From contig DAHVQG010000005.1 of assembly GCA_027317865.1 (NCBI GenBank), forward strand, positions 64,001-128,000: a stretch of DNA of 64,000 nucleotides, given 5' to 3'. The DNA comes from Bdellovibrionales bacterium (GTDB taxonomy: Bacteria > Bdellovibrionota > Bdellovibrionia > Bdellovibrionales > UBA1609). Shown piece by piece: positions 1 through 64,000 of the stretch. Under the pieces are notes generated by a model that saw only the letters and a program-made list of their open reading frames with translations, had not been told where the DNA came from and did no database searches. Within the stretch, counting starts at the first letter, position 1. Each line of letters begins with the position of its first letter. The position numbers were made by a program, and so were the translations under genes.

Positions 1-409
1 GTGCAATATCGCTCCCGAAGCCGGGCTCGGACATCGCTAAAGCTAAAATTGTTTCGCCGCTTACACAGCCGGGTGTCCACTTTTTCTTTTGCTCGGGCGT
101 GCCGAAGCGATCGATGTACGGATAAACAATGCCGTTATGAAGGGGAATGAAAAATCCCGAAACGCCGTGGTAATATAATTCTTCAGTTAATATGACCGTG
201 TAGAGTAAACTTGCACCCATGCCGCCAAATTCCTCGGATGCTTCTGGGCAAAGCCAACCTTGCCGACCGGCTTCAAGCCAAGCTTCTCGCGGGACCATGC
301 GGGCGTCTTCCCATTTTTCATATTCGGGGACTATTTGCGACTTAATTATCTCGCGAACTGTGTCGCGAAAGATGCGAAGTTCTTCGGAGGCTAAAATTTT
401 TCGCTCCAT
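1..409 (-). CDS. Acyl-CoA dehydrogenase, 5' part (runs off the window edge)
   Basis: Hand translation from ATG at 409: MERKILASEELRIFRDTVRE...EEFGGMG...FGTPEQKKKW...ALAMSEPGFGSDIA, a typical ACAD N-terminus. Absent from the ORF track because it is truncated. Confidence 0.9.
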   Translation of the reverse strand, partial: MERKILASEELRIFRDTVREIIKSQIVPEYEKWEDARMVPREAWLEAGRQGWLCPEASEEFGGMGASLLYTVILTEELYYHGVSGFFIPLHNGIVYPYIDRFGTPEQKKKWTPGCVSGETILALAMSEPGFGSDIA

Positions 410-427
410 ATCCGAATTCCTTTCGAA

Positions 428-502
428 TGGTAGGAGGTGAGGGATTCGAACCCACGACATCCACCTTGTAAGGGTGGCGCTCTACCACTGAGCTAACCTC
501 CT
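428..502 (-). tRNA. tRNA-Val(UAC)
   Basis: Acceptor stem AGGAGGT/ACCTCCT plus ACCA; D-arm TAGCTCAGTGGTAGAGC; anticodon arm CCACC-CT-TAC-AA-GGTGG; T-loop GGTTCGAATCC. Confidence 0.97.
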
Positions 503-605
503 CCGCGCTTCGGCTTACAGTTGACGTGCACTCTTGCCGTGTGCGTAATTTTGCGAGGCGCAATATGACATCGCCTCAAGCACTTTGTAAAGTGCAAACC
601 CACAA

Positions 606-1931
606 ATGAAAAGGTTATTTTGGTCGAGCCTATTAATCAAGCTGGTATTGGCGGCGTTTATTCCGATTTTTGCCGATGAAGCCTATTACTGGGTTTGGTC
701 CCACCATTTACAACTCAGTTACTTTGACCATCCCCCAATGGTGGCATGGCTTTTTCTTCTCGGTCATTTTCTTGAACCGTACGCCAATTGTGTGCGATTT
801 CCGGCGGTGATTCTCGGGCAAGCGACGTTTGCGCTGTGGCTACTCATTATGAGTGAAATTTTGCCGCAAGACGAGCTGCGCTCAGAACGGCTGTGGTGTT
901 TTGCTCTGCTTTTTTTATTTTCTCCGTTTTTGGGAGCGGGTTCGATCATAGTGACGCCCGACATTCCATTGCTATTTTTTTGGTCACTCGCCATTTATGT
1001 GTTTTTGCGCCTTGAACGTGACCCGCGGGGGTTTAATTACCTCGCACTGGGTGCGGTCTTAGGGCTTTGCTTTTGTTCGAAGTACAATGCGGTATTGTTT
1101 GTTCCTCCTATATTTCTTTATCTGATTTTTGAGCGGCGATGGCGCGAGGTAAACTGGAAGTACGTGCCGCTTACCATTTTGGCGGGACTTTTATTTTGCG
1201 CTCCGGTTTTGATTTGGAATTATCAACACAATTTTATTTCATTTCGTTTTCAGCTCCACCATGGATTTCATAATCACGCCTACAAACCATCATGGGCTTT
1301 CGAGTATGTATTTACCCAGATCGGGTTATTGTTTCCGCTGATTGTGTGGGCCGCTTTACGGGCTAAGCTGCCGCGAGCGGCAAGGATTTTAATCTATTTT
1401 GGTTGGTTTCCGTTTGCATTTTTCTTTTTCTCGGCACTTAAGTCACATGTCGAGGCCAATTGGACAATCGTGGGCTACCCGGCGATTTTGGCCCTGGCGG
1501 TATTTTATCCGCGCATTCGTGCTTTTACGCGCATATATGTGGCCGTTTTTGGCGCTGCGCTCATTGCGGCGATCATTGTGATGTTTGTGCCGAATCTTCG
1601 TAAACTAAGCGGTCACGTTATGAACGCCTATCAATACGAGTTGCTCGCTAAAAAATTAAAACCCTACCATCCTCTTTTCACACAAACGCACCAATGGGCT
1701 GCGGCACTTAATTACATTACCAAAAAGCCGGTTTACATGCTGCGCGGTATTGATCGCCCTGATTTTTACGATTTTATTCCGCAATCGAAACCAACTGGAG
1801 ACCACTTTTATTTACTTACTGAGCCAAACGAAAGGATGCCCGATTGGATGTCAAAAGATCACTGGACTTGGCACCTGATTAACATTGCCATCCCGCCGAA
1901 ATTTCAACTTCTTGAGGCGACTCGCCAATAA
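606..1931 (+). CDS. GT-C fold glycosyltransferase, family 39/ArnT-like (PMT_2)
   Basis: DEAYYW...YFDHPP motif, TPD motif, SKY motif, many TM helices. Confidence 0.85.
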   Translation: MKRLFWSSLLIKLVLAAFIPIFADEAYYWVWSHHLQLSYFDHPPMVAWLFLLGHFLEPYANCVRFPAVILGQATFALWLLIMSEILPQDELRSERLWCFALLFLFSPFLGAGSIIVTPDIPLLFFWSLAIYVFLRLERDPRGFNYLALGAVLGLCFCSKYNAVLFVPPIFLYLIFERRWREVNWKYVPLTILAGLLFCAPVLIWNYQHNFISFRFQLHHGFHNHAYKPSWAFEYVFTQIGLLFPLIVWAALRAKLPRAARILIYFGWFPFAFFFFSALKSHVEANWTIVGYPAILALAVFYPRIRAFTRIYVAVFGAALIAAIIVMFVPNLRKLSGHVMNAYQYELLAKKLKPYHPLFTQTHQWAAALNYITKKPVYMLRGIDRPDFYDFIPQSKPTGDHFYLLTEPNERMPDWMSKDHWTWHLINIAIPPKFQLLEATRQ

Positions 1932-1935
1932 TTAT

Positions 1936-3141
1936 CTACATTAAATGTTGGGCGATTTTACTATAAACAGTTTCAGGTGAAATAACCTGCAAGCATTTAT
2001 TGTCTTGGCACGGAGTTTTGCGATGGTTGAACGCGCTCACGCACGGCGAGCAGGCGAAGTTCGCGTACAGAGGAGTGAAATTACCTAGAGACCCGTAGAG
2101 CGCCGGTGTCTCGGGCCCAAAAAAAACATAAGTTGGAATTTCAGTTAGGCTTGCAAAATGTGCCGGTCCGGAGTCGTTTGAAACCATAAGGCGGCAAAAA
2201 GTGTAAAGGCTTGTGAGATCTTCAAATGCAATACGCCCGGCGAAATTATGGCAGCGATCGCGCGCAGTTAATATGCGGATAGGTTCCACTTCAAGGGCCT
2301 CACTGGGCGAACCGGTGAGAAGAATGTGGGCATCAGGATTTTGATCTAAAATAAGTTGTCCGAGTTTTGCAAAATGAACTTGCGGCCAACGCCGCTGAGG
2401 TAAAAATTCTCCACCAGCGCAATTGAGAATGACCCACTTAACTTGGTCTACATCGGCCGTGCCGAGTTCTTTGAGCTTCGCCCGAACACGAAGCTTGGCG
2501 CTTTCATTAACCGCGATTTTTTGGGGTTGAATCTCCTCGTCGGAAATGCCGCCCTTGAAATAAGGGAGATCCGGCTCGCTCGCCATCAATGATTTGACAA
2601 GAGCCATGAAATTTTTTGCGATGTGGATATGCGGATTGTAAGCTACCCGGCGGGTAAGAATATCGCCGCGGTAAAGCCCTTCGGCATGAAACGAATCAAA
2701 ACCGACACGCTCGCGGGCTCCGCTAAACGCAGAAAGCAGGGCCGAGTATCTTGAGAAGAGTTCAAAATCGATCGCTGAATCAATTCGGCGGACGCGACAC
2801 CAAATAAAAAAACGAAACGTATCAAACGCAAACAATAAAGGGCTCTTTTCTCGAATTAAGTAAATATGATCTTGCGCGACTGTCCCTACCATTCGAAGGC
2901 TCGCGGCGTTGCGCTCAAAAATTGCGTAAAAGATTTCAACATTTTGATTGCGCAGCCAGCGAAGAGCCGAATCGCCGACAATGGCGCTGCCCATTTCTGA
3001 AAGCTGCAAAAAAACAGTACGTTTCGCGGGCCCCTTGCGGCCTTTTTGTAATAGGCGTACGAACTTCAGCCAAATCCCCGCTAAGAAACAGAGAGGAACT
3101 CCGACATAATAATCGATAAAGCGCATGACATCGACAGACAT
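1936..3141 (-). CDS. GT9 ADP-heptose:LPS heptosyltransferase-like protein
   Basis: SEMG, RRWP, SNDSGPAHFAS, FFGP and CSPC motifs. Start placed at MSVDVM (3141); the ORF extends to 3162. Confidence 0.85.
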   Translation of the reverse strand: MSVDVMRFIDYYVGVPLCFLAGIWLKFVRLLQKGRKGPAKRTVFLQLSEMGSAIVGDSALRWLRNQNVEIFYAIFERNAASLRMVGTVAQDHIYLIREKSPLLFAFDTFRFFIWCRVRRIDSAIDFELFSRYSALLSAFSGARERVGFDSFHAEGLYRGDILTRRVAYNPHIHIAKNFMALVKSLMASEPDLPYFKGGISDEEIQPQKIAVNESAKLRVRAKLKELGTADVDQVKWVILNCAGGEFLPQRRWPQVHFAKLGQLILDQNPDAHILLTGSPSEALEVEPIRILTARDRCHNFAGRIAFEDLTSLYTFCRLMVSNDSGPAHFASLTEIPTYVFFGPETPALYGSLGNFTPLYANFACSPCVSAFNHRKTPCQDNKCLQVISPETVYSKIAQHLM

Positions 3142-3234
3142 AGCGCCGACTAGCTTACCCAAGTGAGCTCATGAAGACAATTGTCGTAGAAAAATGCCTT
3201 GCGCCACGGCGGCCAATGGAGCAAATAGACCGTC

Positions 3235-3897
3235 ATGTCCAAAATTTATGAACTAGCGGCTACGCCCCAAACCAACCGTGACGGAGCCTGGCACGCTGAC
3301 TTTTTTAAAGAATTACCGTTGGCCAACGTTACGGTCGTCGATGAGACGCCAGCGCCGGGTCCAGATAATTGGCCTTACCTTAAAGTTGAACTAAACGAAA
3401 AATCGAAAGAGCCCGTAGCAAATGTTTTGAATTGGCTTTCAACCCGCGGCATCGGCCTTGTCGTAAATCCAAAAAAGGAATTGCCTGACGCGGTTTTGAC
3501 CTACGGGATGACATGGAATTTTCGCCAAACGGGGCACATTTTCACAACCGACAATAATACTTGCTCGGTGATTCAAAAAGCGCCCGCCGAATCGAAATTC
3601 GAACTTCAAAAGGGTCAGATGATTCACGCCGGAGCTCCGAGCGAACAATACCTACCCAAGTACGTGCGCGAAATTTTACAGGCGTTTTTTCATGATAATG
3701 GGGTTAAAACACCGAAAATACTTGTGGTGAGCCAAGACCGCGAACAATACGATCTTTGTTTTTCGGTTGAATCATTGGGCAATCCTGAACCCGCCGAGCA
3801 TCCGGGTGTTCTCGAGGCCCTGGCTTGGTTTTTACCGGCACATTATTCGCTCGTATTGGCGAGCGAAGCTGGATTGCCGCCATTTGTTGAACTGTAA
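3235..3897 (+). CDS. Hypothetical protein
   Basis: 220-aa ORF filling the gap, with protein-like composition; no recognised motif. Confidence 0.65.
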   Translation: MSKIYELAATPQTNRDGAWHADFFKELPLANVTVVDETPAPGPDNWPYLKVELNEKSKEPVANVLNWLSTRGIGLVVNPKKELPDAVLTYGMTWNFRQTGHIFTTDNNTCSVIQKAPAESKFELQKGQMIHAGAPSEQYLPKYVREILQAFFHDNGVKTPKILVVSQDREQYDLCFSVESLGNPEPAEHPGVLEALAWFLPAHYSLVLASEAGLPPFVEL

Positions 3898-3914
3898 AGA
3901 TAGAATGGCTCGGG

Positions 3915-4298
3915 TTACCTCATTTCGCCCGGCATTGGCAAAAGATCCACGAGACACGCGCGCCAATATTCCGGCACTTCAAAGGAAAAGTCGATCGCGA
4001 CTGCAAAAACTCCCTTGCCGACATGGGTTGTGCGAGAAACCGTGCCGTCCAAGTCGAGGTTCATTTGCGGCAAATAAAGCGCCACTTGCTGGCCTAGGAG
4101 CGATTCAAGGTTGAGATTTTGGCGAAGCGTTTTGGGAACCAAATCTCGCCGCGAAATTTCGACAAGAAACCCGCTTGTCGAGGCATTTACAATGCGGCCT
4201 GTTTTTGCAATCACAGAGTAATTCGTGATCGATGTCAGATCGCTTATTAAAATTCCCTCGACCTCTTTTCGGCCAGCCACCCGCCGCTCGCTTTTCAT
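3915..4298 (-). CDS. PilZ-domain protein (c-di-GMP receptor candidate)
   Basis: RxxxR (RVAGR) and NxSxxG (NASTSG) motifs; RBS AAGGAG. Confidence 0.8.
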   Translation of the reverse strand: MKSERRVAGRKEVEGILISDLTSITNYSVIAKTGRIVNASTSGFLVEISRRDLVPKTLRQNLNLESLLGQQVALYLPQMNLDLDGTVSRTTHVGKGVFAVAIDFSFEVPEYWRACLVDLLPMPGEMR

Positions 4299-4335
4299 CG
4301 ATGCTCCTTTATAGTTGTTTAACTGTTATGAATAC

Positions 4336-4362
4336 CTATCGGCTAGGCTCGACGAAAGTTAA
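4336..4362 (-). promoter_or_regulatory. Putative FliA (sigma-28) promoter for the PilZ gene
   Basis: Minus strand TTAA-N15-GCCGATAG versus consensus TAAA-N15-GCCGATAA. Confidence 0.55.
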
Positions 4363-4925
4363 GGGCTAATTACGGCGAATCCCATTATTGTACGTTTATC
4401 AAACTCACAGCGTCCGTAGCCGCGCTTCGGTAACAGATGAGAATCATTTACGTTAAACTGAAACAAAAAGATTTGGCGTGAATTGTGGTGCTTCTTTAGG
4501 TGGCGTATTCCTTCAATTTGAATCGCTGAGACCACTTTGGGCTGTGCTGTCGTACGCAAAGCCTTAAATGCGGCTTCTTTAGCTACCCAGACGGCTAAAG
4601 CATTATTGTTAAAGTGTGCAAGTTCATATGGACTCGCAAACCGCAAAACGGCTTTTTTCGAGACACGACGGGTTGTTGGTTCTAGATCAAATCCGACCGG
4701 TTGTTGGGCGACCGCGAATCCGCCCAAGTGACGGGTGTGCGAAAGGCTGAAATAACAGCCACGACGGTTTTTTAAAATGAACTTAAGATGTTGTTCCAAT
4801 TTGAGACGGTTAGAGCTGGTTGCCTTCGCATTTCGGCCGAGAGACTTCCAGCCGGGAGAAATAAAATAGTCAATTTCGACGCCGCAAATCGTAACCGATT
4901 TTTTGGGGATGGGTTTTAGTTCCAC
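4359..4925 (-). CDS. 4'-phosphopantetheinyl transferase (Sfp/EntD-like)
   Basis: SLSHT, VGFDLE and WVAKEAAFKA motifs; overlaps the nadA stop. Confidence 0.8.
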   Translation of the reverse strand: MELKPIPKKSVTICGVEIDYFISPGWKSLGRNAKATSSNRLKLEQHLKFILKNRRGCYFSLSHTRHLGGFAVAQQPVGFDLEPTTRRVSKKAVLRFASPYELAHFNNNALAVWVAKEAAFKALRTTAQPKVVSAIQIEGIRHLKKHHNSRQIFLFQFNVNDSHLLPKRGYGRCEFDKRTIMGFAVISP

Positions 4926-5872
4926 ACGACGACTTCACCGCGAGAGATTTTCATCATGCGCTCAAGCGGCCGGCGGGCAAGTTCGATGACCGATAAATCG
5001 ACCGTCACCTGGGGCGAACGGTCACGCAATGCCGCCGCGATTTTTTCAAGCGTATTCATCTTCATATAAGGGCACTCGTTGCAGGCACACGTTCCTTCGA
5101 CAGGAGCTTGCACGATTTCAGCATCGGGCCGGGCTTTTTTCATCTGGTGAAAGATTCCCGGTTCGGTTGCAACAATAAAGGTTTTTGCCGGGTTGGTTTT
5201 GACTTCTTCTAGAAGCCTTGAAGTTGATCCAGTTACGTCAGCGTATTGCAAAACGCTCTCAACGCATTCGGGATGGGCCAATACCGGCGCGTCTGGGTAT
5301 TTACTCTTTAACTCATAAAGTTTACGGGCCGAAAACAGGACGTGCACGTCACAAGCGCCGGGCCATAGCTCCATGGGCCGGCCGATTTTTTTTTGTAAGT
5401 ATGACCCGAGGTTTCGATCGGGGCCAAAAAGGATAGTTTTTTCTTCGGGAATGGCGCGAATCACTTTTTCGGCATTGGCTGATGTGCAGATAACGTCCGA
5501 AATACTTTTAGCTTCGGCTGAGCAGTTCACATAGCTAACAAGGACGCTGTCGGGGTGTTCGTCTTTCCACGCTTTGTAGCGTTCAAACGGGGAGTGGTGA
5601 ACAAGCGAACAGCCGGCGTTCGTGTCAGGTACAAGCACCGTTTTTTGTGGTGAGAGAATTTTGACCGTCTCAGCCATAAACACAACCCCCGCCATGAGAA
5701 CAATGGGGTTTTCGGTGTTTTGGCTATATTGCGCGAGCGCAAGAGAATCACCGACGAAATCGGCTACGTCTTGAATGGCGCCGTCTTCATAAAAGTGGGC
5801 AAGAATCAGCGCATTTTGCGCCTTTTTAAGGCGAAGAATTTCATCGATAATCGAATTTGAATTTAAAGTCAT
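4916..5872 (-). CDS. nadA: Quinolinate synthase
   Basis: ILAHFY, GDSL, AGCS, YVNCSA, HPEC and CPYMK motifs. Confidence 0.95.
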   Translation of the reverse strand: MTLNSNSIIDEILRLKKAQNALILAHFYEDGAIQDVADFVGDSLALAQYSQNTENPIVLMAGVVFMAETVKILSPQKTVLVPDTNAGCSLVHHSPFERYKAWKDEHPDSVLVSYVNCSAEAKSISDVICTSANAEKVIRAIPEEKTILFGPDRNLGSYLQKKIGRPMELWPGACDVHVLFSARKLYELKSKYPDAPVLAHPECVESVLQYADVTGSTSRLLEEVKTNPAKTFIVATEPGIFHQMKKARPDAEIVQAPVEGTCACNECPYMKMNTLEKIAAALRDRSPQVTVDLSVIELARRPLERMMKISRGEVVVWN

Positions 5873-5929
5873 AGGCTCACCTCATACAAGATGAGCATTT
5901 ATATATCACGCAATACAGAAAATTCACAA

Positions 5930-6511
5930 TTACGGATGCCGGCCCAGCGCTTGCGTGCACTGTGAGCCAAATTCCTGAAAATATTGATCACAAGCGAAAT
6001 TCGCGTCAGTGCAATTCGATTCAAAAAGAGTCTCAAAGGGGCAGCTAAAGTTCGCGCCTTGAGTGACCACGCTTGTAAATTGCCCTTTAGAGATAACCTT
6101 AGAGCCTTTTGTCAGTTCGTAGTGAATGACATTTTTGCCCATTCCAAGCAGCGGCTGTTGAAAAAGTGACTGAATGAGTAAATTGATGCTCCCGCTTTGG
6201 CCCGTTTTTGAGTTGTATTTAACCGTTTTCACGGTTTGACTACCGTTTGAGTGAGTTGCGATTAGCTTCACGTGATCGGCATTTACGGGGCCAGCTATAA
6301 AGACATCAACACTGTTAGGTACCGTCGCCCACGTATTACAATTATACATTTGAGTCCCCATGCCGAACGGCGATTGGCATTGGACATTGACAGCTCCGTA
6401 TACGGGATCGATTTGCCGGTTATTACCGTATTTAAATCCCGGAGCAGCCAAAGCCGGTAGGGCAATAATTGAAGCGAAAATGAATAGGCCAAGCGACAAA
6501 AACGATTTCAT
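5930..6511 (-). CDS. Secreted hypothetical protein, Cys-containing
   Basis: Signal peptide ending ALA-A; six Cys; RBS AGGGGGA. Confidence 0.7.
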   Translation of the reverse strand: MKSFLSLGLFIFASIIALPALAAPGFKYGNNRQIDPVYGAVNVQCQSPFGMGTQMYNCNTWATVPNSVDVFIAGPVNADHVKLIATHSNGSQTVKTVKYNSKTGQSGSINLLIQSLFQQPLLGMGKNVIHYELTKGSKVISKGQFTSVVTQGANFSCPFETLFESNCTDANFACDQYFQEFGSQCTQALGRHP

Positions 6512-6534
6512 ACATCCCCCTAAATTTGAGACTT

Positions 6535-7125
6535 CTAAATTTCTCCACCTTTAAGTGTCGTGATGATGGCTTTTGACGTTGTCTTAAGCGCTTCAAAAAC
6601 ACCAATGCCTTCGCGGGCGCGGCCCTCAAAGTCGGGAGCATTGTAAGGATTTAAGGCATTTCGTAGCTCGGCAAGCGGTAAAGCGTTTGGCAAATCACGC
6701 TTATTGTACTGTATGGCAAGCGGCAGACTTCGCAGCTCGTAACCTTGTTGCTCAAGGTTGAGTTCAAGATTACGAAGTGATTGCAGGTTTTCTTCCATGC
6801 GTTCGGCTTGCGAATCGGCAACAAAAACAATTCCATCAAGACCTTTGAGGATCAATCTTCGACTGGCATCGTAAACAACTTGCCCCGGCACCGTGTAGAG
6901 ATGAAAGCGGGTTTTAAAGCCGCGAATTTCACCGACTTCCATTGGTAAAAAATCAAAAAACAGGGTGCGCTCCACATCAGTAGGGAGTTCAACAAGTTCG
7001 GATCGATCTTGGGCGATACTTTTTTGATAAATCCACTGCAGGTTTGTAGTTTTGCCGCCAAGCGAGGGGCCGTAGTAAACGATCTTGCAATGGATTTCTT
7101 TAGCGTTGTAGTTGATAAACGACAT
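6535..7125 (-). CDS. mglA: MglA small Ras-like GTPase
   Basis: MSFINY..EI.CKIVYYGP, GKTTNL, RTLFFDFLP, TVPGQ and QYNKRD motifs. Confidence 0.95.
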   Translation of the reverse strand: MSFINYNAKEIHCKIVYYGPSLGGKTTNLQWIYQKSIAQDRSELVELPTDVERTLFFDFLPMEVGEIRGFKTRFHLYTVPGQVVYDASRRLILKGLDGIVFVADSQAERMEENLQSLRNLELNLEQQGYELRSLPLAIQYNKRDLPNALPLAELRNALNPYNAPDFEGRAREGIGVFEALKTTSKAIITTLKGGEI

Positions 7126-7157
7126 TAAGTTCCGCCTACAGTATTAGTTCTATCCGA

Positions 7158-7799
7158 CTACAGATCGACGCGATTTTCAAGTGCGCGGCCCAAAGTTCTA
7201 AAGTCTATGTAGTCGATATCCCCTCCAATGGGTATTCCATGGGCAAGGCGGCTGATCCGAAGCTTTTGCGACCCTTCATGCTGCCCAAAACTGCCGTTTT
7301 GAGGGTGCTCACGCAATTGTTTAGCAATATAAAGCGCCGTTGTGTCACCCTCGAGATCGGCATCGAGCGCTAGAATGACTTCACAAATATCTTCGTGAGC
7401 CACACGCTGAAGCAGCGGTTCAAGCCGAATGTCTTTAGGGCCGACCCCGTCAAGCGGCGAAAGAGTGCCATGCAAAACATGGTAGCGGCCACGAAAAACC
7501 CCCGACGTGTCGATGCGCGCTATATCGGCCGGATCTTCAACCACACAAATCGAATCATTCGTGCGGGATGGGTCAAGACAATAGTGGCAAAGGCTCTCGT
7601 TTTCAGTAAACGAAAAACAACGCGGGCATTCGTGAACAGAGGTTTTCACGCGCTCAAGGGCCGCGCGAAGATTGTCATTGTATGCGGCAGGGCTTCGCAA
7701 AATATAATAGGCAAGTCGCCCCGCCGTTTTGGGCCCCACTCCCGGGAGCTTCGCCAATTCGGCAACAAGTTTTTCAAGCGAAGGGACATTTTGAATCAT
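7158..7799 (-). CDS. recR: Recombination mediator RecR
   Basis: LPGVGPKTA HhH motif, C4 zinc finger, TOPRIM CVVE and YHVLHG motifs. Confidence 0.95.
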   Translation of the reverse strand: MIQNVPSLEKLVAELAKLPGVGPKTAGRLAYYILRSPAAYNDNLRAALERVKTSVHECPRCFSFTENESLCHYCLDPSRTNDSICVVEDPADIARIDTSGVFRGRYHVLHGTLSPLDGVGPKDIRLEPLLQRVAHEDICEVILALDADLEGDTTALYIAKQLREHPQNGSFGQHEGSQKLRISRLAHGIPIGGDIDYIDFRTLGRALENRVDL

Positions 7800-8132
7800 T
7801 TAAAATAATCCCGGAATTCCCACGCCACCTGTGATTTTTGACATTTCAGCTTGCGACGTTTCGCTGGCCTTGGTCAGGGCATCGTTGGCGGCTGTTACAA
7901 TTAAATCTTGGAGCATTTCGATATCACCCGCACTCATCACGTCAGGTTTAATGCTCACTGCAACCAAACGATTGGCGCCACTAACTTTTACGCTGACCGC
8001 GCCGCCGCCCGATGAACCTTCGTATTCTTGTGTGGCCAACTCTTCTTGCACCTTTTTCATTTTCATTTGCATTTGATTGGCCTGTTGCATGATCTTTTGC
8101 AGACTATTGCCGTTGCCGCCGAACCCTTTCAT
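7800..8132 (-). CDS. ybaB: YbaB/EbfC nucleoid-associated protein
   Basis: MQQANQMQ, GSSGGGAV and EMLQDLI motifs; lies between dnaX and recR. Confidence 0.92.
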   Translation of the reverse strand: MKGFGGNGNSLQKIMQQANQMQMKMKKVQEELATQEYEGSSGGGAVSVKVSGANRLVAVSIKPDVMSAGDIEMLQDLIVTAANDALTKASETSQAEMSKITGGVGIPGLF

Positions 8133-9763
8133 TATTCACTCTCCCGGATAGATTTAATTTCGCTATTAAAGATCGACTTTGCCTCTCTGACAAGAGGGTG
8201 CTCCTCGATTTTCCTTAGAAGTTTTTCGTGCTCTTCTTGCTTTTTCTTCTCCTGGAGTTGCGCGGGGCTATTACCACCTGATTCGGAAGCCTTCGAAGTT
8301 TGCACTTTAACGGTATGCCCGGGGCCCCAGAAGGTATTAAGATAGTTGACGACTTTTTTTATAAATGCCGGATCTGATACTTGTTCGCGTAAAAACTGAT
8401 GTTTTTCTGATACGCCAAGCGTTGCCTCTAAACCGGAGAGGCTTAGAAGTTCTATTTGGTCGAGTTGTGCGGCTATAAGTCCATTCACTTTACGAACGCG
8501 ATCGACAAAATCGCTCCATTTTTCAGCCCAAGTATTTTCGATAGGCGCTGCGGCTGGTGAAACTAAAGACGGAGCCGGAGACAAAGGTGAAGATTTTGTC
8601 GAAGTGCGCGCGCGTGAATCAATCCAGCGGTCTATGGTTTCAAGACGTGGCGCAATGGACATGCGCAGAAGAACCATTTCGAGTACCACGCGTGGATCTT
8701 GGGCGTGATGAAGATCGCTTGCGCCTTTCAATGCCATATCAAACAGCGTGTGGAGGTCTTCTTCGCTTATCTTATTCGATAAGCCACGCAAAAAATCAAT
8801 TTCTTCTTTTGGTAGATCGATCATCGACTCCGCTTGATCTCCGGCAATTTTAGCGAGCAAAAGATTGCGCCATTCCTCTAGAAGATCCTTCATGAAGACA
8901 AGCGGATCATATCCGGCCAAAAAAATCGCAGTGACGCAGTTTAGAATTTCTTGAGTTGCATTCGCATTTTCGCCTGTGACAAGCGCCGAAAGCGTGCGGG
9001 TTAATAGCGTACGATCAGTGAGACCTAGCGACTCCGTGACCTTTGCGAGGGTGAGATCAATTGCACCGTCGCTGCTAGCGCAAAAACTCATTACCTGATC
9101 AAGAAGGCTTTGGGCATCACGCATTGAACCTTCGCCTTGGCGTGCGATCGCCCAAATTGCCTCAGAAGCTGCGCGTACTTTTTCTGCCTCGCAGATTTTA
9201 CCTAAGTGCTCGGCAATTAATTTAGTTGATATTTTTCGAAAATCGTAGCGTTGGCAACGGGACAAAATAGTATTGGGAATCTTTTGGGCTTCGGTTGTTG
9301 CCATGACAAAAATCACATGCTCGGGTGGCTCTTCGAGAGTTTTTAAAAGCGCGTTGAAGGCGCTCGTCGTGAGCATATGGACTTCATCGATAATATAAAT
9401 TTTGTAGCGTCCCGATGAGGGCATGAACCCGACTGTTTCGCGCAGTTCGCGAATGGCCTCAACGCCGTTATTGCTGGCGCCGTCGATTTCAAGTACGTCA
9501 AGGCTTCGAGATTCGGCGACTTCTTGGCAGTCGCTACAAACGTTGCACGGAACGAAATTCTTTGCATTCGGGCAGCGTAAACTTTTAGCTAAAATTCGAG
9601 CCGTAGAGGTTTTGCCTGTTCCGCGTGGACCGGTAAAAAGTAGCGCATGCGGGAGCCGATTGTGGCGAAGCGAATTAAGGAGCGTTTGGCTGACATGTGT
9701 CTGGCCAACGAGTTCATCAAAAGTTTTTGAGCGCCACTTGCGGGCAAGCACCTGATAAGCCAA
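8132..9763 (-). CDS. dnaX: DNA polymerase III subunit gamma/tau
   Basis: AYQVLARKWR, GPRGTGKT, IDEVHML and SRC motifs. TTG start at 9763 after GAGGGA; the upstream ORF extension overlaps the SRP RNA. Confidence 0.95.
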   Translation of the reverse strand: MAYQVLARKWRSKTFDELVGQTHVSQTLLNSLRHNRLPHALLFTGPRGTGKTSTARILAKSLRCPNAKNFVPCNVCSDCQEVAESRSLDVLEIDGASNNGVEAIRELRETVGFMPSSGRYKIYIIDEVHMLTTSAFNALLKTLEEPPEHVIFVMATTEAQKIPNTILSRCQRYDFRKISTKLIAEHLGKICEAEKVRAASEAIWAIARQGEGSMRDAQSLLDQVMSFCASSDGAIDLTLAKVTESLGLTDRTLLTRTLSALVTGENANATQEILNCVTAIFLAGYDPLVFMKDLLEEWRNLLLAKIAGDQAESMIDLPKEEIDFLRGLSNKISEEDLHTLFDMALKGASDLHHAQDPRVVLEMVLLRMSIAPRLETIDRWIDSRARTSTKSSPLSPAPSLVSPAAAPIENTWAEKWSDFVDRVRKVNGLIAAQLDQIELLSLSGLEATLGVSEKHQFLREQVSDPAFIKKVVNYLNTFWGPGHTVKVQTSKASESGGNSPAQLQEKKKQEEHEKLLRKIEEHPLVREAKSIFNSEIKSIRESE

Positions 9764-9779
9764 TGATCCCTCTGCATAA

Positions 9780-9885
9780 AAGTGGCCAGGCACCCCATAT
9801 CACATGGCACTTCGGGTACCGTTGCTCCCTTTCGGGCCTAGCGGGGTTCATCGAAGACGTCATTGCATGGGACCCGGCCGCCTCC
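9780..9885 (-). ncRNA. ffs: Signal recognition particle 4.5S RNA
   Basis: Long hairpin with domain-IV core GCTAGGCCCGAAAGGGAGCAACGG (GAAA tetraloop); canonical position upstream of dnaX. Confidence 0.9.
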
Positions 9886-9917
9886 AAACATAGGCGCTGC
9901 GCCAAAAAACCGCAATA

Positions 9918-10898
9918 TTAAACTTGCCGGGCCAATTCTTCGAGAGCCCGAGTTTCGCTTAACCAGTGATCAAATTCAAGAAACTGCGGGAATAGATTGG
10001 GAAACGATGGGTCCTCCCATCTGTGAGCAACCCATGCTGAATAATGGATTATTCGTAGCCCACGTAAGCCCGGAATAAGTAAAAGTTCGCGGTCATCAAA
10101 ATGGCGTAGTTCTTTGTAGCCATTAAGTATGCTTTGCAATTCGTCGGCTCCTACGGGGGAGTTTTCAGGCTCCGATAGAAGCATCCAAAAATCTTGCACC
10201 GCAGGGCCCGTACAGCAGTCATCAAAATCTACGAAGAAAAATTCGGAAGGCCGATCTTTATGATCCGTTTTTAGGATATTGCCCCTGTGGCAATCACCGT
10301 GAATGCGATATTTTTTAGCGCTGCCGAGCGGGGCGCGCAGTTTATCCAAAATGATTTGAGCCGACTCACTGTAGCGCTTTTTTAGGTCAGGATGAATCCA
10401 GTTTTGCAAAAATTTAAGACTGTGATCGCCGTATGTCTCAACGCTAAGTACGGGGCGATGAGAAGCGGGGTGCGTGCCTCCCACATTGTGCATTCTAGCT
10501 AGGGTTCGCCCCAGGCGATAAAAATCCGGCATTTGAAATTCATCGACCATTCGAGCCAACGCACGCGGAAAGGCCGCAAACCAAATGCTTTGCGGGCTAG
10601 ACATTACAGTTCTACTGTTTTTAAGTCTTTGTGGGGCAATAACCGGAAGCCCTGCCTGCGCCAAATCGTCAATAAACTGGTGCTCTTCAAGTATTGAAAG
10701 CTCGCTCCAGCGGCCGGGGCGGTAAAATTTCACAATAACTCGAGATGCCTCAGATGAACCCTGTTCTAGATAAACGTCAAAGACGCGGTTTTCGTAGGAA
10801 TTAAGCTGAATAAACTGACCTGTTGGCGAAAACCCAGCGGTTTCGAGTGCGTGCATTACTTCGTCGGGCGTCAAGTCGTAAAAGTCTTCTTTTGACAT
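9918..10898 (-). CDS. srkA: Stress-response Ser/Thr kinase SrkA/RdoA (YihE)
   Basis: LNSYENRVF, KFYRPGRWS, HGDCHRGN, DFDD and WEDPSFP motifs. Confidence 0.9.
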   Translation of the reverse strand: MSKEDFYDLTPDEVMHALETAGFSPTGQFIQLNSYENRVFDVYLEQGSSEASRVIVKFYRPGRWSELSILEEHQFIDDLAQAGLPVIAPQRLKNSRTVMSSPQSIWFAAFPRALARMVDEFQMPDFYRLGRTLARMHNVGGTHPASHRPVLSVETYGDHSLKFLQNWIHPDLKKRYSESAQIILDKLRAPLGSAKKYRIHGDCHRGNILKTDHKDRPSEFFFVDFDDCCTGPAVQDFWMLLSEPENSPVGADELQSILNGYKELRHFDDRELLLIPGLRGLRIIHYSAWVAHRWEDPSFPNLFPQFLEFDHWLSETRALEELARQV

Positions 10899-10923
10899 TC
10901 AATTTTTCTCAATGAAATGATTA

Positions 10924-11838
10924 TTGACTATGGATATTCAAACGCCGCTACCGATGCCTGAAACCGAAAACCACCAACCAACCTTAGGTTGTTATACCGA
11001 TTTTCGCCAGTACCTGCGAGATTTTTATGAATTCAAAGTACGTGAGTATCGCGATTCATTTGGGAGTTACACTTATAAAACCTTTAGCGCCTCGGCGGAT
11101 TTGCGCTCACCGAATTATTTAAAACTGATCATCGATGGCGAACGCAACTTGTCGCCAGGTACCGCCCGCAAATTTGCTAAAGCCCTGGGCCTTGACCGCG
11201 AGTCGACCGAAGAGTTTTTGCTTTTAGTTGAATACGGCCAGGCACTTGACCCCCTTGAACGCAATCGGCACTTGCGCACGCTCAATGAATTTCGTTTAAA
11301 GAGGCGTTTAAAAAACGGCGAATTGCCATCTGAGCGAGTCGAAATGGCGCCGCGGTGGGTGAGTTGGGCCCTGCATGCGGTTGCGGATCAAGCTGGTGCC
11401 GATTTTTCTGTTGACGGCTTGCGCGACCTTCTGATTGGTAAAGTAAGTGCTGATGAAATTCGAAAATCGCTACAACAGTTATTCGATGCAGGAGCCTTGA
11501 ATCTCGATTCTGAAACGGGACGGGTGAAAAAAGGAATAGTACCGCCCAATCAAGACGAAATACCGTCTGATGTAATCAGAAAAATTCAGGCTGAGCTTAT
11601 GTACCTTGGGATGGAGTCTCTGATCAGCGGTCAGGCGCAAGAGCGTGAAATTGGTACGTTGACTGTTTGTTTAACAGAAAATGAATTTGAAAAGCTTCGT
11701 TTTGAGCTTCGCCATCTGCGCAAGAGAATTTTAAAAGATGCATTGATAGAACGCGAACGCTCCCCAGGCGATCGCGTTTATCAACTCAATATTCAGTTAT
11801 TTCCGCTTACGAAGCGGTCGCGGCAGTCTCGCGTTTAG
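10924..11838 (+). CDS. TIGR02147/DUF4423-family HTH protein
   Basis: YTDFRQYLRDFY...SPNYLKLIIDGERNLS at the N-terminus; C-terminal VYQLNIQLFPLT. Confidence 0.85.
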   Translation: MTMDIQTPLPMPETENHQPTLGCYTDFRQYLRDFYEFKVREYRDSFGSYTYKTFSASADLRSPNYLKLIIDGERNLSPGTARKFAKALGLDRESTEEFLLLVEYGQALDPLERNRHLRTLNEFRLKRRLKNGELPSERVEMAPRWVSWALHAVADQAGADFSVDGLRDLLIGKVSADEIRKSLQQLFDAGALNLDSETGRVKKGIVPPNQDEIPSDVIRKIQAELMYLGMESLISGQAQEREIGTLTVCLTENEFEKLRFELRHLRKRILKDALIERERSPGDRVYQLNIQLFPLTKRSRQSRV

Positions 11839-11851
11839 CGTGCGACTCGAT

Positions 11852-12208
11852 TCAGCCAGCGGCAAGCTTTGGGATGAGTACTTGCCCTGCAAAAAGTGTT
11901 TGAAAAGGCTCGCGCTGGTTGGTGTGCAATTCCCGTTGCCCCGAGAGTGGAATCGGTTCTTCAGGCGACTCGCTGCCGTTCATTTGAGTGTCGATTGCAC
12001 CGTCGATGAGTTCGTTCAAATTAATACCGAGCGTCTGGAGCATGGAGCACAGGTCCCCGGCTCGGATTTCCGTGTGCTCTTTGAAAAATCGGTTTACAGA
12101 AATACGAGACATTGAACAACGTTTAGCGATCTGGTCTTGGGTTAATCCTCTCAGTTTGGCTAATACGGCAAGTTTTCGACCAAGGCTATTTTCTTGCGAG
12201 TCTCCCAT
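11852..12208 (-). CDS. XRE-family HTH regulator
   Basis: RGLTQDQIAKRCSMSRISVNRF helix-turn-helix; G8 run as RBS. Confidence 0.75.
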   Translation of the reverse strand: MGDSQENSLGRKLAVLAKLRGLTQDQIAKRCSMSRISVNRFFKEHTEIRAGDLCSMLQTLGINLNELIDGAIDTQMNGSESPEEPIPLSGQRELHTNQREPFQTLFAGQVLIPKLAAG

Positions 12209-12302
12209 AATATCCCCCCCCGTTTTTTTGCGCGCGGTTCGTATACCGATTACGCATTATATTTTTGCCGGCCCCCTAACGGGCCGACACCAATACAACA
12301 GT

Positions 12303-12318
12303 AGCAAAAGCTATACCA
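12303..12318 (-). promoter_or_regulatory. Putative sigma-54 (-24/-12) promoter for the XRE gene
   Basis: Minus strand TGGTATAGCTTTTGCT = GG-N10-GC. Confidence 0.65.
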
Positions 12319-12334
12319 GGATTTGTGGGGCCAA

Positions 12335-13588
12335 TTAGACACCGAACTCTTTGTCTAAGCTGCCTACGCGGATTTTATTGGCGAATAGCGAAAAGGCCAA
12401 ATAGCCACCAAGGGTGGGTACTTGCGATAGCCAGGGTGGCAAGTATTTTGGCGGCTCAATGATCTGAGATTCATAAAAAGGAGCTAATTTTTCAGCGTCA
12501 TCAAACGTCATGCGTCCAGCAAACAGGACTCGCGTCAGGCCAAGCTTGGATTTTTTCATTGCCCAGCGAAAAAACGAGTGAGCACGAAGTAGACCGTCCA
12601 AGTAAACAGAGTCTTTCGTAAATACGTAGCGGCCGTTTGGGTCGCCGCCGCGAAAAATCCTTTGAGTTGAGCTATAGCTCTCGCTCTCGCTTTGGCCACT
12701 CTTGAGAAAAAATTCGAACACCTCAATGAAGTTTGCGCCTTCAAGAGCCATATTTACCGCAAGCACTCGAAGCGCAATACGCTTGAGACGTCCAAGATCA
12801 ATCGCGCCCGTAATAAGTTCGGCGAATGTAGCAAGACCTTCTTGTGTAGCCGTTGTGCGAGGGGCGCCGGCGCCGAGGCAAGTAAGATGACTCTGATATT
12901 TGCCATTGAGCGCAGTTAGCGTGTGAACAAAAATTTCGTGTTCGAGAAGTTGTTTAAAATCATAGGGCGTGAAGCAAGTTCCCGAGCGAAGCCGTACTCG
13001 ATGCACCCCGGCTGCGGCTTTGGGAACAAGACTGTCATCAATCTGCACGCTAATTTTATCATTTACAAAAACGGCGCTGATCGCATTTTCGAGCTCCGAT
13101 TTGATTGTTTCAGCCAATACGCAAATGTCTTGTTCGTCGACATTATGGTAATCATTAAATTGATCGGCGATTTCGATAAAAAATTTCGCGGCGTCGATAT
13201 TAGAATATTTGCTGCCTGTGACGAGATCTCCAGGTCGGCCGTACATTTCTACGCAATACGGGAGCATTTCTGGCTGCCCGAGCTTTTCGGCAAACTTGTG
13301 ACCCGACCAATAGCTTTTCGCGGTTTGATGTAGGAATTGCGCTATGGGGTGAGGGGTATCGGTTTGTTTTACGATTTCATCAAGAGATTTGAGCTGTTCG
13401 GTGAATTGGTGCGCGGGGTAATTGATTTCTGGTATGATCTTTTTGCCGCTTCGATACTTCGACAAAAAATCATCTTGCTTGGCTTTTGGCCATTCGATCA
13501 TTGTCAGTATTTTAAACTGGATCGCAATGGCAAAAAGCCGCTTATCAATATCGAGATAATTTTTTAATTCAGCATCAATCTCAGCCAC
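12335..13588 (-). CDS. QEGLA-motif/DUF1704 (MATCAP-like) zinc metallopeptidase
   Basis: HEIFVH (HExxxH), TQEGLA, RIFRGG and FTKDSVY motifs. Confidence 0.85.
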   Translation of the reverse strand: MAEIDAELKNYLDIDKRLFAIAIQFKILTMIEWPKAKQDDFLSKYRSGKKIIPEINYPAHQFTEQLKSLDEIVKQTDTPHPIAQFLHQTAKSYWSGHKFAEKLGQPEMLPYCVEMYGRPGDLVTGSKYSNIDAAKFFIEIADQFNDYHNVDEQDICVLAETIKSELENAISAVFVNDKISVQIDDSLVPKAAAGVHRVRLRSGTCFTPYDFKQLLEHEIFVHTLTALNGKYQSHLTCLGAGAPRTTATQEGLATFAELITGAIDLGRLKRIALRVLAVNMALEGANFIEVFEFFLKSGQSESESYSSTQRIFRGGDPNGRYVFTKDSVYLDGLLRAHSFFRWAMKKSKLGLTRVLFAGRMTFDDAEKLAPFYESQIIEPPKYLPPWLSQVPTLGGYLAFSLFANKIRVGSLDKEFGV

Positions 13589-16038
13589 TAAGCTTTCGCC
13601 GTAGCTTTAACCGTTGCTTTGCCTTTGGCCATTTCGCTGATGCGCATTCCATAAAATGAGCGCCATACGAAAACGAGGCCGATCAACAAAAATACTACAC
13701 CAAGATAGGTGGCTACTGCTCCTGCGGAGTGCGCAATTTCAACCGCCAAAAGCCCGAACAATGTCGTGAACTTGATAATCGGATTTAACGCAACCGAGGA
13801 AGTATCTTTGAATGGATCGCCGACCGTATCGCCGATGACTGTTGCCGCGTGCAGGGGCGAGCCCTTTTCGCGAAGGTCGACTTCAACGACTTTCTTGGCA
13901 TTGTCCCAGGCGCCGCCCGCATTGGCCATAAACATGGCTTGATAAAGACCGAACACTGCAATTGATATGAGATAACTTGCAAAATAAGTTGCATCAAAAC
14001 AGGCAAACGCCAGCGTGAACGAAAAAAGAACGCCAAAGACGTTAATCATTCCGGTTTGGGCGTAGCGCGTGCAAATATGAACAACTTCTTTTGAAGTCTC
14101 AATAGAAGCTTTTTCGGCTGAATCAAGGCGGATATGCTTTTTGATATATTCAACGGCACGGTATGCGCCGGTTGTTACGGCCTGTATTGAAGCTCCCGTG
14201 AACCAGTAAATAATCGCGCCACCCGTAATGAGTCCAAGCAGTACGCGAGGATCAAGCAAATCAAGGTTGAGGTTCATCAACAAGATGATCGAGAATATCA
14301 TGGTTGTGGCTCCGATAACCGCCGTACCAATCAAAACCGGTTTAGCCGTGGCCTTAAAAGTGTTACCCGCAGAGTCGTTTTCTTCAAGGTAAGCTTTACC
14401 GTTTTTAAAATCGGGTTTAAAGCCGAAGTCTTTTTCAATTTCAGAAGACGCCGTGGGGCTTTGTTCGATTTGTGACAATTCGAAGACCGATTGCGCATTG
14501 TCGGTAACCGGACCATAGCTATCAACAGCGATAGTTACAGGACCCATCCCTAAAAAGCCAAAGGCCACCAAACCGAAGGCAAACACGGCTGGGTAAACCA
14601 TGAAATGGCCAAGCCCAAGAGTACTTGTGAGATACGCAATAAACATGAGGGCGACAAGAGTCATCCCTTTCCAGAAAGCAGAAAAGTTGCCAGCGACTAA
14701 CCCAGACAAAATCGTGAGTGAAGGGCCGCCTTCGCGGGACGCGGCGACAATTTCACCGACATGAATGGATTTTGCCGACGTGAATACTTTTGTGAGCTCT
14801 GGAATAACGGCGGCCGCGATGGTACCGCAGCTCATAATGGTCGAAATCTTCCACCACATACTGCCAAGATCTGAGAGCAAAAAATAACTGACGGAGTAAG
14901 TGACAACGATCGAAACCGCTGATGTGACCCAAACGAGAGTGGTGAGAGGGGTTTCAAAATCAAAGTGTTTTTTATCGCCAAATGCTGCGCGAGAAAAAAG
15001 GCCGTTAATCCAATACGAAATGACGGACGTAATGACCATGAGTCCGCGCATCGCAAAGATCCACACGATGAGTTTGGCTTGCAGTTCAAATGCATCGCTT
15101 TGCGGAACGAGTGTGCCACTTGCCCCGCGAACCATTCCAACAGCTAAAACGATAAAGCTGATTAGGGCAACACCCGTCACGCCGTAGGTTTCAAAACCGT
15201 CAGCGGTTGGTCCGACCGAGTCACCGGCATTGTCACCTGTGCAGTCGGCGATCACGCCGGGGTTACGAGCATCATCTTCTTTGATATTGAAAACGATTTT
15301 CATTAAATCGGAACCGATGTCGGCGATTTTGGTAAAAATACCGCCGCATATCCGAAGAGCAGAAGCGCCAAGAGATTCGCCAATAGCAAAACCTACAAAA
15401 CATGCACCGGCGCTTGGGCCGGGTACCCATTTCAAAATAATGGTCATGAGCGTGAGTTCTACGCAAACAAGAAGAACACCAATGGACATCCCGGCCTGTA
15501 GGGGGATAGCCATCACATTATAGGGCTTACCCGTAAGCGATGAAAAAGCGGTGCGGCTGTTGGCGTAGTTGTTGATGCGAATACCAAACCAAGCCACTCC
15601 ATAAGATCCTAAAATACCGAGTATCGACCATCCAAGAATCATAAAGACTTTTGCAAAACCGAGACTTTGCAAAAATCCAAAATAGTAGATGATGCATGCA
15701 GCGATAATCACTTCAAGGGCGGCGAGAAATTTACCTTGCGTGATCATATAGGTTTTGCAGGTTTCGTAAATGAGTTGCGAAATATCCAATAAACTCTTAT
15801 GCGCAGGCAATTTGCGGAGTCGGCTAAACTCGATTAATCCAAATCCGATACCGGCCAGCGCGATAAGAAGGACTATGGTTAAAAGTGTTTCGCCTGATAT
15901 CGGATGCCCAAACACATTAAAGTTAACATTTAGCGGTGGGATTTTTAAATCCGCTTCGCCGGCAAACGCCGTGGCCGCGAAAAAAGTCGAAAAAAGTGCA
16001 AATGTAAACCATGCTGAAATGCTTCTAATTAGACGCAT
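13588..16038 (-). CDS. hppA: Membrane-integral pyrophosphatase (divergent, K+-independent type)
   Basis: GGIFTKIADIGSDL, EDDARNP, DNAGD, GNTFKA, GGAWDNAKK and GDTVGDPFKD motifs. Start at ATG 16038 after GAGGA. Confidence 0.93.
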   Translation of the reverse strand: MRLIRSISAWFTFALFSTFFAATAFAGEADLKIPPLNVNFNVFGHPISGETLLTIVLLIALAGIGFGLIEFSRLRKLPAHKSLLDISQLIYETCKTYMITQGKFLAALEVIIAACIIYYFGFLQSLGFAKVFMILGWSILGILGSYGVAWFGIRINNYANSRTAFSSLTGKPYNVMAIPLQAGMSIGVLLVCVELTLMTIILKWVPGPSAGACFVGFAIGESLGASALRICGGIFTKIADIGSDLMKIVFNIKEDDARNPGVIADCTGDNAGDSVGPTADGFETYGVTGVALISFIVLAVGMVRGASGTLVPQSDAFELQAKLIVWIFAMRGLMVITSVISYWINGLFSRAAFGDKKHFDFETPLTTLVWVTSAVSIVVTYSVSYFLLSDLGSMWWKISTIMSCGTIAAAVIPELTKVFTSAKSIHVGEIVAASREGGPSLTILSGLVAGNFSAFWKGMTLVALMFIAYLTSTLGLGHFMVYPAVFAFGLVAFGFLGMGPVTIAVDSYGPVTDNAQSVFELSQIEQSPTASSEIEKDFGFKPDFKNGKAYLEENDSAGNTFKATAKPVLIGTAVIGATTMIFSIILLMNLNLDLLDPRVLLGLITGGAIIYWFTGASIQAVTTGAYRAVEYIKKHIRLDSAEKASIETSKEVVHICTRYAQTGMINVFGVLFSFTLAFACFDATYFASYLISIAVFGLYQAMFMANAGGAWDNAKKVVEVDLREKGSPLHAATVIGDTVGDPFKDTSSVALNPIIKFTTLFGLLAVEIAHSAGAVATYLGVVFLLIGLVFVWRSFYGMRISEMAKGKATVKATAKA

Positions 16039-16175
16039 AGGGAAGTTTCCTCGTGTTTTTGAGTTGATCACCGTTTAAAGTTTTAAGCCGTTGACAAATA
16101 AAGTGGCATCGATTTTGTGTCAACAACACGTTGCATCGTTTGACAACTTTTGATCCCCGCCGCAGTCTAAATTTG

Positions 16176-16817
16176 ATGAATGCTCTTATCACGGCTCTTG
16201 CCGACTTCGCCTTGGCGGGTAGCTGTTTGATCTTCAGTTGGAAGTTATGGACTCAACACGCACCCAATAGAAGCCTCAACAATAGCTTCTTTGGATTGTT
16301 TTTATCTACCGCCGTTGCCGCACTGGCTGGTGGTTTGAGGCATTCGACGCCTTGGCCATCGGCTTCGGCTGCGCTTTCATTTTTAAACTCCAGCATCATC
16401 ATTTTAGCGGGTGTCGCGGGTTATAATGTGTGGCTTATAGATGCCCAGCTTCTCTTTAGCAACGAGCGTTTTTTGCGGGTTGCACGCTGGGTTTTTAGAC
16501 TTTTATTTGTGATTTATTTGTTTTTGGTTTGGCGTCATGCGCACGGTTTTACCGCGGCAATTGTTGGATATGCTCCCGCAGCGGTCATATTGATTGTCAT
16601 CGCGACGTTGAGAGCCATGCACGCAAAAAACCGTTTTTACTTCTTTGGAGTCGCAGGCCTTTTACTTTGCGTTCTTGCCGCCTGGGTTGAGATTAAATTG
16701 ATTAACGTGCAGCCGATTTTCCTGACCCACGACATACTTTACGACCTTCTTCAGGGGTTCGGACTTTGGGGAGTGTACCTTTTCGGCAGCCGCGTCTCGC
16801 GGTTGAAGAGTTTGTGA
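16176..16817 (+). CDS. Multi-pass membrane hypothetical protein (DUF6962-like)
   Basis: About 7 hydrophobic segments; AALAGGLRH motif. Start chosen at ATG 16176. Confidence 0.55.
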   Translation: MNALITALADFALAGSCLIFSWKLWTQHAPNRSLNNSFFGLFLSTAVAALAGGLRHSTPWPSASAALSFLNSSIIILAGVAGYNVWLIDAQLLFSNERFLRVARWVFRLLFVIYLFLVWRHAHGFTAAIVGYAPAAVILIVIATLRAMHAKNRFYFFGVAGLLLCVLAAWVEIKLINVQPIFLTHDILYDLLQGFGLWGVYLFGSRVSRLKSL

Positions 16818-16822
16818 CGTTT

Positions 16823-17830
16823 TTAGTAGCGGAGCAAATTTGCACCCCAAGTAAAACCGGCGCCGAACGCGACAAATGCCACAAGATCACCGCGTTTGAT
16901 TTTATTAAGCGCCACCGCCTCGTCAAACGTAATCGGGATTGTAGCCATCGTTGTATTGCCGTAGCGGTCAAGGGTGTGGTGTGTTTTCTCAAACGGTACG
17001 CCCAGTTGATCGAGCACCATTTGGTTGATTCGCATGTTGGCCTGGTGAGCAATTACAAAATCAAGATCTGAAGTTTTAAAGTGATTCCGCTCTAAAAGTT
17101 CATTCATCACTTCGCACATGCGAGTTATTGCGTTTTTGAAAACAAGTTTGCCTTCCATGTAGGGGTAAATGGCGCTGTCAAAAGTCGGTTTTTCAGAAAT
17201 ACGCGGAAAATCATTCGAAGAAGGTTTTGTCACTGTTAATACTTCGGCAAATTTGCCCTCACTGTGCAGGCAACTGTCGAGCACATGGGGCGATTTTTCG
17301 TCACAGGCTTCAACGATCATCGCCCCTGCGCCGTCGCCAAATAAAACCGAAACATCGCGCCCACGTGTTGTGAGGTCGAGACTGGTGGAGTGTATTTCTG
17401 ATCCGACAATTAAAATCCGTTTGTACTGGCCCGAACGAATCCAGGCATCGGCAACAGATAGCGCATAGACAAATCCGGAGCATTGGTTGCGAATATCAAG
17501 GGCGGGAATGGGTTTTGAAAACCCCAATTCTCTTTGCAGCAAAACGCCCGTGCCGGGAAACAGGTAATCGGTGATAAGAGCGCCAAACACGATCATGTCG
17601 ATGTCGTCTGGTTTAAGATTTGCGCGCTCTAGAGCTTGGCGGCTGGCTTTGGCTGCCATGCCGCGCGTGGTTTCGCCTGGGGTAATCCAGCGCCGTTCTT
17701 TTATCCCTGAGCGTTGTTGAATCCACTCGTCGCTGGTATCCATATACGACTCGAGTTCTTTGTTCGTCACGACCCGACTCGGAACGTACATCCCGGTTGA
17801 AACAATTCGCGTGCGTATGGTGGCGCTCAT
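16823..17830 (-). CDS. fabH: 3-oxoacyl-ACP synthase III
   Basis: DTSDEWIQQRSGI; catalytic Cys (QCSGF), His (HQAN) and Asn (GNT); FGAGFTWG. ATGA overlap with the ptrB stop. Confidence 0.9.
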   Translation of the reverse strand: MSATIRTRIVSTGMYVPSRVVTNKELESYMDTSDEWIQQRSGIKERRWITPGETTRGMAAKASRQALERANLKPDDIDMIVFGALITDYLFPGTGVLLQRELGFSKPIPALDIRNQCSGFVYALSVADAWIRSGQYKRILIVGSEIHSTSLDLTTRGRDVSVLFGDGAGAMIVEACDEKSPHVLDSCLHSEGKFAEVLTVTKPSSNDFPRISEKPTFDSAIYPYMEGKLVFKNAITRMCEVMNELLERNHFKTSDLDFVIAHQANMRINQMVLDQLGVPFEKTHHTLDRYGNTTMATIPITFDEAVALNKIKRGDLVAFVAFGAGFTWGANLLRY

Positions 17831-19938
17831 TTTGTTATCCCCTCGCATAGTAAGATGAACGCGTATTCTAGCGCGATAACCTTCAAAGATTCAAACCGCC
17901 CTGTGGTGCCGGAATGACCCGCCGACATTTCTGTTTTGAGAAGGTAAAGGTGATCCGCGCGCGTTGTAAAGTCACGCAGCTTGGCAATCCATTTGGCCGG
18001 TTCCCAGTATTGAACTTGCGAATCATGATAGCCGGTCGTGGCTAAAATATGCGGATAAGCTTGTTTGCGTATATTGTCGTACGGTGAGTACGACTTTATA
18101 TACCGATAATCACCGTGCACATTCGGGTTGCCCCATTCTTCGTATTCGTTAGTTGTGAGGGGCAAACTGTCATCAAGCATTGTGGTCAAAGCGTCGACAA
18201 ATGGAACGGCGGCTACGATGCCGTTATAAAGATCTGGCCTCATGTTCACAATAGCTCCCATCAAAAGGCCGCCGGCGCTACCGCCCATTGCGTAAATATG
18301 ATGGAGTTTGCCAATCCCCGCGCGAATTAAAAATTCGGTTGTCGAGATAAAATCTGAAAAAGTATTTTTCTTCTTCCGAAGTTTGCCGTTATCGTACCAG
18401 TGACGTCCCATTTCGCTCCCGCCGCGAATGTGCGCAATGGCAAAAACAAATCCGCGGTCTAATAAGCTAATAACGAAACGGTCAAAGTCTGGATCACAAT
18501 TGAGGCCATATGAACCATATCCATAAACAAGCAGCGGATTTTTGCCTTTTTTGAATCGATCGCGCCTGTAAACAACCGAAATGGGAACGCGAACCCCGTC
18601 ATTGGCCTTTGCCCAAAGCCGTTTTGAAACGTAATTTGCTTTTTTATAAGTCGGTACTATTGCGGCTTTTAATAAAACCGAACGTTTTGTTTTGAAGTCA
18701 AAACTCAAAACAGTTTCAGGCCGGTTTGGTGATTCATAAACATATTGAAATGCTTTGGCTTCGTATTCAGCATTTGCACCGATTTCAGTCACATACGTTG
18801 GATCCGGAAATGCTATTGTGCGAAGGCTCGGGTTTGCGAAACCAAAGGCACCGCGCGATAAATAAGTCAGTTGCGGCAGGCCATTTTTTCTCTCTTGAAG
18901 CACTATCCAGTCTTTGAGCACGAGAACGTCTTCGATCAAAACGTCTTTTCTGTGAGGTACGACTTCACGCCATTTTTTTGGAGCGGTTTCTTTTTTGTCT
19001 GTCACAAGAAGGCGAAAATTCGGTGCGCGTCGATTTGAGAGAATAAAATAAACGTCCCCGCCGTCAAAAACCGAGTATTCGTGCTTGGGCGCGCGTTTTA
19101 GAAAAATCTTAAATTTTGCCTCGGGATCAAAGGCGCTCGTTGTGCGCCATTCGTGGGCGGTGCTGCTTTCTGAGTAAATATAGACTTCGTTTTGCGTCAA
19201 TGATTTTGAAACATATGTAAAGAACTTTTCGTCTTTTTCATAATAAACAAGAGTTGGTTGACTTTGCTTATTGCCAATTTTGTATTTAAAAATTCGATCC
19301 GCGCGCAACGTTTTCGGATTTTGCCGTCCAAATAGAACGGTTTTATTGTCATTCATCCAAACGGCGTTGCCGGTGGTGTCGGCGATCGCATCGCGCAAAG
19401 TTTTGCCGGTAATTAAATTCTTAAAATGGAGCGTATAAAATCGCCTGCCAACCGTATCGACGGCATAAAGGAGCCAATTCTGATCGTGTGACACGCGCAC
19501 ATTTATGACATCAAAGTATTTGTGTTTACGCGCAAGCTTGTTCACGTCTAATATAACTTCGGCTCGCCGCTCGCGACCCATTTTCACCGGTTGCCCAAGC
19601 TTTTGGATTTTTCTGCGGCAATATATAGGATACTCTCGGCCCTTTTTGTATTTTGTGAAATAGAAATACGACCCGAGGCGAAACGGCGCGGATACGTCAT
19701 CTTCTTTTATGCGCGCCTTGAATTCACGAAATAGCTTTCGTTGCAGTTGCCGCACGGGCTTTAGTTTTTTATCCGCATATTTGTTCTCGACATTTAAAAA
19801 ATCGAGAACTGATTTTGAGTCGCGTGCGCGAAGCCAGAAGTAAGGGTCGGCTCGCCGATCGCCAAACTTCGAGTGAGTTTTTAGTATTCTTTTGTGTTGC
19901 GGCCACTCCCGATGCGCTAAAGTGAGGGAATCGTTCAC
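17827..19938 (-). CDS. ptrB: Oligopeptidase B (S9A)
   Basis: DPYFWLR, YGYGSYG, GGSAGG nucleophile, HDSQVQYWEPAKW and AGH motifs. GTG start overlaps the hxlR stop. Confidence 0.93.
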   Translation of the reverse strand: MNDSLTLAHREWPQHKRILKTHSKFGDRRADPYFWLRARDSKSVLDFLNVENKYADKKLKPVRQLQRKLFREFKARIKEDDVSAPFRLGSYFYFTKYKKGREYPIYCRRKIQKLGQPVKMGRERRAEVILDVNKLARKHKYFDVINVRVSHDQNWLLYAVDTVGRRFYTLHFKNLITGKTLRDAIADTTGNAVWMNDNKTVLFGRQNPKTLRADRIFKYKIGNKQSQPTLVYYEKDEKFFTYVSKSLTQNEVYIYSESSTAHEWRTTSAFDPEAKFKIFLKRAPKHEYSVFDGGDVYFILSNRRAPNFRLLVTDKKETAPKKWREVVPHRKDVLIEDVLVLKDWIVLQERKNGLPQLTYLSRGAFGFANPSLRTIAFPDPTYVTEIGANAEYEAKAFQYVYESPNRPETVLSFDFKTKRSVLLKAAIVPTYKKANYVSKRLWAKANDGVRVPISVVYRRDRFKKGKNPLLVYGYGSYGLNCDPDFDRFVISLLDRGFVFAIAHIRGGSEMGRHWYDNGKLRKKKNTFSDFISTTEFLIRAGIGKLHHIYAMGGSAGGLLMGAIVNMRPDLYNGIVAAVPFVDALTTMLDDSLPLTTNEYEEWGNPNVHGDYRYIKSYSPYDNIRKQAYPHILATTGYHDSQVQYWEPAKWIAKLRDFTTRADHLYLLKTEMSAGHSGTTGRFESLKVIALEYAFILLCEGITK

Positions 19939-20450
19939 TTGCCCGCCGCTTCTAAATCGTGCTCTAACGGCAGATGTTCTGAAGCGGGAACACTTAATTC
20001 TTCTGCGCGCCGGTTCGCCTCCGCCACCAACATGGCTTGGTAGCTTCGACCCCAATTGGCCAATTCTCGAAGCGCAGGTTCAAGCGAGCGCCCCAAACTG
20101 GTGAGCGAATATTCAACGCGCGGCGGGACTTCATAAAACATTTTGCGGTCGATTAAACCGTCGTGCTCGAGCTCTCGCAACTGTTGGGCAAGCATTTTAA
20201 CTGTGATCCCTTTGATTTCACGTTTGAGCTCGCCAAAGCGTTTTTTGGACTCGCGTAACCGCCAGATTATCACGGGCTTCCATTTGCCGCCGATAAGCCG
20301 AATGGCAAGTTCCACGGGGCAGTGTACAGACGCTAACGCCCGCTTTGACCCGCCCGTTTTCATGCTTTTTACCAACGCAATTTCTTGTTCACTTAGCTTT
20401 TTGTTGCCTTCTGGGGGACAATTTGTGTTGCCTGTGCTGACGTCTAACAT
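19935..20450 (-). CDS. HxlR-family winged-helix regulator
   Basis: CPVE..IGGKWK, RFGEL, LRELE.DG and VPPRVEYSLT motifs; AAGGAG precedes ATG 20450. Confidence 0.9.
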   Translation of the reverse strand: MLDVSTGNTNCPPEGNKKLSEQEIALVKSMKTGGSKRALASVHCPVELAIRLIGGKWKPVIIWRLRESKKRFGELKREIKGITVKMLAQQLRELEHDGLIDRKMFYEVPPRVEYSLTSLGRSLEPALRELANWGRSYQAMLVAEANRRAEELSVPASEHLPLEHDLEAAGK

Positions 20451-20638
20451 CTGGTGTCTCCTTAATTTTTTCTTCTTATCATGTACTGGCGGAACAGTAT
20501 ATACAACAACTTTAGAAACAATTGAAAAAATAACCGTTGTAGTGGATGTTTGATAGCAAAATGTTTCTAACAGAGCTCTGCGTCGGCATGTTATAGCAAA
20601 TTGAAAGGCTCGAATACATTTTTGGGGGGGGATCAAAA

Positions 20639-22099
20639 ATGACGACGGCACCAACCGCAGCCGAAGCGGATTCCACAGGATTTTCGCTACCGCAACTTGT
20701 AGCCAATAAATTTCGTGACCGCGAGTTTTTCGGCCATCCCATAGGTTTGTATGTGCTGTTTCTAACTGAAATGTGGGAGCGGTTTTCTTACTACGGTATG
20801 ATTTCGCTGCTCGTCTTATACATGAACGAGTTTTTGTTGAAAGATCCCGCCCGAGCCCATCAGATTTTTGGTTATGTGGCTTTTGCCCATGTGATTACGT
20901 CTGTGTTCGGCAAATTGACGGCCCAGCAGATGAGTTCACAAATTTTCGGCCTTTACACTGGATTTATTTACGTCACGCCCATTTTCGGCGGCATGCTCGC
21001 CGACAAAGTTTGGGGTCAGCACAAGTGCATTTATTTGGGCGGGATTTTAATGGCTATCGGTCACTTTATGATGGCATTTGAAAGCTGTTTTTTGTTTGCA
21101 CTTTTATTTCTCATTCTCGGGTGTGGGGCGCTCAAACCGAACATTTCAACTCAAGTTGGTAATTTGTACCCCGAGGGTGATGAACGTCGCGATCGCGCCT
21201 TCACTATCTTTTATATGGGCATCAACCTTGGCGCGGTACTGTCGCCGCTTGTCTGCTGGACACTTGGAGTAGAGTTCGGTTGGGGCTACGGATTTTCTGC
21301 TGCCGGCGTTGGCATGTTACTCGGTTTGGTTATTTATTATCTGGGATCAGGGCTAGTACCACGTCATCCAGTTAAAACAAAAGCCGATATGGAAAAGGAA
21401 CTTGAAAATAAAGATGAAGCGAAAGAAGAAAAGCCACGCAAGAGGCCATTGACGAAACAAGAATGGTGGCAAGTTTGGGCTTTGGTAATTCTTTGTATTA
21501 CGAACATGGCGTTTTGGGCTGTGTATATGCAACAAAGTAACACGCTGATGTTATGGTCGGCACAACGGACGAACTGGCATTTTTGGATTTTTCACATTCC
21601 TCCGGGCTGGTATGCTAGTTTCAACCCCGCATTTATCATTCTATTCGCCCCGCTACTCGATATATTTTGGGGCTGGCAATCCGGGCGCGGCAAAGAGCCG
21701 TCAACCGTGATCAAGATGGGCATTGGCTGTCTGCTTTTGGGTTCGTCATACTTCATTATGATGGCGGCGGCACATTTTGTTCCGCCACACGAGCGCGGCA
21801 GTGTCATGTGGCTCGCGGCGACGACATGGGTTTTTACGATGGGCGAGCTCTATTTGTCACCGACGGGGCTTTCGCTTGTCACCAAAGTGGCACCAGGGCC
21901 ACTGCTGAATACCATGATGGGTTGTTGGTTTTTGTCGTATGCCGTTGGTGATTGGTTAGGTGGTGACATCGGCATGTTTTACAACGTGATGACCAAACAA
22001 CATTTCTTTTTGCTTTTGGCGGCCATCGGGATCATCACGGGCGTTATTTTCTTTTTGCTCAAACGACCGCTCAGTCGTAGCATACAGCAAGACATTTAA
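20639..22099 (+). CDS. POT/PTR-family di/tripeptide:H+ symporter
   Basis: GHP.GL, EMWERFSYYG (ExxER), KPN, FYMGINLG and GELYLSP motifs. Confidence 0.93.
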   Translation: MTTAPTAAEADSTGFSLPQLVANKFRDREFFGHPIGLYVLFLTEMWERFSYYGMISLLVLYMNEFLLKDPARAHQIFGYVAFAHVITSVFGKLTAQQMSSQIFGLYTGFIYVTPIFGGMLADKVWGQHKCIYLGGILMAIGHFMMAFESCFLFALLFLILGCGALKPNISTQVGNLYPEGDERRDRAFTIFYMGINLGAVLSPLVCWTLGVEFGWGYGFSAAGVGMLLGLVIYYLGSGLVPRHPVKTKADMEKELENKDEAKEEKPRKRPLTKQEWWQVWALVILCITNMAFWAVYMQQSNTLMLWSAQRTNWHFWIFHIPPGWYASFNPAFIILFAPLLDIFWGWQSGRGKEPSTVIKMGIGCLLLGSSYFIMMAAAHFVPPHERGSVMWLAATTWVFTMGELYLSPTGLSLVTKVAPGPLLNTMMGCWFLSYAVGDWLGGDIGMFYNVMTKQHFFLLLAAIGIITGVIFFLLKRPLSRSIQQDI

Positions 22100-22113
22100 C
22101 TTCAGGAGACCTC

Positions 22114-23496
22114 ATGTCTGATGCTGTATCTCATTCTCAAAACGGCGATCGCTCGGGCCAAACTACAAGCTTAACAAGACAGCTCGGTCTTTGGTCGGCT
22201 GTTTTCATGTGCATGGGCAGTGAAATAGGCTCAGGGATATTTTTGGTGTCAGCCGATATCGCAACGGCAATGAAATCGCCCATGGCCGGCCTAATGGTTT
22301 GGGTGGTAGCGGGTCTCATTTCACTGGCGGGGGCACTGATTTTTGCGGAACTCGGCACGATGTTCCCGAGTGCGGGAGGCGAGTACGTATTTTTGCGTGA
22401 AGCCTATCACCCGATATTGGCCTTTTTGTACGGCTGGACGCTAATTTTTGTTATTCAAGCCGGGACAATTGCGGGCCTGGCCGCCGCGTTTTCGCGGTTT
22501 ATGTTGCCGTTTTTACACCTTGGGCGATTCGGCCGCGAAATCGAATCTACAATTATAGTGGTTGTATTAACGCTGATGAATTTTGTCGGCATTAAGCGCG
22601 GGGCGCAACTCCTTGATGCGGTAACTTCATTTAAAGTTGTCGCAATCGTCGGGTTGATTCTATACGTTTTATTTGCGAGCCCGCATGGCACGGTTTCGCC
22701 GATTGATTTCAGTTTTGGCAAATCGACATTATCGGCGTTTGGCGTAGCACTTCTTGCGGCGTTTTGGGCTTATGACGGATGGTACTCGATTACATTTATC
22801 GCTGGAGAGATGAAAAATCCGGCACGCGACATTCCGTTGTCCTCGCTCATTGCCATTATCGGAACGGGTACGCTTTATATTTTGTGCTCCTATGTGTACT
22901 ACAAAGTTTTGCCAGTTTCGGCGATTGCACATTCGCATTACGTCGCGGCCGATGCCGTTCGCGTTTTGGGTGGCGATACGGCGGTTCGCATATTGGGTAT
23001 TGTCGTGTTAATTTCTGTGCTGGGTTGTTTGAATGCTTGCATTATATCAGGCGCACGCGTGATTTACGCGATGGCTAAAGATAACGTGCTCCCGCATGCT
23101 TTAGCTGTTGTTAATCCCAAAACTCATTCACCGAATCGAGCTCTGACTTTGCAAATGATTTGGAGTATTCTTCTTGTTTGGAGTGGCACCTATGATCAGC
23201 TTTTTACTTACGTCATCGTCGCGGGCTTTATATTTTACGGTCTTACCGCTTCGGCTGTTTTGTGGCTACGCAGAAAAAGACCGAATCAAAATCGACCGTA
23301 CAAAGTGCCGCTTTATCCGATTTTGCCGCTCGCATATGTGCTATTCACAATTGTCTTTACGGTGAATTCGTTTGTTGAAAAGACAAAAGAATCATTTGCC
23401 GGATTGTTGATTGTCGCGACCGGTTTGCCTGCCTATTACATCATGAAGAAGCTTGCCGCTCGTCGTGCCGAACAAAATGCCGCGACCCCAAGTTAA
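22114..23496 (+). CDS. APC-family amino acid permease (LAT/SteT-like)
   Basis: IGSGIF, AELGTMFPSAGGEY, WAYDGW, EMKNP and RPYKVP motifs. Confidence 0.92.
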   Translation: MSDAVSHSQNGDRSGQTTSLTRQLGLWSAVFMCMGSEIGSGIFLVSADIATAMKSPMAGLMVWVVAGLISLAGALIFAELGTMFPSAGGEYVFLREAYHPILAFLYGWTLIFVIQAGTIAGLAAAFSRFMLPFLHLGRFGREIESTIIVVVLTLMNFVGIKRGAQLLDAVTSFKVVAIVGLILYVLFASPHGTVSPIDFSFGKSTLSAFGVALLAAFWAYDGWYSITFIAGEMKNPARDIPLSSLIAIIGTGTLYILCSYVYYKVLPVSAIAHSHYVAADAVRVLGGDTAVRILGIVVLISVLGCLNACIISGARVIYAMAKDNVLPHALAVVNPKTHSPNRALTLQMIWSILLVWSGTYDQLFTYVIVAGFIFYGLTASAVLWLRRKRPNQNRPYKVPLYPILPLAYVLFTIVFTVNSFVEKTKESFAGLLIVATGLPAYYIMKKLAARRAEQNAATPS

Positions 23497-23511
23497 GGGC
23501 GCGCGGCATTT
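23475..23511. terminator. Possible bidirectional terminator hairpin between convergent genes
   Basis: AAATGCCGCG...CGCGGCATTT, a 10-bp inverted repeat spanning the permease stop. Confidence 0.4.
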
Positions 23512-23521
23512 AAATAGAAAA

Positions 23522-24130
23522 TTACTTCGTAAGACCTTCAGCTTTTAGTGCCGACTGAACCGCAGGGGTTGTCGATACTTTTTCGACATAGCCCATAAGA
23601 TTCGGCCATTTTGTAAGATCAAATTTAACAGCGCGTGACCAATTGAGAACTGTCCACATGTAGGCGTCGCACACAGAGAATTGTGAGCCCATTAAAAATT
23701 GACCCGGTTTTATTTGGCCATTTACCCATTCTAATCGATTCGTTAATCGTTCGTGTGCAGCCTTTTTGGTTGCCTCGGGCAAATCTTTGCTCCACAGGGG
23801 GCTATAGCTTTTGTGAATTTCAGTTGCTATAAAGTTGAGCCATTCTTGCGCTTTGTAACGCTCCCATGTTCCATTTTTTGGCAGCAATTTTTTTTCAGGG
23901 GCTTGATCGGCGATGTATTGAAGGATAGCGGCTCCTTCAGTTAAAATTTGACCCTCATTTGTTTCAAGGCAGGGAACGTATCCTTTGGCATTGATTTTCG
24001 TATAATCTTTGCCGGACTTTGTTTTCTTTGCTTTCGTGTCGACTTGCTCAACTTCAAACTTCACGCCTGAAGCGAAAAGAGCAACATGCGATGCGAGCGA
24101 ACATGCGCCGGGAGAGTAGTACAGTTTCAT
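23522..24130 (-). CDS. gstA: Glutathione S-transferase (beta class)
   Basis: MKLYYSPGACSLA, GYVP, LTEG.AI and EIHK motifs. Confidence 0.93.
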   Translation of the reverse strand: MKLYYSPGACSLASHVALFASGVKFEVEQVDTKAKKTKSGKDYTKINAKGYVPCLETNEGQILTEGAAILQYIADQAPEKKLLPKNGTWERYKAQEWLNFIATEIHKSYSPLWSKDLPEATKKAAHERLTNRLEWVNGQIKPGQFLMGSQFSVCDAYMWTVLNWSRAVKFDLTKWPNLMGYVEKVSTTPAVQSALKAEGLTK

Positions 24131-24280
24131 TTCTAACTCCTTTTTTGATTGTTGGAGCTATGATGCTGCGGCTGAACTCACGGCTTCACAAGTCCTGCTG
24201 GCGTGCAATGGCTGGCCTGCGAAAAATTGCCGCGTATCATTGTTACGTTGGCGTTACGCGATAATATAAAAATCAGCGCG

Positions 24281-24832
24281 TCAATTTCGGCTGACGAACG
24301 CATTGTTGCGAATCCAAAATCGTAGCGGCCAATCGCGAGCCTCTTGAGCATAGTCGATTCCGATGCGCGGTCCGCGTTTTATATCGCATTTATGAATATT
24401 AATTCCGATATCTTCAATAAATATAGGTGGAGCGTTTAGCGGCAAACCGTTTAACGGTTTTGCAATTTTAAGCTCTCGGCAGAGTTTACCTGGACCATTT
24501 GTGGGATTTTCTATGTCCATCGTTGGCTGAATCGCACGAATGAGTACGGCTTCGGGTCTTGTTTCGTCGCCGCATACCACATTAAAACAATGGTACATGC
24601 CGTAAATAAGATAAATGTAAGAATGGCCACCGGGGAGATAGAATGCTTTGGTCCGTTCTGTTTTTCTTCCACCGTAGGCGTGGGCGGCTTTATCTTTGAG
24701 GCCCAAATACGCTTCAGTTTCAACAATAATTCCAGATAATTTTTTCCCTCGCCAGATGCGCGTGAGTTGCTTGCCCAACAGTTGTTCGGCCACGGTTTTG
24801 GTCGGTTGCATGTAAAAATCATTTGGGAGCAT
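24281..24832 (-). CDS. mpg: DNA-3-methyladenine glycosylase (AAG/MPG family)
   Basis: IVETEAY, YLIYGMY, AVLIRA, GPGKLC and RIGI motifs. Confidence 0.93.
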   Translation of the reverse strand: MLPNDFYMQPTKTVAEQLLGKQLTRIWRGKKLSGIIVETEAYLGLKDKAAHAYGGRKTERTKAFYLPGGHSYIYLIYGMYHCFNVVCGDETRPEAVLIRAIQPTMDIENPTNGPGKLCRELKIAKPLNGLPLNAPPIFIEDIGINIHKCDIKRGPRIGIDYAQEARDWPLRFWIRNNAFVSRN

Positions 24833-24955
24833 AACGTGTTTGTAATAGCCCGCAAACTATTGATAGACAACGGACGGCGTCTGTCGTAACTCTTTAGCCC
24901 AACATACGCGAGCCATCTAAGCTTTGCTGGGGGAGCATTATGCGGCGGGGTTATT

Positions 24956-25915
24956 ATGCGTAGCATTTCAATGACCGATGAAAATGGACAAGCTCTTGCA
25001 ATTGTCGTCCCACCTATAGATGAAGTGGGGGCGACCGAGCGCGCTCAATTTTTTACCACCCGAAGTATCAAAAAAGACTCAAAGGTACGTGCACTCTATC
25101 TCGCGATTTCAATGTGTGACCTTACTACGCTCGAAGGCGCGGATACTCCCGGTCGAGTACGGCAGCTTTGCGAAAAGGCTCGGCATCCTGTGCCTCCAGA
25201 CATTTTTAATGAAGCAGCGAAACTTAAGGATTTTCCACCAATTCCGTCTGTTGCGGCCGTCTGCGTTTATCCGGCCATGGTTTCGGTTGCGGTCAAAGTG
25301 CTTGCGGGTTCGGGCATTCACGTGGCGTCGGTCGCAACGGCTTTCCCGTCTGGGCAATCACCACTTTCAACGAAAATTGATGAAACGCGATATGCGGTTG
25401 CAAAAGGCGCCGACGAAATCGACATGGTTATCAATCGTGGTGCGTTTTTGTCTGGTGATTATCAACAAGTGTTTGATGAAATCGCCGCGGTTAAAGAGGC
25501 ATGTGGCACCGCTCATCTTAAAGTCATATTAGAGACTGGAGAACTCGGGTCTCTCGATCGCGTGCGACTGGCGTCTGAAATTGCGATGCATGCCGGGGCA
25601 GATTTTATAAAAACATCAACGGGTAAAATTCAACCGGCAGCAACCCTTCCGGTCACGCTCGTTATGCTTCAAGCAATCGCCGATTTTTACCATAAAACGG
25701 GCAAAAAAATCGGCATGAAACCAGCCGGTGGCATTCGAACGGCCAAGCAAGCCATTCAGTATTTGTGCATGGTGAATGAAACATTAGGAGCTGAATGGCT
25801 TACTCCACAACTATTTCGATTTGGTGCAAGCTCAATGCTGAATGACATATTGAGGCAAATATTTAAAGAGGCAACGGGCCGTTACTACTACGACCGCGTA
25901 TTTTCATTGGATTGA
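24956..25915 (+). CDS. deoC: Deoxyribose-phosphate aldolase
   Basis: DLTTL, AAVCVYP, GADEIDMV, LKVILETGEL, FIKTSTGK, KPAGG and RFGAS motifs. Confidence 0.95.
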   Translation: MRSISMTDENGQALAIVVPPIDEVGATERAQFFTTRSIKKDSKVRALYLAISMCDLTTLEGADTPGRVRQLCEKARHPVPPDIFNEAAKLKDFPPIPSVAAVCVYPAMVSVAVKVLAGSGIHVASVATAFPSGQSPLSTKIDETRYAVAKGADEIDMVINRGAFLSGDYQQVFDEIAAVKEACGTAHLKVILETGELGSLDRVRLASEIAMHAGADFIKTSTGKIQPAATLPVTLVMLQAIADFYHKTGKKIGMKPAGGIRTAKQAIQYLCMVNETLGAEWLTPQLFRFGASSMLNDILRQIFKEATGRYYYDRVFSLD

Positions 25916-25926
25916 GGAACTTAAAA

Positions 25927-27450
25927 ATGACCACCAAACGTGCGCAGAAAAAAAGCAGTCCGGCTGTCACCTCGATCACCCAAAAGACACGCTTAAGCGG
26001 CGCAGAAGCGCCTCGCTTCGAATATGCTCCTTCAGTGCAATCTTCTGATTTTGTGCAGATCGAAAAGCGAAATGGGTTATTTATCGGCGGCAAATTTGTC
26101 GAACCGAAAAGCGGCCGTTATTTTGCGACCATTAATCCGGCTACGGGAGAAAAGCTTGCCGAAATATCAGAAGCAAGTGCCGACGACGTAGATCTAGCCG
26201 TTAAAACGGCACGCAAGGCGTACGTAAACGTTTGGTCGAAAATAAGCGCAAAAGAGCGCGGGCGCTATTTGTTTCGAATTGCGCGGCTCATTCAAGAACG
26301 CTCTCGTGAACTAGCTGTTCTTGAAACAATCGATAATGGCAAGCCGATTCGCGAATCGCGAGATGTTGATGTTCCTCTTGTGGCGGCGCATTTTTTCTAC
26401 CATGCCGGCTGGGCGGATAAGCTTCACTACGCTTTTCCGGGTCAAACGCTTGCTCCACTCGGGGTAGTTGGGCAGGTAATACCCTGGAATTTTCCGCTTC
26501 TCATGGCGGCGTGGAAGATCGCACCGGCGCTTGCGTGCGGTAATACAGTTGTACTTAAACCGGCAGAGACAACGTCGCTATCGGTTCTGAGGCTCGCTCA
26601 AATCTTTCAAGAAGCAGGGTTGCCAGACGGGGTGGTGAACTTAGTCACTGGCGCGGGGGCTACGGGTTCGGCCCTGGTTGGTCATTCTGACATTAATAAA
26701 GTCGCGTTTACCGGTTCAACTGAGGTTGGCAAAATCATTGCGCGCGCGGTTGCTGGGACAAATAAGCGGTTGACGCTTGAATTGGGCGGTAAGTCTGCCC
26801 ATATTATTTTTGAAGACGCGGCGCTCGATCAGGCCCTTGAGGGTGTGATAAACGGAATTTATTTTAATCAAGGTCACGTTTGCTGCGCGGGCTCGCGGCT
26901 TCTTCTTGAAGAATCAATCGCAAAAGATTTTATTGATAAACTCAAAAGAAGATTAACGAAGCTTCGCGTTGGCAATCCGCTTGATAAAAATACCGATATT
27001 GGCGCGATTAATTCTGAAGGCGAATTGAAAAAAATCAAAAAACTGATTCAACTCGGGTGCGATGAGGGCGGCGAGCTCTACGAGCCGAAGACCTGCAAAA
27101 TTCCTGAAAAAGGCTATTTTCAACGGCCGTGTTTTTTTTCAAACGTGTCATCGAGTTTTACTTTGAGCCGCGTTGAAATATTTGGCCCGGTTCTCACTAT
27201 ATCAACGTTTCGCACTCCACAAGAAGCCGTATTGAAAGCAAACGATACGCCGTATGGTTTAGCGGCTGGGGTGTGGTCTGAAAAAGGCGCCAAAATTCAT
27301 AAGGTGGCAGGCGCGCTTAAGGCGGGCGTAGTTTGGGCCAACACATATAATAAATTCGATCCATCCGCTCCGTTTGGCGGGTACAACGAAAGTGGCTGGG
27401 GACGCGAGGGCGGCCGTCATGGACTAATGGCTTATCTTGATGTGAAGTAG
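25927..27450 (+). CDS. Aldehyde dehydrogenase, complete catalytic chain
   Basis: IPWNFP, KPAE, FTGSTEVG, LELGGK (Glu), VCCAG (Cys) and EIFGPV motifs. Confidence 0.93.
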   Translation: MTTKRAQKKSSPAVTSITQKTRLSGAEAPRFEYAPSVQSSDFVQIEKRNGLFIGGKFVEPKSGRYFATINPATGEKLAEISEASADDVDLAVKTARKAYVNVWSKISAKERGRYLFRIARLIQERSRELAVLETIDNGKPIRESRDVDVPLVAAHFFYHAGWADKLHYAFPGQTLAPLGVVGQVIPWNFPLLMAAWKIAPALACGNTVVLKPAETTSLSVLRLAQIFQEAGLPDGVVNLVTGAGATGSALVGHSDINKVAFTGSTEVGKIIARAVAGTNKRLTLELGGKSAHIIFEDAALDQALEGVINGIYFNQGHVCCAGSRLLLEESIAKDFIDKLKRRLTKLRVGNPLDKNTDIGAINSEGELKKIKKLIQLGCDEGGELYEPKTCKIPEKGYFQRPCFFSNVSSSFTLSRVEIFGPVLTISTFRTPQEAVLKANDTPYGLAAGVWSEKGAKIHKVAGALKAGVVWANTYNKFDPSAPFGGYNESGWGREGGRHGLMAYLDVK

Positions 27451-27456
27451 GTAAAT

Positions 27457-28356
27457 ATGGCAAGTTTAGTTTCGCAAGGCGAGAGAGTTCCGAAAACGCT
27501 TAAACTTTTTATCGGCGGTGAATTCCCGAGGACAGAATCGGGGCGAAGCTTTCCGGTTTATGATCAAGACTCAAAAAAAGTTTTTGCGCAATTGTGCCAG
27601 GCTTCGCGTAAAGATTTTCGAAACGCGATCGCGGCGTCACTAAAAGCGTGCGAGCAATGGCAACAGCGGACAGCTTACAATCGGGCTCAAATTCTCTACC
27701 GTATGGCTGAAATGACGGAGGGGCATCGCGAAGATATGGTTTCAGTTTTGAAAAGCACGAGTGGTGTAAATGCGCAAACCGCAGAAAATTCGATCGATCA
27801 GGTCGTCGACGCGTTTGTGTATTATGCCGGGTTTTGCGACAAATATTCGCAGTTGAGCGGTTGTGTAAATCCCGTGAATGGTCCACATCATGCGTTTACA
27901 ACTCCTGAGCCGGTTGGGTGTGTGGATTGTCTATTTGACGACGACATGGGCGCAGCAGCGGCGTTGCCATTAGTTGCGTCGACATTGGCATCGATTATTA
28001 CAAGCGGCAGTGTGGTAACGGCCCTTTTACCAACGGCCGCTGCGGCCCAAATTGCATCCCTTGGCGAAATTTTTGCGACATCTGATCTTCCGAAAGGAGT
28101 CGTTAATCTTTTAACCGGAAATCGCAGCGAATTGATTGATCACATGGCTTCTCATATGGAGGTTCAAAGCGTTTGCTACGTGGGTTCAGATCGCGCGGTT
28201 AAAGAAAAGCTTAAGACTCTCGGCGCTGAAAACATGAAGCGCGTTGTGTGGCGTGAGCTACACGCAAACGCAGCGGACACTAATGAAAATCTTCGTCTTG
28301 AAAACATTCTCAGTTTTGTCGAGTACAAAACCGTTTGGCATCCGGTCGGGAATTAA
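27457..28356 (+). CDS. Truncated ALDH-like protein (Rossmann part only, no catalytic domain)
   Basis: KLFIGG, YYAGFCDK, PEPVG, LPKGVVNLLTG and C-terminal KTVWHP motifs; lacks PWN, ELGGK and the catalytic Cys domain. Confidence 0.85.
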   Translation: MASLVSQGERVPKTLKLFIGGEFPRTESGRSFPVYDQDSKKVFAQLCQASRKDFRNAIAASLKACEQWQQRTAYNRAQILYRMAEMTEGHREDMVSVLKSTSGVNAQTAENSIDQVVDAFVYYAGFCDKYSQLSGCVNPVNGPHHAFTTPEPVGCVDCLFDDDMGAAAALPLVASTLASIITSGSVVTALLPTAAAAQIASLGEIFATSDLPKGVVNLLTGNRSELIDHMASHMEVQSVCYVGSDRAVKEKLKTLGAENMKRVVWRELHANAADTNENLRLENILSFVEYKTVWHPVGN

Positions 28357-28381
28357 AATATAACCCACAAATCGTTTGGCT

Positions 28382-29791
28382 TTACGGCGACGAGATCGGA
28401 TCCGAAAACCGCATCCGTTTATAAAGAGTTTTGCGATCGATACCCAATTCGCGGGCTGTCTTGTCTTTAGCGCCATCATTTTTTGAAACTGCGTATTCAA
28501 CATATTTTTGAATGACATCTTGAAGCCGCAAGAGATTTCCCGTGTATTTCACGACGAAATCGTCGCCGCCATAGGTGCTGACGCCTGATGGATTTGCCTC
28601 GATGACCAAATCGGGATTAGCCATCAAAAAATCGGAATATTTCACTTGGCTATCCGTAGCCATGACGACGGCCCGCTCAACAGCATTTTCGAGCTCGCGA
28701 ACATTACCCGGCCAAAGATATTCAAGCATAAATTTAATAGCTTCTTTCGAAAATGTACGCGCGGGTGACCCATTAACAGCGGCAAATTTTTTAAGAAAAC
28801 TTTCAGCTAACGGGAGAATGTCCTCGGAACGTTCGCGTAAAGGCGGCAAAGGAATTGGTATCACATTGAGCCTGTAGAATAAGTCGTCTCTAAACCGGCC
28901 AGCTACGATTTCTAGCGGTAGATTTTTATGAGTTGCCGAAATTACCCTGGCGTCTATGGCGCGCAACTGATTTTCGCCCACGCGCTGAATTTTCTTTTCT
29001 TGTAAGACTCGTAAAAGTTTTGCCTGAAGTTGAAGGCTAAGATCCCCAATTTCGTCTAGGAACAAAGTGCCGCCCTCAGCTTCTTCAAAAAGGCCCATCT
29101 TTTTTTCGTGAGCTCCGGTAAATGCTCCTTTGGCGTGGCCGAACAATTCGGACTCGAGCAGATTTTCTGGTATAGCCGAGCAATTAATGGCTACAAATGG
29201 CCCGGCCTTTCTTGGACTCTCGGCATGAATATAACGAGCCAGAACTTCTTTTCCTGTGCCGCTTTCGCCGTAAATAAAAACGTTGGCCGTGCTACGCGCC
29301 ACTCTTTTCGCTACTTGAAGGGCGCCAATGAATTTAGGGCTGCGGCCGATAATATTGTTGTAACTGCTTTCGGTTCCCTTGATATGTTGACGGAGTTCCG
29401 TAATGTCCTCTTTAAGCGAATTCAAATGCAGGGCGCGCTCGACTGAAACAAGAAGTTGCGGAAAGTGAAGTGGCTTAACCAAAAAATCGTATGCGCCTTT
29501 TTGAATGGCGATGACCGCATTTTCAACGGACTTTGAAACTGTGATTAGAATGATTGGTAAATCAGGTTTGATCTTCTTCATTTTTTCGATGAAATCAAAT
29601 CCTGACATTTGCGGGAGTTGTAAATCGGTAATGAGAACATCCCAATTAATTTCGTTACCTTTTTCTTGAACGGCGGACAAGGCGGATTCCGCGTCGCTGA
29701 AGCAGGTGACCTGGTACCCTTTTGGTTGGAAAAAGGCTTTTACAAGATCTAAAATGTCATTATCATCATCAACGATTGCGAGATTTTTCAA
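28382..29791 (-). CDS. NtrC-family sigma-54 response regulator (REC-AAA+-Fis HTH)
   Basis: DDD/TD/KP receiver motifs, GESGTGKE, GAFTGA, FLDEIG, WPGNVREL and LGIDRKTLY. Confidence 0.95.
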   Translation of the reverse strand: MKNLAIVDDDNDILDLVKAFFQPKGYQVTCFSDAESALSAVQEKGNEINWDVLITDLQLPQMSGFDFIEKMKKIKPDLPIILITVSKSVENAVIAIQKGAYDFLVKPLHFPQLLVSVERALHLNSLKEDITELRQHIKGTESSYNNIIGRSPKFIGALQVAKRVARSTANVFIYGESGTGKEVLARYIHAESPRKAGPFVAINCSAIPENLLESELFGHAKGAFTGAHEKKMGLFEEAEGGTLFLDEIGDLSLQLQAKLLRVLQEKKIQRVGENQLRAIDARVISATHKNLPLEIVAGRFRDDLFYRLNVIPIPLPPLRERSEDILPLAESFLKKFAAVNGSPARTFSKEAIKFMLEYLWPGNVRELENAVERAVVMATDSQVKYSDFLMANPDLVIEANPSGVSTYGGDDFVVKYTGNLLRLQDVIQKYVEYAVSKNDGAKDKTARELGIDRKTLYKRMRFSDPISSP

Positions 29792-29928
29792 TTGTCATAG
29801 CTCCGGTCTTCATTTTTGTTTTCAGCAGAAAATTATCACAGGTCCAATTTGTTCTCAATGTCTCGTACTTTTTGTGCACGTGAAAAGCTCGCCGATCAAT
29901 CAAATCATAACACGAACAAAATCCGCGA

Positions 29929-29944
29929 TGGAATCAAGCTTGCT
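29929..29944 (+). promoter_or_regulatory. Putative sigma-54 promoter upstream of the DUF1328 gene
   Basis: TGGAATCAAGCTTGCT = GG-N10-GC, divergent from the NtrC gene. Confidence 0.55.
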
Positions 29945-30061
29945 ATTTTCTGCATAAAACATTGGCGATTGAGAATTCAAATCAAGCCGGTGTTAAAAAA
30001 ATTAAATAACTGGTGCGGGTGGTATAAGGACTGAACGGCAACTGCGCACGAAGGAGAAAAA

Positions 30062-30244
30062 ATGATTCGAATGGCGATCTCGTTTTTTGTGTTAGCGATT
30101 GTCTCCTTTATTTTTGGAGCGTACGGCATCGCCGGTTTTTCTGCTGAGATTGGCCGGATTCTGCTTTTTGTTTTTCTTGTTCTTGCAGTCGTATCGTTTA
30201 TCGGCGCATTGATTACGGGCCGATCGCCGAGGCAACTGCCTTGA
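30062..30244 (+). CDS. DUF1328 (YtjA-like) small membrane protein
   Basis: M.R.AI.FFVLAIV..IFG..GIAG.SAEI.RIL..VFLVL pattern; RBS AAGGAG. Confidence 0.9.
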   Translation: MIRMAISFFVLAIVSFIFGAYGIAGFSAEIGRILLFVFLVLAVVSFIGALITGRSPRQLP

Positions 30245-30936
30245 CGAAAACGCATTTGAAACAAAGGCATTGTTTGGCGCTGACAGTTTTGTTTTGGACA
30301 GCGACGTGTTTGGCCGCCAGGGTAAACAGTCAAGCGGGCGGAGCTACGCAAACAACGGCGGCAAAAATATCGGCACAGTCAAAAATTCAGCAACGTTACG
30401 GTGGGTTCTATTTTGAGCCAGGTTTTGCTCTTGAGACCGGCCGAACGTCGTCCAGTTATCCCATGACAAATTCGGCCGGTAGCTCTGACGGATTTGGAGT
30501 GCTGGTAAGAGCGGGTTATGAATTGAGACATTTTATAATTGCGGCACTTGATTGGCGAATGGCACTCACTCAATTTCATGACGCCGCACTCGATTACACG
30601 GCTAATGCCACAAGTGCGAATTGGGCCGTATTGGGCGGGCTTCAGATTCCTAACACTGCAGTTAGGGGATGGATCGAATATATTTTTGCCGGCACCTTGA
30701 ACCCAAGTGCGGCCGGCAGTGGTCTTGACCTGCGCTACGGTGGGGCCACAGGGTATCGCATTGGCCTTGGCTATAAATTTGCCACCGATACGAGTGCAAA
30801 TATTGAGTATCAATTACTTCGGTATAACCAAACGCGTGTCGAACAAAGTGGACCCTATACCGGCGTCAATTTTAACGGGAGCACCTTGGGGGATGCCTCT
30901 CTTATTGCCGGGGTTTCGTTTCCGCTCGAATTTTGA
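30241..30936 (+). CDS. Outer-membrane beta-barrel protein (OmpA-TM-like)
   Basis: Signal peptide, alternating aromatic beta-strands (GLGYKF, NIEYQ) and C-terminal Phe. Confidence 0.75.
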   Translation: MTKTHLKQRHCLALTVLFWTATCLAARVNSQAGGATQTTAAKISAQSKIQQRYGGFYFEPGFALETGRTSSSYPMTNSAGSSDGFGVLVRAGYELRHFIIAALDWRMALTQFHDAALDYTANATSANWAVLGGLQIPNTAVRGWIEYIFAGTLNPSAAGSGLDLRYGGATGYRIGLGYKFATDTSANIEYQLLRYNQTRVEQSGPYTGVNFNGSTLGDASLIAGVSFPLEF

Positions 30937-31056
30937 TCATTCTTTTGACAACTGTTAGACAAGAAGCGGCGCTGGCCGGTTGGCCAGGGGCAATTCAGTG
31001 ACATGGTTTCCGCTTAGTTTTGAATTGGAGCTGGCATGGCTTGCAATAGAGATATG

Positions 31057-31147
31057 TAAGTGATTGCGTCGTTGCCCCCCCTCGATAGCAGTCACTTTCA
31101 CCCCCATCCCCCGAGACCTCGCTTTCCCCCCAAAGCGAGGTTTTTTT
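31057..31147 (+). ncRNA. Putative small RNA with C-rich loops (Pxr-like architecture)
   Basis: 14-bp stem 31058-31071/31083-31097 with a C7 loop; linker with two C5 tracts; perfect 10-bp terminator stem with a C6 loop and U-tail. Confidence 0.7.
31116..31147 (+). terminator. Rho-independent terminator
   Basis: ACCTCGCTTT-CCCCCC-AAAGCGAGGT followed by TTTTTT. Confidence 0.85.
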
Positions 31148-31154
31148 ATTGTCA

Positions 31155-31178
31155 ATTATTATACATGCGTATAATAAT
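31155..31178. promoter_or_regulatory. Palindromic operator, probable TetR site, overlapping a TATAAT box
   Basis: ATTATTATAC-ATGC-GTATAATAAT with perfect 10-bp arms, just upstream of the TetR gene. Confidence 0.7.
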
Positions 31179-31221
31179 ATTGAATTGGAGGATGCTGGTC
31201 ACAGATGTGGCAAAACACGTT

Positions 31222-31851
31222 ATGCCTAGACCATCGCACAATATAGACAAGCGAATGCTTGAAGCCGCAAAAAAAATCGTTTGTGAGCACGGCTGTAGTG
31301 GTATTCGGATCCGGGACATTGCGGCCAAGGCGCACGCGAACCTCGGGATGTTTCATTACTACTTCAAAAGTAAGCGGCGATTCACCAAAGTTTTATTGCA
31401 AGACTGCTATGACGATTTTTTTAGCCGTCTTTCGACGGCCTCGCGCGATGGTGACCGTGCAATTGATCAGTTGCGAAGTGTCTTACTTGCCGCGGCAACA
31501 TTCGTGAAGCAAGAACACAAATTTTATTCCGCGCTTTTCAAAGATATTTTAAATGAAAACCAAGAAGTTTTAGAGTTCGTCAGATCGAATTTTCCGCGCC
31601 ATATTCAATTGATAAAGGAGCTGATACTACGGGCGCAAAAGGAGCAAGATATCGTGAAATTGCCCTTTCCACAGGTGATGTCATTTCTAATGACCAGTCT
31701 GAATCTACCGACGCTCATTGCCTATGCTCTTGAGGCGGGCGTGAAAAAAACCGGTCGTACTAGTAAATACAAAGTCGATATAGGCTGCATAGTGTCTGAT
31801 GCGGCAATTAAAGAGCGCCTCAATATGGCGCTCAGGGGGCTTGCGCCGTGA
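31222..31851 (+). CDS. TetR/AcrR-family regulator (CecR/YbiH-like position)
   Basis: RIRDIAAKAHANLGMFHYYFKSK HTH; alternative start at 31192. Confidence 0.9.
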   Translation: MPRPSHNIDKRMLEAAKKIVCEHGCSGIRIRDIAAKAHANLGMFHYYFKSKRRFTKVLLQDCYDDFFSRLSTASRDGDRAIDQLRSVLLAAATFVKQEHKFYSALFKDILNENQEVLEFVRSNFPRHIQLIKELILRAQKEQDIVKLPFPQVMSFLMTSLNLPTLIAYALEAGVKKTGRTSKYKVDIGCIVSDAAIKERLNMALRGLAP

Positions 31852-33215
31852 AATCTAATTTCGTGACAATTATCATTGCGATTTTAATAGCTGCGCAGGG
31901 ATTTTCGCTAAAAGCACAAGCGCAAAAACAAAATTCATTTTCAATGAGCCTTAAACAGGCTGAAGCGCGAGCCCTTCGTTTTTCGGATCAGTTAAAGGCC
32001 ATTCAGTCCAACACCGAATCGGCGGTAGATAACTCAAAGGCGCAATTTGGTAAGCTTTTACCCGGTCTGACTCTAAGCGGTTACTATCAATACAATACGT
32101 ATGTGCCGGATGTATCTCTGCCGTTTCCGGGTGCGGCGCCGATTCAATTTGGTTCGCATAATAATTATGGAGTTGGTCCGACCCTCAGTTATACGTTATG
32201 GGATACCGGCGCCCAACGGGCGGCATATCAGGCCTCGAAGCTACTTGCTCAATCTAAAAAGGACCAGGAGATCAATGCGCGCGCGCAAACGCTATTTGCC
32301 TTGCGCGCCGCCTATGTGCGCTTGCAGTTGGGGCTTGAAGAATTGAAACTGTTATACAGTTCGCTTAAGCTCGCAAAATCCCAACAGCGCGATATAAATG
32401 CTAACTTTCACGCCGGAGCGGCAAGCTTACTCGATCGTGTCGATTCGAACCGCGAGGTAATCAACTTTCAACTGCAATTTAAGCAGGAACAATCCGTTGT
32501 GCAGTCTGATTTTCAAGATCTGCTAAATCTTGTACATGTCAGGGTGGCGGACGATCAAAACGATCACCTTGGGCCGCCGGGTCTTTCGGGAGTTAATTTT
32601 GCGTTAAAACTCGACGGGCTAGAAAGCTCGCTGCAAGCCGTGAGCCGTTGGCGCCTTACTCCTCCAAGTGAAGAACAGCCGGAGCTTCGAAGTTTTACTG
32701 CTCTAGAAAAATCGTCAAAGGAACAGGCGCGGAGTGCATGGGCTGAACATTTTCCGCGGCTTCGAATTTCGGCAAGCACCATGGTGCAGTATCCGTATGA
32801 AGTGGAGTTAAAGACTGTAGAACAAAATACTTTTATGGCAACAATTTCGATGCCGTTGTTTGAGGGTGGTCAGATTCATGACCGGGTTGAGGCCAGTCAA
32901 AGCGCGGCGACCGCGGCACGATATGAACGCGATCAGGCAAAGCGCGATTTAATGAACGCGTACAATAAGGCAATGTCGCAACTTCAAAATTTGAAAGCCC
33001 AGAGAAAACTTGCGCTTCTTGACGTGAAAAGTTCTGAAGAGGCGGCCAAACTTTATGAGAGCTCGTATCGAGCCGGAAAAATCAATTTTATTGACGTTGA
33101 AGCGGCAAATAATCGGGCGTTAGTGGCAAGAGTCAATGCGGCGCGAATCGACGCGCAAATGTTAGACAGCATTTTTCTTTTAGAATCGATATCGGGAAAG
33201 GACACACTTCAATGA
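31848..33215 (+). CDS. TolC-family outer-membrane efflux protein
   Basis: Signal peptide; two OEP repeats (LLPGLTL...LWDTG and FPRLRI...PLFEGG); YRAG motif. Confidence 0.9.
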   Translation: MKSNFVTIIIAILIAAQGFSLKAQAQKQNSFSMSLKQAEARALRFSDQLKAIQSNTESAVDNSKAQFGKLLPGLTLSGYYQYNTYVPDVSLPFPGAAPIQFGSHNNYGVGPTLSYTLWDTGAQRAAYQASKLLAQSKKDQEINARAQTLFALRAAYVRLQLGLEELKLLYSSLKLAKSQQRDINANFHAGAASLLDRVDSNREVINFQLQFKQEQSVVQSDFQDLLNLVHVRVADDQNDHLGPPGLSGVNFALKLDGLESSLQAVSRWRLTPPSEEQPELRSFTALEKSSKEQARSAWAEHFPRLRISASTMVQYPYEVELKTVEQNTFMATISMPLFEGGQIHDRVEASQSAATAARYERDQAKRDLMNAYNKAMSQLQNLKAQRKLALLDVKSSEEAAKLYESSYRAGKINFIDVEAANNRALVARVNAARIDAQMLDSIFLLESISGKDTLQ

Positions 33216-33958
33216 GTAAAAGAGCGAAAATTGTTGTCGCGGCCATTGTTTTGATCGCGGCGGCTACTTCGGCAAAGTTTCTTTTTTTTGATAAACCGTT
33301 TTTATACGCCGGAACTCTCGAGGCGACAGATGTCGATTTGTCGGCGCAAGTGGCTTCGACGATTGCCGCGGTAAATGTGCACGAAGGGGACGCGGTGACG
33401 ACAAACGAGCTTCTTGTTCAACTTTCATGCAAAGACGTGAAAGTAGAAGACGATCTCGCCAATGAAAATTACAACCGCACGCTCCGCCTATTTAAAGCCG
33501 GTACGGTTTCGCAAGCCACAATGGATCTCATAAAAAGCAAGAAAGAAGAGGCCGATATTCGCCTCGGCTGGTGCTCGATTCGCTCGCCGATTTCTGGAAC
33601 GGTCTTAAGCCGCTACCACGAACCGGGCGAACTTGTAGGCCCGGGCACGAAGCTTCTCACGCTCGCAAACATTAAAGATATTTGGGCCTATATTTATGTT
33701 CCAGAGCCGGTAATGGAAACACTAAAGATCGGCGAAAAGGTGATCGGGGTTATGCCAGAACTGAACAATCGAAAGTTTGTAGGTAAAATTATTAAAATTA
33801 ACGACGAAGCGGAATTCACTCCGAAAAATGTGCAAACTCAAGCCGAAAGATCTCGGCTCGTTTTTGGTGTGAAGGTGAGTTTTTTAGGCGCCAATCAAGA
33901 TGAAATTTTAAAGCCGGGCATGACCATCGAAGTTCGGCTGCCGAATGAGGCAAAATGA
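33212..33958 (+). CDS. HlyD/YbhG-type membrane fusion protein
   Basis: IRSPISG, EAEFTPKNVQT and LKPGM motifs. Confidence 0.9.
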   Translation: MSKRAKIVVAAIVLIAAATSAKFLFFDKPFLYAGTLEATDVDLSAQVASTIAAVNVHEGDAVTTNELLVQLSCKDVKVEDDLANENYNRTLRLFKAGTVSQATMDLIKSKKEEADIRLGWCSIRSPISGTVLSRYHEPGELVGPGTKLLTLANIKDIWAYIYVPEPVMETLKIGEKVIGVMPELNNRKFVGKIIKINDEAEFTPKNVQTQAERSRLVFGVKVSFLGANQDEILKPGMTIEVRLPNEAK

Positions 33959-34701
33959 GCGACGGCCTATATTCTATTCATATTCATGACATCAAAAAAA
34001 ATTTCGGCGCTTGCCAGGCGCTAAAGGGTATCAGCCTTGATTTTCGTGAATCAGTTATGCATGGAGTGATTGGTCCTGAAGGTGCGGGCAAAACGACGCT
34101 TTTGCGAGTGATGTTGTCTCTGCTCCTTCCGCAGTCGGGGCGAGTTGAGTATTATCTTGACGGACAGCCGTCTGATTTCGAAGAAGTAAGACCCGTCATT
34201 GCCTACATGCCGCAAAGTCAAAGCCTTTACCCTGATTTATCGATTTCGGAGCATCTCGATTTTTTTCGATCTTTATACGGAATCGAAGACAAACTGTACG
34301 AAGAGCGGCGGCAAGATCTTTTGCACATCACCCGTCTGAGTGAATTTACCGATCGTCCGGCAGGCAAGCTTTCGGGCGGAATGTATAAAAAATTGGGGCT
34401 CATGTGTGCGCTTTTACGCTCACCGCGCATTGTGCTTTTAGACGAGCCGACAAACGGTGTCGATCCGATTAGCCGGCGTGAATTTTGGGAACTTCTTTAT
34501 CGCCTGGCCGATCAAAAAATTCTAATCATAGTAACTACGGCGTACATGGACGAGGCCGAACGATGCGGCGAGGTTCATCTTCTCGAACAGGGCCAGGTCA
34601 TCGCTGATGGCTCCCCCAGAACGCTTTTAGAATCAGAAGGTGTGCGCACGTTTGACGAATTATTTTTGCGGCGCTCGCGTGATCAAGAAAGCAGGCCGTA
34701 A
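33955..34701 (+). CDS. ABC ATPase (YbhF N-half-like)
   Basis: GPEGAGKT, LSGGM and LDEPTNGVDPISRREFW motifs. Confidence 0.92.
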   Translation: MSDGLYSIHIHDIKKNFGACQALKGISLDFRESVMHGVIGPEGAGKTTLLRVMLSLLLPQSGRVEYYLDGQPSDFEEVRPVIAYMPQSQSLYPDLSISEHLDFFRSLYGIEDKLYEERRQDLLHITRLSEFTDRPAGKLSGGMYKKLGLMCALLRSPRIVLLDEPTNGVDPISRREFWELLYRLADQKILIIVTTAYMDEAERCGEVHLLEQGQVIADGSPRTLLESEGVRTFDELFLRRSRDQESRP

Positions 34702-34703
34702 AT

Positions 34704-35657
34704 ATGAGCGAAGCGGTTGTGGTCAAAAACCTCACTGTAAAATTCGGTGATTTTTTTGCCGTAAAGAATATTTCTTTTTCAGTTTCAAAAGGTGAAATTT
34801 TTGGTTTTTTGGGAGCAAACGGGGCGGGCAAAACGACCACGATCCGGGTGCTTTGCGGACTTCTTCGACCCACAGAAGGCGACGTAAAAGTCGGCGGAGT
34901 GGGTTTTGAACGTGGTGAAAAGGAGATTAAATCAAAAGTTGGGTACATGTCGCAAAAATTCACTTTGTACAACGATCTCACGGTCAAAGAGAATTTTGAC
35001 TTTGCGGCCAGCCTTCGAAAGCTAGACAGGGCTTTTTATCTTAAGCGCCGCGAAGAATTGCTTGAACTCATTTCATTTGAATATTCGCTTGATGCAAACG
35101 TGGCCGATTTGCCCGGCGGAATCAAACAGCAGGTATCTTTGACGTCGGCACTATTACACGATCCTGACATCGTGTTTTTAGACGAACCGACAGCGGGTGT
35201 AACTCCGGCGTCGCGCAATCGTTTTTGGAATCTCATTCGCAAAGTTGCTTCTCTCGGTAAAACCGTTTTTGTCACGACTCATTACATGGACGAGGCCGAA
35301 CAGTGCGGCCGAATCGCGCTTATGCGCACGGGCGAACTCATCGCGCTTGACACTCCGGCCGGGTTAAAATCAGAAACGTTTCCGTTGCCGGTTTTTGAAT
35401 TTGAACCAAAAGAAAAAGCCCTAAGTTTTGCTGAGATATCCAGGCTGCAAAAACATCCCGCATTTTCGTTTTTTGAGCCATACGGCATGCGATTTCACGC
35501 GTCCATTCATTCGCATGAAGAATGGAATCAGCATCGCGCACAATTTGAACGCGATTTTCAAATACGTCAAATTGACCCGTCTCTCGAAGACGTTTTTATT
35601 CAGCGGGTAGAGGGTACGGGAGCTACACCAAATAAAAGCGGCGGTGGCCCAAAATGA
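34704..35657 (+). CDS. ABC ATPase (YbhF C-half-like)
   Basis: GANGAGKT, GYMSQKF, LPGG, LDEPTAG and THYMDEAE motifs. Confidence 0.92.
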   Translation: MSEAVVVKNLTVKFGDFFAVKNISFSVSKGEIFGFLGANGAGKTTTIRVLCGLLRPTEGDVKVGGVGFERGEKEIKSKVGYMSQKFTLYNDLTVKENFDFAASLRKLDRAFYLKRREELLELISFEYSLDANVADLPGGIKQQVSLTSALLHDPDIVFLDEPTAGVTPASRNRFWNLIRKVASLGKTVFVTTHYMDEAEQCGRIALMRTGELIALDTPAGLKSETFPLPVFEFEPKEKALSFAEISRLQKHPAFSFFEPYGMRFHASIHSHEEWNQHRAQFERDFQIRQIDPSLEDVFIQRVEGTGATPNKSGGGPK

Positions 35658-36763
35658 ACTGGAAGCGAGCCTACGCCATTGCCCAGAAAGAGACGTTTCA
35701 TATTTTACGAGATCCGTTTACGCTCGCTCTTAGCATCGCCATGCCGATTTTTCTCGTCGTGATCTACGGGATCGCCATCCATTTCAACGTGCGGGACATT
35801 CATCTTGCCGTCAGCGATTCCGATCAGACTCAAATGTCCCGCGAGTTTATTGAGACCTTTGGGAGTTCAAAATACTTTTTAATTCATCGCGTGGCCACAC
35901 CGGCAGATGTTCGAGCTGAAGTTGAATCTGAACAAGCGCGCGGGGGGCTAATTATCCCGCCTGATTTTCAAGAAAATTTACTAAACGGCCGCTCAACAAA
36001 CGTGCAGCTGCTTGTAGACGGTGCCGACAATTCAACATCTGGACCCATTGTTGGCTACGTCAATGCGATTCAACAAATTGCTGACAAACGTCTTGTTCGT
36101 TTTGATCCGCCGCAACCGTATGATTTGCGAACCCGATTTTTGTTTAATCCAGAACTCAATAGTACGTGGTTTGTCGTGCCCGGTCTGACAGTAGTTGTGA
36201 TGGCGATTCTTTCTATTCTTCTCACTTCGCTGACCGTTGCTCGGGAGTGGGAGAGCGGATCAATGGAGCTGTTGCTTTCAACGCCCGTGCAGCCAATTGA
36301 AATTATCGTCGGCAAACTTGCGCCTTATGGTGTTTTGGGATTGGTCGCGGTTGGCATGGTGCTGGTGATTGCGCGTTTATTTTTTGGCGTGCCATTTGTC
36401 GGTAATCCAATTATATTTGGCGCGGGATGTCTATTATTTTTGATTACTTATTTGGCTCAAGGGTTGTTGATTTCAGTTATTACTCGTAACCAGCAAGTGT
36501 CGATGCAGTTTGCAATGCTGACGGGATTCTTGCCATCGCAGCTCTTGTCGGGTTTTATCTTTCCGATCGCCAGTATGCCGATATTTTTTCACTACTTTAC
36601 CATGATATTTCCGGCCCGCTGGTTCATAAATATTTCGCGCGATACATTTTTAAAAGGATCAGGGTTTATTCCGCTTTTGGGCAGCTTTGTGGGTTTAACT
36701 CTAATTTGCGTTTGGATGGTCCGGCGGGCACGAGTCAAATTTAGACGGGATCTTGAAGCATGA
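35654..36763 (+). CDS. ABC-2 permease (YbhS-like)
   Basis: KE..HILRD, FNPEL and AREWESGSMELL motifs. Confidence 0.9.
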   Translation: MNWKRAYAIAQKETFHILRDPFTLALSIAMPIFLVVIYGIAIHFNVRDIHLAVSDSDQTQMSREFIETFGSSKYFLIHRVATPADVRAEVESEQARGGLIIPPDFQENLLNGRSTNVQLLVDGADNSTSGPIVGYVNAIQQIADKRLVRFDPPQPYDLRTRFLFNPELNSTWFVVPGLTVVVMAILSILLTSLTVAREWESGSMELLLSTPVQPIEIIVGKLAPYGVLGLVAVGMVLVIARLFFGVPFVGNPIIFGAGCLLFLITYLAQGLLISVITRNQQVSMQFAMLTGFLPSQLLSGFIFPIASMPIFFHYFTMIFPARWFINISRDTFLKGSGFIPLLGSFVGLTLICVWMVRRARVKFRRDLEA

Positions 36764-37887
36764 ACCGCACTCTGGTCGGATTTATAAAAAAGGAATTGAT
36801 TCAAACTTTTCGCGACAGGCGGATGAAATTTCTTTTAATTGTCGCTCCAATTGTTCAAATGACTATTTTTGGAGTGGCAATTTCAAACGAAGTAAAAAAC
36901 ATCCGGCTGGCCGCTTTTTTTAAACCAAACGATACTATCGCGGAGAATATTTACGACCGCGCAATTGCGAGCCGTTGGTTTTTGCCGGTGCCGATCAAAT
37001 ACGGTGACCACCCCTATCAACTCATTAAGTCAAATCGAGCCGATGCCGTTCTTGTGGCACCTCCGGGTGGTTTTACAAAAGCTATTGGCAGAGCAATCTC
37101 GGACCATGGAGTCACGGGCTCAGCGCCGATTCAGCTTTTGGTGGATGCGACGAACGTGCTTCAGGCCCAATCGGTTGAGAACTATATGCGAGCAATTATC
37201 AACGAAACACTACAGCAGGATCTTCATGTTTCATTTCCGAAATCGCCGATACAAATTCACACGCGCATTTTGTATAATCCATCGCTAGATACTGCGATTT
37301 TTATGATACCAGGTGTGATGTGTACTCTCATGATTATGACCACGATGATGCTCAGTATGGTGGCGATTGTCCGTGAGAAAGAGATGGGTACATTCGAAGC
37401 TTTGATTTCGGCGCCGGTTTCGCCTTCTGAAGTGATTTACGGCAAGACCATTCCATATGTTATTGTAGGGATGATCAACTTGCCTCTGATATTGTCGGTT
37501 GCACTTTTTGTTTTTCGCGTGCCGATGCGCGGGTCGTACATTATTTTGGCGTTGTGTACTCTTGTATTCATTTGCGCCGGTGTCGGAATGGGTACTCTTA
37601 TTTCAACATTTTGCAAAAACCAACAGCAGGCGGCCTTGGGATCATTTTTGTTTATGTTTCCGGCTATGATGTTTTCTGGGCTTATGTTTCCGATCCAGAA
37701 TATGCCACCGGCCGTTCGTTGGATGGCCTACGTCGATCCACTATCGCACTACATGGGGTTACTTCGAAATATCATGCTTAAAGGCGGCGGAGGGATTTAC
37801 GTTATTGAACACACCCTTGCGCTTGCGGTGATTGCATTGGTTTGTATTCTCATTAGTTTTCGTCGCTTTCATACGACGCTCCAATAA
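36760..37887 (+). CDS. ABC-2 permease (YbhR-like)
   Basis: KELIQTFRD, YNPSL, VREKEMGT and PIQNMP motifs. Confidence 0.9.
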   Translation: MNRTLVGFIKKELIQTFRDRRMKFLLIVAPIVQMTIFGVAISNEVKNIRLAAFFKPNDTIAENIYDRAIASRWFLPVPIKYGDHPYQLIKSNRADAVLVAPPGGFTKAIGRAISDHGVTGSAPIQLLVDATNVLQAQSVENYMRAIINETLQQDLHVSFPKSPIQIHTRILYNPSLDTAIFMIPGVMCTLMIMTTMMLSMVAIVREKEMGTFEALISAPVSPSEVIYGKTIPYVIVGMINLPLILSVALFVFRVPMRGSYIILALCTLVFICAGVGMGTLISTFCKNQQQAALGSFLFMFPAMMFSGLMFPIQNMPPAVRWMAYVDPLSHYMGLLRNIMLKGGGGIYVIEHTLALAVIALVCILISFRRFHTTLQ

Positions 37888-37975
37888 TGTTTTTGAATAT
37901 GGCAAAAACGAAATTAAATTCTGACTATGCGTTGCGGGTTGACACACAACCGCGCGCACGTTGAACTAATAAGCG

Positions 37976-39286
37976 ATGCTGAAAAAGGCCGTTTTTTTCG
38001 GGATTTTAACGCTTTCGAGTTATGCTCTAGCTTACAGTTCAATTACGGGCGTAAAACCCAATTTTAATTCATCTTCGAGCTCGAAGCTGACGCTTTCTGA
38101 AGCGCTTGCGCGCGCATTGTTGGCAAACCCTGAAATTCTTGAAAAACAAGCATCGTTGCATGCGGCCCGTCTTTCGGTGACGGCGACGCGAACACGGTTA
38201 TTCCCGGCAATTTCGGCCGAGTATCAGTACACCGATTCGGATACCCCCAACCAAGAACTGCCCGATGCTAACCATGCATTTGTTGTCTTAAACGAAGATC
38301 TTTTTAACGGGGGGCGCACATGGGCGCAAATTCATCGGCTTCGACACCTTGAAGAAAAAGCACAGGACCTTGCTCAAGAGAAAAGACTCGAGGTCATGGC
38401 CGCAGTTAAAGACAGCTATTACGAAGCGGTGTCGGCGGCTGAACAAGTAAACGATTGGACGCGCGCCGAATCGGAATTTTCTCGCCTTCTTAAGCTGATG
38501 GAGCCAAAATTCACGGTTGGCGCCGTACCCGAATACGATTTTGTGAAGATTCGGATTTCTCTGCGCAACTACAAGCAGGATAAACTTATTGCACAGGCAA
38601 AACTTGGTCATGAGCTTCACTTGCTCGGTGAAGCGATGGGGGGTGAGCCGCCGAAAACGCTTGCCGAAATTCACCAGTTAACGCCGCCGCCTGACTTAAG
38701 TGTAAAAGAAATTTTGTTTAAATCATTTGAAGCTCGCCCGGACGTCAAGGCTCAGTCGGCGCAAGTGCTCGCGCAAGAAGACGCGGTTACGCAAGCGAAG
38801 CGGCAAAGGCTACCCAAATTAAGCCTTGAGGCGGATTACGGTTACGGCGGAGTGACAGTCCCGCAAATGGGTATTGGATGGGGAGTAACCGCGCTAGTGG
38901 ATTTGCCAATATTTGAATTCGGGCACATTCGCTCTCAAGTTGATACGGAAGAGGCAAAGTTGAGTGCCGAACAAGAGCGCCAGATCGCGCTTCAACTCAA
39001 AATCAAAACGCAAGTGTATGACACTCTCGAGCAGGTGAAGTTATCTTGGGCGGATTACCAAGAAGCTTTAAAGAATTTGCCGGGGGCGTGGCGCGCGTAT
39101 GTTTCGTCACTTAGGCGCTACCGTACTGGACTTGCGAGAATGGCGGAGCTAAGCGACGCGCACTCGCTTCTTGTGCAAGCGCGCCTTGAGCGGGATAGCG
39201 ATCGAGCCCTATACGAAATGGCGCTGACAAAGCTTCAACTTGTTATGGGCGATCAAAAAGGCTTAGAAAGGGTGGACGTGCAATGA
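37976..39286 (+). CDS. TolC-family outer-membrane efflux protein
   Basis: Signal peptide; LTLSEAL..AL.ANP, RPDV, LPKLSL, LPIF and YRTG motifs. Confidence 0.9.
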   Translation: MLKKAVFFGILTLSSYALAYSSITGVKPNFNSSSSSKLTLSEALARALLANPEILEKQASLHAARLSVTATRTRLFPAISAEYQYTDSDTPNQELPDANHAFVVLNEDLFNGGRTWAQIHRLRHLEEKAQDLAQEKRLEVMAAVKDSYYEAVSAAEQVNDWTRAESEFSRLLKLMEPKFTVGAVPEYDFVKIRISLRNYKQDKLIAQAKLGHELHLLGEAMGGEPPKTLAEIHQLTPPPDLSVKEILFKSFEARPDVKAQSAQVLAQEDAVTQAKRQRLPKLSLEADYGYGGVTVPQMGIGWGVTALVDLPIFEFGHIRSQVDTEEAKLSAEQERQIALQLKIKTQVYDTLEQVKLSWADYQEALKNLPGAWRAYVSSLRRYRTGLARMAELSDAHSLLVQARLERDSDRALYEMALTKLQLVMGDQKGLERVDVQ

Positions 39287-39900
39287 GACGTTGCGAAGTC
39301 TTATCTGTCATGACTATCGCAATTGGTGCCATGTGGTTTGCGGCAACAGGCGCCGCATTGTCCCCACTTTTTGTAACCGGAAATCCCACGCGGCACGAAT
39401 TTTTAACTATCGCGACCGGTTATGGTGCTTTGTCGGAAGACAGACGGCATGTGGCCGCATATTTTTCGGGTGCGGATACGAAAAAAATAAAAATAGGTGA
39501 AATGGCTGAGGTCGAGCTTATGGGCAAGACCACAAATCGCGCGAGTGGACGTGTGGTTTCTGTCTGGCGTAATGCCGACCCCAAAACGGGACAGGGCATA
39601 GTTACGGTCGCGCTTTTAAATCCATCATCACTGCCGGCGCGCACTTACGGTTCAATTGACGTAACCTTGTCAAAACGCATGAGTCTTGCCGTACCAACTA
39701 CGGCAGTATTGATATTGGGCGGCAACACATTCGTATACGAAAAGGCAAATAGCGGTAATTTTAAAAAAGTTCACGTTGTTGTTGGGCGCCAGGGGCCAGA
39801 ATTTACCGAAATTAAAAAAGGACTCAAATTAAGCGATACGGTACTTGTTCAAGGTGCGCTCGAGTGGAACCAAATAAATACGAATGACGAAGGGGGATAA
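39283..39900 (+). CDS. Short RND periplasmic adaptor
   Basis: ADPKT, LAVPTTAV, V.VG and EIKKGL..D.V.VQG C-terminal motifs; only 205 aa. Confidence 0.75.
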   Translation: MRRCEVLSVMTIAIGAMWFAATGAALSPLFVTGNPTRHEFLTIATGYGALSEDRRHVAAYFSGADTKKIKIGEMAEVELMGKTTNRASGRVVSVWRNADPKTGQGIVTVALLNPSSLPARTYGSIDVTLSKRMSLAVPTTAVLILGGNTFVYEKANSGNFKKVHVVVGRQGPEFTEIKKGLKLSDTVLVQGALEWNQINTNDEGG

Positions 39901-42900
39901 TTGAATCAGAAGCCCGGCTTTTGGGATAAAATCCTTCGCTTTTCTATTAATAACACGCGCATATTAGTTGTTCTGTCGATCTTGTGGTCCGCGCTTGCCA
40001 TTTGGATATTCACAACATTGCCGCTTGGTCTTTTGCCAAGCCTCAACTTTCCGGCGCTGAGTGTCGTGGTCGAGAATCAGGGTCTCACGGCTCAGGAGCT
40101 TGAAAAGCAGGTGGCCTTGCCGGTTGAGTCGGCGATGTCGGGAATTTACAACGTAAAGCGTATTCGCTCCACGAGCGTGTCAAACGTCGCCATGGTGCGT
40201 GTGCAACTCAAATGGGGCGCTGATATTAATCTTGCAAGAGAACAAGTTCAGCAGAAACTGGCGAGTTTGAGAGGGAGTTTGCCCCAAGGTTCGAAAATCA
40301 GCGTTGAAACACTAAGCACAACGCTTGGCGAGGTTGAAAGCTTTTCTCTTACGGGCGGCAAATCGCTTGAGGCGCTTTATGATTTTGCGAAATATCATCT
40401 GCGCCCGGCCTTACTGCAACAAAACGGAGTTTTTCAAGTTTTGATTTTTGGGGGCCTTGCCCCGGAGTATGCCGTTTTTTTAGATCCCGAGAAGCTTGAG
40501 AAATACGATTTAACGATCGGCGATATTCGCAGTGCTATTGCGAAAAATAATGTCGCGACCGTAGGCGGGGTTCTGGATCTCGGTACGCAGAGTTTTGGAA
40601 TTCTACCCCGCACTCGCATGACCAACGTTAAAAGTATAAAAGACACAATTGTTGCGGTTTACAATGACATGCCGATTCGCATCCGCGATATTGCGCAAGT
40701 TCGAAAAAGCCACCTGGCCTATCGCGGGGGCGCAATTCAAGGTGACACGCCTGGCGTGGTAATTCAAATTGTAAGACAGCCAAGCGCTAACGTCGTGGCC
40801 GTAACACATGCCATAGATGAATTTTTTAAACACTACAAGTTACCTGTCGGCGTAAAGATCACGAAATTCTACGACCAATCGGAAGTCGTTTATGCAGCGG
40901 TTCGCGGTGTTGAAGAAGCCGTCGTACTCGGTGCGCTTCTTGTCGCACTTATTTTACTTGTATTTTTGAAAAGTCCGCGAGCATCGCTCGTTGCTTTTAC
41001 TTCTATTCCCACGTCGCTACTGAGTTCCATTGTGTTCATGCGTTATCTACACATGTCGCTAAATGTAATGAGTTTAAGCGCGCTCGCGCTTGCGACCGGC
41101 ATGGTCATTGACGACGCCATAGTGGTAATTGAAAACTTTTTTCGCCATCGCGAACTTTCGCCCCACGACTCGATCTCTGAGGTTTTTCGTCGTGCGGCCG
41201 GTGAAGTGGCTGGGCCTGTATTTTCTTCCACAATTACAACAGTCGCAATTTTTGTTCCGCTCATTTTTTTAACCGGACTTGCGGGTCGTTTATTTTCTCC
41301 TGTTGGCGTAATTGTTTCTATTGTGATGTCCGCCTCGCTTGTTTTTGCATTCACGCTAATACCGAGTGTTGGCCCGCATTTGATTAAAGGCCATCCGCCA
41401 AAACCGCACGTCAGCGGGCTGACCGAGCTCTATTCAAAAATTCTTCACTGGGCGCTCAAAAGGGGTTGGCAAATTGCTCTCGTCGTCTTCATTTTGTGTT
41501 CAGGTAGTCTTTGGGTGCTGACGCGGCTGAATCGTCGGTTTCTGCCTCTTCTTGACGAGGGTTCAATATTAATGAACGTCGACGGCCCGCCGTCGAATTC
41601 GCTTCATGAAACAATGCGAACGGTAGAACTACTAATTCACCATGTTTTGTACGCGCATGATATCAGAACAATTGTAGCGACTATCGGACACGCTCCGGGA
41701 GCGCAGGACACCGACACAATGAGCCACTCGGATGTCGTGGCCCGGCTTGTTCCGCCTCATGATAGGACAAAAACGATTCAACAGCTTTTTAAGATATTTC
41801 GCAAACGCGCCAAGAATTTTCCGGGCGTAAGCGTTGAGTTTACGATGCCACTTCGAGATAAAATCAATGATGCCATTGGCGGAGTGCCGGCAGCGATTGG
41901 CGTTAAAATATTTGGCAACAGTTTGAAGACTCTTGAGCATTTAGCGAACGAAGTTGCGGCAAAGATGGTCCACATCCCTGGTGTGCAAGATCTTCAGCCG
42001 AGTTCGATGGTACCGGTACCGTCGCTACAGATCGCGCTGCGAGAAAAGCAAGCCGATGAACTCGGTGTGACACGCGCGGATCTCAACGATGCCGTACAGG
42101 CCATGTCTTACGGAGTTGAGGCGACCAAAGTTCAGAAACTCTATAGTGAAGTCCCGTTGATGTTACGGTTCGAGGGGACTGACGATCATATACCGACACT
42201 GCATTTGAATGAGCTTAAGAATGTGCCGATTCAAACAGCCGACGGCCGTTATGTTCCGCTGTCTCAGGTGGCACGGCTTAAATTTGTCGATGTGCCAAGT
42301 CGAATTGAACACGAACACGCCATGCGCTACGTAACTGTGTCATGTAACGTGTCGGGTGCAAGTACCCAGAGTGTGGTCGCTAAAATAAAACAGATGTTAG
42401 CACAATTGCATTTGCCAAATGGCTACTATTACAGACTCGGAGGCAGTTATGCGGCTCAATCCGAGGCGACAAGCGGAGTTTCGTCCGTATTCTTTGTGGC
42501 CATTTTTCTTGTTGCGGTGATTTTATGGATGGAATTTCAATCGATAAAAGAGACATTGCTTGTTTTGCTTACAATACCGCTGTCGACAATTGGTGCAAGT
42601 CTTGCGCTATGGATGTTTCACCAAACACTCAATATTTCTTCGTTGATCGGTCTTGTTATGTTAGTTGGGCTTGTGCTTCGAAACGGTATTGTGCTTGTTG
42701 ATTACATTCACAAAGAGGTTTTTGAAAAGGGCGCGCCGCTACATTTTGCCATAGTACAGGGGGCAAAAATTCGTTTGCGCCCAATTCTAATGACGGCTCT
42801 AAGTGAAACTCTCGGTCTGTTGCCGCTGGCACTTGGAATAGGTTCCGGTTCTGCTCTCGAAAAGCCGCTTGCCATCGCGGTGATCGGCGGATTGGTTACG

Positions 42901-42984
42901 TCGACATTTCTGACTCTTTTTGTGCTGCCGATAGGTTACGAGCTACTCTTTCATTCGCGGAACAAGTCTCCGGTCGCGGATTAA
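39901..42984 (+). CDS. RND efflux permease (CusA/CzcA-like)
   Basis: TM4 GMVIDDAIVVIEN, GLAGRLFSP, LRNGIVL and RLRPILMTA motifs; 1027 aa. Confidence 0.93.
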   Translation: MNQKPGFWDKILRFSINNTRILVVLSILWSALAIWIFTTLPLGLLPSLNFPALSVVVENQGLTAQELEKQVALPVESAMSGIYNVKRIRSTSVSNVAMVRVQLKWGADINLAREQVQQKLASLRGSLPQGSKISVETLSTTLGEVESFSLTGGKSLEALYDFAKYHLRPALLQQNGVFQVLIFGGLAPEYAVFLDPEKLEKYDLTIGDIRSAIAKNNVATVGGVLDLGTQSFGILPRTRMTNVKSIKDTIVAVYNDMPIRIRDIAQVRKSHLAYRGGAIQGDTPGVVIQIVRQPSANVVAVTHAIDEFFKHYKLPVGVKITKFYDQSEVVYAAVRGVEEAVVLGALLVALILLVFLKSPRASLVAFTSIPTSLLSSIVFMRYLHMSLNVMSLSALALATGMVIDDAIVVIENFFRHRELSPHDSISEVFRRAAGEVAGPVFSSTITTVAIFVPLIFLTGLAGRLFSPVGVIVSIVMSASLVFAFTLIPSVGPHLIKGHPPKPHVSGLTELYSKILHWALKRGWQIALVVFILCSGSLWVLTRLNRRFLPLLDEGSILMNVDGPPSNSLHETMRTVELLIHHVLYAHDIRTIVATIGHAPGAQDTDTMSHSDVVARLVPPHDRTKTIQQLFKIFRKRAKNFPGVSVEFTMPLRDKINDAIGGVPAAIGVKIFGNSLKTLEHLANEVAAKMVHIPGVQDLQPSSMVPVPSLQIALREKQADELGVTRADLNDAVQAMSYGVEATKVQKLYSEVPLMLRFEGTDDHIPTLHLNELKNVPIQTADGRYVPLSQVARLKFVDVPSRIEHEHAMRYVTVSCNVSGASTQSVVAKIKQMLAQLHLPNGYYYRLGGSYAAQSEATSGVSSVFFVAIFLVAVILWMEFQSIKETLLVLLTIPLSTIGASLALWMFHQTLNISSLIGLVMLVGLVLRNGIVLVDYIHKEVFEKGAPLHFAIVQGAKIRLRPILMTALSETLGLLPLALGIGSGSALEKPLAIAVIGGLVTSTFLTLFVLPIGYELLFHSRNKSPVAD

Positions 42985-43892
42985 TTGAGGCCACGCCACA
43001 TATCAAGAAATAATTCTTCAGTGTAAGCCGGAAGACCCGCGCCAATTCCAGTTGAGGTATTGAGAACAGGGTTATCGCCGAGCAGCACACCTTCGCCGGT
43101 GAAATTCAAACTCCCGACGTGAAAGCCGAGGTTAAGAATTTTGTTTTTTACGCCAAGAGCGAAATCGGAAACGAGCAACGTTTCGTGTGCCCCAAGAGGA
43201 TAGAAAAATGTGATCATCGAGCCGAATTCGCCGATTTCGTTGATGTTCACAATACCCTGAGTATTGATTGCATAAGGAGTTCGCCCCGTCACATCCAGAC
43301 GACGAATGATTTGTTGAATTTTAGGGTTAGTGAGAATTTGATCTTTTGAAATATAGCCAAATACGCTTGTCATGATCAGTTGATCGCTCGATTTAGAACT
43401 TAAAATTTTTGCTAATTTACCTATTCGAATAAGTCGTGCCCATGCATTTGGAAACCGCACGACCGTTTGAACGACAAACGGGGGTTTAACGCCATTGGGG
43501 TCTTTTAGTTGTACTTGTTCGTGTAGGTCATTGGGATCTAGTTTTTGGATGGTCGCCATACTGTGCAGATAGTTCTTTGTAAATAGCGAGATTGGCTGTT
43601 GCAAAATTGCGGCAAAACTCGCCTGAAAAACGCTCATCGGGAGATGACCATCAGCTATTGGCATGAGAAGCGGGCCCGACGACGGACGCGTAATCCAATT
43701 CTTCCATGAAAAAAGCTGCCAACCGTACCATGGCGTGGATGCCGAAGGCAGTTTGTGGCGCAAGTTAAAATCAAGCGGCATAATTTTAACAGGTGAGCCA
43801 TTCACGACGGAGTTTTTGGCATTTGCATTCGCATTTGTAAATACGCCTGATCCGATTATTAAAATTAAAAGTACAATGAATCTGCGAGGCAT
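42981..43892 (-). CDS. Secreted hypothetical protein coupled to the PBP gene
   Basis: RBS AGGAGGT overlapping the PBP stop; MPRRFIVLLILIIGSGVFTNANANA signal peptide. Confidence 0.75.
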   Translation of the reverse strand: MPRRFIVLLILIIGSGVFTNANANAKNSVVNGSPVKIMPLDFNLRHKLPSASTPWYGWQLFSWKNWITRPSSGPLLMPIADGHLPMSVFQASFAAILQQPISLFTKNYLHSMATIQKLDPNDLHEQVQLKDPNGVKPPFVVQTVVRFPNAWARLIRIGKLAKILSSKSSDQLIMTSVFGYISKDQILTNPKIQQIIRRLDVTGRTPYAINTQGIVNINEIGEFGSMITFFYPLGAHETLLVSDFALGVKNKILNLGFHVGSLNFTGEGVLLGDNPVLNTSTGIGAGLPAYTEELFLDMWRGLN

Positions 43893-43905
43893 AAAAAAAG
43901 ACCTC

Positions 43906-46569
43906 CTATAGAGATGACCGTTCTGGTTTTTCAATTACGCGACTTGACCGATAAGCTTCAACGATTGTGTCGTTATCCATCTTTGATTCAATCTGGCCGT
44001 TATGACGATCGGTGATGAAAAAGGTAACTCCCGGCGGTGGTGGCGGAAACGGTTCGGCTGGAGCGTATACTTTGTAGCTTTGTCGAAATATTTGGGCGAC
44101 GATTGGCGCCGCAACGGTGCCTCCGACCGCATTCTCCCCCATTGAGCGGGGCATATCATAACCCACGTAAGCGCCCACAACAATTTTTGGTGTAAAACCG
44201 ACAAACCAAGTAGAGCGCGAGTCTTCGGTTGTTCCGGTCTTACCCGCGACGTCGGGGGCAAGGTTACTCATGGCCAAAGCCGCCGTGCCGCGAGCCACAA
44301 CCCCTTGCATAAGATAGCGCATTTGAAACAAGGTAATGGGATCAACGCCGGTAATCGGTGTGCGTTGCAAAATGACGCCCTTTCGCGCTGAAATAGAGGG
44401 CGCAATAAACTGAATTTGCGGCAAATAGCCCGTGTCGATCCCCGCATAAGCGCGGCAAATAGAAAGTAAGTTTACGTTCTGATCGCCTAAAATAAACGGA
44501 TAATTTGTATCGGGATGCCTGTACAAACCGAATTCTTTAGTGAGTGCACGAATTGGATTGAGGCCGATGTAACTCATTAAATCGGCAGTCATAGTATTTC
44601 GTGATTGTTCAAACGCCCAGCGCATCGGGCGCGAGCCAACATAATTGTCTTCGTCGTTTTTAGGCTTCCACCGGTGGCCGCCTTTTGCCGTAGCCGGAAA
44701 AACAAAGGGGCCGTCGTTTAAAAGAAAATTAGGTTGAAAACCCGCCTGCAATGCCGCCATGTAAGTAAAAGGTTTCATTAAAGAGCCGGGTTGGCGTTCC
44801 GATAGAGTTCGATTCCAAGCGCTTAGTTGATAACTAAAACCGCCCACCATTGCGAGAATCGCCCCAGTTTTAGCATTTAAAATAATTACGCCGCCGTTAA
44901 CTTTTGGAGGCTGTACAATTTGCCAGCGGTTCGAGTCTTTTATTCGGGTCACATATACGAGATCGCCGAATTCCAAAGGGCGCGCCCAAATGCGGCTTTG
45001 GCGATTGAGGGTTACAATTGAGCCGTTGGCTAGACCGATGTGAAGCATGGGATGATTGAGTACAAGGCCAACTCGCCACGATGAAAGCGGTGGTGGGAAC
45101 TTCACTATCGCGTTTCGCAAAGATTGAAGCCAGTACGGCGTCGAGGTGTCATCGGTGGCGGGTTTCGCCATGGCATTTTGCCTGGACAGGCTCGCTTGCG
45201 TTGCCAAACTTGAACTATTTAGAAGGCTTTCATTCCACAAGCTTTGGGTGCTCTTTTCTTGCGTTAATTTTTGTAATTCTTGAGATTTGTTAAAAGCGAG
45301 GTTGGCGCGTGCCAATTTTACTGAAAGGTTGGTAAGGGGGCCGCGCCAATAATCTCGATGCGCGGATTTTTCATAGGCTTCAAGACCGCTTCTGAGCGCC
45401 TTTTGTGCAATCGATTGCAGTTGATCGTTGAGAGTTGTGCGAATAGGCGCACCGCGAGCGGCGATTCGTTTGAACTCGGCAGGTCCGATTGATCGAATGA
45501 CAAAGTCGCGAAAATAACCAGCGTGATCAAAATCAGGCGGCGCGAAACGGAGATCCTTTTTAACATCAAGCTGAATAGGTTGGGCGATGATCTTAGCTTG
45601 ATACATGCGATCTAACACGAATTGCACCCGGCGCTGGGTTCGTTGACTCGGATACTGATAGAGATTTGGACCCTTGATGATACCGATAAGGTACGCGATT
45701 TCAACAGGAGTGAGATTTTTTACTGACTTGTTAAAATAAGTTTCAGCCGCTTTTTCGATGCCCCAAGAGTCTCGGCCGAAATAAATTAAATTTAAATAGA
45801 GTTGTAGAATTTGATTTTTCGTCAGCTGATGTTCGATTTCACCGGCCAAAAGCATTTCTTCTAACTTTCGGCGGTAGGAGACTTTGTCGTTTAAAAAAAG
45901 ATTTCGCGCCAGTTGTTGCGTTATCGTCGAAGCTCCTTCGAGCCCGTGAGAGGCGTAGCCGGTAAGTAAGGCCCGCACAATCCCGATCTGATCGACACCG
46001 TGATGCTGGTAAAACCTTCGATCTTCTACGGCAACTAATGTTTCGGGGATGGCCGGCGGCATTTGAGAAAGTAGCAGCGAGTCCCGTCGACCCCCGGGCT
46101 TGAAAATGTCTCCGATAACACCTCCGCTAGAAGATAATATATCTACGGCCTGCGGCAGCACCAGGTTGTGCAGATTCCCGATGGGGGGCAAGTTTTCGAC
46201 GACGTTAGTGTAAATGCCCTCTGCACTTTGAATATCTGAGCGGAACGAATTGAGCGCGGTAGGATCGGGATTCGGCCGGCAAAGTTTTTTATAAAGGTCG
46301 ATTAAAAACAGGGGATCGATTTTTTGAAAATTCTTGGAGCTTGATTGCGGCGAAGATGAAACCTTGGTTTGAATTCGGGACCAATTAAAATTTGCGAGAA
46401 TGCCTGCTAGGTTTAAGCTTTTAAGCTGCGGCTGATTGAGTAGCGATAGACACGCGCGACTGTAATCTTTTGCAATTGTTGAAAGGGGCTCCGTTTGGTA
46501 GTCGCGCGGCTTTGGCAGCAAAGGATTAAAGCCGGACAGCGCCAGCATTATTGCAAAAAACCAGGTCAC
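43906..46569 (-). CDS. Class A PBP (PBP1A-like) with an unusual N-terminal domain
   Basis: GT51 motifs EDRRFYQHHG, GASTITQQL, RKLEE and YLNLIYFG; transpeptidase motifs SLMK, SRN and KTGT. Confidence 0.92.
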   Translation of the reverse strand: MTWFFAIMLALSGFNPLLPKPRDYQTEPLSTIAKDYSRACLSLLNQPQLKSLNLAGILANFNWSRIQTKVSSSPQSSSKNFQKIDPLFLIDLYKKLCRPNPDPTALNSFRSDIQSAEGIYTNVVENLPPIGNLHNLVLPQAVDILSSSGGVIGDIFKPGGRRDSLLLSQMPPAIPETLVAVEDRRFYQHHGVDQIGIVRALLTGYASHGLEGASTITQQLARNLFLNDKVSYRRKLEEMLLAGEIEHQLTKNQILQLYLNLIYFGRDSWGIEKAAETYFNKSVKNLTPVEIAYLIGIIKGPNLYQYPSQRTQRRVQFVLDRMYQAKIIAQPIQLDVKKDLRFAPPDFDHAGYFRDFVIRSIGPAEFKRIAARGAPIRTTLNDQLQSIAQKALRSGLEAYEKSAHRDYWRGPLTNLSVKLARANLAFNKSQELQKLTQEKSTQSLWNESLLNSSSLATQASLSRQNAMAKPATDDTSTPYWLQSLRNAIVKFPPPLSSWRVGLVLNHPMLHIGLANGSIVTLNRQSRIWARPLEFGDLVYVTRIKDSNRWQIVQPPKVNGGVIILNAKTGAILAMVGGFSYQLSAWNRTLSERQPGSLMKPFTYMAALQAGFQPNFLLNDGPFVFPATAKGGHRWKPKNDEDNYVGSRPMRWAFEQSRNTMTADLMSYIGLNPIRALTKEFGLYRHPDTNYPFILGDQNVNLLSICRAYAGIDTGYLPQIQFIAPSISARKGVILQRTPITGVDPITLFQMRYLMQGVVARGTAALAMSNLAPDVAGKTGTTEDSRSTWFVGFTPKIVVGAYVGYDMPRSMGENAVGGTVAAPIVAQIFRQSYKVYAPAEPFPPPPPGVTFFITDRHNGQIESKMDNDTIVEAYRSSRVIEKPERSSL

Positions 46570-46727
46570 AATGGCGAACTGTTTAACAGTGGCATCTCAC
46601 GTCCGTCCATCAACACGCGCTAGGATCAAGGGTTCTTTACGGGGGTTTCTCCGCGAAAAGTAAACGGGACGTACATTACTTCCGCCGTTTGAGGGTAAAT
46701 TAACGGTGCTTTATGGATAGTAGGCTT

Positions 46728-46743
46728 TGGCATGCGGGTTGCT
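46728..46743 (+). promoter_or_regulatory. Putative sigma-54 promoter
   Basis: TGGCATGCGGGTTGCT, near-consensus GG-N10-GC. Confidence 0.65.
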
Positions 46744-46750
46744 ATGACTA

Positions 46751-47060
46751 ATGAATGTTGTGTCTGCTGTTGCGATGTTAATTGTTTTCTGGTCGGTTGA
46801 TTGTGAAAGCGTGACTTGCGCTCAGTTTGCGCGAAACGCTCGTACCCGGTTAACGGCCTGAGAAAAAAATGAAATTACAACAGCAGGCACTCTATGTGGG
46901 TAGCCGGTTGTTTCAGTGAATAAACGAAAAATTTTGATAAATGATAAATAGTGAACAAATCAACATAAGAACAAGTACAAACGTGTGCCGTCGCATTTAT
47001 ACCCCCGAGCAAACGTTCAAGGTTAAAATTTTTATCGGTCAAAATCGGCCTCGACTTTAG
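46751..47060 (+). pseudogene. Possible decayed secreted-protein gene, or small ORFs
   Basis: 36-aa ORF with a hydrophobic start (46751-46861), followed by short AT-rich fragments including 46941-47060; no long ORF. Confidence 0.25.
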
Positions 47061-47120
47061 GGCCGATCCGCAAAAATATTCATGGTTGTGGCCGGTGTCG
47101 CAATTTGATATATACTTCCG

Positions 47121-47537
47121 CACAGCTCACTTAAGGTCATCGCGAGTGGCGTACTAAAATGCGCCATTCGAGGAAAGTCCGGACTCCACAGGGCAGCACA
47201 AGGGATAACGTCCCTCCGTCGTGAGGCGAGGAACAGTGGAACAGAGAGAATGTCCAGAGCTTTGATCCGATTAGCGGGAATGGGAGCTTTTCGGGGAGTT
47301 GCTGGAGTGAAAACAGCCAAACTCTGTGCGGAGCAAGATCAAATAGGAGAGCATGAGGCTCGCCGCATTTTATGCGACGAGCTTCGGGCGCGGCCCGCGC
47401 GCGGCTCTCGGGTAGATCGCTGGAGGGTGTGAGTAATCACACTCCTAGAGGAATGACGGCCATGGCCGCGTGTCTCACTTTAAAACATGAGATATCGCGC
47501 CATACAGAATCCGGCTTACGCAAGTGAACTGACTGTG
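47121..47537 (+). ncRNA. rnpB: RNase P RNA (class A)
   Basis: GAGGAAAGTCCGGACTCC and ACAGAATCCGGCTTA universal P4 strands; P1 CAGCTCACTT/AAGTGAACTG; upstream TATACT. Confidence 0.96.
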
Positions 47538-47576
47538 GGGCCGACTCTTTAATCGAGGGTCGGCCTCATTTTTTTG
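47538..47576 (+). terminator. Rho-independent terminator after rnpB
   Basis: GGCCGACTCT...AGGGTCGGCC hairpin followed by a T-run. Confidence 0.7.
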
Positions 47577-48429
47577 ACGGCGACTTTATGACAGTCGTGG
47601 CCGTATCTAAAATTTGGCGGCAAGTCTGCCGCAGACTATAGTTATTGCGGATAGCCCGAGTATTTTTACGAATGAAAACACGAAGTACCTTTTCGATTTG
47701 GCGCAGGTATTTGCCGCCATCTCCGTAGCTTGCAACTGCGGACGCACGAAGCAATTTCTTTTCAATTGACCTAATTTTTTGCGGCGAATAGCTATTGTTG
47801 TACATATCATCGGGAATTAAAACTCCGTAAGTAAATACGCGCCCGAAATTCTTTAATATAGCCATGCTTTTCTCTGAAGCGGCATTTTGTGCGTCAACGT
47901 ATTCTATCCTGGCTTGATTGAAAAATCGCTGAGTCGTCCGGGCTAACGCCTGATTGAGATGTAATACATTTTGGGGGCCATCGAGCGCTCCCCAATATGG
48001 GCTTTTTAAGCGGGCTTGCAGTTTCACTAAAAAAAGAACAGCGCTAAGATTTCGCTGTAGGGGTTCTAATCTGTAATAAACCGGCATGGTTTCGGATAGT
48101 TGATTTTTTCTAACGAATTCACTAACGTTCCAATTGTATTCCAGTTGGGTTGCTAGCCAGTCTGCTAGAGTTAAACGGTAAGAAAGATTCCCCGGTGTAA
48201 TTTCAACTATAAAATCACGCGTTGTTATAGCAAAACGCGGGGTCAAATCGGCGCGTTGTCGGGCAATCCCCCCTTCGCGAGCTTGCAAGGCGCGCTCAGT
48301 GGTTTGGGCGACATCTGTGATAATTTGTTGCACATATTCGCGCTTAGAAATTTTTTGCTTTGAATTTGAAGCAAAACAAGGCGGTGAGAAAATTAATAAT
48401 AATACAAAGGACAAAATCGGGGGGCGCAT
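47566..48429 (-). CDS. Secreted hypothetical protein
   Basis: Signal peptide MRPPILSFVLLLIFSPPCFA after GGAG. Confidence 0.6.
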   Translation of the reverse strand: MRPPILSFVLLLIFSPPCFASNSKQKISKREYVQQIITDVAQTTERALQAREGGIARQRADLTPRFAITTRDFIVEITPGNLSYRLTLADWLATQLEYNWNVSEFVRKNQLSETMPVYYRLEPLQRNLSAVLFLVKLQARLKSPYWGALDGPQNVLHLNQALARTTQRFFNQARIEYVDAQNAASEKSMAILKNFGRVFTYGVLIPDDMYNNSYSPQKIRSIEKKLLRASAVASYGDGGKYLRQIEKVLRVFIRKNTRAIRNNYSLRQTCRQILDTATTVIKSPSKK

Positions 48430-48572
48430 CACTTTTATCTCCGAACTCGCACATTGTGCTTCGCTGGCCATTTTAATGGAACTGCAATTCGGGCGCGAGA
48501 TGTTGTGAAATGATTTCTCGAATGTCGACGGTTTGGTCAAATTTAAATTATTAAACCGTCAGATTTGAGACA

Positions 48573-49517
48573 TTATGCCTTTTTTCGAGCGTAAACGACA
48601 AGCTCTGTTCCCAATTGTTGGGGTAGGGAATGTTGCCACCGGGTCCAGTATAGAAATTCAAATTTGGTCTTTAATAGTTCGCGAATTTCCCACTCGGTAG
48701 CGCCAAACGGCGCACAGTAAGCACGATCCATAACATTGAATATGGCAAGCAGATGGCCATCAGCCAAAAGAAGCCGCGACCACGCGTCAACGGCCTCCAA
48801 GCGCTTTGCCGGTGTAATGGAGCAAAGTAGGGTGTGCTCAAAAACAAGGTCGAATTCACCGCGATGTATTCTTGCAAAATCAAGCGCCTCGCGCGTGTCG
48901 ACATCTGTGACAACATGACCTTGCTGGGCAAAATGCGCGGCCCCTGAACCAGATGGGCTATCGAGCACGCAGATTCGTGAAACGGGCAATTTAATTTGTG
49001 GCAATATTGAACTAAGTAACGACTCGACCGGCGGATTCGATTCGTTGGGAGTAATAATTTTGCTTGCTGCGCCAGCCTCGATAGGCGTATTCGGCTCAAG
49101 CGGCTCAATTAAAAATCGCCGGCCATGAAAACTAAGCGATTCGTCGTCATATTCGTCAGCCAGATCAAAAAGATCCATTTGGGCCGAGCGAGAAAAAATG
49201 ACTGGCAGATTGGTATTTGTGCGCGCGTGAAATCGATCCCACAGATCAACGCGAAATGAATCAAGTGAAAGTTCGGATGTTAAACCGTAAGGCAAAAGAG
49301 CCCGTACAATTCCGGTTTTCGAAACACTCTCGATGTGGCGGGCCACAAGGGGTTCGTCAAATGCTTCGACTAAAATCTTGAGCGTATTGTCGTAGACGTA
49401 AAACACGCGCTTTTCGCAGGTCAGTGTTGAGAGAAGCTTTCGGCCGTAATTTTCATCAGTTAAGCGCACGCCCGACGAAGAAAAATAGCCCTCTTCGTCG
49501 ATTTGAATAAATCTCAT
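48573..49517 (-). CDS. Class I SAM-methyltransferase-like protein (TPMT-like C-domain, degenerate)
   Basis: FDLVFEHTLLCSI...W.RLL..GHLL...PFG motifs; extra N-terminal domain (IDEEGYF). Confidence 0.7.
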   Translation of the reverse strand: MRFIQIDEEGYFSSSGVRLTDENYGRKLLSTLTCEKRVFYVYDNTLKILVEAFDEPLVARHIESVSKTGIVRALLPYGLTSELSLDSFRVDLWDRFHARTNTNLPVIFSRSAQMDLFDLADEYDDESLSFHGRRFLIEPLEPNTPIEAGAASKIITPNESNPPVESLLSSILPQIKLPVSRICVLDSPSGSGAAHFAQQGHVVTDVDTREALDFARIHRGEFDLVFEHTLLCSITPAKRLEAVDAWSRLLLADGHLLAIFNVMDRAYCAPFGATEWEIRELLKTKFEFLYWTRWQHSLPQQLGTELVVYARKKA

Positions 49518-49951
49518 TTAGTTGGAGCTGCTCCTGGTTTTACGAGCGTACCGTTCAAAAACATATAGCGATCGTTTGTCACGTTGAGTTTATCAAGGCT
49601 CCAAACGTCGGCATTAGTGGCCGTGCCGGTCGCTGCTGAGTTGGCTTTGTGATCTAAGATCGCGTAACCGTTGATACCGATTCGGACAACTTGATTATTC
49701 ACTCCCGCATCGTCGAAGGTATACGAAAACGAGGCGCGTATAGTGTGCCGGTTTAAAGTTTTAGTCCAAAATTGATCAAAGTGGATATTTTTAGCAGTCG
49801 GCAAATGCGTCGTAATGTAATTATTGATGACTTGTTTGAGCTCGGTCTGAATCCGTTCGTGCTCCGCTTGCGAAATCACCGCGGGGGAGTGTACAACGGC
49901 CCACGTCCACCACATGACAAATACAATCAAAATCAAGCTTAAATATCGCAT
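49514..49951 (-). CDS. Hypothetical protein with an N-terminal membrane anchor
   Basis: N-terminal TM segment; ATGA-type overlap with the next gene. Confidence 0.65.
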   Translation of the reverse strand: MRYLSLILIVFVMWWTWAVVHSPAVISQAEHERIQTELKQVINNYITTHLPTAKNIHFDQFWTKTLNRHTIRASFSYTFDDAGVNNQVVRIGINGYAILDHKANSAATGTATNADVWSLDKLNVTNDRYMFLNGTLVKPGAAPTK

Positions 49952-50079
49952 CGGTCTACCTTTAAAGGAACTTCCCTGTAAGTCATTTTGACGGTGTTAA
50001 AACTGCCTGCTACGATTTTAGGCGCGAAACGAACATTCATCAAGCCCATTGAAGAGCGGCTGTCGGAGGAGCCTATAAA

Positions 50080-51663
50080 GTGAATAAAAATCACGAGGAC
50101 AACCGAAAGGTGATGATGGCGATGGTTGAAGAGCTTCGCCAAAAGATCCGCCACGCCGAAATGGGCGGCGGTGAAGAGGCGCGCAAGAGACATCTTTCTC
50201 GCGGCAAATTTTTAGTCCGTGAGCGCATTCAAAAACTTATTGATTCGGGCACCGAATTTCTTGAATTTTCGGCTTTAGCCGCTGACGGGATGTATGACGA
50301 GCAGGCGCCTGGTGCAGGGATTGTGACCGGAATTGGTGTCATTCAAGGGCATGAGTGCGTGATTGTCGCAAACGATGCGACTGTTAAGGGTGGCACCTAT
50401 TTTCCGTTGACGGTAAAAAAGCATTTACGCGCTCAAGAAATCGCGTTTGAAAACGGACTTGCTTGTTTTTATTTGGTCGACAGTGGCGGAGCGTATCTGC
50501 CTCTTCAGGCTGAGGTGTTCCCCGATCGCGACCATTTCGGCCGGATTTTTTATAATCAAGCGCGGTTATCGGCCGCAGGCATTCCCCAAATCGCAATCGT
50601 GCTCGGTTCATGTACGGCAGGTGGCGCGTACGTGCCGGCCATGAGCGATGAAAATGTGATAGTGAAAGGCAACGGAACTATTTTTTTAGGCGGCCCACCG
50701 CTTGTTAAAGCCGCAACTGGCGAAGAAGTAACAGCTGAAGAATTAGGCGGGGCAGACGTTCACACGCAAAAAAGTGGGCTCGTTGATCACTTTGCTGAAG
50801 ACGAAGTTGAAGCTTTAGAGATTGCTCGAGACATTGCCGGGCAATTGAATCGCCCTAAAAAATCGTTACCCCTCGAGCTTAAAGAAATTCGCGCGCCACT
50901 TTACCCTCCCGAAGACATTTATGCAGTGGTGCCGAGCGACCCGCGCGTGTCTTATGATGTTCGCGACGTCATAGAACGAATTGTTGATGGCAGTGAATTT
51001 CATGAATTCAAAGCCCGTTATGGTACAACCATCGTGTGCGCATTTGCGCGAATTTGGGGGTATCCGGTCGGTATAGTTGCTAACAACGGTGTGCTCTTCA
51101 GCGAATCGGCGCTAAAGGCAGCGCATTTCATTGAACTTTGCGATCAGCGCGAAGTGCCGATCGTATTTTTACAAAATATTACTGGGTTCATGGTGGGCAA
51201 AAAATATGAAAATGAGGGTATTGCCCGTCACGGTGCTAAGATGGTGATGGCGGTTTCAAATACGCGGGTGCCGAAATTTACAGTTGTAATTGGCGGTTCG
51301 TACGGGGCTGGCAACTACGGTATGTGCGGACGCGCCTATCAACCGCGTCAACTTTGGATGTGGCCCAATGCGCGTATTTCAGTAATGGGTGGTGAGCAAG
51401 CGGCTAATGTTTTGCTGACAGTAAAAATGGATCAAAACGCTGCGGCCACACGAAAAGCAATGAGCGAGAAAGAACAATCGGAATTTAAACGTCCCATTCT
51501 TGAAAAGTATGAAATTGAAAGCTCGGCGTACTATTCTACGGCTCATCTGTGGGATGACGGAATCATTGACCCGGCGGATACGCGTAAAGTTTTAGCTCGC
51601 GGCATCAGTGCCAGCTTAAATCGCCAATGGGGAGACCAAACAAAAGGTGTTTTTCGAATGTGA
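50080..51663 (+). CDS. liuB: 3-methylcrotonyl-CoA carboxylase beta subunit
   Basis: [33 protein letters not shown] and GAGNYGMCG motifs. Confidence 0.95.
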
Positions 51664-51716
51664 GGCGCGGTCCTTATAGTGATGTACGATGACGCGACTG
51701 CGTGTGCGGAGGGTTT

Positions 51717-52493
51717 ATGGCTGAGATTATAGTAACAAGTGAAAACAATGTGATGACGATTAAACTGAATCGTCCGGAACGTCATAACGCCATGACTCCG
51801 CTGATGATTCGAGAACTCACAGATGCTTTTAGGCAGGCGGGGAATGGTCTTAAGTGTCGCGCGGTTATTTTAAAAGGCGCTGGCCCAAGTTTTTGTTCCG
51901 GCGGCGATCTCGAGTGGATGCGCTCCACAGTAAAATATAAATACGAAGAAAACATGAAAGATGCCGAAAATCTATATGAAATGTACGCGGCTGCGGCAGA
52001 CTGTCCAATACCGGTTCTGGGTTATATTGAGGGTCACGCTTACGGCGGGGGCCTGGGCCTTGCGGCGATTTGCGACGTCGCAATTGCTGAAGAAAGCTCA
52101 ATGTTCTGTTTTAGTGAAGCGCGGCTCGGGCTTGTTCCCGCGGTCATTAGTTCGTTTGTCACAAGAAAAATGCGGCCCAACAAAGTGCGTGAATTTATGC
52201 TTACTGCAAAACCGTTTGATGCGGCCGCGGCTTTAAATGCGGGACTCATTGAATACATGGGCCGCGAATTAGAAGCGACGGAATATCTTGAAACAACCAT
52301 TAAGTGTTTGTGCGATTGTGGGCCTATGGCGTTGCGAGAAACAAAGCGGTTGCTTGGCTTTTTGCGTGAACATGATAACAAATCAAACCGTGATGAATCG
52401 ATTCGAGTAATCGCCGAAAGGCGTGTTAGTACCGAGGGCCAAGAGGGCCTTACCGGTTTTTTGGAGAAGCGAAAGCCAGCATGGGTAAAATAA
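51717..52493 (+). CDS. liuC: Methylglutaconyl-CoA hydratase (crotonase family)
   Basis: LNRPERHNA, FCSGGDL, GGGLGL and SEARLG motifs; operon context. Confidence 0.88.
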   Translation: MAEIIVTSENNVMTIKLNRPERHNAMTPLMIRELTDAFRQAGNGLKCRAVILKGAGPSFCSGGDLEWMRSTVKYKYEENMKDAENLYEMYAAAADCPIPVLGYIEGHAYGGGLGLAAICDVAIAEESSMFCFSEARLGLVPAVISSFVTRKMRPNKVREFMLTAKPFDAAAALNAGLIEYMGRELEATEYLETTIKCLCDCGPMALRETKRLLGFLREHDNKSNRDESIRVIAERRVSTEGQEGLTGFLEKRKPAWVK

Positions 52494-54376
52494 GACGTTT
52501 GGCGATTGCCAACCGTGGTGAAGTGGCGGTTCGAATCATTCGTGCCTGCCAAGATATGGGCGTTGAGACCATTCTACTTCATTCGGTAGCAGACATCGAC
52601 ACACTCGCTTACCGGCTAGCGGATGAACGCATCGCAATTGGTGCGGCTCCCGCAGCCGAATCATATCTTAATATCGAGCATAATATTGACGCCGCAAAGG
52701 CCGCCGGTGCGGATGCGATTCATCCGGGCTTTGGTTTTTTATCTGAAAATGCCGATTTTGCTCAAGCGTGTGAGCGCGCACGAATTGTGTTCGTCGGACC
52801 TTCGCCTGAAGCCATCCGGCTTTTTGGCGACAAAATTTCGGCCAAACGCCTTGTTGTTGAAGCGGGTGTACCTATTATTTCAGGTTACGACGGCGAAGAT
52901 CAAAGCGACGAGCGGTTGATGGCTGAAATCGAACGAATTGGGCTTCCGTGTATTGTCAAAGCGGCCGGTGGGGGTGGCGGGCGTGGCCTTCGCGTGGTGT
53001 CGGAAATGGCGTCAGCAAAAGCGGCCATTGACTCCGCAAGACGTGAATCGAAGGCCGCGTTTAATTCTGAAAAACTATTTATCGAAAAATATTTAGATCA
53101 TGCCAAACATATTGAGTTTCAAATTTTTGGGGACTCGTCCGGGCGCGTTCATTGTTTATTTGACCGCGAATGTTCGGTACAGCGGCGGCACCAAAAAATT
53201 ATTGAAGAAGCCCCGGCGGCAAACCTGCCACAAGAACTTCGTAATAAAATGGCCGAAGCCGCCGTTCGTATCGGCACGCGAGCTAAATATCGAGGGGCCG
53301 GTACGGTTGAGTTTCTCGTTCAAGACGGCGATTTTTATTTTATGGAGATGAATACGCGGTTGCAAGTTGAGCATCCGGTAACCGAAGAGGTTTTAGGAAT
53401 CGATCTGGTTAAAGCGCAAATTTTAACGGCCGAAGGGTCGAGCGTATTGTGGTCTTCCGATGATTTGTCGACACGCGGACACGCGATTGAATGTCGTATC
53501 TACGCGGAAGACTCTGATCATGGGGGAATACCCTCGACCGGAAAGCTTCAATACCTCTCGTGGCCGCACGGGCCGGGTCGGCGTTTTGAATGTGGCTTTG
53601 AGAGCGGCGATGTTGTGACTTCGTTTTACGACTCGATGATCGCAAAAGTGATCGTGTGGGATGAATCACGAGCGCGCGCGCTCGCCAAAATGCGCGAGAC
53701 ACTTAAGGAGTGTGTCGTCTTTGGCGTTAAAACGAACATTCCTTATTTGAAACAGATTCTTAAACACGCGGAATTTGTTGACGGAACAATGACCACTCGA
53801 TTTATAGGCGAACATTTCAAAAATGGAATTCCGCCGAGGGAATGGCCAGACGACCTTGATCAAATTGTCAAAATCGTCGTCGGTGGAGCTTATAATCCGC
53901 TCAGCCCATGGTCACTTGACGTGCGCTCGAAAGGCTCGCGTTTTTCTGTAGGGATAGGTGCAGTAGCAAAAGCGGAGCCAACGGTCGAGTGGCGTTTTGA
54001 AACTGACGGAAGGGTTCATCGAGTTCGGTATCTACAAAGCTATGGCGACCTGTGGGTGCATTTGGACGGAGAAACTTATTTTGTTGATTTGAAGGCAAGG
54101 CAAAAAGCTTCACGACAAAAACGCAGTGATTTGCAAGGTCAAAACGCAAAAACCAATATGATAGTAGCCCCAATGCCCGGAAAAGTGACAAAGGTGAACG
54201 TTCAAAAGGGTGATCGAGTTTCCCCCGAGCAAGTTCTCGTCGTGATAGAGGCTATGAAAATGGAATACAATTTGACGGCTCACGAAGCCGGTCACGTAAT
54301 TGCGGTTGAGGCAATTGAAGGGGCGCAAGTGGAGCTCGATCAAGTGCTCGTAAAGCTTGATAATGAAAATTCGTGA
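52481..54376 (+). CDS. liuD: 3-methylcrotonyl-CoA carboxylase alpha subunit (biotin carboxylase plus biotinyl domain)
   Basis: ANRGE, HPGFGFLSEN, CSVQRRHQK, EMNTRLQVEH and EAMKM motifs. Confidence 0.93.
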   Translation: MGKIRRLAIANRGEVAVRIIRACQDMGVETILLHSVADIDTLAYRLADERIAIGAAPAAESYLNIEHNIDAAKAAGADAIHPGFGFLSENADFAQACERARIVFVGPSPEAIRLFGDKISAKRLVVEAGVPIISGYDGEDQSDERLMAEIERIGLPCIVKAAGGGGGRGLRVVSEMASAKAAIDSARRESKAAFNSEKLFIEKYLDHAKHIEFQIFGDSSGRVHCLFDRECSVQRRHQKIIEEAPAANLPQELRNKMAEAAVRIGTRAKYRGAGTVEFLVQDGDFYFMEMNTRLQVEHPVTEEVLGIDLVKAQILTAEGSSVLWSSDDLSTRGHAIECRIYAEDSDHGGIPSTGKLQYLSWPHGPGRRFECGFESGDVVTSFYDSMIAKVIVWDESRARALAKMRETLKECVVFGVKTNIPYLKQILKHAEFVDGTMTTRFIGEHFKNGIPPREWPDDLDQIVKIVVGGAYNPLSPWSLDVRSKGSRFSVGIGAVAKAEPTVEWRFETDGRVHRVRYLQSYGDLWVHLDGETYFVDLKARQKASRQKRSDLQGQNAKTNMIVAPMPGKVTKVNVQKGDRVSPEQVLVVIEAMKMEYNLTAHEAGHVIAVEAIEGAQVELDQVLVKLDNENS

Positions 54377-54388
54377 AGGATTTATTTT

Positions 54389-55315
54389 ATGAAGGATCGA
54401 ATTCAAATTGTCGAAGTCGGACCTAGAGATGGTTTGCAAAACGAAAAGCTGCCGCTCGACTTGTCGGTGCGCGTAGATCTCATACGAAAACTTGCAGAAG
54501 CGGGTTTGCGGCGAATAGAGATTGGCGCGTTTGTTTCGCCGAAATGGGTCCCGCAAATGTCCGGCAGCGTGGAGCTAGTACGCGAAATCATGAAACTAAG
54601 AGACGCCCGCACATTCAGTGAAGATACAAGGTTTACGTGTCTTGTTCCAAATGTTCGAGGGATGGAAGACGCTTTAAAATCCGGGATCACCGAAGTCGCC
54701 ATTTTTGGGGCTTGCAGTGAGACGTTTTCGAAAAAAAACATCAACTGTTCAATTGCCGAAAGTTTTATCCGGTTTCGGCAAGTGATGGAAATGGCTCGCT
54801 ACCATAAAATTCGCGTGCGAGGGTATCTGTCAACGGCGTTTGGCTGCCCCTATGAGGGCCGCGTGTCTGAAGCACGCGTTATTCGCCTTGTTCGCGCTAT
54901 GATCAAAATGGGCGTTTACGAAGTATCGGTTGGCGATACGATTGGCGTTGCAACGCCTAAACAAGTGGAGTCACTCCTTAAAAAGATAAAACGAATTGCT
55001 CCGTTATCGAAAATTGCCATGCACTTTCACGATACGCGCGGGACGTCACTGGCCAATGTTTATGCAAGCCTTCGTTTGGGGGTCAGAACTTTCGACGCGA
55101 GCGTAGGCGGTCTTGGTGGGTGCCCCTACGCCAAAGGAGCGACCGGGAATTTAGCCACCGAAGATCTTTTATACCTGTTAAAGGGCATGGGTTACAAACT
55201 CACGCCGAATATCCAGAAGATTTTGCCCATTAAAAAAATGTTAGAAGAAAAGCTGGGTCGCGAACTGCCCTCGCATGTGGGCAAAGCCGGGTCGTGGCTT
55301 GTCGAAGAGATTTAA
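54389..55315 (+). CDS. liuE: Hydroxymethylglutaryl-CoA lyase
   Basis: EVGPRDGLQNE, HFHDT and GLGGCPYA motifs. Confidence 0.95.
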   Translation: MKDRIQIVEVGPRDGLQNEKLPLDLSVRVDLIRKLAEAGLRRIEIGAFVSPKWVPQMSGSVELVREIMKLRDARTFSEDTRFTCLVPNVRGMEDALKSGITEVAIFGACSETFSKKNINCSIAESFIRFRQVMEMARYHKIRVRGYLSTAFGCPYEGRVSEARVIRLVRAMIKMGVYEVSVGDTIGVATPKQVESLLKKIKRIAPLSKIAMHFHDTRGTSLANVYASLRLGVRTFDASVGGLGGCPYAKGATGNLATEDLLYLLKGMGYKLTPNIQKILPIKKMLEEKLGRELPSHVGKAGSWLVEEI

Positions 55316-55317
55316 CC

Positions 55318-55333
55318 TGGCGAGCATTTTGCT
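55318..55333 (+). promoter_or_regulatory. Putative sigma-54 promoter
   Basis: TGGCGAGCATTTTGCT = GG-N10-GC, immediately before the next ORF. Confidence 0.55.
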
Positions 55334-55348
55334 TAGTCAAAAGACTTG

Positions 55349-56791
55349 ATGGGTCGATTTCTTGCTCTTTTGTCTTCTATTATAAGCCTGTTTACTTTGA
55401 GCTGGATTTTGGGTCGCTGGCTGCAGCCACAGCAGTGTATTAATTCCAGCTTGGTGAGTAAAGTTGTCTTAAGTTCTGGCGCCCCAGCGGTACAACAGTG
55501 CTCGGCCGAGACGCGGCTCTTTGGCGCAAAAGTAAGTCCAGATGTCGTTCGCTCAAACCTTTTGGAGAGGCTTAGTTCACTCCAGCGGATTGTGCCGCTA
55601 TTAAGCAGTGTCTTCCCGACAACTATTCATATTCAAGAGCGGATCAAGCACCAGCTTCTTATTACGCCAGGGCGAATTGACATCAGCTCCGATGTTCTTA
55701 TGAAACCAAAAATTTTGGAACGGGCCGTACTATTTGCGCAATTTCCAACCGATTCTGATTTTTCGGCAGCGGTAAAAAGCGAATTTCTCTTAGACGAAAA
55801 CCTCTGGGGAGTGAATGATCATTCGAATGGCTCAAGTGACTCGTGGATTGCAAATCTGAAAGGGCTTGGAAATTATTGTCGTTCCCGTCACGTGATTGTG
55901 GCGCATCAGACCTATTGTGACATTCATAACGAATACGGCGATAGCTTCATTGTGGATCAAAAACTCGGACCAACGAGTTGGGGCCTAGTGCCGGTGTTTG
56001 TGAGAAGTCTAGAAAAGGCCTACGCGGCTCTGGGGATTAGGCAGAAAGAGCGGTTTTTAAAAAATCTTATTTTTTTGGATGAACCGAGCATCAATTCGAT
56101 CGATTCGTTAAAAAACCCAAAATCGCTGGCAAGAGCGAATTCAGATTTTGTAAGTATCGTGAATAACTGGTTGATGCCGCTGATGTTAAATAAAAGCGCA
56201 AGACAAGCTGCGCTGCGAGCGGTGTCGATACCAAAGCGCGATCCGATTCGATATATGGTCATTGATCGCTCTTCGCGGGACGTGTTCCCGATCGAAAAAA
56301 TTGAAATGGGCGAATGGCCGAGCCCGCATATTCTAACGTTCGTTGAATATGGGATCAGGCAATACGTGCTATCAAGCGATGTCACTCACGAGTTTAACCG
56401 CGCGAAATTATTTAAGCGGCATCAGGTCAACCGAGTGATTTACGTTTCGTGCCGAATTCCATCTGTTAATAATCTTGTACAATTCGGCGGTGGAGTGAAA
56501 CGCGTTTTATTTGTTCGCGAATGTTCGCCTCGGGATGTGAACTGGCCGCAAGCGTTAACATTAGGGTTGCGCCGGTATTTGAGCTTGCATCCAGGCGAAG
56601 AATTTATGGAGTTTAATTTGTCGTCGCTTAGGCTCGCTCGACACTTAGAAGGCCCGCTTGAGAATCCGGACCGGCTTTCAAGTTGGGGGCGATGGCTCAA
56701 ATGGCAAAGCGTCGTAACAGACGAAACGGAGCCGACGGCGCTTCGCCCTCTTGCCGTGATTGACGGCGTACGTCGGTTTCGGATGTACTAA
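55349..56791 (+). CDS. Membrane-anchored, Cys-containing hypothetical protein
   Basis: N-terminal hydrophobic segment; 480 aa; paired Cys. Confidence 0.65.
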
Positions 56792-57147
56792 ATCCCATGC
56801 TTCACGTTTAGCGGTTCATTTTTCGTATTTACGTAAACCAATCGCGGGTTATGGGCCGCAGCCTCTTCAGAAGAATAATCGGCGTAGGCACAAATGATCA
56901 CGGTGTCACCTTTTTGAACTTTTCTGGCAGCAGCGCCGTTTAAACAAATACCACCTGGCGCCCCGTAAATGACGTAAGTTGAAAACCGTTCGCCGTTATT
57001 GCAGTTATATATATCAACCTGCTCGAACGGCAAGAGACCGGCCAAATCGCAAAGTTTCGGGTCGATAGAAATAGACCCCTCATAATTGAGATCGGCATCA
57101 GTGACGGTTGCGCGATGAATTTTACATTTTAACATTTTGTTGATCAT
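56788..57147 (-). CDS. panD: Aspartate 1-decarboxylase
   Basis: [12 protein letters not shown] cleavage site, TYVI and NGAAAR motifs. Confidence 0.96.
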
Positions 57148-57964
57148 GAGTTTCTCCTGCTTGTTTTTTTACCGTCCGCTTTGTTGGCAATAGGTTAAGC
57201 TGAAGCGCCAAGTGGATTCCCTGAAGTACAAGATCGGGAATTTCAACGTCAAACACTTGAGCAGTATCAAAAACGCTTGCAAACCCTCCCGTACCGATGA
57301 CGCGAACGGCAGCTTGATCGCCAAAAGCCTCACGGCGCAAGCGCGTAGTTATTTCGCGAATTGCACCGATAGCTCCAAAATAAAGTCCGGACTGAATTCC
57401 TTCGACCGTTGAGCGCCCCAGCGCTTCAGCGGGTTTTAAGATTTCAACGGCCGGCAGTTTTGAAGTATTCGACACAAGGGCCCGCATCGAAATACGAATA
57501 CCGGGCATAATGGCGCCACCCAAAAATTCGCGTTTGGCATTAATCGTACAAAAAGTCGTAGCCGTGCCCATGTCAATGATAATCAAATTTTCATTCGGGA
57601 ACAGTTGAACTGCGGCGACGGCGTTAGCGATACGATCAGAGCCAAGTTCAAGTGGGTTGCGATACCTGATATTTAGCCCGGTTTTTACGCCCGCCTGTAA
57701 AATAAATGGTTCTTGTTTATTAAAATACTTGCGGCAAGCATTTCGCAATGAATGTAGAAGCTCGGGCACAACAGTGCATACGCCGATTCGGGCTATTTGA
57801 TCGGGGTCGATATCATTTTCGCGAAGAACGGAACGCAAAAATACACCGATTTCATCTGAGCTGCTGGCGGATTTAGACGAACGACGGAATTGAAAAAGAA
57901 GTTCATTCTTGTCAAAAACGCCGCCATAAATTTGGCTGTTGCCGATATCGAGACACAAAATCAT
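57122..57964 (-). CDS. coaX: Type III pantothenate kinase
   Basis: DIGNS, GSDR, DMGTATT, GGAIMPG and TGG motifs. Confidence 0.95.
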
Positions 57965-59205
57965 GTTTGCACCTCATTTTGTCGGCGGGGCGAATCGCCT
58001 TCGATAAGCGACATGAGAATTTTAGCCAAATCAAAAGTACCTTTTACCGCAAGCGGCGGCTGGCCTTTTGAATAAATCGTAAACTCGCGGCGATGGCTTG
58101 CTTGTTCAGAGTCGCTGAGATCATTATGGACCACAAAATCCACTCCCGGAGAATTGAGGAGCTTAAGAGAAGCTTGTTCCCGGTCTTGATGATTTGCCGA
58201 TTTAGTAAGCTTAAAGGCAATCACTTTGAGCTTTAAATCGCGCGCGTATTCTTTAAGAAGGTTCACGATTTTAGGGTTACGTTTGAGCTGTAAAACCATT
58301 CGGTTATCAGATGACAGTTTAACTTCGGCGGAAGGCGAAAACGTTTTTTCGCCGACCCCGATGGCTTCGACTGAGAAGTCGCTGACCGCGGCGACGTGAA
58401 TAACCGCTTGATGGGGGCGCGCACGAAGTCGCTCGCGGAGGCTTTCATTTAAGTCGGCATGCGTCTCAAATTGTGAAACTATCGGTGCATTGACTGGAGT
58501 GACGGAACTACGAGCCGCAATGGCCGCCACGTCAAAACCGCTTTCATAAAACAAGTCGGCAAGCTCGGCGCCAGTTTGCCCGGTGCTAGTATTAGTGATG
58601 GCGCGAACACCGTCAATTACCTCACGCGTCCCGCCGAAGGTTATGAGTACTGAAATGTTCTTCGCAACGCGAAGGGCGTTCGTTATATGTCGTTCGATTT
58701 TTTCTGGCTCGGCCATACGGCCGACGCCAATTTCGCCACAGGCGAGTAAACCTTCATCCGGTTCGATGAGTGTAGCGCCGTACGATTTGAGAAGACGCAC
58801 ATTTTCTTGCGTAGCCGGATGGGACCACATTTGAACATTCATCGCCGGGGCGATCAAAAAAGGTTTATTACGTTCGAAGGCAAGTGCCGTGGCGCTGAGT
58901 AAATCGTTTGCTTCGCCTCGCGCAAGTGACGTTAAATGCTGTGCTGAAAGCGGTGCAATGACGAAAATATCTGCCCACCGTGCAAGACGAATATGATCCA
59001 TCATATTGCCGCGTTCAAAGAGGCTTGCGTTGACGGGCCGACCGGTAAGACCCTCAATTGTCGCTTCACCTAGAAATTTCAGTGCGCTCTGCGTGGCAAT
59101 AACCTCCACTTCGTTTCCGTGCTTTATGAGTCGAGAAATAAGTTCGGCGCTTTTGTAAGCAGCAATTGAGCCGGTAATGCCGATAAGTATTTTATTTGGT
59201 TTCAC
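57961..59205 (-). CDS. coaBC: Bifunctional CoaC-CoaB
   Basis: GITGSIAAYK, HI.LARWAD, PAMN, LACG, VR.ITN.STG and AAVSDF motifs. Confidence 0.93.
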   Translation of the reverse strand: MKPNKILIGITGSIAAYKSAELISRLIKHGNEVEVIATQSALKFLGEATIEGLTGRPVNASLFERGNMMDHIRLARWADIFVIAPLSAQHLTSLARGEANDLLSATALAFERNKPFLIAPAMNVQMWSHPATQENVRLLKSYGATLIEPDEGLLACGEIGVGRMAEPEKIERHITNALRVAKNISVLITFGGTREVIDGVRAITNTSTGQTGAELADLFYESGFDVAAIAARSSVTPVNAPIVSQFETHADLNESLRERLRARPHQAVIHVAAVSDFSVEAIGVGEKTFSPSAEVKLSSDNRMVLQLKRNPKIVNLLKEYARDLKLKVIAFKLTKSANHQDREQASLKLLNSPGVDFVVHNDLSDSEQASHRREFTIYSKGQPPLAVKGTFDLAKILMSLIEGDSPRRQNEVQT

Positions 59206-60041
59206 GGTGTGGCTCCTAGCGTTGTTGTAGCTGCGCCTTGTTCGAAGTTATTTGTGGGGCTCACGTGAATTGAAACATTATCAATAAGACGCACGCCTTC
59301 AAACCAGACGGCGGCCAATCTTCTCCCCCAGTGTTCTTCAACGTATTCCACCTGAAAACCAAGCCGCGATAGCTCACGCAGGGCAATTGCGGAACTATCC
59401 GCCGTTTTGAGAGTTTCAAAAAGTTTAGACGCGTAAACGCGACCAATTGCGGATAAACGTTCGTTTCGCGAGCTCATGGCAAGGCCCGAACTTTCGCGGA
59501 CAATGGGGCAGGCGACAATTTCAGTTTCAATAAAAAAAGTGCTAGCCATACGCTTAATGAGCCGCATTTGTTGAAAATCCTTTTCGCCCATATAGCATCG
59601 ATTCGCGCGTACAAGATTGAGAAGTTTCATGACAACGGTTAACACGCCATCGAAATGACCGGGGCGAAAAGCTCCGCAAAGAATTTTGCTTTCTTCGCAC
59701 TCGCTGAGCCGAAAGCGATATTGATCTTCGTACATTTCGCTCTCGCTCGGGAGGAGCAAATAATCTACGTTATGGCCGTGCAAAAATTCGATATCGCGCG
59801 CGATGTCGCGCGGGTATTTAATTAAATCTTCGGCATTATTAAACTGTGTGGGGTTAACGAATATACTCGCTACGACGACGTTGTTTTCGCGTCGCGCCTG
59901 TTCAACAAGCGACAAATGACCGTTGTGAAGCGCGCCCATGGTCGGTATAAATCCGATCGTATTTTGTTTTGTGCGGGTACCCGAAATATCGAACTCGCGC
60001 CGCTCGCATTGCCAATCTTTGAGGCTTTCAAGTATTTTCAT
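59202..60041 (-). CDS. panC: Pantoate-beta-alanine ligase
   Basis: PTMGALHNGH, FVNPTQF, RPGHFDGV, GEKD and MSSRN motifs. Start at 60041 gives an ATGA overlap with panB. Confidence 0.95.
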   Translation of the reverse strand: MKILESLKDWQCERREFDISGTRTKQNTIGFIPTMGALHNGHLSLVEQARRENNVVVASIFVNPTQFNNAEDLIKYPRDIARDIEFLHGHNVDYLLLPSESEMYEDQYRFRLSECEESKILCGAFRPGHFDGVLTVVMKLLNLVRANRCYMGEKDFQQMRLIKRMASTFFIETEIVACPIVRESSGLAMSSRNERLSAIGRVYASKLFETLKTADSSAIALRELSRLGFQVEYVEEHWGRRLAAVWFEGVRLIDNVSIHVSPTNNFEQGAATTTLGATP

Positions 60042-60865
60042 TCGTAGCTCTCTTTCAGCGAAGGGAATGCTCCCGAAGATACATCGCGAGCATAGGAGTT
60101 GAGAGCTTGGGTAAATATTTCGGCGCCAGCGCAATAGCTTCGAACGAACCGCGGGCGAAACTCCGTGTTGAGGCCCAAAAGATCTTGCCAGACTAGAACT
60201 TGTCCGTCGGTGTCGGGGCCGGCGCCAATGCCAATTGTGGGAATGCTTAAGTTTTGCGTGATTTGTCTCGCTAAGGCGCTCGGGACGCATTCGAGGACGA
60301 TCGAAAACGCACCAGCCTCTTCAAGGGAGCGTGCGGCAGCGAGCAAGCGTTCGGCGTCACTTACTTCCCGCCCCTGTACGCGAAAGCCGCCGAGTTGATG
60401 AACGGATTGGGGAGTGAGCCCGATGTGACCCATCACAGGCACGCCAGACTCAACTAGATGACGGACAAAATCTTCGTTACCGACTGCACCCTCAAGCTTT
60501 ACAGCGTGAGCGCCCGTTCGCATGAGCCGCTCAGCAGCCTCAACGTTTGCGCGTAGATCCTTTCGGTATGAAAGAAAAGGTAGATCAGCAACAACAAACT
60601 TTTTGGTTTTTTGAGCGTCGTTTAGACTCGACGCGGATTGCGCTTGCACGGCGCGCGCGACCGAAGCCGAATGAAGCTCCATCATTTCGATAGTGGCCGG
60701 CAACGTAGATGCAAAACCGTGCATGGTCATGGCGGCGCTGTCACCAACCAAAAGAACGTCAATATCGGTTCTGGCGGCGATACAAGCACTTGTGTAATCG
60801 TAGACAGTAACCATTGAAATTTTTTGCCCCGATTTTTTGCGTTTTTTAAAATCAAGTACGTTCAT
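60038..60865 (-). CDS. panB: 3-methyl-2-oxobutanoate hydroxymethyltransferase
   Basis: LVGDS, VKLEG, GHIGLTPQS, IGIGAG and DGQVLV motifs. Confidence 0.96.
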   Translation of the reverse strand: MNVLDFKKRKKSGQKISMVTVYDYTSACIAARTDIDVLLVGDSAAMTMHGFASTLPATIEMMELHSASVARAVQAQSASSLNDAQKTKKFVVADLPFLSYRKDLRANVEAAERLMRTGAHAVKLEGAVGNEDFVRHLVESGVPVMGHIGLTPQSVHQLGGFRVQGREVSDAERLLAAARSLEEAGAFSIVLECVPSALARQITQNLSIPTIGIGAGPDTDGQVLVWQDLLGLNTEFRPRFVRSYCAGAEIFTQALNSYARDVSSGAFPSLKESYE

Positions 60866-61686
60866 AGAAATTCCCCCCTCGACAGTTCACCGGTTGGTAG
60901 GCGTGGTTCGGCCTGTTCACTATCGGGCGAATTGGCTCGTTTGAAAAAATAGTTCACAAATGAGTAATAAAGAGACTGTTCAATGGTGCCCTGAAGGGCA
61001 TCGAGGTGTTGAATGAGTGTTTTTGAGTCGCCTCTTTGTAAAGGGCCAGTAAGAACCGACTTCATCTGGTTTGCTTTTAATTCTAGAGCCAAGTTCTCAC
61101 ACGTGCGCTCGAGGTATGGCAAAAGCACTGAGCGCGGCAAACCGAGTTCGTGGTCAAATTTTCGAAAAGCGGTCTCCCAGAGAAGAGTAGTAAAATTGCC
61201 GGCCATCGTGCACAGCGCGTGGTAGTACGCCTTTTTTTCGGGCGCTAAAAAATAACAGGGGTTGGGCAGTCCTGGCAAAAGCTCGTCAAAAGAACGAGCT
61301 TCAACACCCGGTCGTGCGGTCTCGCATACAAAGGGAATTTTTTTGTAAAAATCAAAATCATATAAGTCGTGCCCAAAGGTCATAAGCGGATGCACGCCGA
61401 ATATTTTAGGGTGATTCAAGGCTCCTGAAAAATGAAGCGTCTTATCACGAGGCAAAAAAGGATGAGACTCAAAAAATTCAGAAATTGCGGAGTCACTGAT
61501 CAGGAGCAGAATTCGATCGGCTTCGTTGGCGAGAGTTTCGAGCTCAGCGTCGCCCGTAACCACGGCGCGAAAATCATCGCGTTGATGTCTAGCCCAAACT
61601 CGGTGAGGAATGCAAAGAAGTGAGAAATAATGATCAAAATGTTTCGCGCATCGGCCGTTACCGATGATGAGGTAATTTATCGCCAT
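60862..61686 (-). CDS. panG: Rossmann-like/DUF2520 protein, putative PanG ketopantoate reductase
   Basis: IIGNGR, HFSGA, HPLMTF, YHA and LTGPLQRGD motifs; first gene of the pan operon. Confidence 0.75.
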   Translation of the reverse strand: MAINYLIIGNGRCAKHFDHYFSLLCIPHRVWARHQRDDFRAVVTGDAELETLANEADRILLLISDSAISEFFESHPFLPRDKTLHFSGALNHPKIFGVHPLMTFGHDLYDFDFYKKIPFVCETARPGVEARSFDELLPGLPNPCYFLAPEKKAYYHALCTMAGNFTTLLWETAFRKFDHELGLPRSVLLPYLERTCENLALELKANQMKSVLTGPLQRGDSKTLIQHLDALQGTIEQSLYYSFVNYFFKRANSPDSEQAEPRLPTGELSRGEFL

Positions 61687-61689
61687 TTT

Positions 61690-61724
61690 GGTACCTGTCC
61701 AATTCTGTTTTGTGGATCAAGTCC
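61690..61724 (-). promoter_or_regulatory. pan-motif-like leader hairpin with two bulged A's
   Basis: GG-ACTTG-(A)-TCCA / TGGA-CAGGT-(A)-CC hairpin ending 3 nt before the ATG. Confidence 0.6.
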
Positions 61725-61736
61725 TATTAGGAGATG

Positions 61737-61765
61737 AAGCTAACACGGTTGAACTGGTCGGGCAA
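61737..61765 (-). promoter_or_regulatory. Putative sigma-70 promoter of the pan operon
   Basis: TTGCCC-N17-TAGCTT with an extended TG. Confidence 0.45.
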
Positions 61766-61815
61766 CGGCATTGTTTTATGAGCTGGACAGCGCGCAAATC
61801 TTTCGCTAAAGCCGC

Positions 61816-62724
61816 GTGAGAGGTTTAAATTCTATGAGTTCGACTCCGCGTAAACTGACAACATTTGAGCGTGTTTTTCTGTCGTCTTTGGCCGGCGTTT
61901 GCGTACTGTTTACCATCGTTGGCATCCTAAATTTCTTTCGAGGAGTTTCGACGCTGCCGATGCTTAAACCGATTATGGAGTTGACTCATTTCGACGAGCC
62001 CGAACAAATCGGCGCCGTTTTATATCGCCGGTTTTATGTCGAAGTCGGATCTCATCCTGTGATTGTATTCGGTGGGGAAAACAAAACAAGCGCGCGCGTG
62101 TGGAGGGGCTTTCAAGAAGTCGCCTCCCGCGAGTTTAAAATTCACTTTCAAAATGTTTCAGAAAAAGATCTCGACAGGCTGAAAGTTGAGACAAAAACGG
62201 GTAACTCGCGCAAACGTATTATAGTCGTAAGCTCACCTGACAAAATAAAAGAATTTCAAAAGCGTTTGCCACACGCGCTCTTGTTTTTCGAAATGCCGTT
62301 GCCGCTGACCCGGGCCGAACTTACGCAAACAAGATTAAGGTGCCCCGATTCGCAATTTGCCTGTTGGGAATTTGCGGCCGGGGATTCAAAGCGCTTTCGA
62401 TTTTTCTCTCGCGACTCAAAAAAGGTTAGCCGCACGAAATGGGCTGCGGTCATAATGCAGCTTGCAAGTGATCCGAATACAATTCTTGTTTTTGTTCATA
62501 ACCCGACTTCAGGCAAACAAAAAGTCGCGCGACTTGGTGGTTCGCCTTCACACCATCTCGTGGGGGAGCGGGCGTTTCATGGAGCGGTAATAAGTACGCG
62601 GCGACATTTTCAAAAGGTGGCTGAGGCGCGCGGTGTAAATGCAAGCAAAACGCTCCACTTGGTAAGCGAAATAACTTTCTTCAATGCCCGTACGCATAAT
62701 CTCGCCCCACTGAGGATTAAATAA
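61816..62724 (+). CDS. Membrane-anchored hypothetical protein
   Basis: N-terminal TM segment; the last ~59 codons overlap the convergent gene, so the 3' end is uncertain. Confidence 0.55.
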   Translation: MRGLNSMSSTPRKLTTFERVFLSSLAGVCVLFTIVGILNFFRGVSTLPMLKPIMELTHFDEPEQIGAVLYRRFYVEVGSHPVIVFGGENKTSARVWRGFQEVASREFKIHFQNVSEKDLDRLKVETKTGNSRKRIIVVSSPDKIKEFQKRLPHALLFFEMPLPLTRAELTQTRLRCPDSQFACWEFAAGDSKRFRFFSRDSKKVSRTKWAAVIMQLASDPNTILVFVHNPTSGKQKVARLGGSPSHHLVGERAFHGAVISTRRHFQKVAEARGVNASKTLHLVSEITFFNARTHNLAPLRIK

Positions 62725-63942
62725 GTTCTGTTGCTTTTTAATCAGCGGCGAGATTTTTTTATCTAGATCCATCGCCTTTTTTATTAGGGCGTTAATTTTC
62801 TTTTCGTCGGCACTTCGCCCTGACTCAATCTTTTTTGAAATGAGTTGGTCGATCTCGGATTCAAGCGGAATTTTTTTAGCCATAAGGTCGCTAATTTGTT
62901 GTGCATACGGTTCGGCGCGTTTAATACTTTTGATTTCGTGATCGAGTTCTTCGACCACAAGAGCTGTCCTCCACGCGCAGTCCTTTTTAATTCGTACCAC
63001 ATCGCCATAGATATGATCGCCAATGTAAAGTACCTCGTCTGGTTCAAGACCAAGTTCTTCGGTAAAGCGATTGGCGTTGCCGCTTTCATAGATCCCGGGG
63101 CTTAAAACTTCATCGTCGTGAACTGCAGCAGCAACTTTGCCGGTTTTCGTGTCGATGCGCAAAAACGGATTATCTTCAAAAAAGAAATTAGGTTTGTTGG
63201 CGCGAACGATCACATACGAAAAGAGATCCTGCCAGCCGCCGGAATGTTTTGTATAGGGAGTGATCGCATAATCGAGAAGTAGTTTTGCGTAATTATAATC
63301 GGAATTTGTGATAATAAAAAACTTTTTGTTGTGCTTCATGTATCGTTCAATGCCGTCTACAACCTCGCGGTCTTTTATGATGTACTGATCAAGATTCTCG
63401 CGCACTTGGTTTTTGAGACTTCCGTCGCGATGAGCTTCGTCGAGAACGGCATTTAAATCTTCGGCTAGAGTCGTAAAATCGGGGATTGTGCTTTTGCATT
63501 CGCCTTCTTTAAGGTCGACAAGTTGAGCAAACAGAGTCGCAAACGATATTGAAAACGTGGTGTCAATCTTGTCGTAGTGCCGGTCTTTAATGTCGATATA
63601 AGTACTTTTATAAATCCGATTTTGTTTAGAGAAATCGATCATCTCCGTCCCGTGGGCGCTGAGGCGAATGGCGGTGTGACGCGACAGCTTGAGCACGTTA
63701 CCTTTGGCTTTGTCGATCACAAGGCCGCGGATGGCTCCTTTGAAATTAAATTTGAGATTTAAAATCGCATTCGGGTAGCCTTTATTAGTAACGAGCTTTT
63801 CGCACATTATGCGATGGGCGAGAGCTTCAAAGTTTTCCGCTTTATAGCGCACAAGGGTGAGGTCCATATCGAGGCCGATATGATTGATGCGTTTCATGTT
63901 CAGAGTGCGATTACAAAACACGGGTTGCATTTGTGATTTCAT
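62548..63942 (-). CDS. HAD-IG family (cN-II-like) 5'-nucleotidase
   Basis: GLDMDLTL, IRGLV.D, ITNS, KP.FF and GDHIYGD motifs. Start uncertain; the ORF extends to 63987. Confidence 0.92.
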   Translation of the reverse strand: MKSQMQPVFCNRTLNMKRINHIGLDMDLTLVRYKAENFEALAHRIMCEKLVTNKGYPNAILNLKFNFKGAIRGLVIDKAKGNVLKLSRHTAIRLSAHGTEMIDFSKQNRIYKSTYIDIKDRHYDKIDTTFSISFATLFAQLVDLKEGECKSTIPDFTTLAEDLNAVLDEAHRDGSLKNQVRENLDQYIIKDREVVDGIERYMKHNKKFFIITNSDYNYAKLLLDYAITPYTKHSGGWQDLFSYVIVRANKPNFFFEDNPFLRIDTKTGKVAAAVHDDEVLSPGIYESGNANRFTEELGLEPDEVLYIGDHIYGDVVRIKKDCAWRTALVVEELDHEIKSIKRAEPYAQQISDLMAKKIPLESEIDQLISKKIESGRSADEKKINALIKKAMDLDKKISPLIKKQQNLFNPQWGEIMRTGIEESYFAYQVERFACIYTARLSHLLKMSPRTYYRSMKRPLPHEMV

Positions 63943-64000
63943 ATGACGGGAGTTCACTTTGTTACCGGCAAATTGCACTTGTTCCATTCGAGCATTCCGC

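Follow-up and report, generated by a model that had tools for sequence, protein, structure and literature searches.

A conserved family of structured RNAs with exposed C-tracts in Bdellovibrionales and its possible action on G-run Shine-Dalgarno sites

The window, as we call the whole analysed stretch of 64,000 nucleotides, belongs to a Bdellovibrionales genome of 2.65 Mb and contains a predicted small RNA of ~91 nt on the plus strand (31057..31147). Upstream of the RNA lies a short operon, which is preceded by a sigma-54-type promoter of canonical spacing, TGGAATCAAGCTTGCT, at 29929..29944 (plus strand). The first gene of the operon (30062..30244, plus strand) encodes a DUF1328 small membrane protein of 60 aa (Pfam PF07043, E 3.8e-10), and the second is an outer-membrane beta-barrel, porin-like ORF (30241..30936, plus strand) with an uncertain start codon and an OMP_b-brl score of 23.9 bits, below the Pfam cut-off of 28.7. 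Divergent from the operon is the gene of an NtrC-type sigma-54 activator (28382..29791, minus strand), in which Pfam recognizes a receiver, an AAA+ domain with GAFTGA and HTH_8, and the GAFTGA motif can be read directly in the translation. The genes flanking the RNA on the other side encode a TetR regulator and a TolC-like protein (start 31848), the latter with GGGGG 8 nt upstream of its start.

The RNA consists of a 5' hairpin, a C-rich linker and an intrinsic terminator. Hairpin 1 (31058..31097, plus strand) folds into 14 base pairs with one bulged A, its 5' arm (31058-31071) and 3' arm (31083-31097) enclosing the 11-nt loop UUGCCCCCCCU (31072-31082) with a C7 tract at 31075-31081. The linker of 19 nt (31098..31116, plus strand) is a candidate seed region with C5 tracts at 31101-31105 and 31108-31112 and is unpaired in both the minimum free energy (MFE) and the centroid structure. 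The terminator (31117..31147, plus strand), retrieved by the fold as well as by a terminator scan, has the perfect G+C-rich stem and T-tail of an intrinsic terminator, with the 9-bp stem CCTCGCTTT/AAAGCGAGG at 31117-31125/31132-31140, a C6 loop at 31126-31131 and T7 at 31141-31147. Folding of 31040-31155 with ViennaRNA gives an MFE of -38.4 kcal/mol, compared to -15.3 +/- 2.8 in 200 dinucleotide shuffles, none of which folds as well (0/200; z -8.26). Bases of the C-runs are unpaired with a probability of 0.98, compared to 0.23 for the remainder of the RNA. Sequence and fold hence agree with the first-pass annotation, which had described the same three parts with all four C-tracts unpaired. With four unpaired tracts of C5-C7, the window copy shows the trait of at least two unpaired C-rich motifs that marks the class of sX13, 6C and RsaE/RoxS.

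The arrangement is exceptional in its own genome. The RNA is single-copy by BLAST, and 31057-31147 is the sole locus of the genome with at least four C5+ runs inside 120 nt. Two other loci carry three C5+ runs within 120 nt, both of them coding-like. Among the 11 strict terminators of the genome (perfect stem of at least 7 bp and T6), the one at 31117-31147 alone has a C4+ loop. The stretch is contained in 8 DNA-type sequencing runs, and in the contigs of the four that were examined (X1, X3, X5, X7) one variant is seen, in run X3, where a contig of depth 6 from a related strain has the loop-1 tract shortened by one C.

Several other identities of the locus were considered and rejected. An 11-nt direct repeat, TTGAATTGGAG, at 31020 and 31180 could hint at a mobile element or insertion. 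By our own estimate, however, about three 11-nt direct repeats within 200 nt are expected by chance in 64 kb, and TTGAATTGGAG is missing as a repeat at the equivalent junction of the related genome G005. A coding reading through a GTG ORF (31060-31851), which runs in frame into the TetR gene, is at odds with homologues that show indels of non-multiples of three and other downstream genes. A leader of the downstream gene is rejected because downstream genes vary, the RNA ends in a strong terminator, and the TetR gene is served by a promoter and an operator of its own. No sigma-70 promoter for the RNA was found upstream of 31057 in the scan, and TTGTCA-N18-AATAAT at 31149-31178 is the promoter of the TetR gene.

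BLAST against 60 relatives recovered the element in full from G006, at 78% identity, and in part from four other genomes. Searching for the exact terminator pattern yielded further copies, including in the Bdellovibrionales/Pseudobdellovibrionaceae MAGs L058, L096, L103 and L131, as well as in one Pseudomonadota record (L128). Two covariance models, R1 from seven copies (the window copy among them) and R2 from 33 copies, define the family by a TTGC box, a distance of 13 nt to an AAGTGA-type 5' stem, and a C-rich apical loop, linker and terminator loop. The window copy has all of these features. Its score is 105 bits with R1, where it is part of the training set, and 89 with R2, compared to 58-97 bits for independent members. 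R1 matches occur in 17 of 109 genomes of the same family (E<=0.1) and, at E<=0.05, in 34 of 151 genomes sampled from the order, these 34 belonging to 8 of the 13 sampled families, whereby E-values of both models are rough and, with genomes sampled, not found does not mean absent. Three other families of the order have strong R1 matches (1e-9 to 1e-15), and four genomes (G004, G141, G184, G201) contain two copies each. At the level of the phylum, R2 matches 23 of 151 sampled genomes (E<=0.01), mostly of the same order, where it is found in 6/10 genomes of family f1, 7/10 of f10 and the single genomes of f7 and f9 (1/1 each). Other orders have weak matches alone (f21 4/23, f22 2/14, f26 1/3), and R2 returned none among the genomes sampled from f14 (0/9), f15 (0/20), f17 (0/20), f18 (0/9) and f24 (0/9). 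A genus with many complete genomes of 3.4-4.2 Mb has weak matches that do not include the promoter box. Of 53 tabulated R1 matches, two or more C4+ runs together with CCC in the terminator loop are seen in 40; the remaining 13 resemble false positives or strongly diverged copies. Genomes differ in the genes next to the RNA, and the element is independent of neighbouring genes. The locus at 31057-31147 is a member of a conserved structured RNA family in Bdellovibrionales that was undescribed until now.

Conservation is strongest in the structure. Homologues each fold independently into the same plan, and in every one of the 17 copies checked the unpaired probability of C4+ tracts is 0.82-0.99 (other bases 0.21-0.58), which is partly trivial because these RNAs hold few G. 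Family members expose three to five C-tracts, most relatives three, with lengths from C4 to C9, and a C4-C9 tract stands immediately 3' of hairpin 1 in 9/9 close homologues. The number of C-loop hairpins within the 5' stem varies, with two in G061 and three in G177 and G204. Across 33 sequences, 91.8% of the alignment cells at paired positions can pair, compared to 29-56% in slid controls, and all 19 pairs show two-sided changes. The covariation score is 0.50, compared to at most 0.13 in the controls, and none of 500 shuffles scores as high. The outer stem of hairpin 1 has two-sided changes in 7/7 pairs (82% of cells paired), the terminator stem in 11/11 (96.8%). The nine close copies show the same tendency, with 90.1% of cells paired compared to 37-51% with partners slid, and two-sided changes in 6 of the 19 pairs. 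All these counts come from alignments fitted to the model and from kin that are not independent, and any terminator covaries. Apart from the stems, the only family-wide feature is the three to five exposed C-runs. The structured RNA proposed by the first-pass annotation is thereby borne out as a discrete, conserved element by homologues, covarying stems and unpaired C-tracts, with a sigma-54-type box added in about half of the matches.

The same tracts could be read at the level of DNA, as a G-quadruplex or i-motif or as a hypermutable homopolymer switch acting on the TetR-efflux or porin genes to either side. Such an element would be in keeping with the four tracts (5-7 bases each) inside 57 nt, with the shorter loop-1 tract in the related strain and with the range from C4 to C9 among relatives. 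We regard it as highly improbable, as most relatives have three tracts only, covariation in the stems is that of hairpins of RNA or DNA, the T-tail and upstream promoter assign a transcription unit to one strand, and flanking genes are not conserved.

Sigma-54 promoters follow the consensus TGGCAC-N5-TTGC at -24/-12, with GG and GC exactly 10 nt apart. Upstream of the window RNA, a promoter-like box, TGGCATGGCTTGCAATAG, at 31032..31049 (plus strand) has the sigma-54 half-sites in GG-N8-GC instead of GG-N10-GC arrangement. The box TGGCATGGCTTGC reads TGGCAT-GGC-TTGC and is 2 bp too short, as the first-pass annotation had itself cautioned. To our knowledge, GG-N8-GC spacing should not be tolerated by sigma-54, and a canonical sigma-54 promoter for the window RNA is ruled out by this spacing. 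The N8 box is also found in the sister species G006 (TGGCACAGCTTGC) and G005 (TGGCATAGCTTGC). Elsewhere in the family, GG-N10-GC stands at the equivalent place in 26 of the 53 matches, in the context TTGGC./CTGGC. and TTGC[TA]. All close copies have a TTGC-N2-3-TA box with its C exactly 13 nt before the AAGTGA stem; this fixed distance, read in 8 homologues, places the predicted 5' end at 31057. With a sigma-54 arrangement, transcription would begin at the opening bases of the 5' stem, in agreement with the start at 31057 proposed earlier from the window alone. The close copies G002, G007 and G061 have GCGAGT and no GG at the -24 position. Since the gene upstream is divergent in these three genomes, the RNA must have its own promoter there.

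Other components of sigma-54 control are present as well. Both prerequisites, rpoN and an activator with GAFTGA, exist in the genome. The rpoN gene is recognized by Sigma54_CBD (199 bits) at the end of contig C22, and the sigma-54 DNA-binding domain, not found in the own genome, was presumably lost at the contig break. A palindrome, TGTCTCA-N3-TGAGACA (scored at up to 3 mismatches of 14), occurs 100-180 nt upstream in 10/25 copies of the RNA and in 0/25 downstream controls, a distance expected of an enhancer. The palindrome is also common in the own genome (G000), with 38 sites at up to 2 mismatches compared to ~8.5 expected by our own estimate, one of them upstream of a flagellin-like gene, and may thus belong to a global regulator. 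A search of G000 for canonical sigma-54 boxes returned 32 sites, and genome-wide counts of TGGC[AT]-Nk-TTGC are uninformative, being dominated by coding periodicity. At one of the 32 sites, a second locus (G000:C37:127951) where the upstream gene is divergent, the sigma-54 box is followed by a predicted C-rich RNA of 55-60 nt with a C6 tract, a terminator with a 13-nt loop containing C6 and CCC, and T9. This copy has no hairpin 1, reaches 24.5 bits with R2 with filters off, and has no Rfam match. Similar short forms appear in other families of the order (G039, G137, G136, G143, G054).

The gene order of activator, DUF1328 gene and RNA is common to the window, G006 and G005, which represent three species of one genus. 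The activator has orthologues in equivalent position in G006 (83% identity) and G005 (82%), and the DUF1328 gene is upstream of the RNA in both. The counterpart of the operon promoter in G006 is TGGAATCGTCCTTGCT, and the beta-barrel ORF is absent at the equivalent place of that genome. A tblastn search with the activator of the window against 37 family loci (+/-1.5 kb or less) found, besides its own locus, G006 alone, and G005 was added later. The terminator scan detected no terminator-like site on the plus strand between the porin stop (30936) and 31113, so that the RNA forms at least the 3' end of the operon transcript. Given that its own box is 2 bp too short, the window RNA most likely arises as the 3' end of the transcript of the DUF1328-porin operon, which has sigma-54/NtrC-type control, or by processing from it, and judged from the box it may be no more than that 3' end.

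The element could then be no more than a structured 3' UTR with a terminator, closing and stabilizing the DUF1328-porin mRNA, with no function in trans and with the box as a decayed relic. The GG-N8-GC box in all three species, the canonical promoter at 29929-29944 with no terminator in between, the constant position of the RNA after the DUF1328 gene in the three genomes and the rarity of strong intrinsic terminators in the genome all favour this explanation. We nevertheless consider it unlikely, though it deserves weight. Hairpin 1 and the C-tracts are superfluous for a plain terminator, and among G000, G005 and G006 (~78-85% identity in aligned parts) the stem of hairpin 1 changes yet pairs while the C-tracts persist. 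The N8 box is likewise kept in G000, G005 and G006 while its flanks diverge, and members of the family in other genomes are free-standing and have promoters of their own. Moreover, origin from a 3' UTR is compatible with action in trans.

A function in trans depends on complementary sites, and such sites are abundant. The G-run ribosome sites listed in the first-pass annotation before 6511(-), 12208(-), 20639(+) and 39901(+), as well as the G8 run at 20624, are present in the window. The 275-aa ORF that starts at 60865(-) has a G6 run ahead of it and may be the gene that the annotation had called panB. Genome-wide, a G5+ run ends 0-14 nt before the start in ~187 of 2355 ORFs of at least 100 codons (~8%; 185-187 depending on the window used), with a peak at 4-8 nt, compared to 234 ORFs with GGAGG; starts were assigned with our own heuristic, chosen by anti-SD pairing. 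The proposed complementarity between G-run sites and C-tracts therefore exists, as do complementary G-rich motifs at the starts of a gene subset, a further trait of small RNAs with C-rich loops. The accompanying caution that G-run Shine-Dalgarno sequences may simply be common in the lineage was equally well founded, with G-runs nearly as frequent as GGAGG. By our own arithmetic, the density of G5+ runs is ~14 times higher at ribosome sites than in coding sense sequence. G-runs upstream of ATG are enriched 1.3-2.4-fold over control in 5/5 genomes, three with the RNA and two without a match. Judged from these five genomes, G-run enrichment is a trait not obviously dependent on the RNA.

Pairing energies of the seeds, calculated like the signal-peptide proxy below with our own heuristics, favour 5' regions over internal controls (5th percentile for the linker -19.7 versus -17.1 kcal/mol). 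The list of candidates is flat, with 34, 71 and 135 of 2354 ORFs reaching -24, -22 and -20 kcal/mol with one seed, and the energy scan found no single dominant mRNA target among them. The dnaB gene ranks 7th, dnaA 50th and the neighbouring TolC-like gene 149th; ranks alone were used, as duplexfold of the whole RNA with dnaA leaders produced unrealistically long multi-loop duplexes. A G5+ run upstream of dnaA is found in 5/6 genomes from 4 families (the exception is G156), and a G6 run upstream of dnaB in 3/6 genomes. According to Pfam searches on 60 of the 62 genes with G6+ sites, many encode secreted-type hydrolases (three S8, three trypsin-like, M23, C1 and S28 peptidases), and DnaA, DnaB, two DksA-type proteins, FliF and a TolC-like protein are also included. 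An apparent enrichment of peptidase families among G-run genes was discarded as circular, the families having been chosen from the G6+ list itself. Signal-like N-termini, identified with a crude proxy in a comparison that was not post hoc, occur in 100 of 186 genes with G5+ sites compared to 185 of 519 other genes with strong Shine-Dalgarno sites (odds ratio 2.1, p 2e-5) and 359 of the 1650 remaining genes. Genes with G5+ sites are thus biased towards exported proteins by this crude proxy, and G-run sites are so common (~186/2355 ORFs) that they point to no specific regulon. Pfam searches found neither Hfq nor ProQ in the own genome (0 matches; 99% complete), and no Hfq match in five other genomes that carry the RNA.

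We suggest that the C-tracts would act in trans and prevent translation from initiating by pairing with G-runs in Shine-Dalgarno or start regions. By analogy with RNAs of similar anatomy, such a function against G-run Shine-Dalgarno sites is the best-supported mechanism, and we consider it reasonably probable. A C-run would bind GGGGG with G:C pairs only, where the CCUCC tail of the 16S rRNA needs G:U wobble, and would meet an A:C mismatch at GGAGG. C-runs may thus discriminate GGGGG from GGAGG sites, as we infer, and with these pairing differences the RNA would select the subset of G-run genes (~8% of ORFs). The selected subset would be biased to exported proteins and would include dnaA and dnaB. 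Pairing through G:C alone could make a chaperone unnecessary. Expression of the family would probably be under an enhancer-binding protein via sigma-54. The reading as a whole, that is, an RNA of a Bdellovibrionales family with trans-acting C-tracts that block translation from G-run sites and that is produced here from an operon 3' end, has in our view a somewhat better than even chance of being correct.

Repeated unpaired C-tracts might alternatively serve as a decoy or sponge, an option also raised in the first-pass annotation, titrating a C-binding protein (for example a KH-domain or cold-shock-type RNA binder, or Rho) rather than pairing with mRNA. CsrB/RsmZ and CrcZ display repeated loop motifs, CrcZ being sigma-54 dependent, and Rho loads on C-rich unstructured RNA. 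Three to five near-identical loop motifs are a hallmark of protein-sequestering RNAs, and both the flat target list and the lack of conservation around the C-tracts across the order point in the same direction. Such sequestration appears rather improbable to us, given complementary G-runs exactly at ribosome-site spacing in ~8% of ORFs and given that sX13 and 6C, RNAs of like anatomy, act by base pairing according to the accessible parts of their descriptions.

Comparison with Rfam 15 places the family near RNAs of this kind and within none of them. The window RNA reaches no gathering threshold, and the sole relevant row on its own strand is 6C with 15.8 bits (threshold 47). Loci of 16 relatives also remain below threshold, the best relevant row being ar14 with 35.1 bits (threshold 58.8) for relative L170, which additionally scores 21.7 bits with 6C (47), 17.2 with sX13 (50) and 14.1 with CcsR1 (65.3). 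Pxr, named beforehand as a possible match, gives no row up to E 10. As no threshold is reached and the nearest models are RNAs with C-rich loops, the family is new and its presumed functional kind already known.

In the accessible part of its description, sX13 of Xanthomonadaceae (RF02232) has three C-rich loops, is matched by G-rich motifs at 5% of Xanthomonas ribosome sites and does not require Hfq. The family described here shares the C-rich loops and the G-rich ribosome sites in a few percent of genes (~8% here), and no Hfq gene was found in the genome. It differs in belonging to another lineage, in having one C-tract in the terminator loop and one in the linker and in the sigma-54-type promoter of about half of the matches; sX13 has no match in the window and stays at 17.2 bits against 50 in L170. 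For 6C of Actinobacteria (RF01066), the accessible text reports C-rich loops, chaperone-independent action and dnaB and panD as validated targets. Two hairpins with C6-type loops are shared, and dnaB, a target there, has like dnaA a G-run site here. The scores of 15.8 (window) and 21.7 (L170) bits against 47, the unrelated phylum, a genome of 47% G+C here and targets that are predicted here set the two apart. The best sub-threshold resemblance is to the CCUCCUCCC RNAs ar14/NfeR1 and CcsR1 of Alphaproteobacteria (RF02344, RF02791), the last two hairpins of ar14 aligning with the C-loop hairpin, linker and C-loop terminator of L170. These scores stem from L170 alone while the window has no match, the first ar14 hairpin is missing, and the family displays a pure C-run in place of CCUCCUCCC.

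Pxr of Myxococcus offers a parallel in regulation. According to the accessible part of PMC5684412, the Pxr gene has an NtrC-like response-regulator gene as its neighbour and a predicted sigma-54 promoter, with an enhancer region further upstream; the terminator-proximal stem is conserved in sequence, and the host has no hfq. The regulatory logic of an NtrC-like neighbour, a sigma-54 promoter and no hfq is shared as far as that text goes, whereas the model does not match and the activator adjoins the RNA here in three species alone, divergent and separated by the DUF1328 gene. The first-pass annotation had also attributed C-rich loops to Pxr, a statement for which the accessible part of PMC5684412 contains no mention of "C-rich".

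The accessible part of PMC3627812 lists eight attack-phase RNAs for Bdellovibrio. As far as the accessible literature goes, few small RNAs have been reported for Bdellovibrio-like predators, none of them a conserved family with a proposed mechanism, and our search found no C-rich or sigma-54-dependent small RNA described in the Bdellovibrio group. R1, R2 and the alignment of 33 sequences could seed an Rfam family. A more far-reaching idea, which we offer as speculative and unlikely, is that a "super anti-Shine-Dalgarno" mimic under sigma-54 and enhancer control might, by pairing through G:C alone, outcompete the ribosome only on G-run sites. In Hfq-less predators, it might switch exported hydrolases together with dnaA/dnaB, so that the choice between GGGGG and GGAGG would act as a post-transcriptional switch between attack phase and growth phase. 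If the action in trans on G-run sites holds true, the family would provide a testable link from an enhancer-dependent signal to the translation of a class of genes with G-run Shine-Dalgarno sites, including proteases and dnaA/dnaB. C:G seed pairing that needs no chaperone would then also have a further, independent example, from a lineage lacking Hfq and ProQ.

The genome that carries the window (G000) holds a second C-tract RNA candidate outside the window, at G000:C37:127951-128035 (locus L283:202-286). R2, the covariance model built from 33 copies of the Bdellovibrionales C-tract family, scored this locus at 24.5 bits, matching it as a copy that lacks hairpin 1; nothing in Rfam matched it. 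The short candidate RNA is preceded by a canonical sigma-54 box, TTGGCATAGGGATTGCT, and comprises a C6 tract, a terminator with C6 and CCC in its large loop, and T9; the gene upstream is divergent. Another genome of the same order, G201, carries two identical short C-rich family members in tandem, 532 nt apart (L174:1501-1578 and 2033-2110), with a canonical sigma-54 box present for each.

The rpoN gene of G000 is truncated by a contig end (G000:C22:3-560), and the assembled part encodes only the core-binding domain. This is why sigma-54 wrongly seems to be missing when the DNA-binding domain is searched for with Pfam. The sister species G006 alone shows a sigma-28-like promoter, TAAAGTTT-N12-GCCGATAA, as judged by the sigma-28 consensus (L151:1400-1428); it is oriented towards the RNA and precedes the RNA's promoter-like box by about 90 nt. 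Strict intrinsic terminators, defined as a perfect stem of at least 7 bp plus T6, are rare in G000 (11 in 2.65 Mb), and ribosome sites with runs of G5 or more are nearly as frequent there as GGAGG (187 versus 234).

Immediately 3' of the RNA's terminator and ahead of the TetR gene (start at 31192 or 31222, end at 31851) lies a sigma-70-like promoter, TTGTCA-N18-AATAAT (window 31149-31178), overlapping a 24-bp palindrome with perfect arms, ATTATTATAC-ATGC-GTATAATAAT (31155-31178). This site is probably the TetR operator of the TetR / TolC-like / HlyD efflux operon. An 11-nt direct repeat, TTGAATTGGAG, brackets the RNA gene and this operator (31020-31030 and 31180-31190); we estimate that its presence in a 64-kb window is no more than chance would give, and no such repeat was seen in the sister species G005.

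Ten of 25 relatives carry a different palindrome, TGTCTCA-N3-TGAGACA, ahead of the RNA. G000 contains 38 such sites at up to two mismatches (for example C1:34775, C33:82358 and C22:82922), two of them perfect, which we estimate to be several-fold over chance expectation. At one of these sites, a flagellin-like start follows after about 95 nt. The palindrome may serve as a site for a global regulator.
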